Assembly: GCA_016204255.1 (NCBI GenBank)
Contig: JACQLA010000003.1
Coordinates: forward strand, 106,255 to 170,254
Length of the DNA stretch: 64,000 nucleotides
Reading direction: 5' to 3'
Source of the DNA: Candidatus Microgenomates bacterium
GTDB taxonomy: Bacteria > Patescibacteriota > Microgenomatia > JACQLA01
Shown: positions 1 through 64,000 of the stretch, in pieces
Numbering within the stretch: the stretch's first letter is position 1
How the letters are laid out: each line of letters begins with the position of its first letter
The notes under the pieces: generated by a model
What the model saw: only the letters and a program-made list of their open reading frames with translations
Database searches by the model: none
Told to the model about the DNA's origin: nothing
Program-made: the position numbers and the translations under genes

Positions 1-1833
1 TTTTTCCGGATCCGCTGAAACTAAGGGAATATTCTCTGAAAGACTTTCCTGCTGAATTTCTAATTTTTGCTCTTGCAGACGCGGTAACATCTCTGAAATC
101 ACTTCACTAAATATGGTTTTTAAATCTACCGGCTTCATTTCGATGTTCAACCTCCCGGATTCAATCCTTGAAACATTAAGTAAATCATTAACTAAAGCGA
201 TTAATCGATCGGTAGAAGAGTAGGCCCGGTCTAAATGCAGTTTTTGTTTCTCGGTTAAAGAACCATCTTTGCCTTCAAGAAGCAGCCAAAGATAAGATTT
301 AATAATTGTCATGGGGGTTCTCAGCTCATGTGAAGCCACGGAAACAAATTCGCTTTTTAAGCGATCAAGTTGTTTGAGTCTTTCGTTGGCAACTTTAAGG
401 CTGGCGGTGGCCTGGCTAACCTCTTTTTCCAAAGTGATATTAAATCTTTTTATTTCTCCGTAAGAAAGCGCGTTTCTTACGGCGACAGCGGCATCTGAGG
501 CAAAAATTTTTAAAACATTTATATCTTCTTTAGAATAGATATCACCCGAAGACTTTTCTCCCAGCAAAATTGCCCCGATCGGTTTTTGTTCAATGATCAG
601 CGGTAAAACAACGCTGAAATTATTTTCGCGCATCGTTTGTTTAGATTCGGACTCCGGCATTTCTTCGAAAATTAATAAATTTTCATCGTTGTGTGCATCA
701 ACCGAGGCATTAATAAGTTTATTTATTTTCATTGGATCGAAATCTTGTTTTTGGCCGGTATCGGCCGTTTTGATCCAGGTAATTGTCGAGTCCTGAATCA
801 GCGAAAAATAACTCCGCGAGACTTTCATTTGAGAAAGCAATTCGCTTAAAAGACGATCGGCCAATTCGGAAAGATTAAGAGTGGAGTTCATTATCCGACC
901 GAGACGGTTTAAAAGTTCGGCAGAATTGTAGTGACCCCTATAGAAAATATTATCCGTGAATTTTTCAAAAACTCCCAGCAAGGGCTGAAACGAAAAAACT
1001 AGAATTAAAGCAAAAAGAGCAGCAATTATAAGCTGGGCACTATTGTATGTCACAAGAGAGGAACGAACGCTGATCGTGAAAAACGCTGCAGTGTAAAAGA
1101 TGGCAAAGATTAAAAGTAAAAGTGTGTATGCCACGGCTCTTGCCGCAACTAAGTGAATATCCAGCCAGCGATGACGGATAATGGCGTAGGTTATAAAACC
1201 AAACCAGATTGTTGTTAGCACCTGCCCGACCCAGTTCAAACCAAAATATCCGAATGTCGGCAAGGTTAGATTGGTAAACATCGCCAAAAGAGAAATAAGA
1301 AAAGTGCCGCCGAGAACGTATTGGATCTGTGTTCGCAGTAACGGATCAATGTCATGCTGAAAATATTTGTAAAAAAAGACTGCGTAAAAAGCGCCGAAAA
1401 GACCGGCAATATGAAGAACGTAAAATGGATAAGCCCAACCAAAAGCAATAATTTTCTCCTGATTCGGAGAAGATTTAATTCCTTCGATAACCGCCCCGGG
1501 ATAAAGGGAAAGAATGGCGGCTAAAAAGGTTGAAACTAAAATGCCGACAACCAACCGCTTATTTACCTTTTTTTGAACAAAATAAATTCCGAATAAAAGA
1601 AATGATGGTGCAGTAAAACTGGCGGAAAAGTATAAAACACGCGCCCCCAGCTCCGTAGAATCGCTACCGGCCAATCGGTAAAAAAGCATCGAGGCGCACC
1701 AAAATGCGACAGCGCAGGTGGCTATTTCAAAAAACCAGTTGGCAGTATTTTTTTGCAAGCGAAAATGTATAAATAATGCCAAAAGGAGGTTGGCCACAAA
1801 CGAGGTAAAAACAAGGGTATTGATTGGGTCCAT
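1..1833 (-). CDS. Sensor histidine kinase, partial (polytopic N-terminal membrane region, GAF-like middle, HisKA H-box; ATPase domain lies beyond the left edge)
   Basis: Minus-strand frame from ATG (1833-1831) is open to position 1 (611 codons translated by hand, no stop). About 8 hydrophobic helices in the first ~270 aa, then H-box FVSVASHELRTPMTIIKSY (His codon 330-328). Missing from the ORF track only because it runs off the window. Confidence 0.8.
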   Translation of the reverse strand, partial: MDPINTLVFTSFVANLLLALFIHFRLQKNTANWFFEIATCAVAFWCASMLFYRLAGSDSTELGARVLYFSASFTAPSFLLFGIYFVQKKVNKRLVVGILVSTFLAAILSLYPGAVIEGIKSSPNQEKIIAFGWAYPFYVLHIAGLFGAFYAVFFYKYFQHDIDPLLRTQIQYVLGGTFLISLLAMFTNLTLPTFGYFGLNWVGQVLTTIWFGFITYAIIRHRWLDIHLVAARAVAYTLLLLIFAIFYTAAFFTISVRSSLVTYNSAQLIIAALFALILVFSFQPLLGVFEKFTDNIFYRGHYNSAELLNRLGRIMNSTLNLSELADRLLSELLSQMKVSRSYFSLIQDSTITWIKTADTGQKQDFDPMKINKLINASVDAHNDENLLIFEEMPESESKQTMRENNFSVVLPLIIEQKPIGAILLGEKSSGDIYSKEDINVLKIFASDAAVAVRNALSYGEIKRFNITLEKEVSQATASLKVANERLKQLDRLKSEFVSVASHELRTPMTIIKSYLWLLLEGKDGSLTEKQKLHLDRAYSSTDRLIALVNDLLNVSRIESGRLNIEMKPVDLKTIFSEVISEMLPRLQEQKLEIQQESLSENIPLVSADPEK

Positions 1834-1847
1834 GGGCAGTATAATTT

Positions 1848-2984
1848 TTATCTAACTGCTCTTATCTTATCAAATTGCTGCTTAGTTATATACTCTCCGA
1901 AAGCCTGCAACGGCGCCGGTCTAAAACCTACCTCCTGAGATAATCTCCTCATCCACTCCACGTTCTCCGGCCGAACCGGCCCAATGGTTCTAAGATCGTA
2001 TTTTCGGGTGGCAATAAGTGCCAGCATTTCAGCGACGCAAGCCCAATCGTCAGCAGTAGGTAGGCCGTAATCAAAAGGCCGCGCCATCCCTGTTCTAGCG
2101 ATGGGATGTACTATCAAAGCTTGTGCGCTTTCGGCTTCCTCTCTTGAGATGTTGGGTGGCTGTGAATCGTCGATAATAACGGCACCTTTTGATAATTGAT
2201 CTCGAAAGATAATAGGTTTGGGTGCAGTTGTTGCACAAATGATAAAATCTGCTTCTTTCAAGGCCGTTAAATCGGACGTAACCTGAATATTTCCTTGTTT
2301 TGAATACTTGTTTGATCTTCCTATTTTTTGTGGCCGGTCGATTAAGATCATTCTCTTATTATCATCTTTAAACAATTGAGCGCATGTTGAACCGATTGAG
2401 CCAGCCGCACCCACGACGGCTAATGTGGACTGCCTCAAGTCAATATCTAAGATACTGGCCACTTCAGTTCTAATCTCACTGATCAAATTTACCGTGTTTC
2501 CATGACCGGAAGTTGCATACATACCCGGAACTTCTCTTTCGATATCTTGGCCATAGCGAGTCAGCATTGCGGTGAATTCTCCTAGTCCGATGAGCTCAAC
2601 GCCATATTCTTCTTTGGCAATTCTAGCCGTTTTAATAATCTGTCTTTGGGCAAAATGTGGGTCTGCCAAAGCATGTTCAGGAAGAAACGGTGCGCAGAAA
2701 AGAAAACACGGTAAATCTTCACCTTGCTGATTTTTAAGGCCCGTGTAATTACATATAACAAAAGGGTCAAGTTCCTCAAATTCCCTACAACCCTTTACCG
2801 GATCAACAGTAACCAAGCCCGGAAACTGCAACAAAATATCATTCCAACCCCGAGGATGAATTATAAAACCGCCTAGACCTTTTTTGGCCAGTAAATTTCT
2901 TCGGCTTCGCTCGCAAACCTCACGCATGTAAGCGGGAATATCTTTATCGGCCAAAGACGCAGGCAATGTTTCCTTCACGACCAT
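1848..2984 (-). CDS. NAD(P)-binding oxidoreductase of the acyl-ACP reductase (AAR)-like family
   Basis: 378-aa ORF. From-memory alignment to cyanobacterial AAR: LIGLGEFTAM~ISALGGFTSI, Rossmann motif TLAVVGAAGSIGS~TVAVVGATGDIGS, EADFIICAT~EADFIVWVA, catalytic-Cys context DDWACVAEMLAL~QMFACFAEAMLL, C-terminal EVGFRP~RHGFQP. Confidence 0.6.
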   Translation of the reverse strand: MVVKETLPASLADKDIPAYMREVCERSRRNLLAKKGLGGFIIHPRGWNDILLQFPGLVTVDPVKGCREFEELDPFVICNYTGLKNQQGEDLPCFLFCAPFLPEHALADPHFAQRQIIKTARIAKEEYGVELIGLGEFTAMLTRYGQDIEREVPGMYATSGHGNTVNLISEIRTEVASILDIDLRQSTLAVVGAAGSIGSTCAQLFKDDNKRMILIDRPQKIGRSNKYSKQGNIQVTSDLTALKEADFIICATTAPKPIIFRDQLSKGAVIIDDSQPPNISREEAESAQALIVHPIARTGMARPFDYGLPTADDWACVAEMLALIATRKYDLRTIGPVRPENVEWMRRLSQEVGFRPAPLQAFGEYITKQQFDKIRAVR

Positions 2985-3120
2985 AAACCGCTAGATTATC
3001 ATAATTATAGGATATTTTCAAGGATTAGTTTTATTTTAATAGTTTACAATATAGAGCGTGAATATACTATGAGAGCACTTGACCCTTGTACCCCCCGATC
3101 ATTTATTTTAGAATTAACCA

Positions 3121-4308
3121 ATGCCGGATGAAGCTTATCAAAAAGCACCTACACCTTCCGATGAAGCCGAACGCTTAGCCTCCCTTTATGAGCTAAAAAT
3201 TCTCAACACTCCTCCGGAGGAACGCTTTGATCAAATCACTAAAATTGCCACCCATTTGTTTAACGTCCCCATCTCCACATTAACATTGGTTGACTCGGAA
3301 CGGGAATGGTTTAAATCGTGCCAGGGTTTATCAAGTAGCGAAGGCGCACGGGCGATTTCTTTTTGCGGACACACGATTCTTACTGACGAGATATTCATCA
3401 TCCCCGATGCCCTGAAAGACCCGCGATTTGCCGGAAATCCGATGGTTGTGGGCGAACCATATATTAGGTTTTATGCCGGCGCGCCCCTACACGCGGCAGA
3501 CGGTAAAAGAGTCGGAGCATTTTGCATCAAAGATCGTAAACCCCGTAAAATGTCCCCTACTGAAATAGACTTATTAAAATCACTTTCCGCTTGGGCAGAA
3601 CTTGAGTTAAATTCGCAGGAACTCAGCCTAGCCCTGGAATCGCGTAAAAAGGCGGAGACTAAAGTAATTGAACTCAATGCAGCCCTACGTCTTCTTAATA
3701 AGATTTTAAGACATGATGTTTTAAATGACCTAACCGTAGTAAAAGGGTTTATCGAACTCTATGTTGAAGGCAAGGGCGGGATGGAAAAGATACAGGCCGC
3801 AATTAACGCCGTTGAACGGGGCATTAGACTGATTGAGCAAGTTAAAGCCCTTGAAAGTGCGATTTCAACCGGTAAACCCCTACAAGTTTATGAATTAGAT
3901 ACAATTTTAAAACGCATTATCAATCTATTTCCCGCCATTCAATTTCACATCGACGGTAACGGTCAGGTTTTAGCCGATGAAGCATTGGATTCGGTAATTG
4001 AAAACATCGTTTTCAATGCCCAAATACATGGAAAAACAAAAAAAGTTGATTTTATAATCTCGGAAAAAAATAATTTTATAGAGATCAAAATTGCCGACTA
4101 TGGAATTGGAATTCCCTCAGAAGTTAAGGAGAAATTATTTACGGAAGGGTTTAAATATGGCGAAGCCGGACATACTGGCCTAGGTCTTTACATTGTCAAA
4201 AAAACTTTAGAGCGATATGGAGGAGATATTACAATCGAAGACAATAAACCAAGCGGCACAATATTTATTCTCACATTACGAAAATCTCCTTCCAATGCGC
4301 AAAAATAA
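3121..4308 (+). CDS. Cytoplasmic GAF-domain sensor histidine kinase
   Basis: 395-aa ORF. N-terminal GAF-like region, helical linker, H-box-like ILRHDVLNDL, HATPase N/G boxes (ENIVFNAQIHG, DYGIGIP, GHTGLGLYIVK). No TM segment. Confidence 0.8.
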   Translation: MPDEAYQKAPTPSDEAERLASLYELKILNTPPEERFDQITKIATHLFNVPISTLTLVDSEREWFKSCQGLSSSEGARAISFCGHTILTDEIFIIPDALKDPRFAGNPMVVGEPYIRFYAGAPLHAADGKRVGAFCIKDRKPRKMSPTEIDLLKSLSAWAELELNSQELSLALESRKKAETKVIELNAALRLLNKILRHDVLNDLTVVKGFIELYVEGKGGMEKIQAAINAVERGIRLIEQVKALESAISTGKPLQVYELDTILKRIINLFPAIQFHIDGNGQVLADEALDSVIENIVFNAQIHGKTKKVDFIISEKNNFIEIKIADYGIGIPSEVKEKLFTEGFKYGEAGHTGLGLYIVKKTLERYGGDITIEDNKPSGTIFILTLRKSPSNAQK

Positions 4309-5887
4309 ATTTATACTTTTTTCCCCAAAGTTCTTATCATCAAACCTCGACAACCTTTTAAAACCTAAAACCTTCGCTCTTTTTCTTTTTGTTTTAATTT
4401 TTGCTCTTGGCCTTAAACTTACATATCAAAAAACCGTTTCCTTTGGCTGTTTTGACGATTGCGCCAATTACAGTGTCGGTTATTTCATGACTAAGGGCCG
4501 GGCAATCTACACAGAAATCCCGTTTAACCACCAACCTCTCATGCTTTATTTAAGTTATCTAATTCAGACAATTCTCAAGCCCGTAAGTCTTACCCAGTTG
4601 CTTCTTTTTCACCGTTTCTCTCTTTTTATTTTTTCTTTATTAATGGGGCTTTTGATTCTCTGGAGGTTTCGCTTATCGGGATTTGCCTTCATTTTATTTT
4701 ATGAATTGACAAAATATTATCTTTTCGGTGAACGTTTTTTGGCCGAATCATTTATTGTTTATCCGCTGGTTTATCTTTTTGGACTCATGTGGCATCGGCT
4801 TGGCGGTAAAAATATTTTTCCCATCGATTATTTTTTAGCGGGTATTTTTACCTGGTTTGTTATCTTTTCCGCCACCCCCTATATCCCCCTTGCACTTATT
4901 CTTTACATTCTTTTTTTGGGATGGGGTTTATCGAGAATTAAAATTGTCTCCCTACTTCTTTTTTCCTTATTATCCCTAAGCATCCTTTCAACGATTTCTT
5001 TACCCGATTATTTCTTCAACATTTTTACAATCAACTCTCAAACCGTAGGGAAATCAGAAATTAGCAATAATTTGTTACAAGACTTGGGAATAATAAAAAG
5101 CTTTGGATATCCATTTGTTCTTTTCTTTGGTGGAGTATGGAATGAATTTCGAGTTTTCCTCGTTGTGTTAGATTTTATTTTTTTGATTTTATTAGGGCTT
5201 GTGATGGGCTTTGTGAAAAAACGACTGATTATTGGCGGACTTTTTATTTTAGGGTTGGCAAATATTCGCGTCGTTATCCCCGGGACAATTTTTTATGAAG
5301 GCTTTCATATGATTCAATGGTATGGGATTTTTTTGATGATGATTTTTTTAATGGCTGAGACTATTCGGCCCCAGAAATACCGGAGGTTAGTTATGATCTC
5401 CCTGGTATTTACTCTGGCTTTGCTGATGCTTCCGCCAGGATCATATCTTCGGAAAGGAGTGGATCGACATCAGGAATTTATGGCTGGGTATGGAGGTTAT
5501 TTGGCAACAGGAGAAATTATTAAAATTCTGGCTGAATCACAAGATACATTATTTTTAGATAATAATCGCCACGATATCGTTTATTGGTTGACCAACCTAA
5601 ATTCTCCCTATAAATATTCATGGTATACATGGATGATGCCTGATTTTAAACTTTATAGCGAAGCAAGAAGTGAGATGTTTAAAACCGACCCTCCTGATTT
5701 TTATTATGGTTTTTGCATGCCCGGCCAGAATCCGGCGAAAAATCTGCCAGTCGACTATGCTGAGCTCTATTTTGCCGGCCGCCCAACTTGCTTATATATC
5801 AGGGCGGAAAAAATTCAAAAGATTGCGAAGGAAAAGTGGGAAAAGGCAAGGGGACTGCAGTATAGTATTGATCTTCCAAAACCCTAG
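4295..5887 (+). CDS. Polytopic membrane protein, GT-C (ArnT/PMT-like) glycosyltransferase-like
   Basis: Track frame 4217-5887. I prefer ATG 4295 (MRKNKF...), overlapping the kinase stop by 14 nt. About 12 hydrophobic helices plus a ~130-aa soluble C-terminal tail. Family assignment by overall shape only. Confidence 0.5.
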   Translation: MRKNKFILFSPKFLSSNLDNLLKPKTFALFLFVLIFALGLKLTYQKTVSFGCFDDCANYSVGYFMTKGRAIYTEIPFNHQPLMLYLSYLIQTILKPVSLTQLLLFHRFSLFIFSLLMGLLILWRFRLSGFAFILFYELTKYYLFGERFLAESFIVYPLVYLFGLMWHRLGGKNIFPIDYFLAGIFTWFVIFSATPYIPLALILYILFLGWGLSRIKIVSLLLFSLLSLSILSTISLPDYFFNIFTINSQTVGKSEISNNLLQDLGIIKSFGYPFVLFFGGVWNEFRVFLVVLDFIFLILLGLVMGFVKKRLIIGGLFILGLANIRVVIPGTIFYEGFHMIQWYGIFLMMIFLMAETIRPQKYRRLVMISLVFTLALLMLPPGSYLRKGVDRHQEFMAGYGGYLATGEIIKILAESQDTLFLDNNRHDIVYWLTNLNSPYKYSWYTWMMPDFKLYSEARSEMFKTDPPDFYYGFCMPGQNPAKNLPVDYAELYFAGRPTCLYIRAEKIQKIAKEKWEKARGLQYSIDLPKP

Positions 5888-6015
5888 TGAGTGGGTGCAT
5901 AAATACCGCACCGCAGTCAAACCACCGAGTTTAATTATATTATTCCAAACAACCAACCATAGGCAACGCATGACGAAATTAATAATTAAGAACTCCTACG
6001 AGTCTCCGTAAAAAG

Positions 6016-7923
6016 TCAGTGGTTGCCCACCTCATCGTTCCCTTGTTTTTCTTTCCATTGTTTGAATCTTTCTTGCACATCCTTTTCAGTATCGGGATCA
6101 ACATATTTTGGATTTAACAAAACTCGTACGCCATACGGCATTACCCCTTGATTTATAATTTGTTTCAATTCAGCTGGATTTAACCGTTTTCCTTGAAAGC
6201 CGGTTTCAAGAATTTTGACAACGACATCCATCATCGCTGCACAGTGTTTATAGCGATTAGCGATTGAGGGTGTTAACCCATGAGCTGGCATGAATTCTCC
6301 TTCTTCAAACTTTGCTTTTAAATTTTCAGCATCATTAAAATAATCTAAGAAAGTTCTCATGATGGGATCTTTTAAGTATTCTTGTTGAACTCCAAATCTT
6401 ACACCAGTTTCATCAATTTTTCTCCTACGATCTCTGTCATTTCTATTCGGAGTTCCGGCGGAATAACGCTCATAGTTTTCCCGACCATAAGCATAATAAT
6501 ATTTATGGAACACACCATCAATACCATTTTTTTTCGGATGTGGATTCTGCCACATTCCTTCCACTCTTTTTTCATTTTGAGTAGGAGGTTTCCCTGAGAC
6601 TGATTTCACATCAAGGCCATATGCTCCTAAACCGGCTCCAATTTTTTCTGCTAAATAGCTGGGGTGAGTTTCTGCACCTTGAAATCCATTTTCAATTATT
6701 TCACAGATGCCCCTCATCATCAATTCAGCTGAATAACATCTCTGGGATAAGGAAAGATCAGGAAAAGCATCAAGAATCATTTCATAATTTCCTGTTTGAA
6801 GAGTTTGTAAAACTGTAGAGCTTTGATTACTTAGAACCGATAAATTTCTTTGAAGCTCCCTTGAGTCAATAACAGTTCCGAGAAAGTGCCTAACCATTGG
6901 ATGCTCCCAATTTTTTTCCGGTATCCCAAAAGCTACCGCCTTTAAATCAAGCTGAAAATCTCTTCCAACTTGCTCCCAATGGCATTCTTCCTCTTCATCC
7001 ACTTTAACTTCTGCATTTCTATCAGCTGTTGGCCTTTCAAGGATGGGTGGAACATACGGCTTAACATCAACATGTAGATTATATTTATCAAGCACGTAAT
7101 TTAATCCATAGATTATTTTATCAAGAGAAAAATATCCTCCTACGTGCTCGCAAAGCATTTCATTAGCTGCGCCAAGAATTTCTCTAATATATTCTGACTG
7201 AAAACCGTCTTCCGTCTGACAATATCCCTCTTGTAAGGGCGTATGCAACCCAACTTGATAGGCTCTCCGCATTAAATCGGGCATATTGTTTAAAATGTTT
7301 GCGAAATCTCTCATATATGGCAGATGAGCATAATAAGAGGCTGGTTGAACTCCTTGCCCTTTGGATTTTTTATAGAACATGACATATGATTTTCTATATT
7401 CTTCTTCGGCTTCTTTTGTCCGTTCTTTATAGTCCAACTGATATTGATTAAGCCTCTCGTGGTATTTGGAACTAGGATCATAGTAAGAAGCGTATGGATT
7501 TCTGTCATAATCCGAAGGTAAATCCGCCGTATATAAACCGTATGCCTCAAAAGCCATATCAAGGTTTTCTTTCATAAAATCAGGGTTAATTTCCCTTACG
7601 CCCAATCCTTCTTCTGTCATCGCCATAGCGATCGTAATTAAATGCGCAGCGCGCGCGTATCTATCAGTTAAAGATGGTTTTATCGAAGGTTCTAATTTAT
7701 CTTTAGTTCTCTGTTCAGGCTTAAGACTCTCAGCGAAACCAGCATTTACGCTCGCGTTTCTTAAAACCCCCAGAAAATCATCTAGGGCTACATGAAGACG
7801 TAGATAAGCAACTGTGGTTGGAACTTCTTTAAGCACGGAGGGTATGCCTAAACGTTGGGCTACAGCACTAACTCTTTCAGCTTCACCGGGGAAAAATGGT
7901 ATACTCCCTTGCTCTTTTGCCAT
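6016..7923 (-). CDS. Orphan 635-aa soluble protein with three to four copies of a 46-aa repeat
   Basis: Long ORF with no TM or signal peptide. Gapless repeats at aa 86-131, 393-438 and 554-599 share invariant R3, E19, G21, P29, Y43, G44 (e.g. ...ENGFQGAETHPSYLAEKIGAGLGAYGL / ...ETGFQGKRLNPAELKQIINQGVMPYGV). A degenerate copy lies near aa 243-288. No family recognised. Confidence 0.7.
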   Translation of the reverse strand: MAKEQGSIPFFPGEAERVSAVAQRLGIPSVLKEVPTTVAYLRLHVALDDFLGVLRNASVNAGFAESLKPEQRTKDKLEPSIKPSLTDRYARAAHLITIAMAMTEEGLGVREINPDFMKENLDMAFEAYGLYTADLPSDYDRNPYASYYDPSSKYHERLNQYQLDYKERTKEAEEEYRKSYVMFYKKSKGQGVQPASYYAHLPYMRDFANILNNMPDLMRRAYQVGLHTPLQEGYCQTEDGFQSEYIREILGAANEMLCEHVGGYFSLDKIIYGLNYVLDKYNLHVDVKPYVPPILERPTADRNAEVKVDEEEECHWEQVGRDFQLDLKAVAFGIPEKNWEHPMVRHFLGTVIDSRELQRNLSVLSNQSSTVLQTLQTGNYEMILDAFPDLSLSQRCYSAELMMRGICEIIENGFQGAETHPSYLAEKIGAGLGAYGLDVKSVSGKPPTQNEKRVEGMWQNPHPKKNGIDGVFHKYYYAYGRENYERYSAGTPNRNDRDRRRKIDETGVRFGVQQEYLKDPIMRTFLDYFNDAENLKAKFEEGEFMPAHGLTPSIANRYKHCAAMMDVVVKILETGFQGKRLNPAELKQIINQGVMPYGVRVLLNPKYVDPDTEKDVQERFKQWKEKQGNDEVGNH

Positions 7924-7973
7924 ACCGGGATTATATCAAAAAGAGGGAAGATATACAAACTATAGGTCTTTTG

Positions 7974-8048
7974 GGTGATGTACCGGATTCGAACCGGCAA
8001 CCTTCAGATTCACAGTCTGATGCTCTAACCAGTTGAGCTAACATCACC
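7974..8048 (-). tRNA. tRNA-His (GTG) with encoded G-1
   Basis: Hand-folded cloverleaf: G-1 opposite C73, acceptor GUGAUGU/ACAUCAC, D stem GCUC/GAGC, anticodon arm UCAGA-CUGUGAA-UCUGA, T arm GCCGG-UUCGAAU-CCGGU. Confidence 0.9.
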
Positions 8049-8492
8049 ATATAATTTCAAAACTTTCTTAGCCCATTGTACGATATCTTCAACCCGTGCG
8101 CCAGTAGGTTGCAATTTTGTCCAAAGTTCTAAGTTTTCGATTCTGTTATCATTTCGCGCCCCGTTTTTATGATGAACACTTTCAAAAGGTAGCAAATATC
8201 TACCTAACTTTTGTTCAAGTATAAGGCGGTGCTCAAATACTCTCCCGCTCTTATCAGCAAATGGGTGAGCCCTGTAATAAACATACAAATATCCTCTTTT
8301 ATCTACATGCCTCCTATTAGAGTAGGGATATTGCTTGCTTTGATAATAACATAGTTTACAAACTCTTGATTTCCTCTGTTTTAATCGTCCACACGCGCAA
8401 GGTCGTTTTCCCAATTGCCCCCTGCATTTGGGACATAATCGATGCCGGCTGGATGCTACATATCTCCTTTTACATTTATTGCACTCTTTCAT
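8025..8492 (-). CDS. HNH endonuclease with N-terminal Cys-rich zinc ribbon
   Basis: Track ORF 8025-8564. Likely start is M25 (ATG 8492, MKECNKCKRRY...). Several CxxC pairs, then an HNH_3-type motif SVHHKNGARNDNRIENLELW. The last 8 codons and the TAG stop lie inside the tRNA-His gene. Confidence 0.8.
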   Translation of the reverse strand: MKECNKCKRRYVASSRHRLCPKCRGQLGKRPCACGRLKQRKSRVCKLCYYQSKQYPYSNRRHVDKRGYLYVYYRAHPFADKSGRVFEHRLILEQKLGRYLLPFESVHHKNGARNDNRIENLELWTKLQPTGARVEDIVQWAKKVLKLYGDVSSTG

Positions 8493-8671
8493 AAAAACTA
8501 TGATAACAATTTGTGGAGTTGTTGTCAATTTATTTTTTAAAATAACTATGATATATATCTCCACAAGATATGAATTCCAAAATTCTCTTTCTCAATTCTT
8601 ACAACGCGCTTATGTAAATTTTAATTTCATAAACTATTCTTTTAAAAAGAAAGGAGGATAATATAGGCATT

Positions 8672-8914
8672 TTGGGATGGATAATTTTCGGTTTGGTTGT
8701 CGGCATTTTAGCTAACGTCATTGACCCGCATCCGGCCAGAGGGGGAATCCTTGCGGCGATTGTTTTGGGTATCGCCGGGGCCATAGTTGGAGGCTTTCTG
8801 GGTAGTTTGATTTTGGGAATTGGCATAAGCGGCTTCAATCTCAGCTCTCTTGCGATAGCCCTTCTTGGCTCATTATTTCTTTTGTTTCTTGGCCGCACTA
8901 TCAGCCATACTTAA
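8672..8914 (+). CDS. GlsB/YeaQ/YmgE-family small membrane protein
   Basis: 80 aa, TTG start 14 nt after GGAGG. Gly-rich TM helices (GWIIFGLVVGILANVI...GGILAAIVLGIAGAIVGGFLG) typical of the transglycosylase-associated family. Confidence 0.75.
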   Translation: MGWIIFGLVVGILANVIDPHPARGGILAAIVLGIAGAIVGGFLGSLILGIGISGFNLSSLAIALLGSLFLLFLGRTISHT

Positions 8915-9037
8915 ATCCGACTAACTTCCGGAAGGCCATCGCGTATAGGGGTTAAATGTAGGTTGATTGGCTTTTTTGCGTTTATTGACATCTTATCCTG
9001 AATTTCTTATAGTGAAGTAGGGGCAATCAGAACGAAA

Positions 9038-9310
9038 ATGCGGTATAAAAGTTTATTAGCAATTGTCGCTCTTCTACTTTTGCTAGCCTTTGTTAAACTA
9101 TTAATTTTTCCGAATAAAATTTCGTACTTCGTTAATACCCCAGCAAACACTTGCCGAGTCCCGCCGACTGGTATTTTTTATAGTTGCAAGGGTCGAACGT
9201 ATTTCGAAATGTGTAGCCCATCCTATGGGGACTTTTGTCAGCAATGCGAGTCAAGATGTTTTGGAATGGTTGAAGTAAATGGAGAAGCAATTTCGATCCT
9301 TCCATTTTAG
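9038..9310 (+). CDS. Small secreted Cys-rich protein, hypothetical
   Basis: 90-aa ORF with an N-terminal hydrophobic signal or anchor and 6 Cys. No family recognised. Confidence 0.4.
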   Translation: MRYKSLLAIVALLLLLAFVKLLIFPNKISYFVNTPANTCRVPPTGIFYSCKGRTYFEMCSPSYGDFCQQCESRCFGMVEVNGEAISILPF

Positions 9311-9470
9311 TTATCAATAACCTTTTATTTATCGAAAGTGAATTCCTGGGTTAACTGCCGGATCTGCGGGGATGTTTATTTCGTCTTCGAAAGCAAATAC
9401 TTTTCGATTTTCAGAAAATTTTTCACAAAGCGCGTGCGTAGAATTGTTAGTTAGCTGAAAAAGTCGATTT

Positions 9471-9546
9471 TGGTGCGCCTGGAGGGAATCGAACCCCCAA
9501 CCTACTCCTTAGAAGGGAGTTGCTCTATCCGTTAAGCTACAGGCGC
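9471..9546 (-). tRNA. tRNA-Arg (TCT), CCA encoded
   Basis: Cloverleaf: acceptor GCGCCUG/CAGGCGC, anticodon arm ACUCC-CUUCUAA-GGAGU, T loop UUCGAUU, 3' ACCA. Confidence 0.9.
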
Positions 9547-9657
9547 GTGCGAATTCATTTTACAAAATTTGGCCCTCCTTTGCAATTTCCTCATTGACAA
9601 AAAGCCAGGCAGGATTTTATGATTGTTTCCGCGTCGAAAGACGTTTTTTAATTTCCC

Positions 9658-10128
9658 ATGGAAAAACTTAGAACTTACACACCAGAAATTATAAGCCCTG
9701 CAGTAGTGGAAGAGTTTAAAGATTTTATCAATATTCTTTATCGCGCAACCTCTCATCCTGATAATCCGCGAGTTAAGGGGTTTAAAGACGGCTCCAACTG
9801 CCAACGTTTTGCAGTTGACGTTTTACGGGGTTGCGGTTTTACGATTCCTCATTTACGCTCTTTAGAACTCTGGCAAGATAATCCATATACATATTTGGCG
9901 GATCAGCCGGAAAAATATGATTTGGTTTTCTTCACGCCAGACTGGGAAACCGATATGCGATTTGCCCATGTTGGTGTGATAGCCGAAGTAAATAACGAAG
10001 GTAACTTTTGGGTAATTCATAATTCAAAAGAGGTGGGACGATCAAAAATCTGGTCCCTTAATCGTTTTGCGCAAACCGACCGCTATCGGGTTTTAAGAGG
10101 AATAAAGCGACCAGCTAGACTCGGTTAA
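9658..10128 (+). CDS. NlpC/P60-family (papain-like) hydrolase, cytoplasmic
   Basis: 156 aa. Order Cys (GSNCQRFA), then YDLVFF...FAHVGVIAEV, then WVIHNS, matching the C...H...H pattern and GDLVFF/HVGIY/IHA context of NlpC/P60. Confidence 0.65.
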   Translation: MEKLRTYTPEIISPAVVEEFKDFINILYRATSHPDNPRVKGFKDGSNCQRFAVDVLRGCGFTIPHLRSLELWQDNPYTYLADQPEKYDLVFFTPDWETDMRFAHVGVIAEVNNEGNFWVIHNSKEVGRSKIWSLNRFAQTDRYRVLRGIKRPARLG

Positions 10129-10178
10129 CTACTGAGGAATTTCAACCTTTATCGAATTCTTGCAAACAACGGCAATAT

Positions 10179-10313
10179 GAAGGCGGAGACGCCGGCTGCG
10201 CCTGATGGGGGAGAGGGCTAATCCGCCAGCAACCTCGCAGGAAGGTGTCGTGCTAACCAGCCAGGAACCCTGCGGTGGTAAGGGCCACGAGAAAACGTAG
10301 GTCGCGGAAGGAG
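10179..10313. ncRNA. Candidate structured RNA of unknown class (GC-rich island between convergent genes)
   Basis: No ORF. By hand count 87 of 135 nt are G+C, in an AT-rich genome. Local helices: GGCG-GAGA-CGCC (10182-10193), CGCAGG (10236-10241) with CCUGCG (10269-10274), GUGG-UAAGGG-CCAC (10275-10288). Strand and class undetermined. Confidence 0.3.
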
Positions 10314-10340
10314 TTTATTCAATTCACCACCAGCATTCGA

Positions 10341-11783
10341 CTAGAGCGCGTCTCTGATAACTTCAGTCGAAGTGGGCATCGGGGTTTGCCGCGCCTGGTC
10401 TTTGAGTTTCTTATACTCTTCCTCGCTGATGGCGTGTCCGTTTGGCGGTGAAGTCTTATAAGAATTTAATGTTTGAGAATTAACACAAGTTCGTCCTTTT
10501 GTTTCAAAATTTATACAAAGTTGATAATCTTTCCCATCCGGCTGAAGAATATATTGATAAGGAAATTTTGTTTTGGGATCGGTTGGTACAGTTTTTAAAT
10601 ATTGAGGCGCTAGTTGACTAAGGCTGGGAGGATAGTAACCGGTTGCCAAAAAATACTGATTAAGTGCCTGTTGAATCTGTATCTGGTTTACTATTCGTAC
10701 CGGATCATTTTGGGTTTTATTAATTTGTTTTGCGGGATTAAGAGCGACAGAGATTATAGCAGCAACGATACTTAAAGGAATAATTAAAAATCCGAAAATT
10801 CCGGCCAGGATTAGAATTAACTTTGTCTTTCCCGCAATAACAGCCATTTCGCCTTTAATTGATTTCGTATGCTTATAGAGAAGGAGCAAATAAACAGAGG
10901 TTAACGGCCCAATAAAGAGATTTGTAAACAAATTTAGAAAAGGGAATATAATCGCCGCAATTATGTAAAACAGACCATTAAATAGTCCAAGAACAAAAAG
11001 CCTCCAGAGAACCGGCCACCATTTCCCCCGGACATATTCACGGCTTTTTAAAAGGGCACCCAAACCACCAGTGTTTTCCAAAACCAGTAAATATCGGGAA
11101 AAAGTAAACCAGACGGAAAAAATTATTCCGGGAATAATAAAAAATATAAATCCTCCCATGACAATCAACCCGGATAAAAGGGACAATAAAAATAGCGGAA
11201 TTATTTTGGATCGACCCTTTTGATAAGAATCTTTTACGCCAATTTTTTCCCCGGCGCCATTGATGGCAAAAATCAGAGCCGCCTCACTCCAAAACTGAAC
11301 AGCTATTGTCGCGATAATTATTATTACTGTTAGAGGAATCAGAAAGAAGAGTAATCCGGGGGAAAGAAAATTGGGTAATACGTTTACGGCAGCATTTGGT
11401 AAATTTGATTCCAATGAAGTCTTTTGAAAGAAAACGCCAGAACTAATTCCCAGGCCGGCTATCAAACCCCAAATTAAAAGTTGAGCTAGTGTTGGAATTA
11501 AAACAATAACCAAAAACGTGCGCCAACTTTTTTTATAAATTTCCCATGCTTCTTTCAAAAGAGCAATTGGGCCGGGAAGCTTACCATCGACAGTTGATGA
11601 AACAGTATTTGATGGCGGTGGAGAAGGAGGTGGTTGATCCGATGACGAAATTTTCTCTTTAAAGGCCTCCTCAATATCCTGCTCCTTCCAGCCGGCAGCA
11701 ACGAGGTTATTTTTTATCTCCTCGTCGGTTTTTCCTTTTTGCAGCTGATCTTTAATGTAATTTGTTAACTGCCGATCTGGCAT
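10341..11783 (-). CDS. Polytopic membrane protein with C-terminal pilin-like (GspG/PilE-like) domain
   Basis: 480 aa. Soluble N-terminal helix, Pro-rich linker, about 8 TM helices. The C-terminal 100 aa (IQQALNQYFLATGYYPPSLSQLAPQYLKTVPTDPKT...YQL) follows the pattern of type IV pilin / T2SS pseudopilin globular domains. Confidence 0.6.
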   Translation of the reverse strand: MPDRQLTNYIKDQLQKGKTDEEIKNNLVAAGWKEQDIEEAFKEKISSSDQPPPSPPPSNTVSSTVDGKLPGPIALLKEAWEIYKKSWRTFLVIVLIPTLAQLLIWGLIAGLGISSGVFFQKTSLESNLPNAAVNVLPNFLSPGLLFFLIPLTVIIIIATIAVQFWSEAALIFAINGAGEKIGVKDSYQKGRSKIIPLFLLSLLSGLIVMGGFIFFIIPGIIFSVWFTFSRYLLVLENTGGLGALLKSREYVRGKWWPVLWRLFVLGLFNGLFYIIAAIIFPFLNLFTNLFIGPLTSVYLLLLYKHTKSIKGEMAVIAGKTKLILILAGIFGFLIIPLSIVAAIISVALNPAKQINKTQNDPVRIVNQIQIQQALNQYFLATGYYPPSLSQLAPQYLKTVPTDPKTKFPYQYILQPDGKDYQLCINFETKGRTCVNSQTLNSYKTSPPNGHAISEEEYKKLKDQARQTPMPTSTEVIRDAL

Positions 11784-11889
11784 TTTGATAAAATTTATTT
11801 AAAAAGCGTTAACTCAAGCTTATGTAAACCTATAAGAAAAGTCAAGTAGTGCTCGTGTGTATTTTGACAGGGCGAAGTATAATAACCAA

Positions 11890-12450
11890 ATGTCTGAAAA
11901 ACATTCCAAAATACCCATTATTTTTGATATCAAAAACTTTCTGAGTAAACCTCCAGGCCAACTAGCCGAGGTCGGCCAACTTCCTCGTATGCCGGATATT
12001 GATCTAATACGATGGTTGCCTACGTTAAATTACGATGCTGGACTGGTCCTTCAAGACTCAACGTGGTATGTTATTCGGGCAAGCACCATGGGTCTACCAC
12101 GCTGGCAAATGCCTCATAACTCGGAGATTTTACTTCATTCTCATCCTTATGACGGAGAAGACGAACAAAACGATGGGGGATCGATTCCGAGTATTAGCGA
12201 CTATCTTAATTGTTCCCCAACAGCAAAAAACCTAATCGTTTCTCATAGAGGAGTAACGCAATATTGGCGCGTTATCCCGGAGAAGCATCATCTTCTTGAA
12301 ATTGAAATTCACAGAACAAACTTCAGATTTGGCAAAGGTTCAAAAACCGAATACCTAAAATTTCTGGATGAAATTGGCGCAAAATTTACTGTTTATCCTT
12401 GGGAAGAGATTGATGAGGAAAAATTATCCCGGTTACTAAACACGCGTTAG
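11890..12450 (+). CDS. Hypothetical protein with a loose JAB/MPN-like His-x-His...Ser-x-x-Asp motif
   Basis: Track ORF starts at GTG 11857. ATG 11890 (MSEKHSK) is more likely. LLHSHPY...SIPSISDY resembles a JAMM motif but with atypical spacing. Confidence 0.45.
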   Translation: MSEKHSKIPIIFDIKNFLSKPPGQLAEVGQLPRMPDIDLIRWLPTLNYDAGLVLQDSTWYVIRASTMGLPRWQMPHNSEILLHSHPYDGEDEQNDGGSIPSISDYLNCSPTAKNLIVSHRGVTQYWRVIPEKHHLLEIEIHRTNFRFGKGSKTEYLKFLDEIGAKFTVYPWEEIDEEKLSRLLNTR

Positions 12451-12531
12451 AAAGAAAAAATTAAGCCATGACGCTAGTAACGGGGAAATAATTATCTAAG
12501 ACATCAATTTTGCTAATTATCATCTAAGCTC

Positions 12532-13242
12532 TTATTTTAGTAATCTTACGGCTGTAATTTGTTGTTCTATTTCAGACCAGTCAAAGTTGTCGAAAGCTAA
12601 TACTAATGCTTCAGTTGTAGATATAGGACAATATCCCCAAGCCACGGGATAATCGGATATACTAATACCATTAATAACTAAACATTTCCACCCATTGTAA
12701 GAATATTCGCGCTCAGAATAATCTTTAGTTGTAGAACCCGTAGAAATTGGATTTTCGCCCAGGATTTTATAAAGTTCATTATGCCTGGAACCTCCAGCAT
12801 AAGCTGTCAAATAGAAATTTTTATTCCATCCTAATCGACTTGATTTACCGTCGCGATTAATCCATTTTCCCGATAAATCAATCACTTTTTCCTCACCTTT
12901 TGCATCGTATCTACTTGCATCGTATCCTACTTCAAGTCGGCCGGTGGTATCTATTACTGTTTTCCAATCCGAGGGAAGACGATAAATAAGATTTTTTGAT
13001 GATTTAGTGGTAGAGGTTGTTGAAGGTGATGGGGATACAGTTGTATTTCGAGCGGAAGAGGTTTCTTTTGTAGTAGTCGTTTGTGGTACCTGCTTAAATC
13101 CCGGATTCGATATATTTGAACTTTTTGACTGTGTTCCTAAATAATATACGCCCCCAAAAACAAGAACCAAAATCGTTATTCCAAGTGCTATTAGAAAGTT
13201 GCCTCGTTGATTAAGTGAGTTTTTTGTTTTTTTAAATGCCAT
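12532..13242 (-). CDS. Membrane-anchored or secreted hypothetical protein
   Basis: 236 aa. N-terminal TM (FLIALGITILVLVFGGVYYL), Ser/Thr-rich linker, globular C-terminal domain. No family recognised. Confidence 0.55.
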   Translation of the reverse strand: MAFKKTKNSLNQRGNFLIALGITILVLVFGGVYYLGTQSKSSNISNPGFKQVPQTTTTKETSSARNTTVSPSPSTTSTTKSSKNLIYRLPSDWKTVIDTTGRLEVGYDASRYDAKGEEKVIDLSGKWINRDGKSSRLGWNKNFYLTAYAGGSRHNELYKILGENPISTGSTTKDYSEREYSYNGWKCLVINGISISDYPVAWGYCPISTTEALVLAFDNFDWSEIEQQITAVRLLK

Positions 13243-13315
13243 ATTCTCATTATTTCAGAAAAATTACTTATATGCAAATATTGTCATTTTCTGCACATTC
13301 TGGTTTACCACCATA

Positions 13316-13389
13316 TGGAGCGGGATACGGGAGTCGAACCCGTCTCTCCACCTTGGAAGGGTGGCATTGAACCGCTCAACTAATCCCGC
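13316..13389 (-). tRNA. tRNA-Gly (TCC), CCA encoded
   Basis: Cloverleaf: acceptor GCGGGAU/AUCCCGC, anticodon arm CCACC-CUUCCAA-GGUGG, T arm ACGGG-UUCGACU-CCCGU, 3' UCCA. Confidence 0.9.
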
Positions 13390-13464
13390 TTCGTCGCTTC
13401 GCTCCTCAGCGCAAGCGCCAGAATATTTTAACTTAAGTTGGGAATAAAAACAAATGAAGCAAAG

Positions 13465-13914
13465 CTAAAAGCCAACGATAGTATCGCCGATTTGAATTCC
13501 TGAGGAATCGGCAACTCCGGCATTAACCTCCAGCACCTTATCAACCACTGCTTTTGGAGAAACCAATGGCGGTTGGCCGCTATCTTGAGGGTAGGGAACA
13601 TTTTTTGTAATATCTACCACTTGACTGCCATTAATCCAGATGAAATCCAGCGGAAACTTCATGTCCTTCATCCAAAAACTGTATGCGGATTTTTGCGGAA
13701 AAACAAAAAGCATTCCTTCGTTTTGGCCAAGTGAGGGGCGACCAGATAAACCTTTTACTTTTTTTTCAGTCGTATCGGCAATTTCAACCGTTATTTTTGC
13801 TTTACCCATGGTAATAACTTTTTTTCCTTGAATCTGGAGTTGAAATTGCACAATCAAACCCGCAAGCGTAAGTGCGATGAAAATAAGAACAGGTAAAAAT
13901 AGTTTATTTTTCAT
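13465..13914 (-). CDS. DUF192-family protein
   Basis: 149 aa. Signal anchor, then GLSGRPSLGQNEGMLFVFPQKSAYSFWMKDMKFPLDFIWI, typical of DUF192/COG1430. Confidence 0.8.
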   Translation of the reverse strand: MKNKLFLPVLIFIALTLAGLIVQFQLQIQGKKVITMGKAKITVEIADTTEKKVKGLSGRPSLGQNEGMLFVFPQKSAYSFWMKDMKFPLDFIWINGSQVVDITKNVPYPQDSGQPPLVSPKAVVDKVLEVNAGVADSSGIQIGDTIVGF

Positions 13915-13917
13915 AAG

Positions 13918-14898
13918 TTATTTAGCAGTATAAGGAAAAATTAAGGTTGCATTACTATAACTTGTAATTACCTCTTTATTGGAGGGAGTAAGATTGTTTA
14001 AATCTCCCGCTTCAACTTTTACGATGTAAGGATATTTAACCCCCGGTGTTGTTGTTGCCCAACCGGTATCCGTTGAGTTAACAGAGTTAGGAAACAAATC
14101 CCATCCACCACTTTCATTTTGTTGATAGAATTTAAATGGCGCGAGGAATAATGCCTTTTCATTCTTATCATCATAGTTAAAATTACTGTCTTTATTAGCA
14201 TCTTCAAAGGCAAAAACCGAAATATGAAAATTCATTTCTTGTCTTTTTTCAAAACCAACCACAGCAAAATTATTTTTTTCTGAAACAATGATTGGTTTTG
14301 TAGTAGGGTAATAATCCTTAGTTGGCATTGGATTAATTACCAACTGATGGGGTTCACTGACCTGAATTAGGGCGGAAGCCCAACCTGATTCAGTTGAGTT
14401 AATTTTATTAAGAGGTGTGCTGGAAAAAGGGGAGTCATAAATATTTACTGGCATAAATCCTAAAGCATTATCATCCGGCTCGCGAACTCCATTCCCATTG
14501 TGATCTTCAAATGCAAATATCTGAACGGGGATACTCTTTTTACCAGTAGTCTCACCCAATACCTGAGCTTTTACCGATTTAACGATCAAATCAAACGGTA
14601 TACCGCTTTTCAATGTCAGAAATATTGAACCACCTTTGTCTGCTGGTTTGGTGGGCGGACTGGTGGGAGTAGTTGAGGGTTTTTTTGTAATTTGTGGCGG
14701 ATTTTGCGGAATTGACTGACTTTTTCCCAAGATAAAATAATAAGCGCCCGTGCCCGCCGTGATAGAAAAAATTAAAAGGACTGCAATAATTATAATCTTT
14801 TTAAAAGAGCTGGATTGTTTTACTGGAACAATAGGTTGCTCAAGAGGGGAAGATGATTGCAGAGGTTGGGCTTGCTGATTTGTATTTTCTATTTCCAT
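13918..14898 (-). CDS. Membrane-anchored secreted protein with two SdrD-B/Cna-B-like repeats
   Basis: Track ORF extends to 14976 but its first 26 codons overlap a tRNA-like 3' half. ATG 14898 (MEIENTNQQ) is preferred. TM anchor, Pro/Thr linker, duplicated FAFEDxNxxxxxxxDD modules. Confidence 0.6.
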   Translation of the reverse strand: MEIENTNQQAQPLQSSSPLEQPIVPVKQSSSFKKIIIIAVLLIFSITAGTGAYYFILGKSQSIPQNPPQITKKPSTTPTSPPTKPADKGGSIFLTLKSGIPFDLIVKSVKAQVLGETTGKKSIPVQIFAFEDHNGNGVREPDDNALGFMPVNIYDSPFSSTPLNKINSTESGWASALIQVSEPHQLVINPMPTKDYYPTTKPIIVSEKNNFAVVGFEKRQEMNFHISVFAFEDANKDSNFNYDDKNEKALFLAPFKFYQQNESGGWDLFPNSVNSTDTGWATTTPGVKYPYIVKVEAGDLNNLTPSNKEVITSYSNATLIFPYTAK

Positions 14899-14951
14899 AC
14901 TATTTATTATTACAAGGAAAAAATACAAATGCAAGAGGAACCAGAAATCAG

Positions 14952-14986
14952 TCGGGGTGGCGGGAATTGAACCCACTGCTTCTCGG
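14952..14986 (-). other. 3' half of split tRNA-like gene X (anticodon-stem 3' strand, variable loop, T arm, acceptor 3' strand, A73)
   Basis: Reads CCGAG-AAGCA-GUGGG-UUCAAUU-CCCGC-CACCCCG-A. Pairs 5/5 and 7/7 with the 5' half at 15129-15158. Confidence 0.55.
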
Positions 14987-15040
14987 TCACTAAAAATTGC
15001 GAGTCAACTTTCAGTGTAAACCTTCACCCAGAAAAATCTG

Positions 15041-15113
15041 TCGGGGATACCCGATTTGAACGGGTGGCCTCTCGCTCCCAAAGCGAGCGCTCTAGCCGCT
15101 GAGCTAATCCCCG
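15041..15113 (-). tRNA. tRNA-Pro (TGG)
   Basis: Cloverleaf: CGGGGAU-UA-GCUC-AGCGGCUA-GAGC-G-CUCGC-UUUGGGA-GCGAG-AGGCC-ACCCG-UUCAAAU-CGGGU-AUCCCCG-A (73 nt). Confidence 0.9.
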
Positions 15114-15128
15114 ATTTTTAAGGGCAAA

Positions 15129-15158
15129 CCGAGCGTTCTACCGATGAACTACACCCCG
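15129..15158 (-). other. 5' half of split tRNA-like gene X (acceptor 5' strand, D arm, anticodon-stem 5' strand)
   Basis: Reads CGGGGUG-UA-GUUC-AUCGGUA-GAAC-G-CUCGG. U8, GG in the D loop and a 4-bp D stem are all canonical. Confidence 0.55.
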
Positions 15159-15195
15159 CCGACTGCCAAGGAATTTGACGCTCAGCTACTTTTTG

Positions 15196-15280
15196 TGCCG
15201 GGGGCGGGACTCGAACCCGCACGACTTATGCAGCCAAAAGATTTTAAGTCTTTCGTGTATACCGATTTCACCACCCCGGC
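15196..15280 (-). tRNA. tRNA-Leu (TAA), class II
   Basis: GCCGGGG-UG-GUG-AAAUCGGUAUA-CAC-G-AAAGA-CUUAAAA-UCUUU, long variable arm, GCGGG-UUCGAGU-CCCGC-CCCCGGC-A. Confidence 0.9.
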
Positions 15281-15354
15281 AAAAAATAATCCCTCGTGCC
15301 TGCCTTGTCGAAGCCTCCGGCGAAGGCAGGTCTACCAGTTCCACCACCGCGGCG
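15281..15354 (-). other. tRNA-Leu-like 5' fragment Z (acceptor/D-arm-like start, 8-bp hairpin, no T arm)
   Basis: Reads GCCGCGGUGGUGGAACUGGUAGAC (Leu-type 5' end), then CCUGCCUU-CGCCGGAGGCUUCGAC-AAGGCAGG, then GCACGAGGGAUUAUUUUUU. No T arm or acceptor 3' strand follows. Confidence 0.4.
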
Positions 15355-15472
15355 CAAAAGATTTGACGCGATCCAGTTGATCGCTAGTTCGCCTTTGGCG
15401 AAGAAATCTTTCGTGCTTGCCCCGTTAATTGCAAAGCAATTTTACGGGGTATACCGATTTCACCACCCCGGC
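15355..15472 (-). pseudogene. 5' fragment Y of tRNA-Leu(TAA) (positions 1 to about 45) with hairpin insertions in the D loop and anticodon loop
   Basis: Identical to the intact gene over GCCGGGGUGGUGAAAUCGGUAUA, CACGAAAGA and AAAUCUUUUG. Interrupted by a 34-nt hairpin (15415-15448) and a 39-nt double hairpin (15365-15403). Lacks variable arm, T arm and acceptor 3' strand. Confidence 0.6.
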
Positions 15473-15511
15473 CCGCCTAGACCCGCGTCGACGCGAGGCT
15501 AACTACGCCCC
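15473..15511 (-). other. tRNA-like 5' start (GGGGCGUAGUU) fused to a GC-rich palindromic module
   Basis: Reads GGGGCGUAGUU-AGCCUCG-CGUCGACG-CGGGUCUAGGCGGGC. The module shares AGCCUCG...CUAGGCGGG with the insertion at 39813-39844. Confidence 0.3.
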
Positions 15512-15581
15512 TTCCACTCAAATCAGCAGTTTATAGTCTCATTTTACTAAAACCGGAGTATGCTTTCAACAGGAGAGGAAA

Positions 15582-16100
15582 CTACACGCGTGTGGTTTTA
15601 AAAAGAAGATCTTTGGCGTGCTCTTCAATATCAATAAAATCATCGGCCATTTCGCGCAGGTTTCTTGAGGCACTATGGCCAAAAGCCATTACTTCTACCA
15701 AACAACCTAGCGATTGCTGAAGATAATTGACCACCGGGACAAAATCCCCATCGCCACTAATCAAAACTATTGAATCGACTTTAAGACCTAAACGAATTGC
15801 GTCCATGCCAATCCCCAAATCCCAATCACCCTTTTTTGCTCCGCCAGGAAAAACCTGCAGATCCTTTTCCTTAATCTCAAATCCGGCTTCATTAACCGCC
15901 TCAAAAAAGGTTTTCTCTTTTTCCGAAATATCAGTTTTAATCACATAGGCAATAGCCCGCGTTAAAGTACGGTCAGAAACCGCCAATTTCAAAAGATTTT
16001 TAAAATTAATGCGGGAATTGTAAAGGTTTTTAGCCGAGTAATAAAGATTTTGCACATCCACCAAAACCGCTACTCTTTGATTTTTATTTCTTACTATCAT
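15582..16100 (-). CDS. NYN-domain (LabA-like, PIN-like fold) protein
   Basis: 172 aa. RVAVLVDVQNLYYS ... ISGDGDFVPVVNYLQ are the acidic motifs of NYN/LabA ribonuclease-like proteins. Confidence 0.8.
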   Translation of the reverse strand: MIVRNKNQRVAVLVDVQNLYYSAKNLYNSRINFKNLLKLAVSDRTLTRAIAYVIKTDISEKEKTFFEAVNEAGFEIKEKDLQVFPGGAKKGDWDLGIGMDAIRLGLKVDSIVLISGDGDFVPVVNYLQQSLGCLVEVMAFGHSASRNLREMADDFIDIEEHAKDLLFKTTRV

Positions 16101-16104
16101 ATTT

Positions 16105-16395
16105 TTACCTCATTGGAAATTTTTGTAATAATTGTTTGCAATAATCATAATCTGTGAATTTGCCGCTTTGCTGGCTTAGAATTTGCGAACAGCGCTGTCT
16201 TTCTTCGTTAAGCATTTTTATCTCGATTAAGTTTTGATTAGCCTGACGCAGTTTAGGGCTAATACTTTGAAAATAAAACCATCCACCCCCAAGCAAAACT
16301 GCAATGATCAAAAGCAGAAACAAAATAATTTTAGTTCTCCAGCTAAACCGGCTCTTTTTTTGTTTCTGACTAGGTTGCTGATCAAATTCTACCAT
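16105..16395 (-). CDS. Small single-pass membrane protein, hypothetical
   Basis: 96-aa ORF with one TM (IILFLLLIIAVLLGGGWFYF), 4 nt upstream of the NYN gene. Confidence 0.5.
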   Translation of the reverse strand: MVEFDQQPSQKQKKSRFSWRTKIILFLLLIIAVLLGGGWFYFQSISPKLRQANQNLIEIKMLNEERQRCSQILSQQSGKFTDYDYCKQLLQKFPMR

Positions 16396-16408
16396 ATGCT
16401 ACGAAGCT

Positions 16409-16465
16409 TGTCATTCTGAACGATGTGAAGAATCTCGAGATCCTTCGCTAAAGCTCAGGATGACA
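16409..16465. repeat. Inverted-repeat element, short member (TGTCATTCTGA...TCAGGATGACA)
   Basis: 57-bp near-perfect hairpin. Termini match the family listed in the findings. Confidence 0.75.
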
Positions 16466-16530
16466 AATTTATACTCTTTTATACTCTCATTATACTACGT
16501 GTGCGGATTTAATTTAATACTGTGGAGAAA

Positions 16531-17208
16531 CTAATTTTCGGTGATTTCAACGGACTGAAGAGTAATTGGTTGCGTGGGCTTAGACATTTCGCCCATGGAG
16601 CTGGCTTCAACTGGCGATTCAGCAATTTTATCTAATATTTCCAGTCCTTCAATAACTTGTCCGAAAATAACGTAGTTTTTCGGCAAATCATAATCTTTGT
16701 GCATGATAAAAAACTGGCTGCCGTTGGTGTTGGGGCCGGCATTGGCCATCGCCACGGTTCCGCGTGTATATTCACCCTCAAACGGCTCATCATTAAATTT
16801 ATATCCCGGCCCTCCTGTACCATCACCCTTTGAATCGCCGCCTTGAATCATGAATCCCTTAATAATTCTATGAAAAACGGTGTTGTTATAAAAATCTTTG
16901 CGGGCTAAAGAAACAAAGTTGTTAACGGTAATCGGCGTCTTATCGGCATTCAATGAGATTGTAATTATACCCTTTGACGTTGTCAAAATTGCGGTATATT
17001 TTTTGTTTTTGTCAATTTCCATATTCGGAGATTCTAACATACTTTCGGTTGGAGCGGAAGTTAAAGCCGGTGCGATCTCGGCCTGGGTAGGGGAAAGAGT
17101 TTGAGAAATCGCTTCCGGAGAGGTTTCGCTTTTACTTTTCAAAAGGAAAAAGCCAGAAGCGGCGGTAACTAAAATAATGGCCGCCACAGCCAAAACCATT
17201 TTATTCAT
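16531..17208 (-). CDS. Cyclophilin-type peptidyl-prolyl cis-trans isomerase, membrane-anchored or secreted
   Basis: 225 aa. N-terminal TM, then FHRIIKGFMIQGGD...GTVAMANAGPNTNGSQFFI cyclophilin signature. Confidence 0.9.
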   Translation of the reverse strand: MNKMVLAVAAIILVTAASGFFLLKSKSETSPEAISQTLSPTQAEIAPALTSAPTESMLESPNMEIDKNKKYTAILTTSKGIITISLNADKTPITVNNFVSLARKDFYNNTVFHRIIKGFMIQGGDSKGDGTGGPGYKFNDEPFEGEYTRGTVAMANAGPNTNGSQFFIMHKDYDLPKNYVIFGQVIEGLEILDKIAESPVEASSMGEMSKPTQPITLQSVEITEN

Positions 17209-17263
17209 GATTCAAAAGTATAAACTCTTCACCCGGAATGTGTCAACCGTTTAAAAACTCTCT

Positions 17264-17350
17264 TGTCATTTCGAGGGAGCGCGTAGCGACTGAGAAATCT
17301 AGCGTAGCGCACTATCGTGCTAGATTTCTCGCCTTCGTCTCGAAATGACA
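17264..17350. repeat. Inverted-repeat element (TGTCATTTCGAG...CTCGAAATGACA)
   Basis: 87-bp hairpin with inner GAGAAATCTAGC/GCTAGATTTCTC arms. Overlaps the 3' end of ORF 17312-17563. Confidence 0.75.
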
Positions 17351-17563
17351 AGAAGTGTTGAACGGTATTTCTTTCAATTCGTACCAATCTTGCGGGTCGC
17401 CATCATTATTAAAAATATGTATACTTTGCGCTTCAAAATTTAAACCTTTGTATTTTTCTCCAATTTCTTTAATTAGTTTTTCTTTCTCCTCAATAGCAAC
17501 AGATGATCTATACATTAAGCTAAGATGAGGCATATATGGCGGCTCAGCCCGCCTCAAATCCAA
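17312..17563 (-). pseudogene. C-terminal remnant of a 2H phosphoesterase (LigT-like)
   Basis: 83-aa ORF carrying only one H-x-S/T-x motif (PHLSLMY) of the two expected. Its start overlaps the corA stop and its last 13 codons are supplied by the inverted-repeat element. Confidence 0.35.
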
Positions 17564-18645
17564 TCTTTCATCCTAAAGTAAAGATACATTATTATTGTCG
17601 GTATGGCCGCTACTATAAGAACAACCATAAATGCTGTGTAATTCCCGAAAAATAACCAGGGAGATCCTTCTTCTATCCCGCCGGGGAGCCGGATATTCAT
17701 CCCGTAAAATGTACCCACAACTGTGGCGGGGATTGTAAAGGTAAAGATTATGGTCAAAACCGCTAAGACTTTATTTGTTTTTTCCGAACTTATGATAAAA
17801 TCAGCGTCTTTATAAATCTCTACGGTTTCTCTAGCTTCCTCCAAAGTATCCCAGGTTTTGTTAATCTGGTCCGCTATATTTTCAAAGTAAACCGACAAAT
17901 TCACTTCGCTAAACTTATTTATCCTGGTGGACATCTCATCCAGCAAAATTCTTAGAGGACCGATTGCCCTCCTGGAACGCAGTATTTTGTGCCGCAATTG
18001 TCCTATTTTATAAGCACCTGATACTTTATCGTCAAAAACAATATCTTCCGTTTCATCAACTTCTTTTGAAACCGCTTGCAAAAGATTTGGCAGCTCATCG
18101 GTTAAACGGTTAATAATTGTGTAGAATAGGTGAGCAGAGGAGCTATCAATATAAGCCTCGCGCTGTTGGGGGTTTTCTTGGCAATCTTTAAATATATTAG
18201 AAATGATACCTGAGTTTTCATGGATACTAACAAGATAGCTTTTTCCTAAAAAGAAACAAATTTGACTTATAGAAATACCTTTTTCGCGACTATACTGAGG
18301 AAAGCGAAGTAGCAAAAAAATGTACCCGTCTTCATCATTTTGTTCAATTTTTGGAAATTGTCCCCCAGAAATACAATCTTCAAGATGCAAAGGGTGAAAC
18401 GGGTATTTTTGGGCAAGCTGGGAAATATCCCGCCGGGTAGGATTTTTTACATCTACCCATATAATTTTGTCGTACTGAATAGTTTGTAGTCCCTCACCCC
18501 GGGGATTAGATTCTAAATCTTTTTCCCCCAGTTCTCCGACACTTAAGAAATTTAGGTAATATTTCAGTGCGCCGGCAAGTTTTCTTTGCGGCTTACCAAG
18601 CATAATTTGTATCTCTTTTAATGTCTCTTTAAGTGTTTTTGCCAT
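17554..18645 (-). CDS. corA: CorA-family magnesium/cobalt transporter
   Basis: YGMNIRLPG (GMN motif) between two C-terminal TM helices. Track ORF starts at 18783 but ATG 18645 (MAKTLKETL) is more plausible. Confidence 0.9.
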   Translation of the reverse strand: MAKTLKETLKEIQIMLGKPQRKLAGALKYYLNFLSVGELGEKDLESNPRGEGLQTIQYDKIIWVDVKNPTRRDISQLAQKYPFHPLHLEDCISGGQFPKIEQNDEDGYIFLLLRFPQYSREKGISISQICFFLGKSYLVSIHENSGIISNIFKDCQENPQQREAYIDSSSAHLFYTIINRLTDELPNLLQAVSKEVDETEDIVFDDKVSGAYKIGQLRHKILRSRRAIGPLRILLDEMSTRINKFSEVNLSVYFENIADQINKTWDTLEEARETVEIYKDADFIISSEKTNKVLAVLTIIFTFTIPATVVGTFYGMNIRLPGGIEEGSPWLFFGNYTAFMVVLIVAAIPTIIMYLYFRMKDWI

Positions 18646-18894
18646 ATATTTTTCTTTGAAAGTAGATAATTTGGCTTTTTTAAATAAGCCACCGAAGGCT
18701 GAAAGCCTATGGCGTGGCGAAGTCGAAGCAAATTGAGCGTAGGAATGAATGCTTATTTTCTTTTCTTCTACGCTCGCTGGCATTAAGTTTAGTCCCCTGC
18801 TAAAGCCTTTGTCAATACTCGACTCTAAATTTAGGCAATCATTCTTTAGGCTGCTATAATGTCACCCCAAACCTGAGCTTGTTGAATAACTTCC

Positions 18895-19003
18895 GTCATT
18901 TCGAACGAAGTGAGAAATCTAGGCACGAAGTGCTGTTCAAAACGCTTCGCTGGATCTCTCGCGGGAGTTTACACTGAGTGAAACGAATGTGCTCGAGATG
19001 ACA
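18895..19003. repeat. Inverted-repeat element (GTCATTTCGAACGAAGTGAGAAATCTAGGCACGAAGTGC...GAGATGAC)
   Basis: 109 bp. The left arm is nearly identical to the copy at 38043. Confidence 0.7.
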
Positions 19004-19080
19004 AATAGTAAAATGTTTTTCAACAGTCTGCATCTACCCCTTGACAACTTATGACCTATTTTGTTTTACTTAAATAGCTA

Positions 19081-20064
19081 ATGAAAAAGAAATCTGCCCG
19101 AAATCATTCGCCAGTTAAAAAATCCGCGAGGAGAAATAACGCTCCTTATCTTTCTACTTTCTACATCCGCTATACAATCGTAGCGGGAATTGCCCTATTA
19201 TTTCTTTTCACCGGCCTCACATACAGTCGAATGCAAGAAAGCAAGGTCTTGGGAACTAAAGCTTATCTTGTTGATCGCGGCGAAGGCGAAGATGATTCCC
19301 GTGACAGCAATAAAAGTGGATCGGTGACTAGAAAAGAAAGTTCAAGCAGTGACTCCCGTAGCGCTCGGTCCGTAGAAAACGATGAGGATGATGAAAGAGG
19401 GGGACATCGAGGAAGAAATGATGGAAAAATTGAGGTAAAAACCTCAGATAATCATGCTAAACTCGAACTCAGGACCGCTAATACTAAGATTGAGATGGAG
19501 AATAAAAACGGCCAACTGAAACTAAAAGTAAAGCAGGAAGATGAGGACGAGATAGAAATTGAGGACGATTCACTGGAAGAAATAAATGACGAGTTGGAAG
19601 ATGATGATATTCATATTGGCACAACTTCAGCCGGATTTACTGTCAGAAGAGGAAGAATTGAGGCGGAAACTCATTTTCCACTTTCGATTAATCTTGCCAC
19701 AAATGCTTTAACTGTTACAACTCCTGCCGGAACGAAGGTAGTTACAATATTACCCGACCAGGCAGTCCAAAACCTCATTAGTAACAATATTATGAATCGT
19801 ATTCGAATCGAAAATCCCGCAACTCCCAGCGCAGGCGCCACTCCCTCCGCAAGCGCTACTTCATCGGCAGGAATTAAAAAAATTAAACTAATTCAAACCG
19901 GCAATAAACTTGTCTTTGAAGTAAAAGGAGTTAGCGATAAGAAGTTTTTGGGAATCCTGCCTGTTGAAATCAATAGAACCGCGCTGGTCCAGGCTCAAAC
20001 CGGCCAGGTGGAAAGCGTTAGCGAAGATCTGTTTAACCGATTCCTCGATTTGATCTCTTTCTAA
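19081..20064 (+). CDS. Membrane-anchored acidic hypothetical protein
   Basis: 327 aa. Basic N-terminus, one TM, very acidic low-complexity middle (EDEDEIEIEDDSLEEINDELEDDD). No family recognised. Confidence 0.55.
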   Translation: MKKKSARNHSPVKKSARRNNAPYLSTFYIRYTIVAGIALLFLFTGLTYSRMQESKVLGTKAYLVDRGEGEDDSRDSNKSGSVTRKESSSSDSRSARSVENDEDDERGGHRGRNDGKIEVKTSDNHAKLELRTANTKIEMENKNGQLKLKVKQEDEDEIEIEDDSLEEINDELEDDDIHIGTTSAGFTVRRGRIEAETHFPLSINLATNALTVTTPAGTKVVTILPDQAVQNLISNNIMNRIRIENPATPSAGATPSASATSSAGIKKIKLIQTGNKLVFEVKGVSDKKFLGILPVEINRTALVQAQTGQVESVSEDLFNRFLDLISF

Positions 20065-20071
20065 TCAGAAT

Positions 20072-21361
20072 TTATTCTATTTTTCCACTTACTTGGTAAA
20101 CCGTATTGTCTTTCTTACTCATAAATATTAAATGCATTTCCGCATTATTGGCGATAAAAACATCGAAAATAAGAACGCCATCGGTTAAATCGGGATAAAC
20201 TACCTGACTCTTGGACCAACTTTTTCCCGAGTCTTTGGAGTAGGAAAAATAGATCGGCTTTTTGCCTTCTTCGCGATAATCATTCCAGGCAGCCAGTAAG
20301 TATTTTCCGTTTTTACTAACCGATGATTTTAAGTTCATTCCGTGCAAAAAGATATCTTCCGGCATTCTTTGCTTTTCTTGAGTCCCGGATTCATAGAATA
20401 CTAACTCATCTTCATAGGATAAAACCCGGTCGTTAATTCTAATAGGTGCAGAAAATCCTCTACCATCTTTTTTAAAACGGGAGAAATAAATATCATCCCG
20501 ATGAATATATTCGGTTGAAGGGAAAAAATTAACCGGATTTGCAAATGTTAAAGATTTTGGTTTGAAAAAACTATCATGCCATATAACATAAACGTTGCCT
20601 TCTTCGTCGGCAAAAATCCTGTTTTCAAAGGGCAGGGAACGTCCGAACCCTTCACCCGGATTGCCGCTGAGATTTTCCGTCAGGATTTGCCAGGTTTCCT
20701 TATTTTTATCCTTCCTTAAAACAGTCAACCTTTCGTCAGTGTATGACGCCCGGTAACCCAGCTTCCCAAGCACGCCGGTTATTTCTTTGGTGGTATCGAT
20801 CAAGGAAGTATATAGAGTGCTTTCATCATCAACCGTAAAGGAAAAATAGCGACCCAAAAATGGATTGGCGAGATTATTAACAATTCCTTTATCAAGCCAG
20901 CCGATCCCATCCTTTGAATAAAGAAGCCGATAGACATAATCATTTGAGTAACCATCTTTTAACAAAACCCAGAGGCCATCTTTATTTTGCTCAAGATCGA
21001 TACCTCTAATAGTCTCTGCTATCCCAACTGCGGCAAAACCGGACTGGTAGATTTGTTTCTCCTTTGGATTTTTTGATGAACGATAAATAATCGCTGAGGG
21101 TTCTGTTTGGCTCCCGATTGTCGCATATGCGAGGTTAAAACCTCCATCGGAAGAAATTACAAAATCCTGCCCTTTTTGATTAGTATCTTTCCAGCTAATA
21201 CCACCGTCCCCGCTGGTAAAAACTTTTCCATCCGAAGATCTTAATATTAAAAATTTCCCACTCGGATCTCCCTTTAAGTTTATATCCCCGAGTTGATTTG
21301 TGGATGCAATCGAGGTTATTTTTAACGGAATGTTTGATGAAAAAAATTCCACCCGACTCAA
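20072..21361 (-). CDS. BNR/Asp-box repeat protein (sialidase-like beta-propeller)
   Basis: 429 aa. Asp-box motifs SGDGGISWK, YSKDGIGW, SKDSGKSWS. TTG start in the track; the true start is uncertain. Confidence 0.65.
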   Translation of the reverse strand: MSRVEFFSSNIPLKITSIASTNQLGDINLKGDPSGKFLILRSSDGKVFTSGDGGISWKDTNQKGQDFVISSDGGFNLAYATIGSQTEPSAIIYRSSKNPKEKQIYQSGFAAVGIAETIRGIDLEQNKDGLWVLLKDGYSNDYVYRLLYSKDGIGWLDKGIVNNLANPFLGRYFSFTVDDESTLYTSLIDTTKEITGVLGKLGYRASYTDERLTVLRKDKNKETWQILTENLSGNPGEGFGRSLPFENRIFADEEGNVYVIWHDSFFKPKSLTFANPVNFFPSTEYIHRDDIYFSRFKKDGRGFSAPIRINDRVLSYEDELVFYESGTQEKQRMPEDIFLHGMNLKSSVSKNGKYLLAAWNDYREEGKKPIYFSYSKDSGKSWSKSQVVYPDLTDGVLIFDVFIANNAEMHLIFMSKKDNTVYQVSGKIE

Positions 21362-21513
21362 AGGTAAATACCAGGTAATAAAGTGCCAGACAAAAGTAAC
21401 GGTTAAACTTAGAATGAAGGTAATTCAAAATATTTTGGAAGAAAAAAGCCGGTCAAGAAGAGTAAATAAAAAGTGCAACAGGTCAAAAATTATCATGGCT
21501 TTTTTAATTTATT

Positions 21514-22077
21514 TTAACCCAAAAGATGAGAAATAAGTATTTTAAAACCAATCACTATTAAAATTATGCCGCCCAAAATGCTTATCCGGCCTCCAAAAAG
21601 TGTACCAATTCTCTTCCCTAAAAGAAAGCCAATTAAGCAGATTATGTAGGTTACAACACCAATAACAAGGACCGAAATCAAAAGTGGCACTTTTATAAGT
21701 CCTAATGTGATACCGATAATTAAGGCATCAATACTTGTCGCAATCGAGAGTATCAAAAGGTTTTTATTATTCAACAGATTGATTTTCTTTTTATCTTTTG
21801 CATCTTTAAATGATTCGTAGATCATTTTTAGCCCGATAAAACTTAAAAGCCCAAACGCCGTCCAATGATCGAGGGTTGAGACAATGTTTTTCATGGCCAC
21901 CCCAATATACCAGCCGAAAAGGGGCATAACTGCCTGAAATGAACCAAAAAAGAAGGCCACTTTTATCGCGCTTTTCAGGTGGGGATTTTTGTCCTTCATC
22001 CCGCCGGCAATACTCACACTAAATGAGTCCATCGCTAATCCTATGGCAATAAACAAAATCGGAATAAAAACCATCAT
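21514..22077 (-). CDS. mntP: Manganese efflux pump MntP (DUF204)
   Basis: 187 aa, 6 TM. N-terminal IAIGLAMDSFSVSIAGG and a repeated second half, typical of MntP. Confidence 0.8.
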   Translation of the reverse strand: MMVFIPILFIAIGLAMDSFSVSIAGGMKDKNPHLKSAIKVAFFFGSFQAVMPLFGWYIGVAMKNIVSTLDHWTAFGLLSFIGLKMIYESFKDAKDKKKINLLNNKNLLILSIATSIDALIIGITLGLIKVPLLISVLVIGVVTYIICLIGFLLGKRIGTLFGGRISILGGIILIVIGFKILISHLLG

Positions 22078-22145
22078 ATCTTTATTTTACAGTAGCTAAA
22101 TAATTACACAAGACTAGGTGTAAATATAGTAGTATAATTGTAGGC

Positions 22146-23081
22146 ATGGAAATTTTGTTTATATTTCTGACTCTTTTTGGGCTTTCCCTTTTTGAAATAA
22201 TCACCAGCATTGATAACGCGATTATCAATGCTGAAACCCTCTCAACAATGGGCCAAAAGGCTCGCAGATGGTTTTTAACCTGGGGAATTGTTATCGCCGT
22301 ATTTTTGGTTCGCGGTTTACTTCCTTTACTTATTGTTTTTGCCGCAAATCCGAGTATTGGAATTTTAGGATCGCTCACTGCCACATTTTCGAATGATCCA
22401 AAAGTGCTTATGGCGATAGAAAAATCCGCGCCCATACTTTCAATCGGCGGCGGAACTTTTTTAATTTTCTTATTTTTCCATTGGCTTTTTCTTGAGCCGA
22501 AAAGCTTTGGAATCAAGGGGGAAAAATTTTTCCAAACTCAAGGAGCCTGGTTTTTCGCAAGCGTTTCAGTGTTCCTAATGATAATCGTCTGGTTTGCGCT
22601 TCAACGGGAAGAAATGATGGCATTTGGTGCTGTTGTGGGCTCAACCGCTTTTTTTATCATTCACGGATTTCGACAGTTTGCCGAGCAGGAAGAAAAAAAA
22701 TTATTACAACATGGTATGTCAGATATCAGCAAAGTGCTTTATCTTGAAGTTTTAGATGCTACTTTTTCAATTGATGGAGTAATTGGAGCTTTTGCTTTTA
22801 CCTTTTCAGTCTTACTTATTTTATTAGGAAATGGTTTGGGAGCAATTGTTTTACGACAATTAACGATTAGTAATATTGAGCGAATTAAAAAATATCGCTT
22901 TCTTAAAAATGGGGCTATGTATTCGATTCTGGTGTTGGGAATAATCATGCTTCTGGACAGTTTCGGATTCCATATTCCGCCATGGGTTTCACCAATCGCC
23001 ACTTTTGCCACGGTGGGTTATTTCTTTTATAAATCACGGATTAATTTAAAAAACCTCGAACTGGCGCTTAAGCCGAACTAG
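22146..23081 (+). CDS. TerC/DUF475-family integral membrane protein
   Basis: 311 aa, polytopic. EIITSIDNAIINAE and SIDGVIGAFAFT motifs resemble the duplicated DN/D motifs of the TerC superfamily. Confidence 0.65.
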   Translation: MEILFIFLTLFGLSLFEIITSIDNAIINAETLSTMGQKARRWFLTWGIVIAVFLVRGLLPLLIVFAANPSIGILGSLTATFSNDPKVLMAIEKSAPILSIGGGTFLIFLFFHWLFLEPKSFGIKGEKFFQTQGAWFFASVSVFLMIIVWFALQREEMMAFGAVVGSTAFFIIHGFRQFAEQEEKKLLQHGMSDISKVLYLEVLDATFSIDGVIGAFAFTFSVLLILLGNGLGAIVLRQLTISNIERIKKYRFLKNGAMYSILVLGIIMLLDSFGFHIPPWVSPIATFATVGYFFYKSRINLKNLELALKPN

Positions 23082-26000
23082 TTACTCGGCGGGGGGGGTT
23101 TTGAACTCCCGGTGGGCATCGTGGACATAGTTTTTGTTCTGACTCATCACTTCAAATTGATACCGGGTGCCAGGTTTTAAATCGTTTAACGTAAACTCAT
23201 GATCTGTGACTCGCTTTTCTGATTGCAGTGTAAAAGGATATGTTTCATCCAGTCCATAATTTACTTTTGAGTTAGCCGGATGATTTGTCTTCCAGGAAAT
23301 TTTAGCTGAAGTAGGGGAGAGAACAATGACGGATACATCGGAAATAGTGGTAGGCTCTTTAATAAATAAGTAGCCAAACTGAACAATCTTATAACCCGCT
23401 GATTCCGAGATGCCTCCGGTTTTTTCTCCAATTTTAAAAGACAAAGAGGCAATGCCATTGCTGAAAAATACGGCGGTTTGACCAGTTTTATCTACAACAA
23501 AGGTGATGATCTGCTCAAATATCGATGGTCCCTGTGCTTCGGATGATGGCGTAAGATCTTCTTCTTCATTCACTTGTTGCTTCTTGTCTCCAGTCGGTAT
23601 AGGTGTTATTTTAATTTCTTCCTCAACAGCAGTTTTTTCTTCCATCGGCGTCGTAATTACTTTTGAAGGTTCTCCCGATGCGACCACTGAGAGATTAAAA
23701 GAGGTTGGATTACCAGTATTGTTTGCCTTATCAATTCCTTTCATTGTTATTTTGTAATTTCCCACCGGCAAATTTTTATTTGGGATAAAATAAAAAATGG
23801 AGTATTTATCGCTGGTATTTGCGGTGTTATCAGTTATTCTCGACCCATCACCGGTAAAGTAAGAATCAGTCAAAGTAATGGCGGATAAGCTATATAAATC
23901 GTATGATCCCTGATTGTTTTTTGTTTCAAGTGTCACCTCCACGCTTTTGGGACCGGAGGCCGCCTTATTCTCTGTTTTATCACCTACTAAGGGGTCTGTG
24001 ATTTTCCCGAAAATAGTCGGTGTTTGATTATTTGTAGGAAAATTATTTTCGGGTATGCCTGAAAATTTTGTGTCACCAATTTGTATAAATTTGATCCGTG
24101 GACCGGTTCGGTCGACGAATAACGTCCGTGTGTTCGATTTACTATTTGAGGCATTATCTTCAACCGTTATCGTCCATGTTCTTTTTCCCTCTTTGAGTTT
24201 TCCGTCATTATTATCCAAACCCCATCCGCCAGCTGGCGGAGGTGAGGATTTGGTGTGTAGCCAGAGATGGTCATTTGTGCTACTTGAATCCGAAAAGTTT
24301 TCGTACTGGACTAGGTACTTATTTGTCCCGTAATCAGTGGTTCGGTTAGGGGGTATATCGTCAATTATAAAATCGCCGCTATCGCCGTTGTCGACGCTAA
24401 GGATATATTTTGACAGCCCAGAAACAGTATCGGTTGTTCCAGTCCATCTAAATAGTGGCCGGTCGTTGTTTGTATATTCATAATCTCCGGGGCTATCCAT
24501 ATCCAAAGAGTCAGGAGTCGTAGCATCATTTTTGGCAAATGTTAAAGAAAATGAGGTAAAAGTAGGGGTACTGACCGGATCCGTAGTCGAAAGGGTTACC
24601 TGATATTGTACATACCGGTGACCGTCAGAAACACAGGCATTTGAGGATGCATCACTTCCGGAGGAAATCGCGGTACATGAGGAGAAGGCGGTGGCCCCGC
24701 TCATCGAGGAACTATTTGAAGTTCTTATCGCCACGGCGACTGAGGTATTGGTTGGAGTCGTCGCTGAATAGGTCAGTGTTCCCCAACTTGAAATCTGACC
24801 AGTATCAAAAATTGAGGAGGTTAAAGTACCTGAGGCCGGATAATACTGTTCCTCTGAGGCCACTGCGTAGAATGTTGAGGGAGAATTTTGATTATTATAT
24901 TCTGTCAAAATCCATCCGGCAGACCGATTGGTAGAGGAAACGCGTACTTCATCAAGCTTCGCATCGGAATCACAACAACCATCGGGTCGCATTCCTATGG
25001 TGGCATTTAGGCCGTTGTCGGAAAACTGTGAAGCAGGAATTGAAGTTGAATTCGAGTTATCCTGGTTTCCGTCAATGTAGGAACGCAAAATAGTGCTTGG
25101 CTCATAAACCCCAACATAATAGACCCACCGACCGGTAGGAAAGACGTCAGCCGTGGCTACACCAAATGAGGTACTACCATCAGAAGCGATGTAAAAGGCA
25201 CCTTTACTGCTACCACTCTCTACATTCAAACTCCAGGACCTATTTGGTATCAAACCCTGTTTGGCGATAAAACGTCCGTTGTCATTGGTATTATTAAGAT
25301 AAACCCAAGCAGAAAGAGTCATTGCTCCGGTTATATTAAACGCTGACCCATTACCCGCATCTATCTTATCCCCCGTGCTTGAGAAATCTATGCTTCCATC
25401 TATCTGACCGGCTGTCTGATCACCTGCTATCAAGTTGGTGGTGGTTCCATGATTATTATTACCGGTTGAGTCGCTCATCTGAGGAGCGCCCCCAGATGGA
25501 TCTTCCGAAAGGTGCCAGACTCCGGCATAGTTACTATCCCAAGTGCCATTTTTGTTTTGCTGATCAGAGACTCCCGAATTACCGTAATACATATAGATAT
25601 CCGTGTCTGAGGAAGAAGAAACAGAGGTTACCTGCACCCAAGCCACTAGCACTCCTGTTCCGCTGGTATATGATTCGCGTTCATGATTCAGCTTAGTAGT
25701 GCCGTCAGATGAGGTGAATAAAATATCATAACCGTCAGAACGGGCGTTTGCTGATAGATCGCTATCGGTAATACTGACAAGTACGGGAAAATTAGTCAGA
25801 TCAGCTCCGACTTTGGTGGAATCAATAGTGATTTTTTTACGGTAACCCCAAGAGGCATTATACCAGCCGCTTGTAGCAGTAAGAGTAACCTGACTCGGTG
25901 TTGAGCTGACAATACTTGATGAGGAGGAAAACTTTGTAGTGTCCGACCATGAGGTCTGACCGCTTCCTCCACTCCAGTCTGTTTGCGACCAGGGAGATGT

Positions 26001-26099
26001 AGCCGCATAGACTGACCTAATCAAAAAAGGGGAAAGTTGCGCGGTTAAGAAAGACGCGACAAGAAAAACACTAAAAATTCTTTTAACCATACCCAACAA
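23082..26099 (-). CDS. Large secreted surface protein: DUF2341 + LamG/concanavalin-like + Ig-like regions + C-terminal FN3-like domain
   Basis: 1005 aa with a signal peptide. WGYRKKITIDSTKV...FPVLV...DGYDILFT (DUF2341). WHLSEDPSG...GNNNHGTT...GSIDFSSTGDKIDAG...LSAWVYLN (LamG_3). C-terminal SAKISWKTNHPANSKVNYG...TRYQFEV (FN3-like). Confidence 0.75.
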   Translation of the reverse strand: MLGMVKRIFSVFLVASFLTAQLSPFLIRSVYAATSPWSQTDWSGGSGQTSWSDTTKFSSSSSIVSSTPSQVTLTATSGWYNASWGYRKKITIDSTKVGADLTNFPVLVSITDSDLSANARSDGYDILFTSSDGTTKLNHERESYTSGTGVLVAWVQVTSVSSSSDTDIYMYYGNSGVSDQQNKNGTWDSNYAGVWHLSEDPSGGAPQMSDSTGNNNHGTTTNLIAGDQTAGQIDGSIDFSSTGDKIDAGNGSAFNITGAMTLSAWVYLNNTNDNGRFIAKQGLIPNRSWSLNVESGSSKGAFYIASDGSTSFGVATADVFPTGRWVYYVGVYEPSTILRSYIDGNQDNSNSTSIPASQFSDNGLNATIGMRPDGCCDSDAKLDEVRVSSTNRSAGWILTEYNNQNSPSTFYAVASEEQYYPASGTLTSSIFDTGQISSWGTLTYSATTPTNTSVAVAIRTSNSSSMSGATAFSSCTAISSGSDASSNACVSDGHRYVQYQVTLSTTDPVSTPTFTSFSLTFAKNDATTPDSLDMDSPGDYEYTNNDRPLFRWTGTTDTVSGLSKYILSVDNGDSGDFIIDDIPPNRTTDYGTNKYLVQYENFSDSSSTNDHLWLHTKSSPPPAGGWGLDNNDGKLKEGKRTWTITVEDNASNSKSNTRTLFVDRTGPRIKFIQIGDTKFSGIPENNFPTNNQTPTIFGKITDPLVGDKTENKAASGPKSVEVTLETKNNQGSYDLYSLSAITLTDSYFTGDGSRITDNTANTSDKYSIFYFIPNKNLPVGNYKITMKGIDKANNTGNPTSFNLSVVASGEPSKVITTPMEEKTAVEEEIKITPIPTGDKKQQVNEEEDLTPSSEAQGPSIFEQIITFVVDKTGQTAVFFSNGIASLSFKIGEKTGGISESAGYKIVQFGYLFIKEPTTISDVSVIVLSPTSAKISWKTNHPANSKVNYGLDETYPFTLQSEKRVTDHEFTLNDLKPGTRYQFEVMSQNKNYVHDAHREFKTPPAE

Positions 26100-26182
26100 A
26101 GAGGGGTAAGTTTTAGTTTATCCCTCTTACCTCTTTGTATCAAATCCCATCTTAAATTGCAAATGTAAAATATAGAGAAAAA

Positions 26183-26303
26183 TGGTATAATTGACGAAGT
26201 CAATTAGTAGCTGAGTGAAGCGAGGCGTTTTAATTTGACGAAGTCAATTAACAGCCCGATACATCGGGTGCCTAATGTATTAGCCGCTTGAGGCGGTTTT
26301 TTT
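26183..26303 (+). promoter_or_regulatory. typA promoter/leader: extended -10, twin palindromes, short hairpin plus T7
   Basis: TGGTATAAT at 26183-26191. TTGACGAAGTCAA at 26191-26203 and again at 26235-26247. Hairpin CCCGAU-ACA-UCGGG. CCGC-UUGAG-GCGG followed by T7 (26284-26303), 12 nt before the typA ATG. Confidence 0.45.
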
Positions 26304-26314
26304 GTATAAATATC

Positions 26315-28153
26315 ATGATAAATATTCGTAATGTCGCAATCATCGCCCATGTTGACCATGGGAAAACAACGCTGGTTGATGCTCTTTTGAAGCAGTCCAA
26401 AACAAAGCTGCATAAGGACACCGCTGAGTCGTTGATCATGGACAGCAACGAGCTTGAACAGGAGCGGGGGATAACGATTTTTTCTAAAAATGCCTCTGTT
26501 ACCTGGAATGGACCCGCCTTGCCTGACGGAAGTCGAGGCAGGACAAAAATTAACATTATTGATACTCCGGGACATGCAGATTTTGGTGGGGAAGTGGAGC
26601 GCGTTTTGAAATTGGCTGATGGCTGTCTGCTTTTAATTGATGCCAAAGAAGGCCCCATGCCACAAACAAGATTCGTCTTAAAAAAAGCGCTTGAGATGGG
26701 GCACAAAATTATTGTTGTAGTCAACAAAATTGATAAATCCGATGCGCGAGTTCACTATGTGTTAGGCAAGACGCTGGATTTGTTTTTAGAACTTGGCGCC
26801 AATGATGATATTGCCGATTTTCCCATCGTTTATGCCAGCGCTAAGCAAGGAAAAGCGGGTTTGACTGAAAATCTTAGTAGCATGATAGATATTTCTCCAA
26901 TTTTTGATATGATCCTTAAACAGATCCCTGCTCCCTCCGGTGATGCCGCCAAACCCTTACAAATGCTTATAACCTCAATTACAAGCGACCCCCACCGCGG
27001 AAGAGTCGCAATCGGCAGAATCTATAACGGCTCAATTAAAAATGGTGGGGAAATTATACACATCAACCGGAACGCTGAAGCAAAAAGATATAAATTAACA
27101 TCCCTTTCAACATTTGAAGGGCTTGATAAATTCGAGGTAAACGAAGCTTCGGCCGGAGACATTGTGGCTGTCACCGGTATCCCCGAAATAACAATCGGAG
27201 AAACAATCACCGATCCGTCGGCACCCATGGCTCTACCGCTTATCGCCATCGAGGAACCAACTATTCAAATAAAGTTTATGGTTAACAATTCCCCCTTTGC
27301 TGGCAGGGAAGGGGAGTATAAAACTTCACGGGAAATAAGAGCAAGGCTTTATAAAGAACTTGAGACCGATGTTGCTCTCCGCGTTGAAGATGATGCAAAT
27401 GGGTGGATAGTCTCAGGAAGAGGAGAACTTCACTTAGCAATACTTATTGAACGATTACGGCGGGAAGGCTACGAATTTCAAGTAGCCCGACCCCAAGTGA
27501 TTGACAAAGTCATCGACGGAGAAAAGCTGACACCTTACGAGAGAGTAATCATCGAAACTCCTGAAGACTTTAGCGGCATAGTTATGCAAAAATTGGGAGA
27601 GCGGCGGGCGGAACTGCAGGATATGAAAGTGGAGAATGGCATAGCCTATTTGGAATTTGTGGTTTCAACTAAAGGGTTATTTGGCTATCGCAGTGAATTT
27701 ATGACCGATACCCGCGGCCTTGGCATTATTAACGCCACTTTTCATAAATATAACAAGGATAACGGTTATCAAAATGACAAAGATCACGGATCTTTAGTGG
27801 CGTTTGAAACTGGTACTACCCGGCTTTACGGCCTAACTAACGTTCAGGATAGGGGAGCGCTTTTTGTTGGACCTGGAATTGAAGTTTATAAAGGACAGGT
27901 GGTGGGACAAAATGCCAAAGGCGGGGATATCAGAGTTAATGTTTGTAAGACAAAAAATCTGACAAACATGCGATCAAAAGGGGAGGGAGTATCGGTATAT
28001 TTTAAAACACCAAAAAACATGGGCCTTGAAGACGCGCTTGAATATATCGCCGATGATGAGTTTGTGGAAGTTACCCCTGAAAATGTCCGGATAAGAAAAA
28101 TAATTTTAGATGAGGTTGAAGCCCGCCGCAAGCGCTCCCAGGGGATTCAATAA
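26315..28153 (+). CDS. typA: Translational GTPase TypA/BipA
   Basis: NVAIIAHVDHGKTTLVD, DTPGHADFGGEVER, NKIDK G-motifs, then EF-G-like domains. ATG 26315 is preferred over the TTG at 26288. Confidence 0.95.
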   Translation: MINIRNVAIIAHVDHGKTTLVDALLKQSKTKLHKDTAESLIMDSNELEQERGITIFSKNASVTWNGPALPDGSRGRTKINIIDTPGHADFGGEVERVLKLADGCLLLIDAKEGPMPQTRFVLKKALEMGHKIIVVVNKIDKSDARVHYVLGKTLDLFLELGANDDIADFPIVYASAKQGKAGLTENLSSMIDISPIFDMILKQIPAPSGDAAKPLQMLITSITSDPHRGRVAIGRIYNGSIKNGGEIIHINRNAEAKRYKLTSLSTFEGLDKFEVNEASAGDIVAVTGIPEITIGETITDPSAPMALPLIAIEEPTIQIKFMVNNSPFAGREGEYKTSREIRARLYKELETDVALRVEDDANGWIVSGRGELHLAILIERLRREGYEFQVARPQVIDKVIDGEKLTPYERVIIETPEDFSGIVMQKLGERRAELQDMKVENGIAYLEFVVSTKGLFGYRSEFMTDTRGLGIINATFHKYNKDNGYQNDKDHGSLVAFETGTTRLYGLTNVQDRGALFVGPGIEVYKGQVVGQNAKGGDIRVNVCKTKNLTNMRSKGEGVSVYFKTPKNMGLEDALEYIADDEFVEVTPENVRIRKIILDEVEARRKRSQGIQ

Positions 28154-28168
28154 ATCCCTCCCTTCGCG

Positions 28169-29473
28169 CTATTCTTTGTTATTCGTTAGACTATCTCTTA
28201 TATGCTGATGCCTCCATACCTGGTAGTATTGATCCCACTCTTGATCGGATATTTCTTTTCCACTTGCTAAGCGTAAATTAATAATATCTTCTAGTCCATA
28301 ACTTGCTGATGAAAAAATATGTTGTACTTCAGCACCGGTAACCAAAGGTTTTAATCGCTCATCCAGTCTATTTAAAATCCCCCTCATGTGCGCCAACCCA
28401 ATAAAACCGAATATATTAGTAGGCTTTTCTTGACTCTCAGGTTCTTGAGCAATCTCATTTATTAAACGGGCAAATTCTATATCTCTTGAGCTGATTATGT
28501 CCCGGGCATAGTTCACAAAAAATTCTTTAAATTCATCTCTTGAATTGATATATCTATATCCCTGCTTAAAATCATTCACTCGTTTTTTCATTTCATCCGG
28601 CGGGATTTTATTATCTTCGTAGCGAGCCTCAATCTGGTAACCTTGATTTTGTAATAAATCAAGAGCAAGTAAGTATCCCAAGACAAAATTATGAGTATCA
28701 TTATCGGATTGCATAATAATATCAGTTATCTGCCTTATTGTTTTTAAGCTGATTACTTTTTTTTCTCGTTTTAAAAGTGTCGCCATATAAGCCATTGTGT
28801 GAGAACCGTATTGCCGATAAAAAAATTTATGATCTTTTGGCGCACTGCTTGGCATATCAGCAGCCTCGAGTAAGGCAATATTTCTTTCTCCCTGGCGAAA
28901 TGTTCCTCTTATATCATCTGCTAGTAATTGGGCAATATCTAGAATATCGCTAGCCTTTTCAACGCTATGAGCCCCAAATCTTAATGTGCCTTTAAAATAT
29001 TGTGCCGGTTGTCGCTCGTTCGTTTTGCCGAATTTTTCTCTTAATTTTTCTAATAATTCTTCATACTGAGATACTATTTCGGCTTTTTCATCGTCATCAC
29101 TAAACTGTCTAATTTGAAATGAAAGGATATCTTCAGTCATCCGAAAGGCTTCGCCTGATTCGCAGAAATGATCTATTTTTCTAACTGATTTTTTACGCTC
29201 ATGGGAGGGTTTATTTTGGTTTAACATCCAACCGGCAATAAGATCAAATGATTCCTTTTGAACTTCTGACTGTCCTTGATCATAATCGGGAATGACAATT
29301 CGCCCAAGCAAAGAACGATTTTTAATGACCGCGTCTGTCAACGGATTGTTAAAAATTGATGTATCGGCCGTAGGAAGCGCAGGATTCACCTCTCCTTCAT
29401 CAGGATAAAGGTGAGGAATATGTTGATTAAATGGTTTACGTGCTATCTCTTTTGCTACGGACATAACGGGCAA
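28169..29473 (-). CDS. Orphan 434-aa soluble protein, the only gene inside the typA 3'-end insertion
   Basis: Long ORF filling the segment bounded by the two typA 3'-end copies. No TM or signal peptide and no family recognised. Confidence 0.65.
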   Translation of the reverse strand: MPVMSVAKEIARKPFNQHIPHLYPDEGEVNPALPTADTSIFNNPLTDAVIKNRSLLGRIVIPDYDQGQSEVQKESFDLIAGWMLNQNKPSHERKKSVRKIDHFCESGEAFRMTEDILSFQIRQFSDDDEKAEIVSQYEELLEKLREKFGKTNERQPAQYFKGTLRFGAHSVEKASDILDIAQLLADDIRGTFRQGERNIALLEAADMPSSAPKDHKFFYRQYGSHTMAYMATLLKREKKVISLKTIRQITDIIMQSDNDTHNFVLGYLLALDLLQNQGYQIEARYEDNKIPPDEMKKRVNDFKQGYRYINSRDEFKEFFVNYARDIISSRDIEFARLINEIAQEPESQEKPTNIFGFIGLAHMRGILNRLDERLKPLVTGAEVQHIFSSASYGLEDIINLRLASGKEISDQEWDQYYQVWRHQHIRDSLTNNKE

Positions 29474-29513
29474 TTATATTACAAACCACATCTTCAGTCA
29501 ATTGAAAAATACC

Positions 29514-29578
29514 ATAAGAAAAATAATTTAGATGAGGTTGAAGCCCGCCGCAAACGTTCACAGGGAATACAATCCTAA
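29514..29578 (+). pseudogene. Displaced, diverged copy of the last ~63 nt of typA
   Basis: ATAAGAAAAATAATTT-AGATGAGGTTGAAGCCCGCCGCAAACGTTCACAGGGAATACAATCCTAA versus 28091-28153. One 1-nt deletion. Five third-position synonymous differences over the DEVEARRKRSQGIQ codons. One extra Ser codon before TAA. Confidence 0.8.
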
Positions 29579-29590
29579 CCACCGAATGGT

Positions 29591-30235
29591 TTATTTCAAT
29601 CTCAAACTCTCTTCCGCGATTTTTGGTTGAAGTTCTTGGGGAAACAATTCAATTTCCGCTTTCATCCAACCAATAATATCCCTAAGTAGAGGAGAATTTG
29701 GTTCTTCAGTGATAAGAACCTCTTCAAATGCAAGGACATAATGGCGACTGATCTCAGATTGTAAATTGGAATCATCCCTTGAAACCAAGGAACCTAAAAA
29801 TGCAGCAAAACCTTCAATTAACGCGCCAGATGCCGATGCTCCATAACTTGGATATTCCGGATCGATCTTCGCCCAAGACGGATATTCACGAGCCGCCCTT
29901 TCTATAGTTGAAGTGATAATTTTTGCAGTTTCACCAGACGCATAAAACATTTTGCGGGCTTCTTCTAGGGAGGGTATTTTCGTTCCTTTTAAATCCGCGG
30001 CGAAAAAATTAATGTCCCTAAATTCTGGGGGACGACCCGGATTTTCCACCAACTCATTAAGACGCCTGTTTACGTATTCAAAATCCTCAACTCTCTTTTC
30101 TCTTTCATTTGCTTCCAAACCCAACCAGCCCAAAGACTTATTGAGATCAGAATTGACTTCTCCCTCTTTCCTCAATTTCCATCTGGTCACCAAAGACAAC
30201 TCTTCCGCAGCAGATTTTTTTCGATCTTCCAGCAT
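29591..30235 (-). CDS. Orphan 214-aa soluble protein
   Basis: ORF ending 12 nt from the displaced typA remnant. No family recognised. Confidence 0.6.
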   Translation of the reverse strand: MLEDRKKSAAEELSLVTRWKLRKEGEVNSDLNKSLGWLGLEANEREKRVEDFEYVNRRLNELVENPGRPPEFRDINFFAADLKGTKIPSLEEARKMFYASGETAKIITSTIERAAREYPSWAKIDPEYPSYGASASGALIEGFAAFLGSLVSRDDSNLQSEISRHYVLAFEEVLITEEPNSPLLRDIIGWMKAEIELFPQELQPKIAEESLRLK

Positions 30236-30331
30236 GGGTTTAATTTTAGCACATTAACAAATTTGTAATGAAAACCACTGCAAATAAATAATTTTGAGAG
30301 TATAAATTATATGCTGACCCAGGAGGTTAAT

Positions 30332-30460
30332 ATGCCAATAGAACAATATACTTGTACCGTTTGCGGCCAGACGTTTAGTGACGAAGCGTCTCTTCGCGAT
30401 CACATGGTTAAACAGCATGCCACCAAAGAAGTCACTTCTGAAGAAGGGGAAGAAAAATAA
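30332..30460 (+). CDS. 42-aa classical C2H2 zinc-finger protein
   Basis: Not in the ORF track (under 60 aa). AGGAGG at 30321-30326, ATG 30332. MPIEQYTCTVCGQTFSDEASLRDHMVKQHATKEVTSEEGEEK fits C-x2-C-x3-F-x5-L-x2-H-x4-H exactly. Confidence 0.6.
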   Translation: MPIEQYTCTVCGQTFSDEASLRDHMVKQHATKEVTSEEGEEK

Positions 30461-30493
30461 TTTTAAGGCGGTTAGAACGGCAAATCAAACCCA

Positions 30494-31720
30494 TTACGAA
30501 CCCAAACTAAAGGCGGTTTCTTCCAACATTGTGTTGAAATTGAAAAATTGTTTTTCTGATGTGAATTTTTCTTTAACAGTTTTTATACCGGCCTTAATAA
30601 ATCTGTTTCGCGTTGAATGGTCGTTGACTAGCTTTTCTATTTTTTGAGCAAGAATACTTGAATCATCGGGTGGAACCAAATATCCATTATAAGAGTCGCT
30701 AATAATTTCAGGAATACCGCCGACTTTAGTCCCTATAACGGGCACCCCGCAACTCATTGCTTCAATAAATACCTGACCGAATGTCTCATTTTCAGAAGGT
30801 AAAACAAAAAGATCTGATCCTTTATATACTTCAGGCATTTCATGCAATTTAAACATTTTTAGAATCGTATTTTTTTCAACATTATGAAGTTTGATATACC
30901 CCTGAAGCATTTCATAAGCAATGGTAAATTCATCTTTTAGATTTTCCGGCGGCTTACCGATAGCGATAAGCAGCTTTAAATTGGGGTATCGAGGAGAAAG
31001 TTTTGAAAACGCCTGGATTAAGTTAATTATTCCCTTTGCCTGAAGAATATTTTTCTTCCCCCGAATAATTCTAGTCGCTATTAAAATAATTCTAGTATTT
31101 GTTGATAAATTTAATTGTTTTTTTAAATTTTCATGCCCGGCTGTTCTGATGTTAAATTCTTCTGTGTTAACGCCTAGATAGTGAGTTGTCAGATAGTTAA
31201 TATCCGTACCTTTTTGAAAACAGTCACCGGCTACACTTTTACTCACACAGCTAATTCTGTCCCATTTTAGCTCGTTAACAAGCTCTGTCTGAAGTTCGGT
31301 AGTAGCAAATGAATGAAGTTGTAAAATTAAAGGGATTTTTTGAGACACAGCTACCATATTAAGCAACAAGCTGTATGCGGGGGGAAGATCGGTATGAAAA
31401 TTTTCAGCACAAATAATATTGATGTTATTTGTTTTAATAATTCGCGCTACATTCTCTGAAAATACTTGTGCTTTTTTTGAAATTTCTTTTTTAGTTGTTA
31501 CGTTGCTTCTGGATAAAAAAAGATTTTTATCATAGTAAATCGTTACATTACCATCTTTTTCAACACGATCTTCTTTATCAGTAGGCAGCATCAGATACAA
31601 TTGTAATTCTGAAACCTTATTTTTATAGTAAACGATAAGATTGGTGATATAACGTTCTATGCCGCCTATGCTTTCAAAGGGAGAGTTCCTGCTGATAAAT
31701 AAGGGGTTCATGTTACTCAA
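30494..31720 (-). CDS. Glycosyltransferase family 4 (GT-B, RfaG-like)
   Basis: 408 aa. C-terminal LFVLPSENETFGQVFIEAMSCGVPVIGTKVGGIPEII is the GT4 E-x7-E region. Confidence 0.85.
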   Translation of the reverse strand: MSNMNPLFISRNSPFESIGGIERYITNLIVYYKNKVSELQLYLMLPTDKEDRVEKDGNVTIYYDKNLFLSRSNVTTKKEISKKAQVFSENVARIIKTNNINIICAENFHTDLPPAYSLLLNMVAVSQKIPLILQLHSFATTELQTELVNELKWDRISCVSKSVAGDCFQKGTDINYLTTHYLGVNTEEFNIRTAGHENLKKQLNLSTNTRIILIATRIIRGKKNILQAKGIINLIQAFSKLSPRYPNLKLLIAIGKPPENLKDEFTIAYEMLQGYIKLHNVEKNTILKMFKLHEMPEVYKGSDLFVLPSENETFGQVFIEAMSCGVPVIGTKVGGIPEIISDSYNGYLVPPDDSSILAQKIEKLVNDHSTRNRFIKAGIKTVKEKFTSEKQFFNFNTMLEETAFSLGS

Positions 31721-33185
31721 GGAATGTCAGGGCGGTACCTCTTTTTCCTGCTCTTCCGGTTCTTCCAATCCGATGTACATAGTCATCATAAGAGGTAGGA
31801 GCATCATAATTTATTACATGAGTTACATCCTCTATATCAAGACCGCGGGAGGCAACGTCTGTTGCAATTAATATCTGGGCCTGATTTTGTTTAAATTTTT
31901 GCAAAGCTCGCTGACGCTGATTCTGAGATTTGTTACCATGGATTGCAACAGCCTTAAAACCACGTTCGGCTAAAATATGGGACAATTTCTCCGCACCCCA
32001 TTTTGTCCGGCCGAAGATTATAACTTTATTAAATCCCGGTTGAATCAAAAGATCATGCAGCACATCTATCTTTTGGCGATTACCCGACAAGCGCACTATA
32101 TCTTGATCGATATTATCCGCCGCATCCTGGTTTTTTACAGATACCGTTACAGGATTTGTCACAAAACTTTGCAGAATCTCTTTTGTTTTACCATCAACCG
32201 TAGCGGAAAAAAACAATGATTGACGTACTTTTGGAAGAAGTGAAATAAGATATTTAATGTCGTTTATAAATCCTATATCAACCATGCGGTCCACCTCATC
32301 GAGCACAATATTTTGAAAAAGCATCAAATTCAGAACTCTTCTTTCTATTAAGTCCTTCAGTCTTCCCGGGGTACCAATAACAAAATGGGGGTTGCGCCTC
32401 AACCCATATGTCTGTTGCCCGATAGCTGCTCCTCCGACCGCAGCAACAGCCTCAAGACCCATTCCCTTTGCAAATATGGCGAACTCTTCTGAAATTTGTA
32501 TTGCAAGTTCGCGCGTCGGGACAACTATTAAAACTCTTTGGTTTCGATCATTATGGCATTTATTGATAAGAGATATAAGAAAGGCGGCGGTTTTCCCCGT
32601 ACCCGTATTAGCAATACCGATCAGGTCGCGTCCATTAAGTATCTCCGGGATTGCTTTTTCCTGAATTGCCGTGGGAGTGACATAACCGTGATCGGCAATA
32701 TTGCGTTTTATCTTTTCTACTACATTATACCCAGAAAATTGCATACCTGAAGTATTTACCACAGGCTGAACATTTGATTCATTTGCTTTCTTAATAAAAA
32801 GCCTTGGATCAAGTTTTCCATTTTTCCGATTGCCTCTTGGAGCATTTGTTTTCCGATCGGAATAAGAATGGCGATCGCCCCTTGAACTGTAGCTTCTTTG
32901 TCTGAAATTACGCACATCTAACTTCCTGTCTGTCTGTGGCTTTGCTTCATCCACCGCAATTGAACGGCCATCAAGCTGTGAACCGTTTAATTGATTCATC
33001 GCTTTTTTGGCTTCTTCCGGCGTTGCCATTTCGACAAAACCAAAACCCTTGCTTTGCCCTGTGTTTTTATCCACTATAACCGTTGCTGATACCACTTTGC
33101 CGGTTTTTGAAAAGTGTCTTCCGAGCTGTGAATCAGTTGTTGAGTAGTTAAGACTTCCTATAAATAATCTAGCTGTCATTTTCAT
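31713..33185 (-). CDS. DEAD-box RNA helicase with an N-terminal canonical RRM domain
   Basis: RNP2 LFIGSL and RNP1 KGFGFVEM in aa 1-85. Arg/Ser-rich linker. Q motif TPTAIQ, motif I ANTGTGKTAAF, motif II VLDEVDRM, SAT, HRIGRTGRAG. Confidence 0.9.
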   Translation of the reverse strand: MKMTARLFIGSLNYSTTDSQLGRHFSKTGKVVSATVIVDKNTGQSKGFGFVEMATPEEAKKAMNQLNGSQLDGRSIAVDEAKPQTDRKLDVRNFRQRSYSSRGDRHSYSDRKTNAPRGNRKNGKLDPRLFIKKANESNVQPVVNTSGMQFSGYNVVEKIKRNIADHGYVTPTAIQEKAIPEILNGRDLIGIANTGTGKTAAFLISLINKCHNDRNQRVLIVVPTRELAIQISEEFAIFAKGMGLEAVAAVGGAAIGQQTYGLRRNPHFVIGTPGRLKDLIERRVLNLMLFQNIVLDEVDRMVDIGFINDIKYLISLLPKVRQSLFFSATVDGKTKEILQSFVTNPVTVSVKNQDAADNIDQDIVRLSGNRQKIDVLHDLLIQPGFNKVIIFGRTKWGAEKLSHILAERGFKAVAIHGNKSQNQRQRALQKFKQNQAQILIATDVASRGLDIEDVTHVINYDAPTSYDDYVHRIGRTGRAGKRGTALTFLE

Positions 33186-33502
33186 CCTTCCTTAAATTTA
33201 TCGATAATACAAAAATATCTCTGCTCAAAGATGAAGTGGTTTTAGTTGTAAGAAAGATACAAGTGGAAAAAATGAGGTATCTTAATCTTTATTTAAAAAC
33301 TCAATCAAAATGTAAGCAGATGTACTCGTGTACAATCTGCGACTAAATGCATTATACCACAAACCACCAAGTTTATCCAATAGACTATAGGTTAGATATA
33401 AGACAGTTTACTACTTCTTAATACCTAAGGCCCAGCCTAAAGGGATATTAGAAAAACAAACCATTACTTTAAGCTCGACCTTGAAACGATTATTTTTTTA
33501 TT

Positions 33503-34336
33503 TTAGACACTTGAATATAATTTTCTATTTTTAATTTCCTCGACAATATTACCAATCATTCCATCGTAGGAATACTCCGGTAAATGTAAAGATTTTAGCT
33601 TTTCTAAATTATCAGTTTCTATTGGCTCAGTATCGTGTTTATCAATAGGCCTTACTTCAATATTAAATTCACTAAGAATATCATTGGCAATATCGTATCG
33701 GGACTTGAGTTCCGGAACGGCTATCGGAATTATTTCATTTACGATGGGTCTTTCCAGCACACATTTTATTATCTCAGAGATATGCCGAAGGTAGGTGGGT
33801 TGAAACTCCCACGAAGTATCATAAACCGCTTCGGTTTTTTGATCTAAGTTTTTTAAAATTCGATTAAATGGCCGGTCATTTACTGTGTTGGGACTGAAGC
33901 CGATGATTAAAGACGGTCTTAGTATTACATACCCTCTTTCTGTATCTTGCACATATAGTTCACTTTGCCGTTTTGTATTGCTGTAGATGTTGTGAGGATG
34001 TATTGCTGCAAACGAAGACACCAATACTACTTTAGCTCCATACTCGTTTGCCGACCGTACTATAAACTTCGTTGATTCTTGATTTAGCGCTATTGCCGAC
34101 TTAGGATTTGCTTCACACCAACGTGCATTCGCATTTGCTGTAGCATGAATAATAAAATCCGGCTTTAACTTACTTAGTAGATTATTAATCTCTTGCCGAT
34201 CTGTAATATTTAGATGAATAAACTTATCCGAAAGCCTAGTTCCATAATAAGTGCCGGTTATATTAAAATCTCTAGACAGATCAAAAAATAATCTGGCGCC
34301 AACATAACTGCTAGCCCCAGTTAACAACACTTTCAT
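33503..34336 (-). CDS. NAD-dependent epimerase/reductase (RmlD/SDR-like)
   Basis: ATG 34336 (MKVLLTGASSYVGARL, Rossmann GxxxxxG) is preferred over the track start at 34384. YSNTK catalytic Y-x3-K. Confidence 0.75.
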   Translation of the reverse strand: MKVLLTGASSYVGARLFFDLSRDFNITGTYYGTRLSDKFIHLNITDRQEINNLLSKLKPDFIIHATANANARWCEANPKSAIALNQESTKFIVRSANEYGAKVVLVSSFAAIHPHNIYSNTKRQSELYVQDTERGYVILRPSLIIGFSPNTVNDRPFNRILKNLDQKTEAVYDTSWEFQPTYLRHISEIIKCVLERPIVNEIIPIAVPELKSRYDIANDILSEFNIEVRPIDKHDTEPIETDNLEKLKSLHLPEYSYDGMIGNIVEEIKNRKLYSSV

Positions 34337-34441
34337 ATTTGAAGTATACCAAAAGCAACATGGACCACAACTTAAATTCGACACTGTGCCTTACGCCGGG
34401 GAACTTGGTTCTGGACTATATAGAAACTTTTATAATGATTG

Positions 34442-35008
34442 TTAGATTAAATCGCCGAAGAAAATTGTAAATTTTTTTGTCTCCCAATTGAATACCGCTA
34501 AATCAGGCTGCTTCATGTTTTCCACCAATTCAAAAGCGTCTCCTTTTGTATATTGAACGGCAAAGCTGGCTAAAATATTTCCATGGGAGACTATACCAAT
34601 ATCCTTTTTATCTTTTTCTGTAATGAAAATGTCATTGATTGCTTTATTGAAACGTGCTAACGCCTCTTTACCTGTTTCTCCGTTGTTGATGCGACTATTT
34701 TCATTTGAAAAATATTCTTTTGTATTTTTCTCAAGCTGTTCTAAGTTAACAAACTTATTTGTAAAAGAGGTTGTTTCCGTTAATCTGTTATCTATCTTAA
34801 TAGGAATTCCACTATTTTTTGTTGCTAAAATTGCAGTCTCAAGTGCTTTTGGTTGCAAACTAGCATAGATAACATCCAGCTCTTTTATTTTCTTTAGGTT
34901 ATTTAGTTTTTTCGCTAAACTAACTCCTTCTTCAGATAATCCCCAGGTAGTTATGGGAATATCAGGATTAATAAGTGATTTGGAGTGCCTAATGAAAACT
35001 ATATTCAT
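34442..35008 (-). CDS. Histidine phosphatase (phosphoglycerate-mutase-like) family protein
   Basis: 188 aa. N-terminal IVFIRHSKS (RH motif) and VSHGNIL. Confidence 0.75.
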   Translation of the reverse strand: MNIVFIRHSKSLINPDIPITTWGLSEEGVSLAKKLNNLKKIKELDVIYASLQPKALETAILATKNSGIPIKIDNRLTETTSFTNKFVNLEQLEKNTKEYFSNENSRINNGETGKEALARFNKAINDIFITEKDKKDIGIVSHGNILASFAVQYTKGDAFELVENMKQPDLAVFNWETKKFTIFFGDLI

Positions 35009-35086
35009 GAGGTAAGTATATCAAAAGAAGCAGAACACATTTCGCATATCATAAAAACTGGCTCTTATTAACTACGTTGGAAATTT

Positions 35087-35473
35087 TTATTCAGGTAAAT
35101 TTTCGTATCTTCCATCCTTATAGGGCGGGAAGCAGACCTCATAAACAACTAAACTAGAATCTTGAACAGATTGCCACTGCATTCTTTCTCCAATTTTTAC
35201 AGTTATTTCAAATGGCTTTTTAGTAGATTCATTAACTGGATATTCTCGCTTTGTTCCATCACTTTGGATTATTATAAGCTTTCCTTGTCCAGATAGATAT
35301 CCTTCAATTGTTTTTTCGCCTTTTAATACCTTTTGAAGAGGCGTTTTGCTGCGGGGATTTATCTTAATTATTCCAAGATCTTTACTATCATCTTCGTCAA
35401 ATATATATACATCGCAAGTTACACCTTTGGCAACATTAAGAGTTTTAATAAATGTATAGTTTGAAGTCTTCCA
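35087..35473 (-). pseudogene. Cupin-like beta-barrel ORF without a canonical start codon
   Basis: Stop-to-stop open frame of 128 codons, translated by hand (...GYLSGQGKLIIIQSDGTKREYPVNESTKKPFEITVKIGERMQWQSV...VYEVCFPPYKDGRYENLPE). The only ATG/GTG/TTG is near the C-terminus, so it is absent from the ORF track. Confidence 0.3.
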
Positions 35474-35554
35474 CTATATTCAAATGCGGACAATCCTTTC
35501 ATAATCTGATTATATCAAAGAGGGTGCCGTGATATCCAACGCTATAGGAAAAAG

Positions 35555-35625
35555 CTGCGAGGGATGGATTCGAACCATCATAACCACCTCCAAAGGGTGA
35601 TGTCCTACCATTAGACGACCTCGCA
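35555..35625 (-). tRNA. tRNA-Gln (TTG)
   Basis: U1-A72 acceptor UGCGAGG/CCUCGCA, G73, anticodon arm UCACC-CUUUGGA-GGUGG, T arm GAUGG-UUCGAAU-CCAUC. Confidence 0.9.
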
Positions 35626-35676
35626 TTAACTTGGATAGTGCTAAAAGGGGAGCAGACTGCCCTTAAAACGAATTTG

Positions 35677-35747
35677 AGCGGGTAACGGGAGTCGAACCCG
35701 TGCCTCGTCCTTGGCAAGGACGCATAATACCGCTATACTATACCCGC
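35677..35747 (-). tRNA. tRNA-Gly (GCC)
   Basis: Acceptor GCGGGUA/UACCCGC, anticodon arm CGUCC-UUGCCAA-GGACG, T arm ACGGG-UUCGACU-CCCGU. Confidence 0.9.
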
Positions 35748-36431
35748 ACGCTCCAATGCTTGGTTATATAAATTTATCCATTCAATAATTTTTTCTTTTA
35801 ATTCACGGCTATAAACTTGTATCGAACAAACTCCATGATCTACTTTTCTTTTTTTCTCTCTACCAAGAATATACTGAGATTTAACAAATTGTTCTTGCGA
35901 AACTCCAAGTATTTTACTCCAATATTCTTTACATATTTTTTCATTAAGGTCAGGGTAAAGAAGTAACCACAATCTAATTTTTCCTAATTGAATCTGGCAA
36001 CAAACTCTTAAAAAGGCGATAAAAATTTTTAGTAATCGATAATCAATATTAGAAATGCGCACTATTCCATTCTTTAGTCTTTTATCACCTTCTCCCCAAT
36101 AAATCATTAAACCAGGTCCAAAAAGCGGCATTGAGAACAACTTAGGGAATTCTTGGGTCGCTTGATTCCTATAGTTTAAATGAATTCTCCGCCACTTTTC
36201 CTTATTGGCTTGAGCCATTAATTTCAATTTCTCAATCGCTTTTTCCTGAGCCCGCTTTATTAAAACCTTCTTGACTCGAGATGAATAAACATCTGCCTTA
36301 AACCAGTTGGAAAGAGTGCTTTTAGGGATACCCAACTCTCGACTTATTGTGTTATAGCTTCTCTGTTTTTTTCGTAATGTAAAAGCCTTTTTTTTGAGTT
36401 TATTTTTATTTATTGAACTAACGTATGCCAT
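35733..36431 (-). CDS. HTH + LAGLIDADG-like putative homing endonuclease inside a tRNA array
   Basis: 232 aa. N-terminal HTH (RSYNTISRELGIPKSTLSNWF). GPGLMIYWGEGDK resembles a LAGLIDADG motif. The last 5 codons and the TAG stop lie inside tRNA-Gly(GCC). Family call is tentative. Confidence 0.5.
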   Translation of the reverse strand: MAYVSSINKNKLKKKAFTLRKKQRSYNTISRELGIPKSTLSNWFKADVYSSRVKKVLIKRAQEKAIEKLKLMAQANKEKWRRIHLNYRNQATQEFPKLFSMPLFGPGLMIYWGEGDKRLKNGIVRISNIDYRLLKIFIAFLRVCCQIQLGKIRLWLLLYPDLNEKICKEYWSKILGVSQEQFVKSQYILGREKKRKVDHGVCSIQVYSRELKEKIIEWINLYNQALERAGIV

Positions 36432-36482
36432 TATATTTAATGATATAACGTCAGTTTTTATTTTTCAAAGAGCAAAATTTAG

Positions 36483-36555
36483 TGCCGAGGCTCAGAGTTG
36501 CACTGAGATCTCATGTTTTTCAGACACGCGCCGTGACTACCTTGGCTACCTCGGC
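36483..36555 (-). tRNA. tRNA-Phe (GAA) with atypical T loop
   Basis: Acceptor GCCGAGG/CCUCGGC, A73, anticodon arm CGUGU-CUGAAAA-ACAUG, T arm CUCAG-UGCAACU-CUGAG (G at position 55). Confidence 0.75.
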
Positions 36556-36606
36556 ATACCGGAGTATTTTATCCGACTTTGGCTTTCACTTCAAGCCTGT
36601 TATTTG

Positions 36607-36680
36607 TGGGCTTGCCAGGATTCGAACCTGGGACCTTCTCGATGTAAACGAGACGCTCTAACCAACTGAGCCACAAGCCC
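36607..36680 (-). tRNA. tRNA-Val (TAC)
   Basis: GGGCUUG-UG-GCUC-AGUUGGUUA-GAGC-G-UCUCG-UUUACAU-CGAGA-AGGUC-CCAGG-UUCGAAU-CCUGG-CAAGCCC-A. Confidence 0.9.
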
Positions 36681-36685
36681 TTACT

Positions 36686-36772
36686 TGGTGCGGACGAGAG
36701 GACTTGAACCTCCACGACCTTGCGGTCACAGGCTCCTCAAGCCTGCCTGTCTACCGATTCCAGCACGTCCGC
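36686..36772 (-). tRNA. tRNA-Leu (GAG), class II, CCA encoded
   Basis: Acceptor GCGGACG/CGUCCGC, anticodon arm CAGGC-UUGAGGA-GCCUG, long variable arm, T arm GGAGG-UUCAAGU-CCUCU, ACCA. Confidence 0.9.
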
Positions 36773-36922
36773 AAAAGCACACAGACAAGCCTATTCTATC
36801 AAAAATCGCTTGAATTTCCAACAAATCCTACTAAGCTATTCTTCGAGCGATCCCGATTAAATCGGGGAGTCGAGAAGTTAAATTATTGTAGTTCTCGACT
36901 ACACTCGAACAGCAAGAGGACC

Positions 36923-38029
36923 TCATAGTAACTCGAGGGATTTTTTGGGGGCTTGGTAGTTTTGATTGTAAAAAATCGCTTTTTCAAATTCCTGGCGGGC
37001 CAGATCTTTTTTTCCTTGCTCTAAATAAATTTCTCCCCGAATTTGATAAAGTTCGGCAAAAGCGCGATTTCCGTTGGAAAGTATTTTTTCAATAATTTCA
37101 AGGGTGCGGTTAAAATTGCCCGTTTTTTGATAGGCTAAAATCGGCTCAATCTGATACCAAATCATCCGGCGCGGTAAACGCGACTCAACCTCCTCAAATG
37201 CCTGAATGGATTTTGCATATTTCTCCAGATGATAAAAACTCGCGGCCAGGTTAAACACCGGATAAATATTTTCCGGATCAAGCTCCCGCTCTTTTTCCGC
37301 TCTTACTTTAGTCTTTTCCCAAGCGGTTTTCTCATCCCGATCCTCACCTAAAATCGTCTGGACAACTTCTTCCTTTTCTTTCGGATATACAATGATGTAG
37401 GCATAATTAAAAGGCTGCCAGATCGACAAAAAATCAAAATAGGAAAATTTTTTATTGGGTCCCTGATAAGAATCGTCTTGAATGATAACCTTTTCCTTTT
37501 CATCAAAACCTTTGACGATTCGAAAGTGCCCTATATCCTCACCTGATTTAAGCCAGGTTTTTACTACCACCGGGATTCCATTAGCAGTAAATTGTTTTAA
37601 AAGATCAAGAGTTCCGCCGGGTCTGCTGATTGCTGAAAGACCATAGTTTTGTGCCCAGGAAACAAATTCACTGGTAAAAATTGTCTTATCGTCATTGTCT
37701 CCACCCAAATTTTGAAAAGGGCGCATTTTCGCCCCCAGTTCCTGCTGAGAAACATTAATGTTATAAAACGCCAAAATCATCGAGAGTGTCGCCGGGCCGC
37801 AATTGTTGAAGGTTTGATAAACATGATTTTTCAAGGGAATGAGGGCTGAATCACCTGAAGGCTTAAGCGAAACCTTCAAATCCGGCCGAGGGATGAAATC
37901 TTGAGATTTTTCGGGTAAAACAAACTTCGTTTGAACGGCTGGTTGAGATTTTTTAAAAGTGGGCGCAAAAAACCAAAAGGACAAACCACCGATGATTAAA
38001 GCGACAGTCAAGACTAATCTTTTTTTCAT
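36923..38029 (-). CDS. Peptidase C39-like domain protein with C-terminal TPR repeats
   Basis: 368 aa. Signal anchor. YQTFNNCGPATLSMILAFYN (C39_2 catalytic Cys context), GHFRIV His. TPR-like C-terminus. Confidence 0.75.
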   Translation of the reverse strand: MKKRLVLTVALIIGGLSFWFFAPTFKKSQPAVQTKFVLPEKSQDFIPRPDLKVSLKPSGDSALIPLKNHVYQTFNNCGPATLSMILAFYNINVSQQELGAKMRPFQNLGGDNDDKTIFTSEFVSWAQNYGLSAISRPGGTLDLLKQFTANGIPVVVKTWLKSGEDIGHFRIVKGFDEKEKVIIQDDSYQGPNKKFSYFDFLSIWQPFNYAYIIVYPKEKEEVVQTILGEDRDEKTAWEKTKVRAEKERELDPENIYPVFNLAASFYHLEKYAKSIQAFEEVESRLPRRMIWYQIEPILAYQKTGNFNRTLEIIEKILSNGNRAFAELYQIRGEIYLEQGKKDLARQEFEKAIFYNQNYQAPKKSLELL

Positions 38030-38042
38030 TTTTGTACCACTC

Positions 38043-38147
38043 TGTCATTTCAAACGAAGTGAGAAATCTAGGCACGAAGTGCCGTAAAAAACAATTTCTG
38101 CGCTTCGCTAGATTTCTCGCCCCGATTCAATCGGGCTCGAAATGACA
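38043..38147. repeat. Inverted-repeat element (TGTCATTTCAAACGAAGTGAGAAATCTAGG...CTCGAAATGACA)
   Basis: 105 bp. The right arm carries the sub-hairpin CCCGATTCAATCGGG. Confidence 0.75.
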
Positions 38148-38162
38148 AGACAATTTCGTAAT

Positions 38163-39260
38163 TCAGGTTAGTTGTTTAAGATGTTTGTTGAAAAATTCAA
38201 GCGATCTCTGGGCGGCTAAATTAAAAGCAGTGCCGCTTAAATTATGGTCGGCACCTTCATAAGTGTAAAATTCTACCGGCTTGCCAGCCTTTTCTAATGC
38301 CTCTTTTAAACCTTGAGAAAACTCAATCGGGACGGATTCATCGATTGTCCCATGATGAAGTTGCACGGGGCCGGAAATTTCGGAAACAAAGTGAATTGGC
38401 GAGATAGAATTCCAAAAGTCCGGATTTTGTTCAAACGTTCCATATTTCTCAATTAAATTTTGCCTGCTCGGACGATAATTGGCCTGCTCCCTGGCTGAAG
38501 GTTTCCAAGGAGTTTTACGGTTCCAACGATTCATTAAATCATCGTATGAGGCCACAACGCCAGCCCAAATCACTCCGGCTTTAATCTCTTTTGAAACAAC
38601 CATACTTCTTAAGGTGATGTGACCACCCATCGAATGACCCCACATCCCAATCTTTTCCGAATCTATTATCAACTGACCGGACTTATTTTTGAGATCTGTC
38701 AATTTTTTAACAGAAGATATGGCGTTTAGAACATCAACCGTATAGGCCGGTGAGTGGTAAGCCCCTTCCGGGCTGCCGTCAGAATTTCCATGACCACGAT
38801 AGTCCGGCTTGAAAACAACATAACCAGCCCGGGCAAAAACATCAACATAGGCCTCATACCGCTGGGTGGTTTGGTACTGTTCCGGCGGAATATAACCGTG
38901 ATTAAAGATAACCACCGGCCAGCCGGACAAGGGTTTTAAACCTATAGGGATTGTTAATAGTGCATAAATCTTCAGCCCCTCGGATTTGTAAGAAACAAGA
39001 TAGCGATTATAACTTTGGGCCGACGGTAAAGTCTGCTCAATAACCACCTCACTGCCGGGGTAATCACGGGCTCGCATTGCCTCAATCGTTAAAGGATCAA
39101 GTGGAGGTTTGGCAGTTTCCGGACTCTGGGCGGGTTGCATAATCTGACTCCGGGTTAGAATAGTACGTTTTCCCATTAAAACAAAACCTATCAGAGCAAA
39201 TCCGACAACCACTGAAAAAATAAACAAGCGCTTTAGCATATTTTTATTCATACCGATCAA
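38163..39260 (-). CDS. Alpha/beta hydrolase, prolyl oligopeptidase (S9)/dienelactone-hydrolase-like
   Basis: 365 aa. TM anchor, nucleophile elbow GMWGHSMGG, C-terminal HHGTIDESVP and GADHN. Confidence 0.85.
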   Translation of the reverse strand: MIGMNKNMLKRLFIFSVVVGFALIGFVLMGKRTILTRSQIMQPAQSPETAKPPLDPLTIEAMRARDYPGSEVVIEQTLPSAQSYNRYLVSYKSEGLKIYALLTIPIGLKPLSGWPVVIFNHGYIPPEQYQTTQRYEAYVDVFARAGYVVFKPDYRGHGNSDGSPEGAYHSPAYTVDVLNAISSVKKLTDLKNKSGQLIIDSEKIGMWGHSMGGHITLRSMVVSKEIKAGVIWAGVVASYDDLMNRWNRKTPWKPSAREQANYRPSRQNLIEKYGTFEQNPDFWNSISPIHFVSEISGPVQLHHGTIDESVPIEFSQGLKEALEKAGKPVEFYTYEGADHNLSGTAFNLAAQRSLEFFNKHLKQLT

Positions 39261-39398
39261 TTTGTAGTTTTGGGGGGAGTTGGAAGAAATTAAATAGGTT
39301 AGAAGTTAAGTATCTTTAGTGAAGTTTTGCGATAACTCATTTTAACACAAATTATTTTTAAAACAAGTGCCCGTCAAATGCGGCTATCACGTCTGACG

Positions 39399-39483
39399 TG
39401 GTGCCGAAGGTGGGACTTGAACCCACACCCCTTGCGGGACACGGCCCTGAACCGTGCGCGTCTGCCAATTCCGCCACTTCGGC
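39399..39483 (-). tRNA. tRNA-Leu (CAG), class II, CCA encoded
   Basis: GCCGAAG-UG-GCG-GAAUUGGCAGA-CGC-G-CACGG-UUCAGGG-CCGUG, variable arm, GUGGG-UUCAAGU-CCCAC-CUUCGGC-ACCA. Confidence 0.9.
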
Positions 39484-39497
39484 CTGATAACTTAGTT

Positions 39498-39752
39498 TTA
39501 TTTTAAAACGTGCGTAAACAAATTTTTCTTCATCCAACGACGCCCTACAGCTGATTTAAAATATTTTTCTCTTTTGATTACTTCTTCTAAGGTAGCAAAA
39601 AAATCCGAATAAATAATTTCCCATGGTCTATATCGTTTACTGAAGATACTGTTGCCATTATTGTGTTGAATAAGTCTTCGTTCCAGGTTGTCTGTGTGAC
39701 CAACGTATGTTTTTTCAGCTACTCGACTTTTAAGAATATACACGACGTACAT
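39498..39752 (-). CDS. GIY-YIG nuclease-domain protein (UPF0213-like)
   Basis: 84 aa. VVYILKSRVAEKTYVGHTDNLERRLIQHN ... KREKYFK matches the GIY-(x10)-YVG, R and E/N positions of GIY-YIG. Confidence 0.85.
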   Translation of the reverse strand: MYVVYILKSRVAEKTYVGHTDNLERRLIQHNNGNSIFSKRYRPWEIIYSDFFATLEEVIKREKYFKSAVGRRWMKKNLFTHVLK

Positions 39753-39854
39753 TTGCGCGTCTACCCGCCTCGACTCGACCGACGTCGAGTGGGGCGAGGC
39801 GGGTCAATTCCGCCCGCCTAGCCTTGACGTCTAGTCGAGGCTGGCCACTTCGGC
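39753..39854 (-). pseudogene. 5' fragment of tRNA-Leu(CAG) (positions 1 to about 28) carrying two GC-rich hairpin insertions
   Basis: GCCGAAGUGG + 32-nt insert (39813-39844) + CGGAAUUG + 42-nt hairpin (39763-39804) + AGACGCGCA, then A-AUG of the GIY-YIG ORF. The three tRNA-derived blocks (27 nt) are identical to the intact gene 270 nt downstream. Confidence 0.65.
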
Positions 39855-39933
39855 TTACCGACCTAATTTTAACTCAGCCTTGGAAACTTGACAAGTTTTC
39901 ACAAATGTGTAACCATGAAGATTAAACAAAACC

Positions 39934-40530
39934 ATGCTTAAAAAAATAATTCTGGTTGGGCTATGGTTTCCTGCCACTTTTATTGTTCTTCTGATAACGA
40001 TTTTCGCCTCGCAAAGATATTCTCAAGTTAGAGATGGTCATTTGCTGGCTAAAGAAATTATCCGCGAGCATCTTGCCCAAAATGGCTATCAAATCTATGC
40101 CGCCTTGCCCTCAGTTTTAGGCAGCTTTACCACCGCCATCGAAACCGGGGATGCCCGGCCGGAAATAGTCAAACGCTATCTAGAAAAATATGATTCTCCT
40201 CTATTGCCCTACGCCGGTGAAATCGTTCGGCTTTCAGATAAAAATAATCTCGATTTTCGCCTCATTGTCTCGATTGCTCAATGCGAATCAAATGTTTGTA
40301 AAAAAATCCCCGAAGGGTCGTATAACTGCTGGGGTTTTGAAAACGGCGCAACCAAATTCGGCTCCTGGGAACACGCTCTTCAGCGGGTAGCCAAGACTTT
40401 GAAAGAGGGCTATATTGATCAAGGCCTGGTGACGCCCGAACAGATTATGCCCAAATATGCTCCTCCAAGTGTAGCTAAAGGCGGCCCTTGGGCAAAATGC
40501 GTAAACCATTTCTTCGAAGAAATGGAATAA
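39934..40530 (+). CDS. Membrane-anchored SLT/lysozyme-like peptidoglycan hydrolase-like protein (paralog 1)
   Basis: 198 aa. TM anchor. IVSIAQCESN (E-S catalytic-type context). Paralogous to 40782-41381 over ~120 aa (YNCWGFENG~[18 protein letters not shown]~[15 protein letters not shown]~IYAPPS). Confidence 0.55.
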   Translation: MLKKIILVGLWFPATFIVLLITIFASQRYSQVRDGHLLAKEIIREHLAQNGYQIYAALPSVLGSFTTAIETGDARPEIVKRYLEKYDSPLLPYAGEIVRLSDKNNLDFRLIVSIAQCESNVCKKIPEGSYNCWGFENGATKFGSWEHALQRVAKTLKEGYIDQGLVTPEQIMPKYAPPSVAKGGPWAKCVNHFFEEME

Positions 40531-40659
40531 GTCTAACTCATAGTTAAATAATCTATTGGAATCCTTCTACGTTAATTTTTCCTTAAAATAATGCTTGAGG
40601 CCCTAAACATCATCATTCTAAAAGTGGTTTATCTTAAGGAGCGCAGTGACGAAGGAGAC

Positions 40660-40688
40660 TTGACAAACCCATAGTTATTTAGTATAAT
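40660..40688 (+). promoter_or_regulatory. Consensus sigma70-type promoter
   Basis: TTGACA (40660-40665), 17-nt spacer, TATAAT (40683-40688). Confidence 0.7.
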
Positions 40689-40698
40689 CCGCGTTTAG

Positions 40699-40741
40699 AT
40701 CCTGAGGTGGTTTTTAACTAAACTACTTTAGGATTTTTTTT
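40699..40741 (+). terminator. Intrinsic terminator-like hairpin directly downstream of the promoter
   Basis: AUCCUGAGGUGGUUU-UUAACU-AAACUACUUUAGGAU (15 bp including G-U pairs) followed by U9. Confidence 0.55.
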
Positions 40742-40743
40742 AT

Positions 40744-40772
40744 GGCCCGCCGTGTGGCGGGCCTGAATTTTT
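40744..40772 (+). terminator. Second GC-rich hairpin (GGCCCGCC-GUGU-GGCGGGCC) followed by UGAAUUUUU
   Basis: Perfect 8-bp GC stem seen in sequence. The U tract is interrupted. Confidence 0.4.
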
Positions 40773-40781
40773 AACTCAAAT

Positions 40782-41381
40782 ATGACAAAATTTCTGCTCA
40801 ATCTACTTGTTATTTTGGGGCTCACTATCTTCCTCACCAGCCCCATACAAGCTCAAACTACTCTCGCTGACTCTAAGCGGGCCAGCCTCGCTGACTCTAA
40901 GCGGGCCAGCTTTATCACGAGCGGTTTTTCTGCCGAACTGATTAGTGTTAAACCGGTTAAAAAGGCAGATAAGCGAGTTCAACAACTACGTCTTTTCCTG
41001 GCGCATTATAATTCACCCTTAGAGGACTTTGCGCCCGCTTTTATTGAATCTGCAGATAGAAACGGTGTTGACTGGAAGCTGGTTCCGGCAATTACCGGTG
41101 TTGAATCGACTTTTGGTAAAGCCATTCCGGCCAAATCTTACAATGCCTATGGTTGGGCCAACGGTGAGTATTACTTTAAAAACTGGGGCGAATCAATTGA
41201 AATTGTCAACAAAACCCTTAAAGAAAAGTATATTGACCGGGGAGCCAATACGGTGGAAAAGATTGCGCCAATTTATGCTCCACCTTCCCGAACGTGGGCT
41301 GGAAAAGTGAACTTTTTTATGCGTAAAATTGAAAGTTTTGATAAGATTCAAGAGCCGCAAAGCCTTGCGCTTTCCTTGTAA
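40782..41381 (+). CDS. Secreted SLT/lysozyme-like peptidoglycan hydrolase-like protein (paralog 2)
   Basis: 199 aa. Signal peptide, tandem duplicated [18 protein letters not shown]. Paralog of 39934-40530. Confidence 0.55.
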
Positions 41382-41413
41382 ATCCTCGTGTGTTAAAATT
41401 GTTGTGGCCATCC

Positions 41414-41495
41414 GCCGAGGTGGCGGAATTGGTATACGCGTACGGCTTAGAACCGTATGGGGCAACCCTTGGAGGTTCGAGTCCTCTCCTCGGCA
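41414..41495 (+). tRNA. tRNA-Leu (TAG), class II
   Basis: GCCGAGG-UG-GCG-GAAUUGGUAUA-CGC-G-UACGG-CUUAGAA-CCGUA, variable arm, GGAGG-UUCGAGU-CCUCU-CCUCGGC-A. Confidence 0.9.
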
Positions 41496-41616
41496 CTTTT
41501 TACCAAGCTTTTACCGCTGGTCGTTTTTCTTCCCAAAAGGAAACCGGAGAAAAGGCCGTGGAAAAAGCAGATAAAATTTATAAAATAGTTAATCAAAGCA
41601 ACTGATAATAGAAGGG

Positions 41617-42129
41617 CTATCGGTATATTCGGTATTCAACCTCATCCAGCTTCTTTCCTTCGGGGGTTGTTTTTATATATTCGTCCTCTACGACTCCGCC
41701 TAAAGATTCTGGAATTTTTCGGCTGGCAATATTATTTTTATCTACCGGATATTTAAGGTATTTGTAATTGAGATTTTCCCTTGCCCAGTTAACTAGGGCG
41801 GTAACGGCTTCTCGTCCATACTTTTGGCCATGTGCAGATTTTTTGATCCAAATTCCTAATTCCGGTGTTTCTGAATTGATGCTGTGCAAACCAGCACAAC
41901 CTAAAAATTCCCCTGTTTGTTTATCAATAACCACCATCTGTAATTCCTGATCGTTTTGCATGCTTTGAAGAGCTTTATCTATAAAATCGTATGTTTCCTC
42001 AATTGTCGCGGGAGATTTAGGATACATAAAAACTGTAATCTCGTCGGTAAATTCCTGAAAAATTTGATCAGCAAAATTTCGAGAAATGGGCACCAATGAA
42101 AGTTTCTCAAACTCGATAGTGATATTCAT
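41617..42129 (-). CDS. GNAT-family N-acetyltransferase (RimJ/RimL-like)
   Basis: 170 aa. GCAGLHSINSETPELGIWIKKSAHGQKYGREAVTALVNWA is the acetyl-CoA-binding motif A region. Confidence 0.8.
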   Translation of the reverse strand: MNITIEFEKLSLVPISRNFADQIFQEFTDEITVFMYPKSPATIEETYDFIDKALQSMQNDQELQMVVIDKQTGEFLGCAGLHSINSETPELGIWIKKSAHGQKYGREAVTALVNWARENLNYKYLKYPVDKNNIASRKIPESLGGVVEDEYIKTTPEGKKLDEVEYRIYR

Positions 42130-42301
42130 AGATCAAATCTTATCTGAATGCTTTTAAAGAAACAAGTTTTAAAATCAAATTAAAACAAGTCATCATTTGT
42201 AAAAGTTGGTTTCATCATATAAAATAAGGGGCACAAAAATTTAGTTTCGCTGCGAGCTTATTTAATAATTTCCCTGCCTTAAATGCAGGGTTTTTTGTGG
42301 C

Positions 42302-43324
42302 ATGAATAAAAGATCAGCAATCATCGCTTTAATTTTAATCGCTGTTATCTCTGGATCCGTCTGGGGCTGGAAAAATTTTTTTGGAAAAAAAGAACCGGCA
42401 TTTAAAACCATTAAAGTCGAGCGGGGGAGTATTGAACAAACAGTTTCGGCTTCAGGCAGAGTCAAAGCGAAAAAAGAAGTGGATTTAAGGTTTCGGGATC
42501 CGGGAAAGTTAGCCTGGGTGGGCATTGAAGAAGGGCAACAAGTTTTTGCCGGACAGCAAATTGCACAACTTGATCAAAGAGAAATGCGGGCAAATCTTGA
42601 TAAATCACTTTTAGATTATCTAAGCGAGCGTAATGATTTCGATGAACTAACCAAGACTACTTATCCCGGGCAAACACCGCAAACTGCCGCCAACGACACG
42701 GTTAAAAGAATTCTTGAAAAAGAGCAATGGGATTTAAATAAATCGATTTTGGACGTTGAGCTTAAAAATATCAGTCTGGAATACTCGACATTGGTAAGCC
42801 CTATCGGCGGAATTGTTACGAAAGCCACTTTCCCCGTTGCCGGCCTTAATATCCTTACGTCTGAACCCGCCTTCACCATCGCCGACCCCTCATCGACAAT
42901 TTTTTTGGTCAATGTCGATGAAGCCGATATCGGTAGCATCAAAGAGGGTCAGGAAGTTTTGATCAGTCTTGATGCTTACTTTGGCCAAAATTTTAACGGA
43001 CAAGTCAAAAAAATAGCTTTTTCCTCAGTCAGCACCTCCGGCGGGGGAACTGCTTTCCCCATCGAGGTTAATCTGCCGGAAAATTCCGGCCAGCGTTTTA
43101 AAATTGGCATGAATGGAGATGCGGAAATAACCATTGCCCAAAAGGATAATGTTTTAACCATACCTATTGAAGCGCTTAAGGAAAAAGATGGCAAAAAATT
43201 TATTCGGGTTTTAAAAGACGGCACGCCTGAAGAAATCGAGGTTGAGACCGGCATAGCAAGCGAAACAAAAGTAGAAATTACTCGCGGGGTCGGTGAGGGG
43301 GAAGTAATAATTGTTGGAGAATAA
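42302..43324 (+). CDS. Efflux membrane-fusion (HlyD/MacA-like) periplasmic adaptor
   Basis: 340 aa. TM anchor, beta-barrel/lipoyl motifs (VSASGRVKAKKEVDLRF, VSPIGGIVT, ADPSSTIFLVNVDEADI). Abuts the ABC ATPase gene. Confidence 0.85.
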   Translation: MNKRSAIIALILIAVISGSVWGWKNFFGKKEPAFKTIKVERGSIEQTVSASGRVKAKKEVDLRFRDPGKLAWVGIEEGQQVFAGQQIAQLDQREMRANLDKSLLDYLSERNDFDELTKTTYPGQTPQTAANDTVKRILEKEQWDLNKSILDVELKNISLEYSTLVSPIGGIVTKATFPVAGLNILTSEPAFTIADPSSTIFLVNVDEADIGSIKEGQEVLISLDAYFGQNFNGQVKKIAFSSVSTSGGGTAFPIEVNLPENSGQRFKIGMNGDAEITIAQKDNVLTIPIEALKEKDGKKFIRVLKDGTPEEIEVETGIASETKVEITRGVGEGEVIIVGE

Positions 43325-43992
43325 TGATTGTTCTTAAACTTGATCATGTTACGAAGTTTTACAAAACAGGACCGGAAACAGGCTATACAGCCTTAAATGA
43401 CGTCAGTTTCGAAATTAAAACAGGTGATTTTGTAGCCATCATGGGGCCTTCAGGAAGTGGTAAATCCACTTTTATGCATATCGCCGGCTGTTTGGACACC
43501 CCCAGTAAAGGAAAAGTTTTTCTCGAGGGCGAGGATGTATCAAAATTATCAGAAACAGAGCTTGCCCAAATCAGAAATAAAAAAATTGGCTTTGTTTTCC
43601 AAGCTTTTAATCTCCTGCCAAAAACAACAGCCCTAGACAACGTGGCCCTGCCCCTTGTTTATCGCGGACTTCCAGTCTCTCAAAGAAAAGAGATGGCAAT
43701 GGCGGCGTTAAAAACTGTTGATCTTGAAAAACGCGCGCATCACCTTTCAAACCAACTCTCCGGGGGGGAAAGGCAAAGAGTTGCTATCGCCCGAGCCTTG
43801 GTGACCAATCCTTCAATAATCTTTGCCGATGAGCCGACGGGAAATTTAGATACTAAATCAAGCCTGGAAATCATGGAAATTTTTAGAAAGTTAAACCGCG
43901 AGGGACGCACTATAGTTCTGGTAACCCACGAAAAAGAAATTGCTGATCACGCCAAAAGTTTAATCAGGATTCGCGATGGAAGAATTATTTGA
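43324..43992 (+). CDS. ABC transporter ATP-binding protein (MacB/LolD-type)
   Basis: Walker A GPSGSGKST, Q loop, signature LSGGERQR, Walker B IIFADEPT, H-loop VTHE. Confidence 0.95.
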   Translation: MIVLKLDHVTKFYKTGPETGYTALNDVSFEIKTGDFVAIMGPSGSGKSTFMHIAGCLDTPSKGKVFLEGEDVSKLSETELAQIRNKKIGFVFQAFNLLPKTTALDNVALPLVYRGLPVSQRKEMAMAALKTVDLEKRAHHLSNQLSGGERQRVAIARALVTNPSIIFADEPTGNLDTKSSLEIMEIFRKLNREGRTIVLVTHEKEIADHAKSLIRIRDGRII

Positions 43993-45187
43993 AACCATAA
44001 AAATTTCCTCAGGAGCGCTAAAAACTAATAAGTTAAGGTCGGCGCTGACTATACTCGGAATCACAATTGGGGTAAGCTCGGTCATTCTTCTGGTCTCAAT
44101 CGGTTCCGGGCTGAAAAATTATATAACCGCCCAACTCCAGGACTTGGGTGCCGACACTTTGTTTGTCATCCCGGGTGAATTTGAAATTGGCCCCGGCGGA
44201 GGCGGAAGCGGGGGACCACCAGGGGCCGGGGTATCTGCATCAAAGTTCACTTTTGATCATATTAAGGACCTCCAAAGAGGACAAACCATTAAGGGAGTCA
44301 TGGCATACACCGAAAATAATGGCACACTAAAATATAAGGCTAAAACCCAAACTGCTCAAATAGCCGGGGTTGGACCTAATTATCAGGAAATCCGCAATCA
44401 AAAGGTTAAGCAGGGATCATTTTTTACCGTCTCCCAGTACAACGCCGGCAAAAAAGTGACTGTCTTGGGTCAAACCGCCGCGGAGAAGCTTTTTGGCGGA
44501 GAAGATCCCATCGGGAAAAAGATAACCATCGCTGATCAACGCTACACCGTATTGGGAGTTTTGGAAAAAAAGGGAGCTTTTGGCAGTATTGATCTGGATA
44601 ATCAAGCCTTTATTCCGGCGACCACCGCTACCCGCCAATTTGATATAGAGCATGTTCAGTCTCTCTGGGTTAAAGCTAAAAGCGCCGATTCAATTAGTCA
44701 AACCAAAAAGGAGATTGAAAAAATCTTTCTTAAAACTCTTAAAGAAGATGAATTTTCTATTTTGGATACCCAAAGTATTTTGAATGTGATTTCAAGTGTC
44801 TTGGGTGTTTTAACGGCCGCTTTGGGGGGAATTGCTGCTATTTCGCTTGTTGTCGGAGGAATCGGCATTATGAACATCATGCTTGTTTCTGTCACGGAAA
44901 GAACCAAAGAAATTGGTTTAAGAAAGGCCGTTGGAGCAACCCCCCGGGCAATCCTAATTCAATTTTTAATTGAGTCTGTTATACTTTCTTTCCTGGGCGG
45001 GGCGATTGGAATCGCCCTAGGTATCGGCGGTTCAATCATCATCGCCCGCTTCTTTACCGCCGCCGTCACTCCCTGGGCCATTATTTTAGCCTTCGGTATT
45101 TCCACGCTTGTTGGTATTATTTTCGGCGTTGCCCCGGCGGCGCGTGCTGCCCGTCTTAATCCCATTGAAGCCTTACGATACGAATAA
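43976..45187 (+). CDS. ABC transporter permease (MacB/FtsX-like)
   Basis: 403 aa. TM1, large periplasmic domain, then three C-terminal TM helices with RTKEIGLRKAVGA (FtsX motif). Confidence 0.9.
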   Translation: MEELFETIKISSGALKTNKLRSALTILGITIGVSSVILLVSIGSGLKNYITAQLQDLGADTLFVIPGEFEIGPGGGGSGGPPGAGVSASKFTFDHIKDLQRGQTIKGVMAYTENNGTLKYKAKTQTAQIAGVGPNYQEIRNQKVKQGSFFTVSQYNAGKKVTVLGQTAAEKLFGGEDPIGKKITIADQRYTVLGVLEKKGAFGSIDLDNQAFIPATTATRQFDIEHVQSLWVKAKSADSISQTKKEIEKIFLKTLKEDEFSILDTQSILNVISSVLGVLTAALGGIAAISLVVGGIGIMNIMLVSVTERTKEIGLRKAVGATPRAILIQFLIESVILSFLGGAIGIALGIGGSIIIARFFTAAVTPWAIILAFGISTLVGIIFGVAPAARAARLNPIEALRYE

Positions 45188-45402
45188 GCTTGACGATAGG
45201 ATTGAATTCCTGTTAAGCTGAAATGGTAAAAGAAAGGGGTGATCATAAAATGACCACGCTCCTTTGGATCATAATTGTTTTGGTCGTCATAAGCATCGCC
45301 TGGTATCTTTTGCGGGCTAAATAACTTTTATCACCACCTAATGCCGGCCCGGATCATGTGCGGTATTTGAGAAAATACGCAAATCATGATAAAATCCCCC
45401 TC

Positions 45403-46239
45403 ATGGCAACAAAGTCGCAAATAAACCGCCTTCCAAACTCAACGTTTGAATTAACCATCACGGTTCCCTGGTCACAGGTAAAATTTTCAATCGATAAGCT
45501 CACCGAGCAGTCTTTAAAGGAGGTTGAAGTTAAAGGTTTTCGAAAAGGTAAAGCCCCAAAGAAAATCGCTGAGCAGAAACTTGATAAAGACCAGCTTTTC
45601 CAGGAAGCAGTCAGACAGATAGTTCCTGAAGCCTACCTCGAAGCTATTAAAACCGAAAACCTTCACCCAATCGTCAATCCAAAAATTGAGCTTTTATCTT
45701 TTAAAGAGGGTGAAGATTGGATTTTTAAGGCATCTGCCTGTGAAAAGCCAAAAATCAGCCTGGGGAATTATAAAGAGAAAATTAAGGAAATAACCGCGAA
45801 AAGCAAAATCGTTGTTCCGGGAAAGGAAAATAACGAGGAGCCAAAATTAGACGAAATTGTCAAAGTAATCCTTGAGTCAGCAGAAATTGACCTGCCTCAA
45901 CTTTTAATCGAGAATGAGGTAAATCGACTTTTGGCAAAAACTTTAGACGAAATCAAGGCTCTAGGTCTCACTCTTGAACAATATTTGTCTTCAGTTGGAA
46001 AGACCCCAGAAGGGTTGAGGGAAGAATATACTCAAAAGGCGGCAAATGACTTAAAGCTAGAGTTTATTTTAGAAGAAATCGCCGAAACCGAAAGTATCAC
46101 CGTCACCCCGGAAGATATTGAAAAAGTGATTAAGGAAACTAAAGACCCTCAGGCTCAGGTTTCGCTACGCGGCAACTCCTATCTTTTGGCTGCTATTATC
46201 CGCCAGCAAAAAACGCTTGACTTCATTAAGAACCTGTAA
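45403..46239 (+). CDS. tig: Trigger factor, short form lacking the PPIase domain
   Basis: ATG 45403 (MATKSQINRLP). Ribosome-binding signature GFRKGKAP. About 278 aa versus about 430 in canonical TF, with the N and C domains joined directly. Confidence 0.8.
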   Translation: MATKSQINRLPNSTFELTITVPWSQVKFSIDKLTEQSLKEVEVKGFRKGKAPKKIAEQKLDKDQLFQEAVRQIVPEAYLEAIKTENLHPIVNPKIELLSFKEGEDWIFKASACEKPKISLGNYKEKIKEITAKSKIVVPGKENNEEPKLDEIVKVILESAEIDLPQLLIENEVNRLLAKTLDEIKALGLTLEQYLSSVGKTPEGLREEYTQKAANDLKLEFILEEIAETESITVTPEDIEKVIKETKDPQAQVSLRGNSYLLAAIIRQQKTLDFIKNL

Positions 46240-46321
46240 TAAAATTATGAAGGTAAGATTAAAAGGCCTTGATCTTATTATTTATCCTGCCTAATTAAAA
46301 ATTTGTGCCTAGGTTAACGCC

Positions 46322-46984
46322 ATGGCAGGCAAAACAAACACAAAAAGACCATCCCCTAAGTGGAATGGTAATTTTTTAGAAGCTTTTAAGGATTTAGCTG
46401 GGAGCGTCGGCGAAAGCTTTACTGATGATTTAATCAAAGGTGGAGCAAAAGACATAGCCGATGATTTTGGCGAGCTTTTGGGCGTTAAATCCATACACGC
46501 CTCCGGGACGCTCTCCTCGGGAGAGCAGTTGGATGTGACGGCGCTTGAAGCAAATTTTCGAGCGGAAAAAAAGTCCAAAGAAAACCCTCAGGGAGCACCG
46601 GAAAAACAAGCTGTTCGCCGAACACCAGAAAACTTTGTTTTCCTACAAAAAGAGAAGGACTTGGAAAATGAGGTCGAAGCTCTCTTGGCCGAAATAAAAA
46701 GAGAAGTAAAACGATTCGAAGAAGCCACAGAGAATTTAGAAGTCGAGGTCGCAAAAATAACCGTTGAAGAAACACCGCCGAATCCTGGTATTTATCATGT
46801 TAATTTTTTTGAATGGTTGCTTGGTATTTTAAAGACACTTAAAGTCAAAGTCGAAAGCGCAAATCTTTGGTTATCAGCCGTTCAGTCACGAAAAGCCAAA
46901 AAGGGCTATTGGTCAAGCTTTAAAAAACACGGAACAAGTTTTGGAATGTCCAGTGAACGCGTCGTTTCAACTCAAACCGGTTAA
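46322..46984 (+). CDS. Hypothetical protein
   Basis: 220-aa ORF with a coiled-coil-like middle and a hydrophobic segment near aa 160-175. No family recognised. Confidence 0.55.
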   Translation: MAGKTNTKRPSPKWNGNFLEAFKDLAGSVGESFTDDLIKGGAKDIADDFGELLGVKSIHASGTLSSGEQLDVTALEANFRAEKKSKENPQGAPEKQAVRRTPENFVFLQKEKDLENEVEALLAEIKREVKRFEEATENLEVEVAKITVEETPPNPGIYHVNFFEWLLGILKTLKVKVESANLWLSAVQSRKAKKGYWSSFKKHGTSFGMSSERVVSTQTG

Positions 46985-47109
46985 CATGCAATCAATTTGT
47001 TTCCTCACCAGCCTTTACCTTAACCTTCTCCTTAAAAGGGGAGTTCTGGCGTGGGAGGAAGAAAAAAGAAATTAGTAATTAGTAATTAGGAATTAAGATT
47101 TTTAAACCG

Positions 47110-47133
47110 CCTCCCGAATCGGGAGGTTTTTTT
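47110..47133 (+). terminator. Hairpin CCUCCCGA-A-UCGGGAGG + U7 (terminator or 5'-UTR stem)
   Basis: Seen in sequence. Similar hairpins at 50961 and 54865, each just upstream of a small orphan ORF. Confidence 0.45.
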
Positions 47134-47149
47134 CGTTTAAAGGAGGAAA

Positions 47150-47356
47150 ATGAATAAAGAAATTTCGCACGGAATGGTCCCATATAGGGCGACGGCGGAA
47201 GTTACCGATCGAAAGGGACCAGAATTCTGGAATGAGACATTAATTAAAGATGTTGTCCTGGGGACAAATGAATCAAGTTGCTCCTTAAAAGCTAACGCTA
47301 TGTACAAAGATCCTAAAGAAGCCCGTAAAAGATTTGTCGATGATATGAACGCTTAA
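47150..47356 (+). CDS. Small hypothetical protein (68 aa)
   Basis: AAGGAGG 6 nt upstream of the ATG. No family recognised. Confidence 0.5.
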   Translation: MNKEISHGMVPYRATAEVTDRKGPEFWNETLIKDVVLGTNESSCSLKANAMYKDPKEARKRFVDDMNA

Positions 47357-47430
47357 AAGTGAAAAATTCGATAAAACGACTCTTTTGAGCTTGCTTTAAC
47401 TTAGAAATATTGCTAAAATTGAAGAAACGT

Positions 47431-47504
47431 GGGCGGTTAGCTCAGTTGGTTAGAGCGTCACGTTGACATCGTGAAGGCCAGAGGTTCGAGTCCTCTATCG
47501 CCCA
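47431..47504 (+). tRNA. tRNA-Val (GAC)
   Basis: GGGCGGU-UA-GCUC-AGUUGGUUA-GAGC-G-UCACG-UUGACAU-CGUGA-AGGCC-AGAGG-UUCGAGU-CCUCU-AUCGCCC-A. Confidence 0.9.
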
Positions 47505-47520
47505 CAGTCTTAAAATAATT

Positions 47521-47757
47521 ATGGATGAAGTACAACGAGGAGCAGACGCGATTTACAAATCCCGCGGACATATCGTCCTTGATAATTTCTTGGGCGGAAT
47601 TGCCTGGGGCTTGGGAACAGTAATTGGCGCCACAGCAGTTATTGGATTTTTAGTGTATCTTTTGAGTCAAATTAATTTCGTTCCCGGAATCGGCGAGTTT
47701 GTCTCTCAAATAATTTCAACAATTAATCAATCTCAAAATCCTCAACTTATTAGATAA
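47521..47757 (+). CDS. Small membrane protein, hypothetical
   Basis: 78 aa with one or two TM segments (GGIAWGLGTVIGATAVIGFLVYLL). Ends 1 nt before thrS. Confidence 0.5.
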   Translation: MDEVQRGADAIYKSRGHIVLDNFLGGIAWGLGTVIGATAVIGFLVYLLSQINFVPGIGEFVSQIISTINQSQNPQLIR

Positions 47758-47758
47758 A

Positions 47759-49498
47759 ATGACAAGTCCTGATCTTTCCACTATGCGACATTCCTGCGAA
47801 CATGTCCTAATGATGGCCATGCTGAAATTCTATCCTGGATTAAAAATGGCCATGGGACCGGCTACTGATGAAGGATTTTATTTTGATTTTGATTACGACC
47901 AAAGAATTTCGGAATCGGATTTCCCCAAAATTGAAGAAGAAATGAAAAAAATTATTAAAGCAGATTTACCTTTTGTACAAAGGGAAGCAACAGCTGAGGA
48001 GGTTCGGAAAATATTCGTCGATAATCCATACAAGCTAGAATGGTTAGACGATATTGAAAAAGAGAATAAAAAACCAATTTTATTCTCAACCGGTGGAGAT
48101 TTTATTGATCTATGTTCCGGACCGCATGTTGAATCAACCGGCAAAATCGGGCCGTTCAAACTTTTATCGATTGCCGGAGCCTACTGGCGGGGAAGTGAAA
48201 AAAATAAGATGCTCACCCGCATCTATGGTACCTGTTTTCCAACAAAGGAGGAGCTGGAAAAATATCTCTGGCAGCTAGAAGAGGCAAAAAAACGAGACCA
48301 CCGCAAAATTGGCACTCAGCTGGGACTCTGGACTTTTTCAGAATTAGTGGGAACCGGACTACCGTTATTTACCCAAAAAGGAGCTTTAGTCAGACAACTT
48401 ATAAATGATTTTGTAGAAAATTTACAATCGAAGCAAGGCATCTCTCAAGTTTGGACTCCTCAAATTACGAAAGCCGAACTGTTTAAAATTTCCGGACATT
48501 ACGAAAAGTACCGCGAAAATATGTTTGAAGTTCATTCTCACTATTCAAAAGAGGAGTTTTTCTTAAAACCCATGAACTGCCCGCAGCATACTCAGATATA
48601 TGCTTCCGCACAAAGAAGCTATCGAGATCTGCCTATCAGAATGGCGGATTTTGCCATGCTTTACCGTGACGAAAAAGTGGGCGAATTAATTGGATTGGCT
48701 AGAACACGATCATTTTCTCAGGATGACTGCCATGTTTTTTGTAGAGAGGATCAAATTATTGAAGAGGCGAATCTGGCCCTGGACATGACAAAAAAAGTAA
48801 TGGAAACATACGGGTTTAATTATCGCTATCGCCTTTCTTTACGAGATCCCGAGCATCCTGAAAAATATATCGGCGAAGCAAAAACTTGGGAAAAAGCCCA
48901 AGAGCTATCTGAACAAATTTTAAAAGACCGCGGTGTTGATTATTTTGTAGGGGTCGGCGAGGCTGCTTTTTATGCCCCCAAGCTTGATTTAATTGCCACC
49001 GATTCTATCGGAAGAGAGTGGCAGCTTTCAACATTGCAAATTGATTTTTTTATGCCGGAGAAATTTGGTTTAACTTACATAGATAAACAGGGCAAGGAGC
49101 AAAGACCTGTTATGCTCCATCGGGCTATTTGTGGCTCTTCAGAAAGATTAATGGCCATTTTGTTAGAACATTACAATGGAGCTTTACCCGTCTGGCTTTC
49201 TCCAGTTCAAGCCAAAATCTTGCCCCTTACCGACCGCCAACTTGAGCATGGAAAAACACTGCTTTCCGCTTTTACCAAAGCCGAAATTCGGGCCGAGCTC
49301 GATGATAGAAACGAAACGCTCCAGGCTAAAATCCGCGATGCCACTTTACAAAAAGTGCCTTATATGGTAATAGTAGGAGATCGTGAAATGAAAGAGAACA
49401 AAATTAGTGTTCGGACACGGGAAGGAAAAGATCTGGGCGCATCCGATTTGACAGAATTTATTAAAAAAATTAAACTTGAAGTTGAAGAAAAGATATAA
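47759..49498 (+). CDS. thrS: Threonyl-tRNA synthetase (no N-terminal TGS domain)
   Basis: Editing-domain HSCEHVL at the N-terminus, class II motifs (FRDE-like YRDEKVGEL, GLARTRSFSQDD), anticodon-binding C-terminus. Confidence 0.95.
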   Translation: MTSPDLSTMRHSCEHVLMMAMLKFYPGLKMAMGPATDEGFYFDFDYDQRISESDFPKIEEEMKKIIKADLPFVQREATAEEVRKIFVDNPYKLEWLDDIEKENKKPILFSTGGDFIDLCSGPHVESTGKIGPFKLLSIAGAYWRGSEKNKMLTRIYGTCFPTKEELEKYLWQLEEAKKRDHRKIGTQLGLWTFSELVGTGLPLFTQKGALVRQLINDFVENLQSKQGISQVWTPQITKAELFKISGHYEKYRENMFEVHSHYSKEEFFLKPMNCPQHTQIYASAQRSYRDLPIRMADFAMLYRDEKVGELIGLARTRSFSQDDCHVFCREDQIIEEANLALDMTKKVMETYGFNYRYRLSLRDPEHPEKYIGEAKTWEKAQELSEQILKDRGVDYFVGVGEAAFYAPKLDLIATDSIGREWQLSTLQIDFFMPEKFGLTYIDKQGKEQRPVMLHRAICGSSERLMAILLEHYNGALPVWLSPVQAKILPLTDRQLEHGKTLLSAFTKAEIRAELDDRNETLQAKIRDATLQKVPYMVIVGDREMKENKISVRTREGKDLGASDLTEFIKKIKLEVEEKI

Positions 49499-49505
49499 AG
49501 ATTAA

Positions 49506-50051
49506 GTGCAAGCAAAAAAGGTTTTTTATCGGTTAAATTTTAATATTACTGCTCCGAAAATCAGACTGATTGACGAGAGCGGTAAGCAGATTGGCATAGT
49601 TGAGAAAGAAGAGGCTTTAAAAAAAGCTCAAGAGCTAGAGATCGATTTAGTTGAAATCGCACCGAACGCTAATCCTCCAGTATGCCGACTAATTGATTTT
49701 AAAAAATTTAGATATTTACAGGCCAGAAAAGAAAGGGAAGAACGTAAAAAGGTAAAAGCGGTTGATCTTAAAGAAGTGCAAATGGGGCCGTTTGTCGCCG
49801 ATCACGATCTGGCCACTCGACTTGAAAGGATTAAAGAATTTTTAACAGATGGCGATCGGGTCAAAGTCAATATTCGCTTTACCGGAAGACAGATGGCCCA
49901 TCCCGAATTCGGCTTTGAGCTTTTAAAAAAGATTAAAGAAAGTCTTGGGGAAATCGCACACGTTGAAAGAGAACCAAAATTTGAAGGACGGGTTTTAAGT
50001 TTGATTTTAAGTAAGAGTCGCGCAAAAAGAGAGGAAAACTCTACAGTTTAA
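49506..50051 (+). CDS. infC: Translation initiation factor IF-3
   Basis: IRLIDESGKQIGIV, IDLVEIAPNANPPVCRLIDF, C-domain KVNIRFTGRQMAH. Non-ATG start, as usual for infC. Confidence 0.9.
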   Translation: MQAKKVFYRLNFNITAPKIRLIDESGKQIGIVEKEEALKKAQELEIDLVEIAPNANPPVCRLIDFKKFRYLQARKEREERKKVKAVDLKEVQMGPFVADHDLATRLERIKEFLTDGDRVKVNIRFTGRQMAHPEFGFELLKKIKESLGEIAHVEREPKFEGRVLSLILSKSRAKREENSTV

Positions 50052-50057
50052 AATTAT

Positions 50058-50255
50058 ATGCCAAAAGTTAAAACAAGAACTGCTGCTAAAAAAAGATTTC
50101 GAATTACTAAAACCGGAAAAATCATGCGCGGCCGTCAATATGGTCGCCATTTAAAAACTAAAAAAAGCGCCAGTAGATCAAGGCGCCATAAAGAACCAGC
50201 AAAGGTTACTGGCAAATCAGCAAGAACAATTAGACGGATGCTGCCTTATTCTTGA
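50058..50255 (+). CDS. rpmI: Ribosomal protein L35
   Basis: MPKVKTRTAAKKRFRITKTGKIMRG... typical L35. Confidence 0.9.
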   Translation: MPKVKTRTAAKKRFRITKTGKIMRGRQYGRHLKTKKSASRSRRHKEPAKVTGKSARTIRRMLPYS

Positions 50256-50448
50256 GAAAATAAGGAGCGCAGCGACGTAATTTTCGAGAAAACAAACTCT
50301 GCTTATGGATAAAGGTAAGGGTCTAGGAAAAAGAAGATTAAATATTAATTTTAGACAGACAAGAAAAAGCCGAAACGCTAACAACGCTAATCGAAATTTC
50401 GGCCGATATCAACGGATGGAGCCGTACGGAAAAAAACCGTAAATTATT

Positions 50449-50799
50449 ATGGCAAGAATTAAAAGGGGCATAACCGCCCATCGCAAACATAAAAAACTTT
50501 TAAAACTGACTAAGGGTTATCGAATGACCCGGCATCGGTTGGTCAAGGTCGCCAAAGAGGCAGCTTTGCACGCGGGTGCTTATGCTTATCATGGCCGGAA
50601 ATTAAGAAAGCGGGATATGCGCCAGCTTTGGATTTTACGCATATCAGAAGCGACAAAACAGGAAGGTATTTCTTACAGTAAATTTGTTGCCGGAATGAAA
50701 AAAGCCCAAATTGAACTTGATCGCAAAATCTTAGCACAACTCATTTCCGAAGATCCCCAAACCTTCAAGTTCATCGTTGATCGCGTCAAACAGGCCTAA
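50449..50799 (+). CDS. rplT: Ribosomal protein L20
   Basis: MARIKRGITAHRKHKKLLKLTKGYRM... typical L20. Confidence 0.95.
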   Translation: MARIKRGITAHRKHKKLLKLTKGYRMTRHRLVKVAKEAALHAGAYAYHGRKLRKRDMRQLWILRISEATKQEGISYSKFVAGMKKAQIELDRKILAQLISEDPQTFKFIVDRVKQA

Positions 50800-50810
50800 A
50801 GAAAGGTGTC

Positions 50811-50839
50811 TTGACAAAGTTAAAAGTTCGAAGTAGAAT
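50811..50839 (+). promoter_or_regulatory. Near-consensus sigma70-type promoter downstream of rplT
   Basis: TTGACA (50811-50816), 17-nt spacer, TAGAAT (50834-50839). Confidence 0.5.
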
Positions 50840-50960
50840 AATTTTTATCTTATGAAAGCTTTAATAACCTTTTTTGGATTTTGGTACTTTTTTACCCCTT
50901 GTCCAAGGGAGGTCAGATTGCTGGTAAAATAACCAAAATTTAAAAGACCAAGCAAAACAG

Positions 50961-50982
50961 CCTCCCAACCGGGAGGTTTTTT
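50961..50982 (+). terminator. Hairpin CCUCCC-AACC-GGGAGG + U6
   Basis: Seen in sequence. Same design as 47110 and 54865. Confidence 0.45.
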
Positions 50983-50997
50983 AGTGGTCGGAAGGGG

Positions 50998-51195
50998 GTG
51001 AAAACTGTGGGAAAAACTGAATGTTTAAGGTTAAATCATACAGGTAATTGTGGCGGGTGTAATATTGTAGAAATTGCCGAAAGAATAGATGGTCCAAGAC
51101 CAACGGAAAACACTCTCACAAAGCTCGCTGGAAAATATTGCCCGGAGGGAGAACGACCAATTCTGCCACCAAAAGAAAAACCATCAATTTGGTAA
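50998..51195 (+). CDS. Small Cys-containing hypothetical protein (65 aa)
   Basis: GTG start 5 nt after GGAAGGGGG. CxxxxxxxxCGGC pattern. No family recognised. Confidence 0.4.
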   Translation: MKTVGKTECLRLNHTGNCGGCNIVEIAERIDGPRPTENTLTKLAGKYCPEGERPILPPKEKPSIW

Positions 51196-51231
51196 TTTAA
51201 AACTGTTTAAATTTTTAAGGAGGTGATAAAT

Positions 51232-51420
51232 ATGGGAAACCATGAAAGACAAACTAACTGTACGGATCTCGGAATAGCGGTAAACAAAGTCGTCATTGCA
51301 AAACAAAATAGTGGTCATGAAACCGAACAGGCTGTAAGAAATTTGGCTGACTTACTTAGTCAAAACCCTGATTTAATTGACGGCCTAGTCTCTCATCAAG
51401 CGGAAGAAACTGTAAAATGA
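51232..51420 (+). CDS. Small hypothetical protein (62 aa)
   Basis: ATG 51232 lies 8 nt after AAGGAGG. The track starts at GTG 51223. Confidence 0.5.
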   Translation: MGNHERQTNCTDLGIAVNKVVIAKQNSGHETEQAVRNLADLLSQNPDLIDGLVSHQAEETVK

Positions 51421-51447
51421 GTTGTTTAAAAAAGATTTGCTCATTAT

Positions 51448-51585
51448 TGTCATTTCGAGCCCCGATTAAATCGGGGCGAGAAATCTAACGAAGCCGTGTC
51501 TGATGTGGCGAAGCGTAAATTGCGGCACTTCGTGCCTACCTGCCTCGCAGCAAGGCGGGGATTTCTCATTTCATTCGAAATGACC
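51448..51585. repeat. Inverted-repeat element, long composite member
   Basis: TGTCATTTCGAGCCCCGATTAAATCGGGGCGAGAAATCTAACGAAG...GGGGATTTCTCATTTCATTCGAAATGAC, 138 bp. Confidence 0.7.
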
Positions 51586-51654
51586 AAAGCTATCAAACGC
51601 TTTTAATCTGCTGTTCTTGTGAGGCAGGCTATTTTTATGTTATCCTATGCGGGT

Positions 51655-52686
51655 ATGCAAGAAAAGTTGATGGGTCTGAAAAATGAAGCCCTGGCAATGA
51701 TTCTGGGTGCTGAAAGTGCGGTTGAGCTTGAGGAAATCCGGATTCAATTTTTGGGGAAAAAAGGAAAATTAACTCTTCTTTTAAAAGAGATCCCCCATTT
51801 GGGAAAAGAGGAGCGACCGATTGTTGGCGCCTTAATCAACGAAGTTAAAAAATCAATCGAGGAGGGACTTGAGGAAAAAAATTCAGGATTGGGCGCTACC
51901 TCTGTTTCTGAAAAAGACTGGATTGATGTTACTCTTCCCGGTCAAAGGCCACCCGAGGGGCACCTGCATCTTTTAACCCAGGCAATTGAGGAAATCACCT
52001 CGACATTCGAAAAAATCGGCTTTACGCGGAGAAGATATCCGGAAATCGAGTGGGATTGGTATGCTTTCGGCAGTTTAAATATGCCCTCAGGACATCCGGC
52101 GCGGGATGAGTGGGAAACATTTTTTATTGATGAAAAACCGCATCCCAAATTAGGACAGATGGTTCTAACACCCCACACCTCGTCCGGACAGTTGCGAGAG
52201 ATGGAGCAAAACGAGCCCCCAATTCGGATGATTAATATTTCCAAATGCTACCGCCGGCAATACGATGTTTCTCACACTCCGATGTTTCATCAATTTGAAG
52301 GGCTGTTAATTGATAAAGGAATTGCCATTACTCATTTAAAAGGCATTTTAGATTATTTTGTCCGCGAATTTTTTGGACCCAAACGGAAATCACGAATCAG
52401 ACCATTTCATTTTCGCTTTACCGAGCCATCGTTTGAAGTTGATGTTACTTGTGATGTTTGTTTGGGTAAGGGTTGCAAGCTTTGCAAAGAAGGCTGGTTG
52501 GAGCTGGGGGGAGCAGGAATGGTTCATCCGCAGGTTTTGAAAAATGGAGGCATTAATCCCCAGGTTTATACCGGTTTTGCTTTCGGTTGGGGCGTGGAAA
52601 GAACTTATCTGATGAAAGAGGGTTTAAAAATTGGAGATGTGCGCCTACTTTACGATAATGACATCCGATTCTTGGAGCAGTTTTAA
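51655..52686 (+). CDS. pheS: Phenylalanyl-tRNA synthetase alpha subunit
   Basis: Class II motifs (HPARDEWETFF, CYRRQYDVSHTPMFHQFEG, GWGVERT). Start ambiguous (ATG 51655 or 51637, GTG 51619). Confidence 0.9.
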   Translation: MQEKLMGLKNEALAMILGAESAVELEEIRIQFLGKKGKLTLLLKEIPHLGKEERPIVGALINEVKKSIEEGLEEKNSGLGATSVSEKDWIDVTLPGQRPPEGHLHLLTQAIEEITSTFEKIGFTRRRYPEIEWDWYAFGSLNMPSGHPARDEWETFFIDEKPHPKLGQMVLTPHTSSGQLREMEQNEPPIRMINISKCYRRQYDVSHTPMFHQFEGLLIDKGIAITHLKGILDYFVREFFGPKRKSRIRPFHFRFTEPSFEVDVTCDVCLGKGCKLCKEGWLELGGAGMVHPQVLKNGGINPQVYTGFAFGWGVERTYLMKEGLKIGDVRLLYDNDIRFLEQF

Positions 52687-52693
52687 GTCTTTC

Positions 52694-52752
52694 TGTCATC
52701 CTGAACGCAGTGAAGGATCCCTGAGATTCTTCGCCTACAGCCCAGAATGACA
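52694..52752. repeat. Inverted-repeat element, short member (TGTCATCCTGA...CAGAATGACA)
   Basis: 59-bp hairpin between pheS and pheT. Confidence 0.7.
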
Positions 52753-52763
52753 CTTAAATAAAT

Positions 52764-54794
52764 ATGAATATTCTCATCCCGGATTCATGGTTGCGAGATT
52801 TTTTAAAAACTAAGGCTCAGCCTTCTCAAATTGCCGAAGCGCTTTCTTTATGTGCCGCTTCAGTTGAGCGAATCGAAAAAATCTCAAATGATTGCCTTTA
52901 TCACATTGAGATTACTACCAATAGACCTGATATGGCCTCAATTTACGGTCTGGCGCGGGAAGCGGCGGCGGTTTTACCCAGATTTGGATTTAAGGCAGAA
53001 TTAAAATCTTATACTCAAAAATCGCCAATTATTCTTAAACCCAAAGTCAGTTACTTAGATGTAAAAATTACCGACGACAATCTTTGTCCGCGTTTTGCCG
53101 CTCTTCTTTTGGAAAACATTGAAATAAAGCAATCGCCGCCTCTGGTCCGCGAGCGCCTGGAAAAGTGCGGTATTCGGGCCCTGAATAACGTTGTTGATAT
53201 TTCAAACTATGTGATGTTTGAAATCGGCCAGCCGATGCATACTTTTGATTACGACAAAATTCTGGGTCATAAAATGTTGATGCGGCCTTCCAAAAAAGGC
53301 GAGTCGATTATTACTTTAGACAAAATAAAAAGAGGCTTGCCTGAAGGTTCAATTATCGTCGAGGATGCAGATGGCCGGATTATCGACCTTTGCGGGATTA
53401 TGGGCGGAGCAAATTCGGCCATTGATTCAAAAACTCGCCGGGTCTTACTTTTTGTTCAAACTTACGACCCGGTTAAAATCCGGCAAACTTGCCAACGAAT
53501 GGCTTTCCGCACTGATGCTGCCTCTTTATTTGAAAAAAGTCTTGATCCCGAAAATGTTACTCCGGCTCTTATCAGAGCGGCCGAGTTGATTGAAAAACAT
53601 GCTGATGCTAAAACCACAACCGAAGCCATTGATATTTATCCCAAACCGTATAAACCCCTATCCGTAAGACTTACAGTAGAACAAGTGGAGCAAATTTTAG
53701 GCGTTAAAATTCCGTCTCAAGAACTTAAAAAAATTTTAGATTCTCTTAATTTTAAATCTAAATTTGTGGACCAAAATTCCGCGTTAGTGGTAAACGTTCC
53801 ATCCTACCGGGCCCAAGATATTTCTATCCCACAGGATTTGATTGAAGAGGTAGCCCGAATTTATGGTTACCACAATCTTCCCTCATTACTTCCGGTGGGA
53901 GAAATTCCTCAAACTGTTAAAGATCCTAGTTTTTTTTGGGAAGAGCAAACAAAAACGGCTTTAAAATACTGGGGTTTGAATGAAACCTATACTTATTCTA
54001 TGGTTTCTGGCAAAGCGTTAGAAAACTGCGGGATTGATCCCCAAAAGACTTTAAAAATCTCAAATCCTCTGACCGAAGACCTGGTCTATATGAGACCGAG
54101 TCTTATTCCCAACCTTCTTTTAGCTTACCAGCAAAATCAATTTTTAAAAGAAGATCTCAGATTATTTGAGCTGAGCAAGATCTATCTTCCCAAAAGACTT
54201 AATCTGCCGGATGATCAATCGCGTCTTTGCGCTCTTTTATCCGGCGAAAGATTTTTAGAGACTAAGGGGTTAATCGAATCTCTTCTTAACGTTTTGGGAA
54301 TCACAAGTTATACATTTATGCCCAATGATTTAACAAATAACAATCTCTGGCATCGCGATCGAAGCGCAATGATAAAAATTGGGAAGAGCGGGGGAGAATT
54401 AATTGGCATGATTGGAGAAGTAAATCTCTCTGTTTTGACAAAATTTGATATTCGCACGAAAGTAACTATTGCTGATTTGGATTTTACTCAAATTGTAAAA
54501 CTGGCTACCAAAACCAAAAAATACCAACCTATTCCTAAATACCCACCGATTATTGAAGATATATCAATCGTTGCCAATCCCAAAATTCTAACCGGCGAAA
54601 TTATCACAGAAATTAGAAAACAAAGTAACCTTATAAAGGACGTTTCTCTTTTAGACCAATTCGAAACTTCCCGGACTTTCCATATCATTTATCAACACCC
54701 GAAAAAAAGTTTAACCAGCAACGAAGTCGCTAAAGTTAGAGAAAAGATTATTAAAATCCTTCAAGAGAAATTCGAGGCACGGGTTAAGGAATAA
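52764..54794 (+). CDS. pheT: Phenylalanyl-tRNA synthetase beta subunit (no N-terminal tRNA-binding domain)
   Basis: B3_4 (EITTNRPD), B5 and C-terminal FDX-ACB-like regions. 676 aa versus about 800 in canonical forms. Confidence 0.9.
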   Translation: MNILIPDSWLRDFLKTKAQPSQIAEALSLCAASVERIEKISNDCLYHIEITTNRPDMASIYGLAREAAAVLPRFGFKAELKSYTQKSPIILKPKVSYLDVKITDDNLCPRFAALLLENIEIKQSPPLVRERLEKCGIRALNNVVDISNYVMFEIGQPMHTFDYDKILGHKMLMRPSKKGESIITLDKIKRGLPEGSIIVEDADGRIIDLCGIMGGANSAIDSKTRRVLLFVQTYDPVKIRQTCQRMAFRTDAASLFEKSLDPENVTPALIRAAELIEKHADAKTTTEAIDIYPKPYKPLSVRLTVEQVEQILGVKIPSQELKKILDSLNFKSKFVDQNSALVVNVPSYRAQDISIPQDLIEEVARIYGYHNLPSLLPVGEIPQTVKDPSFFWEEQTKTALKYWGLNETYTYSMVSGKALENCGIDPQKTLKISNPLTEDLVYMRPSLIPNLLLAYQQNQFLKEDLRLFELSKIYLPKRLNLPDDQSRLCALLSGERFLETKGLIESLLNVLGITSYTFMPNDLTNNNLWHRDRSAMIKIGKSGGELIGMIGEVNLSVLTKFDIRTKVTIADLDFTQIVKLATKTKKYQPIPKYPPIIEDISIVANPKILTGEIITEIRKQSNLIKDVSLLDQFETSRTFHIIYQHPKKSLTSNEVAKVREKIIKILQEKFEARVKE

Positions 54795-54864
54795 AGTTCA
54801 AGGACAAGATAATGTCCCCAGACTTTTACTTTCAGTAATTTTTCCTGTATAATCGTTTTTGTTT

Positions 54865-54886
54865 CTCCCCAAATCGGGGAGTTTTT
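54865..54886 (+). terminator. Hairpin CUCCCC-AAAUC-GGGGAG + U5, 12 nt downstream of a TGTATAAT box (54846-54853)
   Basis: Seen in sequence. Lies between a -10-like box and ORF 54899, so it may be a 5'-UTR stem rather than a terminator. Confidence 0.4.
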
Positions 54887-54898
54887 AATTAGATTTTT

Positions 54899-55183
54899 AT
54901 GGTTAGAAATACTAAAGAACAGCTTAAAACAGTTAAGTGGGGAGTGAGATTCAACGAATTATGTCATACTCAGCAAGAGGCTTTGAAGAATTTTGCTCAT
55001 AGCGTGACCGACTTATTGCTGGGCGGTAATTCTAACGAATCTTTGGAGGAGAAAGTAACTAATGGAATGAATCATCTATTAGATACTGGTATCTCGGCAA
55101 CTTTAATCATGACAGCAGTGGTTGTAGGTTTCGCGGAGGCACAAGAAAAATCCCAAGAACCGGTACTAGCAATAAAAGGCTAA
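54899..55183 (+). CDS. Small hypothetical protein (94 aa)
   Basis: ORF with a C-terminal hydrophobic segment. No family recognised. Confidence 0.45.
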   Translation: MVRNTKEQLKTVKWGVRFNELCHTQQEALKNFAHSVTDLLLGGNSNESLEEKVTNGMNHLLDTGISATLIMTAVVVGFAEAQEKSQEPVLAIKG

Positions 55184-57774
55184 GGCGCAGGAATCGGGGT
55201 GGGTGAGATTGGTGTTGGCGATGGAGTAGGGGAACAACTATCCCAAGGGCAAAAGACACCGATACGGCGCTCAGCCGCTCCCTCGTTTCCTTTTTCATCA
55301 ATCGCTCTTATCCTTAACTTATGTGCGCCTTTATTTAAATTCACTCTTTCGGAAACAGAATCGCTCTCCCAGGTTTTTCTTTCTTGATCATCAACCTCCA
55401 AAATCATTTTAGTAATTTTTCTGGCCGATTTAGCCTCTGCCTTAACTTCAACATCATAGTCATCAATCTGGGCATGCTCATCGGGTTTGTGAATTTTTAC
55501 CACCACCTCATTCGCATTGGCGTCTGAGGTTTCAGTCGGAGGATGATATTTTTCTTCTCCCGGATAGGCGGTTTTTAACCACTCATCAATCGCCTGTTGC
55601 CAACGGTTAATGCCGTCACCGGAAACCGGATCACTATCTTTAAAAACAACAAAATCTTTTTCATCATAATTTCCGGAGGCAACCTCTATATCATTAGCAA
55701 GCTTCCGGTTAACTTTAGAGATTTTTAATCGCTGATAAATGGAAGAAATGGTTGTTGGCTCAGTGCCCTTGATAAAATATTCCGCCCGGGTAGGATAGCC
55801 ATCCTTTGGCAACCCGCCGGCAAAAGCATCGATAGTCACGGCCACCACACTGTCAGGAACCCTGGGTCTTTCATCAGGTTTATTTTTTAATGCTTCCCAC
55901 ATGATTTTATTCCAGATTGGAGCGGCTCCCGTTACCCCGGAGGCCAGACGCTTATCCATCATGGAGTTGTCATTATTACCAACCCACGTACCTACAACCA
56001 CCGAAGACGTGTATCCAACTGTCCAGTTATCGCGTTTGTCATCGGTGGTACCGGTCTTGACCGAAACAGTTTTGCCGGGAATAACCAACCATGAATTAGT
56101 GCCAAAAACAGTAACTCTTGCGTTGTTATCAGAAAGGATGTGGGAGATCAAAAATGCAACCGATTCGGAAAGCACATTCTTGCCCTTAGAATTTTTATGT
56201 TCAAAAAGAGTTTTATTCTGACTGTCCATAATTTTGAGAATTGAAACTGGCTCATTTCTAACCCCTTGATTAGCAAAAACTCCGTAAGCTGAGGCCAAAT
56301 TTAAAAGTCTTACCTCACCGCCTCCCAAAGTAATAGAGAGCCCAAACCGGCGCATATTTTCTGTTGTCGGTTCAAGGCTGGACATACCTGAATCATAGGT
56401 AGTTTGCAACATATCCTTTACCCCAACCATCCCTAACATTTTAACGGCTGGGACGTTGATGGAGTTACCCAAGGCAAATCTTGCCTGAACTGGCCCACGG
56501 AATTTTTCATCGTAGTTTTCAGGAATATAATCGGGTAAATTCTCACCACCATGAAAAGAGGTCTTAACATCCATAAGTAAAGTTGCGGGTGTATAACCCT
56601 TTTTAAAGGCAGTAGCGTAAGTAAATGGTTTAATCGCTGAACCAGGTTGTCGTAGCGAAAGGGTTACGTTCACCTTGCCATCATAGTCTTCGGCAAAATA
56701 GTTTTTAGAACCAACCATCGCCAAGATCTCTCCGGTTTTGGGATCCAGAACAACAGCCGCACCGTTACCGACTTTAAGACCCTTTGCCTTTTCAATCTCC
56801 TCCGTTACAATTTTTTGAGCCGCCTCCTGAAGATCGAGGTCCAAGCTTGTGGTAACCTTCAGTCCTCCCTGCTCAACGGTCTTTTCCCCAAATTGTTCAA
56901 CTAATTGCTGCTTTATATACATGACAAAATGGGGGGCCTTAATATTTTCGCGATATTCAGAAAATTTGACTTCCCCAAGCTGTTTTTTTGCCTCATCTTC
57001 CTGCTTTTTATCAATATATCCTTCTTCTTCCATGCGGTGTAAAACAATTTCCGCCCGGTCGATATAGGCTTTAGGATTTTGGCCAAAAGGGGAGTAATAA
57101 GTTGGAGAAACCGGCAACCCGGCCAAAATTGCCGATTCGACCAAATTCAAATCCTTAGCTTTTTTACCAAAATAATTTTGTGCAGCTGTCTCAACTCCCA
57201 CCGCGGTTCCACCATAAGGCGCTTCGTTAAGATACATTTGTAAAATTTGGTCTTTTGAGTATTTTCTTTCGATTTGAACCGCCAAAATAAATTCTTTAAT
57301 TTTTCGGGGCAAAGTCCGCTCAGAGGTTAACAAAACATTTTTAACTAACTGCTGGGTGAGAGTGGAGCCTCCTTCCAACTTATGCTTAAAAGCAATACTA
57401 AACATTGCCCGTGCAATTCCGCGCAGGTCAAATCCTCTATGTTTATAAAAATCTTTGTCTTCGATGGCGATTGTGGCCTGACGCATCACCTCGGGAATTT
57501 CATTAAAGTCTACGGGCACTCGATTTTGATCGCCATAAATATCGTAAAGAGTTTTTCCATTGCGATCATAGATAATAGTTGAGAAACCCGAAGTTCGAGC
57601 CACCTTATCTGGCCGAGGTAAATCTTTGCTGTACCAGGCAAAAAGAGCCACGGTAAAAAGAAAGGAAAAAGCAACCAAAAAGAAAATGATAGTGGCGAAA
57701 AAACTAAGAAATTTAATCCGTCGTTGTCGAGCAAGTAGGGGAGAAAATCTCCTCTGGCGTGATTCCCATTGCAT
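55180..57774 (-). CDS. Class A penicillin-binding protein (PBP1A-type transglycosylase/transpeptidase) with C-terminal Ig-like extension
   Basis: GT51 motifs (AIEDKDFYKHRGFD, GGSTLTQQ, RKIKE). TPase motifs SAIKP, SIN (GNSIN), KTGTT. About 150 extra C-terminal residues. Confidence 0.9.
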   Translation of the reverse strand: MQWESRQRRFSPLLARQRRIKFLSFFATIIFFLVAFSFLFTVALFAWYSKDLPRPDKVARTSGFSTIIYDRNGKTLYDIYGDQNRVPVDFNEIPEVMRQATIAIEDKDFYKHRGFDLRGIARAMFSIAFKHKLEGGSTLTQQLVKNVLLTSERTLPRKIKEFILAVQIERKYSKDQILQMYLNEAPYGGTAVGVETAAQNYFGKKAKDLNLVESAILAGLPVSPTYYSPFGQNPKAYIDRAEIVLHRMEEEGYIDKKQEDEAKKQLGEVKFSEYRENIKAPHFVMYIKQQLVEQFGEKTVEQGGLKVTTSLDLDLQEAAQKIVTEEIEKAKGLKVGNGAAVVLDPKTGEILAMVGSKNYFAEDYDGKVNVTLSLRQPGSAIKPFTYATAFKKGYTPATLLMDVKTSFHGGENLPDYIPENYDEKFRGPVQARFALGNSINVPAVKMLGMVGVKDMLQTTYDSGMSSLEPTTENMRRFGLSITLGGGEVRLLNLASAYGVFANQGVRNEPVSILKIMDSQNKTLFEHKNSKGKNVLSESVAFLISHILSDNNARVTVFGTNSWLVIPGKTVSVKTGTTDDKRDNWTVGYTSSVVVGTWVGNNDNSMMDKRLASGVTGAAPIWNKIMWEALKNKPDERPRVPDSVVAVTIDAFAGGLPKDGYPTRAEYFIKGTEPTTISSIYQRLKISKVNRKLANDIEVASGNYDEKDFVVFKDSDPVSGDGINRWQQAIDEWLKTAYPGEEKYHPPTETSDANANEVVVKIHKPDEHAQIDDYDVEVKAEAKSARKITKMILEVDDQERKTWESDSVSERVNLNKGAHKLRIRAIDEKGNEGAAERRIGVFCPWDSCSPTPSPTPISPTPIPAP

Positions 57775-57937
57775 ATGATTACGCTAGCACCCTGTTCGGG
57801 ATACTAATATTGAAGTTTATCAAAATGCAGATTATAATGCAATTACGCAGAGTAATTGCATTAGTAGCTAGGCGTCAGCCTGCGTCTAATTCAATTGTAA
57901 CCCGCCAGGGGCGGGGCGTTTTAATTCAATTACGCAA

Positions 57938-58013
57938 TGTCATTCTGAGTGAAACGAAGAATCTAATTTTAAACCATAGACGTGTGAGATGCTTCGCTTC
58001 GCTCAACATGACA
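57938..58013. repeat. Inverted-repeat element (TGTCATTCTGAGTGAAACGAAGAATC...GCTCAACATGACA)
   Basis: 76 bp. It generates the spurious N-terminal extension of tyrS in the ORF track. Confidence 0.7.
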
Positions 58014-58031
58014 AAAAATAATAGCTTGACT

Positions 58032-59228
58032 ATGGATAATCTCAACAAAATTCTAATTCGTGGGGTGGAGAATATCTATCCCTCTAAAGAATCACTGGAA
58101 AAAATTTTGTTGTCCGGCAAGAAGCTCCGGATTTACCATGGCATTGATCCCACGGGCAAACTTCATCTGGGACATATGGTTGTGCTGAAAAAGCTACGCC
58201 AATTTCAGGACTTAGGCCACGAAATTATCATTTTAATCGGTGATTTTACTGCCAGAATCGGAGACCCCACAGATAAGCTATCAACGCGAAAAAAATTAAC
58301 CAAGGAGCAAGTCGAAAAAAATGCGGCGGATTACAAAAAGATTATCGGTAAAATTTTAGATCTGGGTAAATCCAACATTCGCTTTTTACATAATGAGCAG
58401 TGGTCCAATAAATTAATACCTGAAGATATGCTTGAGCTGGCATCCCAATTTACTGTTTCTCAATTACTTGAGCGGGATATGTTTCAGGAAAGAATTAAAG
58501 AAGGTAAGGAAATTTATGTGCATGAATTCTTATACCCAATCTTTCAGGCTTACGACTCGGTCACAATGGATGTCGACATGGAAATCGGTGGCAACGACCA
58601 AACCTTTAACATGCTTGCCGGCAGAACGCTTATGCGTAAGCTTAAAAACAAGGAAAAATTTGTTTTAACCACTAAATTATTAACCGATCCAACAGGGAAA
58701 AAGATGGGGAAAACCGAAGGCAATATAATCGCCCTGGATGCTTCGCCCATCGAGATATTTGGACAAATAATGCGCTGGCCTGATGAAATAATGGAGTTGG
58801 CCTTCACTCTCTTAACCGACCTTTCCCAAGAAGAAATTGACGGGATTGTCGAGATTCTAAAAAGTGGGACCGAAAATCCGATGAATCTTAAAAAACGCTT
58901 AGCTCGGGAAATTGTAAAAGCGCTTTACTCCGAAGAAGAGGCGCAGAGGGCGGAGGAAGAATTTGAGAAGGTGGTACAAAAAAAAGAGCTGCCAACGGAA
59001 ATAGATATTATTCACTTCCCACCCTCGGTTCATTCACTGTCGGCGATCGATATTTTAGTTGATGGGGAATTAGCTGAAAGCCGATCCGAAGCCAAACGGT
59101 TGATTGAGCAAGGGGGAGTCGAGATTGGTGATCAAAAAATAACAGATCCCCAAACAGAAATTGAAATTAAAGATGATATAATTATCAGGGCCGGCAAAAG
59201 AAAATTTGCTAAAATAAAAAAAGTGTAA
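58032..59228 (+). CDS. tyrS: Tyrosyl-tRNA synthetase with C-terminal S4 domain
   Basis: ATG 58032 (MDNLNKIL). HIGH-type HLGH, FQAYD, KMGKT (KMSKS). S4-like C-terminus (SRSEAKRLIEQGGVEI). Confidence 0.9.
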   Translation: MDNLNKILIRGVENIYPSKESLEKILLSGKKLRIYHGIDPTGKLHLGHMVVLKKLRQFQDLGHEIIILIGDFTARIGDPTDKLSTRKKLTKEQVEKNAADYKKIIGKILDLGKSNIRFLHNEQWSNKLIPEDMLELASQFTVSQLLERDMFQERIKEGKEIYVHEFLYPIFQAYDSVTMDVDMEIGGNDQTFNMLAGRTLMRKLKNKEKFVLTTKLLTDPTGKKMGKTEGNIIALDASPIEIFGQIMRWPDEIMELAFTLLTDLSQEEIDGIVEILKSGTENPMNLKKRLAREIVKALYSEEEAQRAEEEFEKVVQKKELPTEIDIIHFPPSVHSLSAIDILVDGELAESRSEAKRLIEQGGVEIGDQKITDPQTEIEIKDDIIIRAGKRKFAKIKKV

Positions 59229-59354
59229 AGCTTATGAATATTTTTCGCAAACATCAATGGGTTGGAAAAATTATTATCGCCATAGCCACTTTGGCTTTAA
59301 TTATTACTTCCTTTTTACCTCTGTTTTAATCAAGTTTATTTTTAGGGGCCGATT

Positions 59355-61421
59355 ATGAATTTAAGCCTCCAGATACAGGTGGAGAAGTTACCAATGATTG
59401 GGCCGGTTTACGCCCGTAAACTGCATCGCTTAAACATTAAAACTGCCGAGGACCTTCTAACTCATTTTCCCTTCCGCTATCAAAATTTCTCACTTCTTTC
59501 AAAAATCGCCTCAGTTCAGGAAGGCGAAGTCGTAACTATTTCTGGAAAAATTGAGATGATTAAAAATGAATATACACGTAACAGAAGAAGACTCCAAAAG
59601 GCTAAAATTATTGATGAAACTGGAAGTTTAGATGTTATTTGGTTTAATCAACCATTTTTAATCAGAACTCTTCACGCCGGAGACGAAGTGAATCTCTCTG
59701 GCAAGATTCATCGTTCCGGCAATAAGTTAGTAATGGAGTCCCCGGATTATGAGCTGAAAAGAAGTGATCCGATTCATACTGGCCGGCTGGTTCCGATTTA
59801 TCCGGAAACCGCAGGCCTCTCTTCCAAGTGGCTAAGAAGCAGAATTTATCCCCTGCTTAAAAATTTAGGTGACGCGTTTGAAGAATTTCTTCCGACTGAT
59901 ATTCTTGAAAAAAATGAACTTATCGATGAAAAAGAAGCTATCAAACAAATCCATTTTCCGGATAATGAAGAAAGAGCCCAACTCGCGCGCAAACGGTTAG
60001 CTTTTGACGAGCTGTTTCTTCTTCAGCTAAAAGGTTTAAAATTAAAACGTGAGTGGGCGGAAGAGACGGTGGGACACCGGCTTTCTATCAGTAAATACAA
60101 AAAGGAGATAGAAGATTTTTGGAATCGGATTCCCTTTGACCTAACTGATGCCCAAAGGAGAGTTATCGGGGAAATTTTTCATGATTTAAGTAGTGAAAAA
60201 CCAATGAATCGGCTTTTAGAAGGAGATGTCGGATCGGGAAAAACAGTGGTGGCGGCAATTGCTATGTATTTGGCTCATTTAAACGGTTATCAGGCTACAC
60301 TCATGGCCCCAACTGAAATTCTTGCCCTGCAACACTATCAAACAATTTCAAATATCCTAAAACCATTGGGGGTGAAAATTGCCTTGCTCACTGGCAACAA
60401 ACGACTCAAAGAGGAAGATTTGGAATCTAATATTTTTATCGGCACTCATGCTTTACTTTCTCAAAAACTAAAGGTTCAAAATCTTGGGTTGGTGGTTATT
60501 GATGAGCAGCATCGCTTTGGGGTGGAACAACGAGCGGCTTTAAAACAAAAAGGAATAAATCCACATCTTTTAACTTTAACCGCCACACCCATTCCTCGCA
60601 CTATCGCCCTAACCCTCTATGGTGAGTTGGACTTATCATATCTTAACCAAATGCCACCGGGAAGAAAGCCGGTAAAAACTTGGGTCGTACCGGATGGAAA
60701 AAGAGCGGCAGCTTACAATTGGATCAAAAATCAGATCCAAGAAAATGGCAGTCAATCCTTTATTATTTGTCCCTTTATTGAAGAATCAGAAACACTATCT
60801 TCGGTAAAAGCCGCCACAGTTGAATACGAGAACTTAAAAAAAACGGTCTTTCCCAATCTTAAAATGGCGCTTCTACACGGCAAGATTAAACCAAAAGAGA
60901 GGTCGGAGATTTTAGAAGGATTCCGAATGAAAAAATTCGATATTCTGGTGGCAACTCCTGTTGTTGAGGTCGGCATTGATATTCCAGGCGCAACTATAAT
61001 GTTGATTGAAGGGGCGGACCGCTTTGGGCTGGCCCAACTCCATCAGTTCCGTGGTCGGGTCGGAAGAAATGATATTCAATCTTATTGCCTTTTATTTTTA
61101 ACACCTCCGGGCGTTAAAGAAAATCCCATTTCCCCGAGCAATCGGTCGCTGGGGAGACTTAAAGCAATGGAGTCTCACTATTTTGGTGCCGAACTTGCGG
61201 AAATAGACCTCAAACTCCGAGGGGCAGGGGACATTTATGGAATTAAACAACATGGTTTATCCAGTTTAAAAATCGCTTCCTTCTCGGACTTTGAACTTAT
61301 TAGTAAAACGCGTAAAATCGCTGAGGAATTTTTGGAAAATCATCGCTCTGATTTGGAAAAAAGTCCGCTCTTGCAAGCAAAACTCAAAAAGTTTAAAATA
61401 GAAAACGTATCGCCAGATTAA
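59355..61421 (+). CDS. recG: ATP-dependent DNA helicase RecG
   Basis: OB wedge domain, then GDVGSGKT, DEQHRFG, TATPIPRT, QLHQFRGRVGR. Confidence 0.9.
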   Translation: MNLSLQIQVEKLPMIGPVYARKLHRLNIKTAEDLLTHFPFRYQNFSLLSKIASVQEGEVVTISGKIEMIKNEYTRNRRRLQKAKIIDETGSLDVIWFNQPFLIRTLHAGDEVNLSGKIHRSGNKLVMESPDYELKRSDPIHTGRLVPIYPETAGLSSKWLRSRIYPLLKNLGDAFEEFLPTDILEKNELIDEKEAIKQIHFPDNEERAQLARKRLAFDELFLLQLKGLKLKREWAEETVGHRLSISKYKKEIEDFWNRIPFDLTDAQRRVIGEIFHDLSSEKPMNRLLEGDVGSGKTVVAAIAMYLAHLNGYQATLMAPTEILALQHYQTISNILKPLGVKIALLTGNKRLKEEDLESNIFIGTHALLSQKLKVQNLGLVVIDEQHRFGVEQRAALKQKGINPHLLTLTATPIPRTIALTLYGELDLSYLNQMPPGRKPVKTWVVPDGKRAAAYNWIKNQIQENGSQSFIICPFIEESETLSSVKAATVEYENLKKTVFPNLKMALLHGKIKPKERSEILEGFRMKKFDILVATPVVEVGIDIPGATIMLIEGADRFGLAQLHQFRGRVGRNDIQSYCLLFLTPPGVKENPISPSNRSLGRLKAMESHYFGAELAEIDLKLRGAGDIYGIKQHGLSSLKIASFSDFELISKTRKIAEEFLENHRSDLEKSPLLQAKLKKFKIENVSPD

Positions 61422-61449
61422 AAGTTAAAATTCTGGCGCGAAATTTATT

Positions 61450-61656
61450 ATGACTCCCTTACCAAAAAGAAGACATAGTCGTCGGCGACAAGGCAAAAGA
61501 CGCCAGGCAATTAAATTAAATTCGGCAATCGGGCAAAATTGCCCTCAATGTGGTGCTCCTAAAAAACCCCATCTTGTCTGTTCGAATTGTGGTTATTACA
61601 ACGGGAAAATTATCATTGCCAAAAAAGAGAAAAAGTCAAAGACCAAAAAAGTCTAA
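61450..61656 (+). CDS. rpmF: Ribosomal protein L32
   Basis: PKRRHSRRRQGKRR and a CPQC...CSNC zinc ribbon. Confidence 0.9.
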   Translation: MTPLPKRRHSRRRQGKRRQAIKLNSAIGQNCPQCGAPKKPHLVCSNCGYYNGKIIIAKKEKKSKTKKV

Positions 61657-61664
61657 TTTCCAAT

Positions 61665-62045
61665 ATGAAGAGGAAAACTGATCCTCGTCATCTTGCAAGA
61701 AGAGCTGCCGTTCAATCTCTTTTTGCCGAAAGTTTTGTTAAACAAAAAGGTAGAGGCGGTACGGCAAAACTGGTCCTTGATAATTTAGGACAAATCGACG
61801 GTTTTATTTCGCACTGCGCGCCGGAATGGCCAATTGAAAAAATCAATAAAATTGATTTAGCAATTTTAAGATTGGCTGTTTATGAATTGGTTATAGACAA
61901 AACACAACCACCAAAGGTGATTATTGATGAAGCAGTTGAACTCGCAAAGGAATTCGGTCAAGATACCAGCCCATCATTTGTAAATGGTGTTTTAGGAGCA
62001 GTGGTAGAGAAAGCAGATGGAAGAACAAAAAAGAGAAATTATTAA
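61665..62045 (+). CDS. nusB: Transcription antitermination factor NusB
   Basis: ATG 61665 (MKRKTDPRHLARRAAVQSLF). DLAILRLAVYEL, IDEAVELAKEFG. Confidence 0.85.
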   Translation: MKRKTDPRHLARRAAVQSLFAESFVKQKGRGGTAKLVLDNLGQIDGFISHCAPEWPIEKINKIDLAILRLAVYELVIDKTQPPKVIIDEAVELAKEFGQDTSPSFVNGVLGAVVEKADGRTKKRNY

Positions 62046-62262
62046 AATAATCTCTGAGCAGCTAGGTATTCCTGCGGAAGAAATCAGCGAGGAATCCAAC
62101 TTCGCGAGCGATCTAAATATGGACCAACTGGAGTTGACCGATTTAGTTCTTGCGCTTGAAAAAAAATTCGAAGTTGAAATCCCTGCCGAAGAAATTAAAA
62201 ACATCCAAACCGTGGGCGACCTGCTGGAGAATATTATTAATCGTCTAGATGAATCTCCCTAA
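62017..62262 (+). CDS. Acyl carrier protein homolog lacking the phosphopantetheine-attachment serine
   Basis: Gapless match to ACP (KIISEQLGIPAEEISEESNFASDLNMDQLELTDLVLALEKKFEVEIP versus [47 protein letters not shown]). DSL is replaced by DQL. Confidence 0.75.
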   Translation: MEEQKREIIKIISEQLGIPAEEISEESNFASDLNMDQLELTDLVLALEKKFEVEIPAEEIKNIQTVGDLLENIINRLDESP

Positions 62263-62914
62263 GTTTAAGAGCCAGCAACTTAAAGACAGCGCCTTTATTC
62301 ATCGGTCTTTTCTTAATGAAAAACCGGAGTTACATCTTTCCTCAAATGAAAGATTGGAATTTTTAGGCGATGCTATTCTTTCTTTTATTGTTTCCGATTA
62401 TCTCTATCAGAATTTTCCCAAGCACAAAGAAGGGGATTTAACGAGTTTTCGGGCCGCCCTGGTCCGCACCGAGGCGCTGGCCGATTTATCCCAAAAATTA
62501 GACTTGGGAAAATATTTAAAGCTTTCCCGCGGGGAAGAGGAGGGGGGAGGACGACAAAATCCCTCAATTTTAGCCAATACGGCTGAAGCCCTAATTGGCG
62601 CTCTTTATTTAGACCAGGGTCTTGAAGCAGTTCGTCAATTTGTAGAAAAAAATCTTCTACCAAATCTTACCGAAATCATCAAAAGCCAGGCTTATAAAGA
62701 CGCCAAAAGCTTGCTTCAGGAAAGGGCTCAGGAAACAAAACAGCTCTCACCTGTATATCGGGTCTTAAAAACCGAAGGTCCTGACCACGCAAAAATTTTC
62801 CATGTTGGCGTTTTTATTCAGGAGAAGTTAATCGGCACAGGAAAAGGCGCTTCAAAACAAAAGGCAGAACAAGAGGCCGCGAAAATGGCCCTTGAGAAAT
62901 CGCCGAATTTCTGA
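62249..62914 (+). CDS. rnc: Ribonuclease III
   Basis: ERLEFLGDAIL signature, NTAEALIGALY, C-terminal dsRBD (GPDHAKIF...GKGASKQKAEQEAA). Confidence 0.9.
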   Translation: MNLPKFKSQQLKDSAFIHRSFLNEKPELHLSSNERLEFLGDAILSFIVSDYLYQNFPKHKEGDLTSFRAALVRTEALADLSQKLDLGKYLKLSRGEEEGGGRQNPSILANTAEALIGALYLDQGLEAVRQFVEKNLLPNLTEIIKSQAYKDAKSLLQERAQETKQLSPVYRVLKTEGPDHAKIFHVGVFIQEKLIGTGKGASKQKAEQEAAKMALEKSPNF

Positions 62915-62952
62915 TAAACTTAACGATTGTATCGTGCGTATAAAGGAGAAGT

Positions 62953-63204
62953 ATGGCAGTCAAAATACGTCTTTCACGAAAAGGAACAAAACATAAACCA
63001 TTCTACCGGCTGGTAGTTATGCCGTCTCAAAATAAAAGAGACGGAAAATTTATCGAGGTTTTAGGCTTTTATGATCCCAAGGTTCAGCCGCCTAAAATCA
63101 AGGTGGATCAAAAAAGGCTGGAATATTGGCTTTCGTGTGGTGCCCAAAAAACAGAGGGTGTTCGCAAAATTCTCGATCCAAAAACCTCTCCATCCGCAAA
63201 ATGA
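62953..63204 (+). CDS. rpsP: Ribosomal protein S16
   Basis: [22 protein letters not shown]... typical S16. Confidence 0.95.
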
Positions 63205-63434
63205 AAGATTTAGCCCTATTTTTAATTAAATCTATTGTTGATTCTCCCGACGCAGTAACCGTGAATGAAGTTCAGGAGGGAAATTTTACAAGAATCTCTT
63301 TCTCGGTTGCTAGTGAAGATGCCGGTAAAGTCATCGGTAAAAAAGGAAAGATTATAAAATCCCTAAGAAACGTCATAAGAATTTTAGCCCTCAAAGAGGG
63401 AAAAAAGTTTTCTCTCGAGCTTAACGAAGCTTAA
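63201..63434 (+). CDS. KH-domain RNA-binding protein (YlqC/UPF0109)
   Basis: ATG 63201 overlaps the rpsP stop (ATGA). [17 protein letters not shown] is the KH GxxG loop. Confidence 0.85.
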
Positions 63435-63442
63435 CAGCTCTA

Positions 63443-64000
63443 ATGCACATCTCCATTTTAACTCTTTTCCCGGAAATGTTTCAGGGACCATTTGATTTTT
63501 CAATCATTAAGCGTGCCGTTGGAAAAAATCTTTTAAAAATTGATTTAATTAATATCCGCGCTTTTTCTTCCGACCGGCATAAAACGGTGGATGATCATCC
63601 TTATGGCGGAGGGGCGGGAATGGTACTTAAGGTTGATGTTTTAGACCGCGCTCTCCAATCATCCCTCCGCAACGAGGTTAAACCCGAAACTAGGTTAAAC
63701 CTCGTAAAAACAAGGAGAAGATCTGCCAGAAAAACGCGGATAGTTCTTCTTGACCCACAGGGAAAAACATTTACACAAAAAAAGGCCTGGCAATTGGCCA
63801 AACTTAATGAGCTTATTTTAATCTGCGGGCATTACGAAGGGATTGATGAAAGAATTAGAAAATTGGTTGATGAAGAAATCTCTATCGGCGACTATATTTT
63901 AACTGGTGGAGAAATTCCAGCAATGGTTGTTGTCGACGCGATAACAAGGCTCATCCCTGGCGTCCTCACCAAAAAAGAGGCCACTCAATTCGAGTCCTTC
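63443..64000 (+). CDS. trmD: tRNA (guanine37-N1)-methyltransferase TrmD, partial (runs off the right edge)
   Basis: [44 protein letters not shown]. Carries a ~25-aa basic insertion ([19 protein letters not shown]). Confidence 0.9.

Follow-up and report, generated by a model that had tools for sequence, protein, structure and literature searches.

A minimal GIY-YIG nuclease gene between a palindrome-split 5' fragment and an intact copy of tRNA-Leu(CAG): a probable mobile cassette of bacterial tRNA genes

The tRNA-Leu(CAG) gene in a 64,000-nucleotide stretch of a Microgenomates genome (the window, meaning the whole stretch of DNA that was analysed) is preceded by a small nuclease gene and by a second, interrupted copy of its own 5' end. 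We consider it probable that this locus is one copy of a widespread mobile nuclease cassette, which resides in tRNA genes, regenerates its tRNA target and is accompanied by short palindromic elements. The combination of tRNA, nuclease and palindrome has the appearance of a type of selfish DNA not described before; a search of the full-text literature found no published description of this architecture, an absence that is no proof of novelty. Direct support comes from the anatomy of the locus, its recurrence across the family, the existence of empty orthologous sites, the precise and orientation-independent insertion of the palindromes and the lineage of the nuclease.

Along the minus strand, a split 5' fragment of tRNA-Leu(CAG) is followed by an ORF for an 84-residue GIY-YIG protein, a short spacer and the intact tRNA. 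This four-part layout, first described in a sequence-only reading, was confirmed, with all four parts at the coordinates given there. The two inserts that split the fragment are copies of a palindromic element, here called H. The features of the locus are as follows:

39866..39894, minus strand: promoter-like TTGTCA-17 nt-TAAAAT, with 10 of 12 consensus matches, 11 nt ahead of the tRNA fragment
39845..39854, minus strand: displaced tRNA block 1, GCCGAAGTGG, tRNA-Leu(CAG) positions 1-10, by identity with the intact tRNA
39813..39844, unstranded: insert 1, a 32-nt H of subfamily B (CCAGCCTCGACTAG...CTAGGCGGG), at tRNA position 10|11
39805..39812, minus strand: displaced tRNA block 2, CGGAATTG, tRNA-Leu(CAG) positions 11-18, by sequence identity
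39763..39804, unstranded: insert 2, a 42-nt H of subfamily A (A-CCCGCCTCG...GAGTCGAGGCGGG-T), replacing D-loop positions 19-20
39754..39762, minus strand: displaced tRNA block 3, AGACGCGCA, tRNA-Leu(CAG) positions 21-29, by sequence identity
39753, minus strand: a single extra A between block 3 and the ATG of the ORF
39498..39752, minus strand: 84-aa stand-alone GIY-YIG nuclease gene of the Slx1/UPF0213 type (ATG at 39752; stop ends at 39498)
39484..39497, minus strand: 14-nt spacer that separates the ORF from the tRNA
39399..39483, minus strand: intact tRNA-Leu(CAG) (ARAGORN; Rfam RF00005, 52.3 bits)

In the fragment, 27 nt match positions 1-10, 11-18 and 21-29 of the tRNA exactly, with the two GC-rich inserts between them, and the locus thus carries a direct repeat of 27 nt out of positions 1-29 with the intact tRNA at one end. 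The match withstood formal comparison: when the 102-nt segment was shuffled 20,000 times, the 27-nt total of chained exact blocks was never reached, the best of 6,156 other stretches of that length in the 64-kb sequence scored 17, and BLAST recovers the first two blocks as tRNA 1-11 and 9-18, the borders of insert 1 being ambiguous by the trinucleotide GGC. Self-matching blocks of at least 8 nt within 450 nt upstream were found for two of the 13 tRNAs of the window, tRNA-Leu(CAG) and tRNA-Leu(TAA). The GIY-YIG ORF has no second copy in the window and is the sole ORF between the tRNA repeats; as had been stated, no integrase domain is encoded by the neighbouring genes. A consensus scan found no promoter-like site in the 14-nt spacer or in the 3' part of the ORF, and a comparable TTGTCA-17-TAGAAT lies ahead of the intact tRNA in an empty syntenic locus (L146). 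The site at 39866..39894 is presumably the original tRNA-Leu(CAG) promoter, which would now drive the fragment, the ORF and the tRNA together.

The protein is a single domain. The Pfam GIY-YIG model PF01541 matches residues 1-76 (E 1.1e-17), and Y5, Y16, G18, R26, H30 and E62 are invariant across 23 homologues. Profile matches in the PDB are to the UPF0213 proteins 1ywl (E 3.9e-12) and 1zg2 (E 4e-10), to Slx1 (about 1e-4) and to I-TevI (0.03). The nearest folds to the AlphaFold model (pLDDT 93) are likewise the UPF0213 and Slx1 nuclease domains, with Foldseek TMq values of 0.63-0.69 at 2.1-2.9 Å for 1zg2 and Slx1, 0.56 for I-TevI and 0.48 for UvrC. No NCBIfam model scored above its cut-off (the best, grpIintron_endo, reached 20.8 bits against a cut-off of 56), and a search of a phage collection returned weak matches only, at 37% identity or less. 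DNA-binding modules of the NUMOD or HTH kind are absent, leaving the catalytic domain alone. On the combined evidence of sequence and structural model, the protein is a stand-alone GIY-YIG domain belonging to the Slx1/UPF0213 type and a predicted nuclease, and no classical multi-domain homing endonuclease. The suggested likeness to free-standing homing endonucleases holds for function, for which SegB is a fair analogue (PMC13096335), and fails for lineage and for the lack of DNA-binding modules.

The same association recurs widely. In a sample of 80 ORF relatives from Patescibacteria, Bacteroidota and Ignavibacteria, drawn from 479 genome hits, 72 lie within 60 nt of a tRNA gene on the same strand, against a background of 0.022 other tRNAs per kb; the partners are tRNAs for Leu, Gln, Asn, Arg, Ala, Thr and Lys, and in 57 loci the ORF abuts position 1 of the tRNA. 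Most loci hold a second copy of the partner tRNA, partial or complete, and this copy is always interrupted by H. In about 50 of them it is the adjacent tRNA's own 5' segment, starting at position 1 and split by H; in Bacteroidota loci with the ORF after the tRNA, it is a full-length tRNA or a 3' fragment, also bearing H. The proposal that the present locus comprises a displaced 5' part, a cargo and a regenerated tRNA thus finds its counterpart in about 50 loci, and is further borne out by a promoter-like site that precedes the fragment and not the intact tRNA. Tandem arrays contain identical and diverged copies (39-85% amino acid identity) as well as degenerate ORFs. Cultured flavobacteria are among the carriers, including Leeuwenhoekiella blandensis MED217, Winogradskyella jejuensis DSM 25330 and Pseudozobellia thermophila DSM 19858, and the model is therefore directly testable.

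These data bear on a conservative alternative, namely that the ORF is a host nuclease for repair or replication conflicts, co-expressed in tRNA operons, with the fragments arising from slippage or unequal crossing-over and H being unrelated MITE-like repeats in neutral DNA. Prokaryotic Slx1-like proteins have indeed been proposed to act in repair and have been linked to tRNA-modifying methyltransferases (PMC1564403), and the ORFs are intact at 45-69% identity among relatives, as expected of a host gene. Against this stand the highly variable tRNA partner, the tandem arrays with their decayed copies, the differing occupancy of orthologous tRNAs in related genomes, the lack of a self-fragment at 11 of the 13 window tRNAs, and the presence of H in every tRNA fragment adjoining an ORF, at a position coupled to the ATG. 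Furthermore, none of 77 control tRNA-Leu(CAG) loci, gathered by a metagenome scan with the tRNA anticodon arm and coming mostly from unrelated bacteria, with one syntenic empty site among them, has such an ORF upstream. We regard the host-gene explanation as quite unlikely.

A comparison with related genomes, which the sequence-only reading had proposed as a check, did uncover empty sites. In L210/L211, whose neighbour protein is 72% identical, and in L146 (40%), an intact tRNA-Leu(CAG) lies downstream of the corresponding neighbour gene with neither ORF nor fragment nor H, and the order Leu-tag, two paralogous genes, Leu-cag, Leu-gag, Val, Phe and Gly is kept. In L210, GIY-YIG ORFs instead precede tRNA-Phe (with fragment and hairpin) and tRNA-Gln, and ORF-less fragments precede Leu-gag and Gly. 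There is accordingly presence/absence polymorphism at the orthologous tRNA-Leu(CAG), with relatives carrying their cassettes elsewhere in the same tRNA cluster. Since the empty sites belong to other species, loss instead of gain is possible at the tRNA-Leu(CAG) locus; exact look-ups with the ORF and the neighbour gene found no polymorphism within the strain, the same-strain contigs either showing an identical arrangement or ending before the locus.

By their sequence, inserts 1 and 2 are copies of two subfamilies of a conserved GC-rich palindrome with the ends CCCGCC...GGCGGG. Insert 1 is identical at 30 of 32 positions to the element of L025, with related copies in L027 and L036 and, judged by eye, elements of the same type in L006 and L012. 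Insert 2 shares 85% identity with the H copies of L015, L043, L045 and L052, and has no further copy in the window at up to three mismatches; GC content around it is 0.66, against 0.40 for the window. As had been claimed, it folds into a hairpin, with a 10-bp outer stem and an ACTCGAC/GTCGAGT inner stem (RNA -30.7 kcal/mol, z -5.4; DNA -19.7, z -5.4, on either strand). Insert 1 and a copy in typA (see below) form weak hairpins only. The pairing of AGGCGGG with CCCGCCU between the two inserts, also claimed at first, is possible on paper and lies outside the minimum-energy fold, where each insert pairs with itself.

Close to the ORFs of the 80 loci we found 71 distinct H sequences of 23-62 nt, detected with a pattern that demanded paired ends, which renders the palindrome statistics partly circular. 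Their insertion is precise: in about 55 copies the left flank ends where the right flank starts in the intact tRNA, with no target-site duplication or loss. The sites, at tRNA positions 7, 9-11, 15, 17-19, 21-23, 50, 55, 61 and 65-67, fall mainly in loops and helix junctions, and no one motif is common to their sequences. H lies a short way from the ATG, at an almost uniform distance, and the position of H and the end of the fragment are therefore coupled. An H-bearing tRNA copy always has an intact copy alongside, and H was never seen within a functional tRNA. No cognate transposase (IS transposase or RAYT) occurs in the loci; the GIY-YIG ORF is the only recurrent neighbour of H.

The sequence-only reading had regarded the fragment as remodelled into a multi-hairpin leader. 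A related alternative is that the fragment and its hairpins are a selected RNA leader, acting as a tRNA mimic, stabiliser or regulator that governs translation of the ORF. The good fold of the segment (RNA -56.5 kcal/mol, z -3.4) and the location of H, always 7-32 nt ahead of the ATG, would suit such a role. However, H stands in either orientation relative to the ORF (15 vs 9, and 2 vs 6), is also found downstream of ORFs, in T-loops of pseudo-tRNAs, in ORF-less arrays and inside a protein-coding gene, has an interior that is neither conserved nor significantly structured beyond the terminal repeats, and corresponds to no Rfam family. We therefore abandon the notion of remodelling in favour of conserved elements inserted precisely, in both orientations and also away from ORFs, and consider the leader explanation very improbable.

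More improbable still is a set of explanations that treat H-bearing tRNAs as intron-like precursors and the GIY-YIG protein as an RNA-processing enzyme that removes H, or the locus as the remnant of an integrase island or a group I intron. The preference of H for tRNA loops and helix junctions, the occasional fusion of Slx1-like domains to tRNA methyltransferases and the frequency of group I introns in patescibacterial tRNAs (PMC13011429) speak for them. Yet an intact copy accompanies every H-bearing one, and several of the latter show visible decay (L073 and L074 among them); what is duplicated is the 5' end, and a complete tRNA follows; neither the locus nor its surroundings encode an integrase; and no Rfam model of an intron, ribozyme or leader family matches it, the searches, which covered the locus at E<=10 and the entire window, returning tRNAs and chance matches only (a mir-2816-like hairpin, Prevotella-2).

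H also occurs away from the nuclease gene. The window contains at least five copies, outnumbering the ORFs and in part standing alone, including the following:

26513..26542, unstranded: solo 30-nt H, in frame in a typA/bipA-like GTPase gene, adding PALPDGSRGR
15281..15511, minus strand: ORF-less related array upstream of tRNA-Leu(TAA), whose first part is GGGGCGTAG plus a B-like H
within 15281..15511, minus strand: second part of the array, Leu(TAA) 1-24, a hairpin, and Leu(TAA) 25-33...
within 15281..15511, minus strand: third part of the array, a second Leu-type 5' fragment plus H (CCTGCCTTCG...CAAGGCAGG)

The Leu(TAA) array has no GIY-YIG similarity. The typA element is identical at 29 of 30 positions to the H of a Winogradskyella locus (L031) and is missing in 100 of 117 close homologues, and the typA gene of L203 carries H at the same codon boundary in reverse orientation, an independent insertion. 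The target in typA, GGAATG(G/A), is similar to the Leu D-loop site. Targeting of H by structure alone, that is, by the tRNA cloverleaf, was rejected, as the typA insertions point to a DNA sequence component.

The abundance of H lends some weight to the view that H is the real mobile unit as well as the substrate of the nuclease: its cruciform or hairpin would be cut, the breaks would lead to SegB-like local duplication with co-amplification of the ORF, and the tRNA genes themselves would remain uncut. Slx1 relatives are structure-specific nucleases (PDB descriptions; PMC1564403), both strands of insert 2 and of many H copies fold into strong hairpins, there is more H than ORFs in the window, with solo copies, H stands in tandem at one site in L050, L062 and L067, and amplification of the SegB type is documented. 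Nevertheless, an enzyme that cleaves H would damage the very allele that carries it, which conversion would then tend to eliminate; the hairpins of insert 1 and the typA copy are weak; and two observations are left unexplained, the exactness with which H first enters tRNA and typA sequence and the abutment of the ORF on tRNA position 1 in 57 loci. On balance this explanation appears unlikely.

The cassette reading that we favour can be cast as a series of steps: 1) The cassette would be a minimal Slx1/UPF0213-type GIY-YIG gene (about 80-90 aa) with its 3' end fused to a copy of the tRNA 5' segment. 2) The nuclease would cut tRNA-gene DNA at D-arm or T-arm motifs in the manner of SegB. 3) Entry into tRNA-Leu(CAG) would proceed by break-induced, recombination-dependent copying akin to homing, with a crossover within the tRNA. 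4) The 5' segment of the cassette and the resident 3' part would together regenerate a functional tRNA, stranding the resident 5' segment (1-29) and its promoter upstream. 5) The old tRNA promoter would then yield a single transcript of ORF and tRNA. 6) H would occupy the redundant copy of the motif (here at 10|11 and 18-21), destroying the site and splitting the direct repeat, whereas an H placed likewise in the functional tRNA would kill the cell. What we infer here are the specificity of cleavage, the pathway of repair, the joint transcription, the mobility and the time at which H arrives, whether with the cassette or later. Besides the lack of a common motif at the H sites, the partly circular palindrome statistics and the possible loss at the empty sites, three further points count against this scheme. 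A domain of 84 residues without a DNA-binding module leaves the route to tRNA genes unexplained; the homology arms inside the tRNA (7-29 nt) are short for RecA-type recombination; and the intact tRNA retains the presumed cut motifs, such that ongoing self-cleavage would need faithful repair or low activity. A tentative extension, which is possible though rather doubtful, is a two-part system free of any transposase, in which the Slx1-like GIY-YIG protein would cut both tRNA-gene motifs and look-alikes (GGAATGG, typA), the breaks being sealed in one of two ways, by copying in the ORF cassette and the replacement 5' part of the tRNA that it bears, or by a templated insertion of H, which would serve as a permanent 'patch' immunising non-essential copies of the site.

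If the cassette reading is true, many small genes annotated as 'GIY-YIG nuclease family protein' in Patescibacteria and Bacteroidota would be selfish dwellers of tRNA genes, and the supply of a spare 5' end would be a third way into an essential RNA gene, besides introns and integrases. There would be a link between a stand-alone Slx1-type nuclease and a conserved palindrome whose in-frame insertions extend to protein-coding genes, and an enzyme of 80 residues would possess an apparent specificity for tRNA-gene DNA. The two-part system, if true, would be a new mode of DNA mobility, with a gene-sized parasite inhabiting an essential RNA gene without an intron. On the practical side, H-interrupted tRNA copies escape tRNA finders, and the palindromes may break assemblies, as two contigs stop exactly at the border of insert 2.

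Among known systems, the nearest in function is SegB of phages T4 and T6, a free-standing GIY-YIG homing endonuclease of a tRNA cluster (PMC2330249; PMC13096335). PMC13096335 describes cleavage within tRNA genes at RAWTSGAAC, a T-loop-coding motif, a statistical enrichment of SegB beside tRNAs of many isotypes, and recombination-dependent tandem amplification of a unit of tRNA and segB, mediated by microhomology that the 5' end of the tRNA shares with the 3' end of segB; a palindromic companion, or a systematic layout of displaced fragment and regenerated tRNA, is not described in its passages on SegB. Both nucleases are associated with tRNA and are encoded between or beside tRNA genes, not in introns, and the amplification resembles the tandem arrays and ORF/tRNA overlaps of the present family. 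In contrast, SegB is a multi-domain, phage-encoded protein of the HEase/UvrC lineage, whereas here a chromosomal gene specifies an 84-residue catalytic domain of the Slx1/UPF0213 lineage.

In sequence type and fold the protein is matched by the stand-alone UPF0213 proteins (EF2693, 1ywl; BH0048, 1zg2) and by eukaryotic Slx1. Prokaryotic Slx1-like proteins are, as here, minimal domains without auxiliary modules, and roles in repair or as structure-specific nucleases have been discussed for the family (PMC1564403). The tRNA-gene association and palindrome partner seen in the present family, and the mobility we propose for it, are not described in that work. With homing of the I-TevI type the cassette would share the shielding of the carrier allele by insertion at the cleavage site; it differs in having no intron and no splicing, and in a replacement 5' segment that preserves the function of the target. 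From a group I intron in a tRNA the locus differs by the lack of any intron model match and by the complete tRNA after the ORF.

Classical elements that integrate into tRNA genes employ a recombinase of the tyrosine or serine type, and it is usually the 3' part of the tRNA that they replace. The present locus is like them in that a direct repeat of tRNA sequence flanks the element, one copy lies in the intact tRNA and the element brings the replacement part; it differs in having no recombinase, a cargo of 255 nt and, in the window, a duplicated 5' part. As for H, the palindromic elements of Rickettsia (RPE) and the GC clusters of yeast mitochondria are small inserted palindromes rich in GC, which multiply within a genome and can fall in frame in protein-coding genes. 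The in-frame H of typA is reminiscent of these (RPE are mentioned in PMC1779305), and with MITE, REP and RPE sequences H shares its small size, terminal inverted repeats, many copies in many genomes and insertion polymorphism at orthologous typA. Unlike RPE and GC clusters, H is tied to one nuclease gene family and to tRNA sequence, inserts with no target-site duplication, and is common to several phyla, as illustrated by the 29/30 identity between the Microgenomates and Winogradskyella copies.

The layout described in the sequence-only reading, namely a split tRNA fragment, a GIY-YIG ORF, a spacer and an intact tRNA-Leu(CAG), was confirmed in place as follows:

39854-39845, minus strand: tRNA-Leu(CAG) block 1, GCCGAAGTGG, tRNA positions 1-10
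39844-39813, read on minus strand: insert 1, 32 nt, GC-rich
39812-39805, minus strand: tRNA-Leu(CAG) block 2, CGGAATTG, tRNA positions 11-18
39804-39763, read on minus strand: insert 2, 42 nt, GC-rich
39762-39754, minus strand: tRNA-Leu(CAG) block 3, AGACGCGCA, then A, tRNA positions 21-29
39752-39498, minus strand: 84-aa ORF from ATG
between ORF and tRNA-Leu(CAG), minus strand: spacer, 14 nt
39483-39399, minus strand: tRNA-Leu(CAG) (ARAGORN; Rfam, 52.3 bits)

The three-block match also survived alignment: BLAST recovered tRNA positions 1-11 and 9-18, an overlap that makes the borders of insert 1 ambiguous by GGC, and the chained exact match of 27 nt was reached by 0 of 20,000 shuffles, the top score in other 102-nt windows of the stretch being 17. 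The fragment segment has 66% G+C versus 40% for the window, and the window holds 13 tRNAs, of which only tRNA-Leu(CAG) and tRNA-Leu(TAA) are preceded by pieces of themselves. A promoter-like TTGTCA-17-TAAAAT lies ahead of the fragment, which is 79 nt from the neighbouring gene; no such site was found between the ORF and tRNA-Leu(CAG).

The ORF product matches the Pfam GIY-YIG domain (E = 1.1e-17), and a profile of 23 homologues recovered the UPF0213 proteins EF2693 (E = 3.9e-12) and BH0048 (E = 4e-10), followed by Slx1 (about 1e-4) and by I-TevI at 0.03 only. Structural comparison of its AlphaFold model (pLDDT 93) likewise placed BH0048 and the Slx1 nuclease domains first (TM 0.63-0.69, 2.1-2.9 A over ~73 residues), ahead of I-TevI and UvrC. 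The residues Y5, Y16, G18, R26, H30 and E62 are invariant in the 23 homologues. The protein is therefore a minimal stand-alone Slx1-like form, a type recognized by Dunin-Horkawicz et al. (PMC1564403); identity as a multi-domain homing endonuclease was rejected on the same profile and fold comparisons.

A scan with one genome per species yielded 479 loci encoding relatives of this ORF, of which the best 80, from Patescibacteria, Bacteroidota and Ignavibacteria, were analysed. At 57 of these 80 the end of the ORF falls at -38 to +60 nt relative to the start of a tRNA on the same strand, the partners being Leu (all five anticodons), Gln, Asn, Arg (five anticodons), Ala and Thr; at 15 it starts within 60 nt after a same-strand tRNA (Arg(CCT), Arg(CCG), Leu or Lys). 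The remaining 8 fit neither layout and are mostly contig ends or tRNAs that ARAGORN cannot call, being interrupted by H, a conserved GC-rich palindromic element. The background in the same 80 loci is 0.022 other tRNAs per kb, and no GIY-YIG ORF was found upstream in 77 control metagenomic tRNA-Leu(CAG) loci that share the anticodon arm. At about 50 loci the 60-115 nt ahead of the ATG correspond to the 5' part, from position 1, of the tRNA that follows the ORF, split by H. Bacteroidota loci with the ORF after the tRNA continue into either a second full-length tRNA copy, with H in the D-loop and in some cases in the T-loop too, or a 3' fragment whose T-arm holds H; several H-bearing second copies show further decay. 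Thus, in all cases examined a tRNA repeat flanks the ORF, one copy lying within the intact tRNA and the other carrying H.

Many ORFs of the family end inside the tRNA, with overlaps of 10 nt (L028, L029, L034, L038, L051, L057), 23 nt (L031, L033, L054, L058) or 36-38 nt (L017, L024, L026, L030). Translation often terminates there at the TAG formed by the conserved U8-A9-G10 of the tRNA, and C-terminal tails such as AEVAER and RPRGATE are encoded by the tRNA; such mRNAs would lose their stop codon once RNase P cuts at tRNA +1. At L042 (about 2744-2790) the ORF is followed by a tRNA-Asn-like sequence that ends after CTGT in the anticodon loop; a break of this kind, here placed approximately, would result from a group I intron at position 35/36, as reported in Patescibacteria (PMC13011429).

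The conserved ends of H are CCCGCC(T/C)CG...CGAGGCGGG in Patescibacteria and CCCGCCCG...CGGGCGGG in Bacteroidota, and a second subfamily has the ends CCAGCCTCGACTAG...CTAGGCGG. Insert 1 of the window is identical at 30/32 positions to the subfamily-B H of locus L025, and insert 2 shares 85% identity with several copies of subfamily A. When the flanks of ~55 copies were mapped onto the intact tRNA, the right flank resumed exactly where the left one ended (positions 7, 9-11, 15, 17-19, 21-23, 50, 55, 61 and 65-67), and hence insertion is precise, without duplication or loss. Both orientations relative to tRNA and ORF occur (15 vs 9 in subfamily A, 2 vs 6 for the Bacteroidota 32-mer), which rules out a leader RNA of fixed orientation and points to insertion at the DNA level. 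The earlier proposal that the fragment had been remodelled into a hairpin leader was accordingly abandoned.

Wherever H lies in the tRNA (position N), the ATG follows it after 7-32 nt, mostly 9-21, in 39 loci (10 nt in the window), and the tRNA sequence restarts after H to stop at about N+6 to N+16. The H site and fragment end are thus coupled, H being either the cassette's 5' border or, together with the fragment end, the mark of a single break site. Two to four head-to-tail copies occupy one T-loop or D-loop position in L050 (2789-2900), L067 (2750-2840) and L062 (2249-2312), and so H can multiply in tandem at a single site. Two independent assemblies of the window's strain (L206, L207) stop precisely at CGGAATTG, which borders insert 2, suggesting that the GC-rich palindrome breaks short-read assemblies.

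H also occurs away from such ORFs in the window:

15511-15281, minus strand: array of 5' fragments and three hairpins without an ORF, upstream of tRNA-Leu(TAA)
26513-26542, within ORF 26288-28153 (plus strand): solo 30-nt H, in frame in a typA/bipA-like GTPase gene

The array comprises: 1) GGGGCGTAG with a 30-nt H-like palindrome; 2) Leu(TAA) positions 1-24, a 29-nt hairpin (CCCGTAAAATTGC...TAACGGGG), positions 25-33 and a degenerate anticodon arm; and 3) a second Leu-type 5' fragment with a 32-nt H. The hairpin type CCCCGT...TAACGGGG caag is also found ahead of tRNA-Leu(GAG) in the syntenic relative L210. A tRNA-like 5' half without a hairpin (GGCGGGGTGTAGTTCATCGGTAGAACGCTCGGTTTGCCC; 15122-15160, minus strand) lies directly upstream of tRNA-Pro(TGG), which is not its source.

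The typA copy adds 10 residues to the G domain (VTWNG[PALPDGSRGR]TKINIIDTPGH) and matches the H of a Winogradskyella tRNA-Arg fragment at 29/30 positions. Of 117 closely related TypA proteins, 100 are free of inserts and 13 have 5-16 extra residues at this spot. The DNA of a Levybacteria genome (L203) has a 30-nt H at this codon boundary too, but in reverse orientation, implying independent, site-specific insertions. The typA target TGGAATG(G/A)N resembles GGCGGAAT(T/G)G of H-bearing Leu D-loops, a similarity that is suggestive only. Elsewhere, a short H-like hairpin, CCTGCCTCGCAGCAAGGCGGGG, lies inside a 90-nt inverted repeat (CCTGCCTC...GAGGCAGG; 51539-51628) with no tRNA or GIY-YIG ORF near, and 50855-50986 (plus strand) gives a sub-threshold match to the Rfam Phe leader (44.9 bits vs a gathering score of 55; E = 3e-4).

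Signs of mobility come from syntenic relatives, L146 (neighbour gene 40% identical) and L210/L211 (72%), which share with the window the order Leu-tag, two paralogous genes (198/199 aa), Leu-cag, Leu-gag, Val, Phe, Gly. Both provide the empty sites that the sequence-only reading had called for: in L146 an intact tRNA-Leu(CAG) stands 72 nt from the neighbour behind TTGTCA-17-TAGAAT, and in L210/L211 it lacks ORF, fragment and H. The latter instead have a fragment, hairpin and GIY-YIG ORF ahead of tRNA-Phe, another such ORF ahead of tRNA-Gln, and ORF-less fragments with hairpins ahead of Leu-gag and Gly. Occupancy of orthologous tRNAs thus differs between related genomes, and the window fragment appears to occupy the start of the ancestral tRNA. 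Units also stand in tandem, up to four ahead of a single tRNA; some arrays consist of identical copies, in others the copies share only 39-85% identity, and truncated ORFs occur. No polymorphism was seen within the window's strain, every contig being identical. In L210, the closest relative, a unit of ~39 nt with a TATAAT-like box (gtataattgagtcatcaatta[g/a]acaag...; 60-204) is tandemly duplicated upstream of tRNA-Leu(CAG), which puts the tRNA about 200 nt from the neighbour gene, versus 72-79 nt. In the same window cluster a second, unrelated ORF is wedged on a tRNA 5' end: 232 aa (35733-36431, minus strand; weak HTH matches only), between tRNA-Phe and tRNA-Gly(GCC), its final 15 nt overlapping the latter; the L210 counterpart is 154 nt without an ORF.

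The best-supported reading of this locus family is a homing-like cassette. The nuclease would break tRNA-gene DNA, and repair would copy in the ORF with its tRNA 5' segment, restoring the tRNA gene. The resident 5' segment and promoter would remain upstream and drive a fragment-ORF-tRNA transcript, and H would take up the redundant copy of the cut site. Against this count the short homology arms, the protein's lack of a DNA-binding module and the persistence of the putative target in the functional tRNA; the main rival is that a cruciform formed by H is the enzyme's true substrate.

A full-text literature search found no description of this architecture of nuclease cassette, tRNA fragment and H, nor does a recent survey of tRNA introns in Patescibacteria (PMC13011429) mention it. 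Free-standing nuclease genes at tRNA loci are a known kind; the new features are 1) a stand-alone Slx1-type nuclease at such loci, 2) a target apparently regenerated by the carried 5' segment and 3) an obligatory companion, the palindrome H, which invades a protein-coding gene as well. The earlier likeness to homing endonucleases does not extend to the protein, which is Slx1-like and stand-alone rather than multi-domain, but it holds in that, for a tRNA-gene cassette, the closest experimental precedent is phage SegB, which, according to PMC13096335, is enriched beside tRNAs, cuts within tRNA genes at the T-loop-coding motif, and brings about recombination-dependent tandem amplification of a tRNA+segB unit.

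What the first reader, a model, noticed from the sequence alone, without database searches (positions are those of the whole stretch)
39763..39844. Shared GC-rich module (AGCCUCG...CUAGGCGGG) inserted after position ~10-11 of two different tRNA 5' fragments
At 39844->39813 the insert CCAGCCUCGACUAGACGUCAAGGCUAGGCGGG follows the first 10 nt of the tRNA-Leu(CAG) fragment. At 15500->15473 the insert AGCCUCGCGUCGACGCGGGUCUAGGCGGGC follows the 11-nt tRNA-like start GGGGCGUAGUU.

Both inserts begin with AGCCUCG, have a short palindromic core (GACUAGACGUC and CGCGUCGACGCG), and end with CUAGGCGGG. Both sit at the same place relative to a tRNA 5' end, in the D stem.

This suggests a small GC-rich element, or the end of a larger one, with a preference for that site in tRNA genes. 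Alternatively it could be a recombination signal used by the events that created the fragments.
Basis: seen in the sequence. Interest (0 to 1): 0.55.

Follow-up and report, generated by a model that had tools for sequence, protein, structure and literature searches.

The report
Mobile GC-rich palindrome in tRNA remnants
The two look-alike GC-rich inserts are copies of a small palindromic DNA element that is scattered through the genomes of ultra-small (CPR) bacteria, even in frame inside housekeeping genes; here both copies sit in leftover tRNA gene starts of the kind that a small selfish nuclease gene leaves behind when it invades a tRNA gene.

Summary
Two copies of AGCCTCG…CTAGGCGGG lie at 39844-39813 and 15500-15472 on the minus strand; 100 shuffles gave none.

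The module belongs to a dispersed family with the consensus CCAGCCTCGACTAGACGTCGAGTCTAGGCGGG. A 22-base pattern hit at least 120 metagenome stretches. Copies occur in both orientations, at purine^pyrimidine junctions, without target duplication, and in tandem or nested. The 30/33-nt versions sit in frame (PASTSASLGG) in DnaG, GAPDH, TsaD, GluRS, ThyA and PGK.

It is not tRNA-specific: about 60 of 83 copies are away from any tRNA. It is, however, strongly enriched in one setting. In CPR, Bacteroidota and Ignavibacteria, an ~84-aa Slx1/UPF0213-like GIY-YIG nuclease gene sits directly beside a tRNA gene. It is flanked by a second, partial copy of that tRNA, and that copy is split by a GC-rich palindrome (CCCGCC…GGCGGG).

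Site 1 is such a cassette. A syntenic relative has the same tRNA-Leu(CAG) with no cassette. Site 2 is a stack of old fragments with no nuclease gene.

I infer, without proof, that the nuclease acts on these palindromes. I found no published description.

The parts
39866..39894 (-). Promoter-like TTGTCA-17-TAAAAT. Its -10 box ends 11 nt before the tRNA 5' fragment, the position expected for the original tRNA promoter.
   Evidence: 10 of 12 matches; consensus match only
39845..39854 (-). Displaced tRNA-Leu(CAG) 5' fragment, positions 1-10 (GCCGAAGTGG)
   Evidence: identical to the start of the intact tRNA at 39483
39813..39844 (-). The finding's module, copy 1: the 32-nt 'type B' palindromic element CCAGCCTCGACTAGACGTCAAGGCTAGGCGGG. 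It differs from the family consensus at 2 positions.
   Evidence: the identical variant occurs in L138
39805..39812 (-). tRNA-Leu(CAG) fragment, positions 11-18 (CGGAATTG)
39763..39804 (-). 'Type A' cassette palindrome ACCCGCCTCGCCCCACTCGACGTCGGTCGAGTCGAGGCGGGT, inserted at the D-loop GG in place of positions 19-20
   Evidence: DNA fold of 39856-39750, which holds both palindromes: -30.9 kcal/mol, z = -4.4; homologous palindromes in dozens of loci
39754..39762 (-). tRNA-Leu(CAG) fragment, positions 21-29 (AGACGCGCA), followed by one A and then the ATG
39498..39752 (-). 84-aa stand-alone GIY-YIG nuclease gene (UPF0213/Slx1-like). Catalytic residues are conserved.
   Evidence: Pfam GIY-YIG, 1.1e-17; invariant Y5, Y16, G18, R26, H30, E62; PDB 1ywl 3.9e-12; SLX1 3.6e-4
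39399..39483 (-). Intact tRNA-Leu(CAG), 14 nt after the ORF stop codon
15501..15511 (-). tRNA-like 5' start GGGGCGTAGTT. It differs by one base from the 5' fragment (C)GGGGTGTAGTT near 15147.
15472..15500 (-). The finding's module, copy 2 (diverged): AGCCTCGCGTCGACGCGGGTCTAGGCGGG
   Evidence: similar variants in L096, L032 and L149
15449..15472 (-). Degenerate tRNA-Leu(UAA) copy, positions 1-24 (GCCGGGGTGGTGAAATCGGTATAC). Its first G is shared with the end of the module.
15415..15448 (-). A different hairpin ('type C'), CCCGTAAAATTGCTTTGCAATTAACGGGGCAAGC, splitting the pseudo-tRNA after position 24
   Evidence: the same kind of hairpin at the same tRNA position in L208
15355..15414 (-). Rest of the pseudo-tRNA-Leu(UAA): ACGAAAGA (positions 25-32), a ~42-nt insert in the anticodon loop, then AAATCTTTTG (about positions 37-46)
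   Evidence: read against the intact tRNA
15291..15353 (-). A third stacked class-II tRNA 5' fragment, GCCGCGGTGGTGGAACTGGTAGAC, then the palindrome CCTGCCTT…AAGGCAGG, then CACGAGGG. No ORF follows; after a T-run comes the intact tRNA.
15195..15280 (-). Intact tRNA-Leu(UAA)

Best explanation
SHOWN.
The module is a copy of a dispersed, ~28-33-nt, GC-rich, imperfectly palindromic insertion element of CPR/Patescibacteria. Its consensus is CCAGCCTCGACTAGACGTCGAGTCTAGGCGGG.

It behaves as a DNA-level insertion:
- It lies in either orientation, between a purine and a pyrimidine, with no target-site duplication.
- It is sometimes in tandem or nested inside other palindromes.
- Versions whose length is a multiple of three persist in frame inside housekeeping genes.

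In this window both copies lie in redundant tRNA 5' fragments. Such fragments are one half of a widespread cassette. In that cassette a small Slx1/UPF0213-like GIY-YIG nuclease gene sits immediately next to a tRNA gene, behind the tRNA promoter. It is flanked by a second, partial (sometimes full-length) copy of the same tRNA. That redundant copy is almost always split by a palindrome with CCCGCC…GGCGGG ends. The cassette is present or absent at orthologous tRNA genes of related genomes.

INFERRED.
1. The cassette spreads by nuclease-initiated break repair within tRNA genes. It copies in the ORF plus a replacement tRNA end, so the tRNA stays functional.
2. The palindrome is the cis partner of the nuclease. 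It sits where the tRNA copy is broken, and the nuclease is a structure-specific-type enzyme with no DNA-binding domain.
3. The 'type B' module of this finding is a derivative of that palindrome that also spreads to other sites.
4. Site 2 is a graveyard of three successive displaced 5' fragments whose nuclease gene has been lost.
For: The family is real.

It is a DNA-level insertion.
- In module orientation the base before the element is a purine in 73/78 copies and the base after GGCGGG is a pyrimidine in 67/78.
- Both orientations occur at the same tRNA junctions: window versus L003 and L060, and L149 versus L166/L161/L145.
- Tandem copies: L117 (x3), L149, L032. Nested copies: L157, L165.

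In-frame filter.
- The 15 copies inside 111-500-aa ORFs in reading phase 0 (PAST..SLGG) are all 30 or 33 nt long.
- Of the 28 copies of 32 nt, 26 have no spanning ORF; the other two lie only in antisense ORFs of 181 and 228 aa.
- Hosts are DnaG, GAPDH, TsaD, GluRS, ThyA and PGK.
- Among the query and its 120 closest GAPDH homologues, only the query and one homologue carry PASTSASLGG.

The cassette.
- 479 GIY-YIG relatives were confirmed in GTDB genomes.
- Of 83 loci examined, 46 have a co-oriented tRNA starting 0-35 nt after the ORF. Eleven have it ~300-370 nt away, behind a tandem ORF. Sixteen have an intact tRNA just upstream.
- The upstream fragment copies the local tRNA: 97.5% identity left of the palindrome and 95.7% right of it.
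- A family palindrome was found in 63/78 loci by a strict finder. It ends a median of 17 nt before the start codon.
- Type A orientation is 7:7.
- Type A hairpins lie next to a GIY-YIG ORF in 9 of 10 cases in 560 kb of contigs chosen for type B.
- The nearest-neighbour nuclease sits at the same tRNA type in 56/68 cases, against 26% by chance.

Empty site.
- The syntenic relative L208/L209 has a plain tRNA-Leu(CAG) but a cassette at tRNA-Phe. The window has the reverse.

Nuclease type.
- PDB UPF0213 proteins match at 3.9e-12 and SLX1 at 3.6e-4. The catalytic residues are invariant.

Promoter.
- A promoter-like site lies just before the 5' fragment.

Enrichment.
- About 20 of 83 module copies lie within 400 nt upstream of a GIY-YIG ORF.
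Against: - No nuclease activity, target site or transposition intermediate was observed. The link between nuclease and palindrome rests on co-location only.
- The intact tRNA copy still carries any target that lies inside the tRNA, so ordinary homing immunity is not explained.
- How an 84-aa catalytic domain would tell tRNA types apart is unknown. The agreement between nuclease lineage and tRNA type is confounded with taxonomy.
- Most type B copies are far from any GIY-YIG gene on the DNA held, and a different enzyme could mobilise them.
- The metagenome loci were selected for having the module, so the enrichment figure is biased.
- Palindromes could accumulate in displaced fragments simply because insertions there are harmless and interrupt a deletion-prone direct repeat.
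Confidence: 0.55

Rival explanations
1. One reading: a small GC-rich element that specifically targets position ~10-11 (D stem) of tRNA genes.
For: - The same junction after G10 is used in tRNA-Leu (window, L003, L011, L017, L096, L097, L109) and in tRNA-Gln (L032, L149, L166, L161, L145, L155), in both orientations.
- Related palindromes sit at a few recurrent tRNA positions: 7|8, 10|11, 17-19 and 21|22.
Against: - About 60 of 83 copies have no tRNA or GIY-YIG gene nearby, and 15 lie inside protein-coding genes.
- The flanks share only a purine^pyrimidine preference.
- Recurrent tRNA positions may be inherited with the spreading cassette rather than hit independently.
- At window site 2 the module is followed by position 1 of another tRNA copy, not by the D arm.
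Confidence: 0.15
2. A neutral passenger. The palindromes are mobilised by some unrelated machinery. They merely survive in displaced tRNA fragments, because those are among the few harmless landing sites in a compact genome, and because an insert that splits the direct repeat slows loss of the cassette.
For: - Type B copies are dispersed and tolerated wherever they do not break a reading frame.
- Several unrelated hairpin types occupy the fragments, for example type C at 15448-15415 and in L208.
- The position within the fragment varies.
Against: - Type A is almost confined to the cassettes: 9 of 10, and nearly all (two possible exceptions). Other intergenic DNA in the same contigs lacks it.
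- The CCCGCC…GGCGGG ends are conserved from CPR to Bacteroidota. A mere spacer would not need this.
- In Bacteroidota a full-length tRNA copy still shares 58 nt of uninterrupted homology after the insert, so the insert is a poor barrier to recombination.
Confidence: 0.2
3. An RNA-level element: a 5'-UTR hairpin that stabilises or regulates the nuclease mRNA made from the tRNA promoter, or an intron-like insert in a tRNA precursor.
For: - It lies between a promoter-like site and the start codon. The last hairpin ends a median of 17 nt before the ATG.
- The region folds strongly (z = -4.4).
- Compensatory differences keep the 9-bp stem in the two window copies.
Against: - Both orientations are equally frequent.
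- In Bacteroidota the palindromes lie downstream of the ORF, in the redundant tRNA copy.
- The same element is translated in frame inside proteins.
- There is no Rfam match other than tRNAs.
- The CPR fragments lack a tRNA 3' half, so no spliceable tRNA exists.
Confidence: 0.07
4. Chance resemblance between two unrelated GC-rich hairpins.
For: Only two copies occur in 64 kb, and the middle parts differ.
Against: No shuffle out of 100 gave even one hit. At least 120 further stretches match a stricter 22-base pattern.
Confidence: 0.01

Closest known systems
Rickettsia palindromic elements (RPE; Ogata et al. 2000, from my own knowledge)
   Same: Short palindromic repeats dispersed in a small genome. 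They are inserted in frame into protein-coding genes and translated as extra peptide segments, and also lie in non-coding DNA. The mobilising enzyme is unknown.
   Different: - The module is much shorter (28-33 nt against about 100-150 nt) and GC-rich in an AT-rich genome.
- The host phylum is different, and no sequence similarity is expected (not tested).
- It is strongly enriched next to a particular nuclease gene.
REP/BIME palindromes with their RAYT transposase (from my own knowledge)
   Same: Short GC-rich imperfect palindromes that occur singly, in tandem and in both orientations. A single-copy enzyme gene flanked by them is thought to mobilise them in trans.
   Different: - The enzyme here is a GIY-YIG (Slx1-like) nuclease, not an HUH/Y1 transposase.
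- The elements also lie inside genes.
- The enzyme gene is embedded in a duplicated tRNA gene.
Free-standing GIY-YIG homing endonucleases, for example phage T4 SegB in the tRNA gene cluster (PMC2330249)
   Same: A GIY-YIG gene sits among tRNA genes outside any intron. It is inherited preferentially together with flanking tRNA sequence, and its presence varies between relatives.
   Different: - Seg proteins carry a DNA-binding domain and are more than 200 aa long. This protein is the 84-aa catalytic domain only.
- Seg genes are not flanked by a split duplicate of the target, and no palindrome is involved.
Mobile endonuclease ORFs of fungal mitochondria that bring a duplicate gene end (Allomyces atp6 and similar 'mORFs'), together with GC-rich double-hairpin elements and yeast GC clusters (from my own knowledge)
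   Same: - The invading ORF carries a replacement copy of the end of the host gene.
- The displaced original end remains as a pseudogene fragment.
- Small GC-rich hairpin elements populate the same AT-rich genomes, including coding regions.
   Different: - The target here is a tRNA gene's 5' (or 3') part, in free-living or episymbiotic bacteria.
- The hairpin is an almost constant component, located inside the displaced fragment.
Integrative elements that duplicate part of a tRNA gene at att sites
   Same: A partial tRNA duplicate flanks inserted DNA while the tRNA stays intact.
   Different: - There is no integrase.
- The insert is only ~350 nt.
- The 5' part is usually duplicated rather than the 3' part, and the duplicate is interrupted by palindromes.

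Membership tests
Miniature palindromic insertion elements (RPE/REP/GC-cluster kind) | Short sequence with terminal inverted repeats or palindromic ends | tested here: met
   CCAGCCT…AGGCGGG ends match in 6 of 7 positions. The region 39856-39750, which holds both palindromes, folds as single-stranded DNA with z = -4.4.
Miniature palindromic insertion elements (RPE/REP/GC-cluster kind) | Many dispersed copies in unrelated genomic contexts | tested here: met
   At least 120 metagenome stretches. The contexts include six different housekeeping genes and intergenic DNA.
Miniature palindromic insertion elements (RPE/REP/GC-cluster kind) | Insertion polymorphism: filled versus empty orthologous sites | tested here: met
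   GAPDH: among the query and its 120 closest homologues, only the query and one homologue carry the 10-aa insert. tRNA-Leu(CAG) is empty in the syntenic L208/L209.
Miniature palindromic insertion elements (RPE/REP/GC-cluster kind) | Target-site duplication (typical of transposase-made MITEs) | tested here: not met
   At tRNA-Gln, ATCG^TCTAATGG, the insert is exact with at most 1 nt of ambiguity. The flanks show only R^Y. It therefore resembles the no-duplication kinds (REP, IS200/605-like, gene conversion) rather than classical MITEs.
Rickettsia palindromic elements specifically | Sequence homology to RPE families | not tested
   No RPE library was on hand. The length and composition differ, so only the behaviour is compared.
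tRNA intron (group I, or bulge-helix-bulge) | The insert interrupts a complete tRNA with both exons present | tested here: not met
   The window fragments stop at position ~29 or ~46 and have no T arm or 3' acceptor strand. A separate intact tRNA follows.
tRNA intron (group I, or bulge-helix-bulge) | Group I catalytic core | tested here: not met
   Rfam at gathering thresholds gave only 13 tRNAs in the window. The insert is 32 nt.
tmRNA (considered because site 2 starts GGGGCGUAG) | tRNA-like domain plus tag reading frame | tested here: not met
   ARAGORN found no tmRNA. Rfam gave only a 13.9-bit tmRNA hit, at a different place (14949-15028), against a gathering score of 47.
GIY-YIG superfamily, UPF0213/Slx1 branch (the neighbouring ORF) | GIY-YIG catalytic domain with conserved Tyr, Tyr, Gly, Arg, Glu | tested here: met
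   Pfam PF01541 at 1.1e-17. Invariant Y5, Y16, G18, R26, H30, E62 in 23 homologues. PDB 1ywl and 1zg2 (UPF0213) and SLX1.
Site-specific homing endonuclease (I-TevI/Seg type) | A separate DNA-binding domain that confers long-target specificity | tested here: not met
   The protein is 84 aa and the GIY-YIG profile covers residues 1-76. The NCBIfam group I intron endonuclease model scores 20.8 bits against a cut-off of 56.
Site-specific homing endonuclease (I-TevI/Seg type) | Presence/absence at orthologous sites with co-conversion of flanks | tested here: met
   Reciprocal presence/absence between the window and L208 at tRNA-Leu(CAG) and tRNA-Phe. Co-conversion tracts were not analysed.
Site-specific homing endonuclease (I-TevI/Seg type) | Cleavage of the empty allele | not testable with these tools
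   Needs biochemistry.
Integrase-type genomic island in a tRNA gene | Tyrosine or serine recombinase gene and a 3'-end att duplication | tested here: not met
   The only ORF between the repeats is the GIY-YIG gene, and the 5' end is what is duplicated.

The most novel reading that the evidence does not exclude
The small Slx1-like GIY-YIG nuclease and the GC-rich palindromes form a two-part selfish system not yet described.
- The nuclease acts on the extruded or looped-out palindrome rather than on a long DNA sequence.
- This drives insertion of nuclease gene + palindrome + replacement tRNA end into tRNA genes of CPR, Bacteroidota and Ignavibacteria.
- In CPR the same nuclease mobilises free palindrome copies, such as this finding's module, in trans into other sites, including in frame into essential genes.

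That would be a nuclease-driven counterpart of REP/RAYT, and a new way of colonising tRNA genes.
Probability: 0.3. Interest if true: 0.8.

Novelty: new variant of a known kind. Interest (0 to 1): 0.62.

Why it matters
1. Annotation. CPR genomes carry 10-11-residue 'PAST(S/R)ASLGG'-type inserts in core enzymes, and stacks of tRNA pseudo-fragments. These are insertion scars, not lineage-specific protein features or novel RNAs. Gene callers also extend the nuclease ORFs through the hairpins and into the tRNAs.

2. Mobile DNA. A very small nuclease gene associates with tRNA genes across at least three bacterial groups (479 confirmed loci in GTDB species representatives). It always comes with a duplicated, palindrome-split tRNA piece. 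This is a simple, widespread selfish cassette, and nine full-text literature searches found no description of it.

3. Mechanism. If the Slx1-like nuclease really works on the palindrome, this would be an experimentally tractable case of structure-directed DNA mobility. It would also suggest a function for the large, uncharacterised UPF0213/YhbQ family.

Tried and rejected
- tmRNA or another known RNA at site 2 (it starts GGGGCGUAG): ARAGORN and Rfam found nothing beyond tRNAs.
- Group I or archaeal-type tRNA intron, or split tRNA with GC-rich joining sequences: rejected. An intact tRNA follows each fragment, and the fragments lack 3' halves.
- Remnant GIY-YIG coding sequence at site 2: tblastn with 23 homologues found only the gene at 39752-39498.
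- Other family hairpins in the window: none beyond the two sites.
- Phage origin: 0 module hits in 2.9 million viral contigs.
- Attenuator idea. CCCGCCT at 39803-39797 can pair either with the end of the module or with the end of the type A palindrome. I dropped this because orientation is random across loci.
- Shine-Dalgarno role for GAGG in the hairpin arm: the spacing of ~16 nt is too long.
- Literature: nine searches combining GIY-YIG with tRNA, CPR/Patescibacteria, Bacteroidetes, palindromes, partial tRNA and in-frame insertions found no description. The 2006 GIY-YIG survey mentions only a fusion of Slx1-like GIY-YIG with the tRNA Gm18 methyltransferase TrmH.
- The 232-aa ORF before tRNA-Gly looked LAGLIDADG-like by eye. 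Pfam and PDB sequence searches gave only weak HTH hits.
Full report
**1. The observation**

On the minus strand, site 1 reads GCCGAAGTGG (39854-39845), then CCAGCCTCGACTAGACGTCAAGGCTAGGCGGG (39844-39813). Site 2 reads GGGGCGTAGTT (15511-15501), then AGCCTCGCGTCGACGCGGGTCTAGGCGGG (15500-15472).

The pattern AGCCTCG-N(8-30)-CTAGGCGGG occurs twice in the window and never in 100 dinucleotide-preserving shuffles. Site 1 is identical in an NCBI assembly of a 'Candidatus Microgenomates bacterium' and in an independent Logan assembly.

**2. Anatomy of site 1**

ARAGORN and Rfam find an intact tRNA-Leu(CAG) at 39483-39399. The '5' fragment' is a split copy of the first 29 nt of that same tRNA. In order, the region contains:
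- tRNA positions 1-10;
- the 32-nt module;
- tRNA positions 11-18 (CGGAATTG);
- a second, 42-nt palindrome, ACCCGCCTCG…CGAGGCGGGT (39804-39763);
- tRNA positions 21-29 (AGACGCGCA), one A, and the ATG of an 84-aa ORF (39752-39498);
- 14 nt after the stop codon, the intact tRNA.

The ORF is a bare GIY-YIG catalytic domain (Pfam 1.1e-17). Its closest solved relatives are UPF0213 proteins and SLX1. The catalytic residues are invariant among 23 homologues.

A promoter-like TTGTCA-17-TAAAAT ends 11 nt before the fragment, where a tRNA promoter would sit. The hairpin region folds far better than shuffled sequence (z = -4.4).

**3. Anatomy of site 2**

There is no nuclease gene here. Three stacked tRNA 5' fragments precede the intact tRNA-Leu(UAA) at 15280-15195:
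- GGGGCGTAGTT plus the module;
- a tRNA-Leu(UAA) copy (positions 1-24, 25-32 and ~37-46), split by a different hairpin (15448-15415) and by an anticodon-loop insert;
- GCCGCGGTGGTGGAACTGGTAGAC, then the palindrome CCTGCCTT…AAGGCAGG, then CACGAGGG.

What comes after it is position 1 of another tRNA copy, not the D arm.

**4. The cassette is general**

Homologues of the nuclease (55-69% identity) are all from CPR bacteria. A degenerate-pattern scan of GTDB species representatives confirmed 479 relatives. The best 80 come from CPR, Bacteroidota and Ignavibacteria.

Of 83 loci examined:
- 46 have a co-oriented tRNA (Leu, Gln, Asn, Arg, Ala or Thr) starting 0-35 nt after the ORF;
- 11 have it ~300-370 nt away, behind a second tandem ORF;
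- 16 (mostly Bacteroidota) have an intact tRNA just upstream;
- 5 have none, mostly at contig ends.

Upstream of nearly every ORF lies a copy of the 5' part of that same tRNA. It is 97.5% identical to the local tRNA left of the insert and 95.7% right of it. It is interrupted by a GC-rich palindrome, CCCGCCTCG…CGAGGCGGG in CPR and CCCGCCCG…CGGGCGGG in Bacteroidota. The interruption falls after tRNA position 7-8, 9-11, 16-19 or 21-22. The tRNA sequence then resumes and runs to within a few bases of the start codon. The palindrome ends a median of 17 nt before the ATG.

In Bacteroidota the mirror form occurs: intact tRNA, then the ORF, then a 3' fragment or a full-length tRNA copy carrying the palindrome (L037, L053, L064, L067, L069, L078).

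The common rule is therefore a GIY-YIG gene flanked by direct repeats of tRNA sequence, with one copy intact and the other split by a palindrome.

The nuclease most similar to a given nuclease sits at the same tRNA type in 56 of 68 cases, against 26% expected by chance. This is confounded with taxonomy.

**5. The cassette comes and goes**

A relative whose neighbouring 197-aa protein is 72% identical keeps the same tRNA order: Leu-CAG, Leu-GAG, Val-TAC, Phe-GAA, Gly-GCC, Gln-TTG.
- There, tRNA-Leu(CAG) has no fragment, no module and no nuclease gene.
- tRNA-Phe(GAA), however, carries a cassette: positions 1-20, the mini-palindrome TCCGCCGCAGGCGGA, TCTGAAAAACACGAG, then ATG.
- The window has no cassette at tRNA-Phe.

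Likewise, L004 has a cassette at tRNA-Leu(UAA)/tRNA-Pro(UGG), where the window has only fragments.

**6. What the module itself is**

The cassette palindrome ('type A') has two distinguishable arms, X = CCCGCCTCGACTCG and Y = CCCGCCTCGCGTCGA. X…rc(Y) and Y…rc(X) occur 7 times each. Its orientation relative to the tRNA and the ORF is therefore random.

The finding's module ('type B') is a close variant: CCAGCC instead of CCCGCC, and TCTAGG instead of TCGAGG. It appears in the GTDB cassettes L011, L032 and L041, and reversed in L003, L046 and L060.

The same pattern has no hit in viral contigs.

Among the 83 copies in the 80 loci returned:
- The consensus is CCAGCCTCGACTAGACGTCGAGTCTAGGCGGG.
- About 20 lie within 400 nt upstream of a GIY-YIG ORF, inside the tRNA 5' fragment. 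Seven loci carry it forward and about eleven reversed relative to the ORF.
- About 60 have no tRNA or nuclease gene nearby.
- The base before the element is a purine in 73/78 copies. The base after GGCGGG is a pyrimidine in 67/78.
- At tRNA-Gln (ATCG^TCTAATGG) the insert is exact, with no target duplication.
- Tandem copies (L117 x3, L149) and nested copies (L157, L165) occur.

**7. In-frame copies**

Fifteen copies lie inside ORFs of 111-500 aa in reading phase 0. All of them are 30 or 33 nt long and read PAST(S/R)..SLGG. Of the 28 copies of 32 nt, 26 have no spanning ORF; the other two lie only in antisense ORFs of 181 and 228 aa. This is the signature of selection on real reading frames.

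The hosts are DnaG, GAPDH, TsaD, GluRS, ThyA and PGK. Among the query and its 120 closest GAPDH homologues (81-91% identity), only the query and one homologue carry PASTSASLGG between VVISAPSK and G(N/G)EG. Most have nothing there, and a few carry other small inserts.

The module is thus an insertion element in the manner of the Rickettsia palindromic elements. It is not a tRNA-specific signal.

**8. Mechanism: shown and inferred**

Shown:
- The module is a DNA-level insertion, with random orientation and no target duplication.
- It has dispersed copies and filled/empty polymorphism.
- It shows an in-frame filter inside genes.
- There is a tight, cross-phylum association between a Slx1-like stand-alone nuclease, a duplicated tRNA piece and a palindrome.
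- Type A palindromes are almost confined to the cassettes.

Inferred:
- The cassette spreads by break repair within tRNA genes. The displaced original end stays behind the promoter, and the element supplies a replacement end.
- Re-cutting of the intact copy, with repair from a cassette template, would explain the tandem units (L059, L003, L024, L067) and the stacked fragments at site 2.
- The palindrome marks the break point. It is the likely substrate of a structure-specific nuclease that has no DNA-binding domain.
- Type B is a derivative that spreads further.

Weak points:
- The intact tRNA remains a potential target.
- The source of target specificity is unknown.
- The link between enzyme and palindrome is correlative.
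- A harmless-landing-site explanation is not excluded.

**9. Comparison with known systems**

In behaviour the module resembles RPEs, REP/BIME elements, and the GC clusters and double-hairpin elements of mitochondria. The cassette resembles free-standing GIY-YIG homing genes such as T4 segB (PMC2330249), and the mitochondrial mobile ORFs that bring a duplicate gene end.

It fails the defining tests for a tRNA intron, a tmRNA, an integrase island and a classical MITE with target duplication. The nuclease lacks the DNA-binding domain of Seg/I-TevI enzymes.

Nine full-text literature searches found no description of the cassette or of the element. The searchable library is incomplete, so prior description cannot be ruled out.

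**10. Verdict**

The module is ordinary in kind: a small palindromic repeat. Its setting is new: an apparently undescribed and very widespread GIY-YIG/tRNA cassette, together with RPE-like in-frame inserts in CPR housekeeping genes. Interest 0.62; novelty: new variant of a known kind.

Noticed in passing
window 14950-15147 (minus strand): The intact tRNA-Pro(UGG) (15113-15040) lies between two pieces of another tRNA copy with a C1-G72 acceptor stem. The 5' piece is CGGGGTGTAGTTCATCGGTAGAACGCTCGGTTTG (positions 1-35, ~15147-15114). The 3' piece is CCGAGaagcaGTGGGTTCAATTCCCGCCACCCCGA (~14984-14950). It looks like a tRNA gene split at its anticodon loop by a segment that carries a working tRNA-Pro. 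Rfam gave a weak tmRNA/tRNA-like hit on the 3' piece.
   Followed up: partly
window 35733-36431 (minus strand): A 232-aa ORF with only weak N-terminal HTH matches runs into the first bases of tRNA-Gly(GCC) (35747). The syntenic relative L208 has no ORF between tRNA-Phe and tRNA-Gly. This may be a second kind of selfish gene parked directly upstream of a tRNA. A LAGLIDADG-like motif (YWGEGDK) was seen by eye only and is not supported by Pfam or PDB searches.
   Followed up: partly
window 15415-15448; L208 ~2100-2136: A third hairpin type, CCCGT…ACGGGGCAAGC, splits a tRNA-Leu 5' fragment right after GG(T/C)ATAC. It occurs both in the window and in the relative L208 upstream of tRNA-Leu(GAG), with different loop sequences.
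   Followed up: no
L137 (DnaG), L103, and a GAPDH homologue: The peptide PSTSSGQ(V) recurs inside unrelated CPR housekeeping proteins. This suggests a second family of in-frame GC-rich insertion elements.
   Followed up: no
L004 3547-3960: A second GIY-YIG gene downstream of tRNA-Pro appears to be interrupted by several GC-rich hairpins. The recognisable C-terminal part resumes ~130 nt later, so the nuclease genes themselves are also hit by hairpin insertions.
   Followed up: no
L067, L069, L078 (Chitinophagaceae and other Bacteroidota): Full-length tRNA-Arg(CCU) copies carrying the palindrome in the D loop lie downstream of the nuclease gene, next to an intact copy. In L067 these alternate in arrays with further nuclease genes.
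   Followed up: partly
alignment A1 (P0004, P0009, P0010, P0012, P0015, P0017-P0020): Database protein models of this family are often over-extended. Some C-termini read '(A)EVAE(R)/VAKW' because the ORF call runs into the tRNA-Leu 5' end. Some N-termini read 'SSLGGRNG…' because it runs through the palindrome.
   Followed up: yes
window 40873-40905 (plus strand): CTAAGCGGG occurs twice, 24 nt apart, inside ORF 40782-41381. This is a tandem LADSKRAS repeat in a secreted-looking protein and is unrelated to the module.
   Followed up: no
PMC1564403 (literature): [quoted passage not shown] Here the commonest palindrome position is at G18-G19. This may be coincidence.
   Followed up: no
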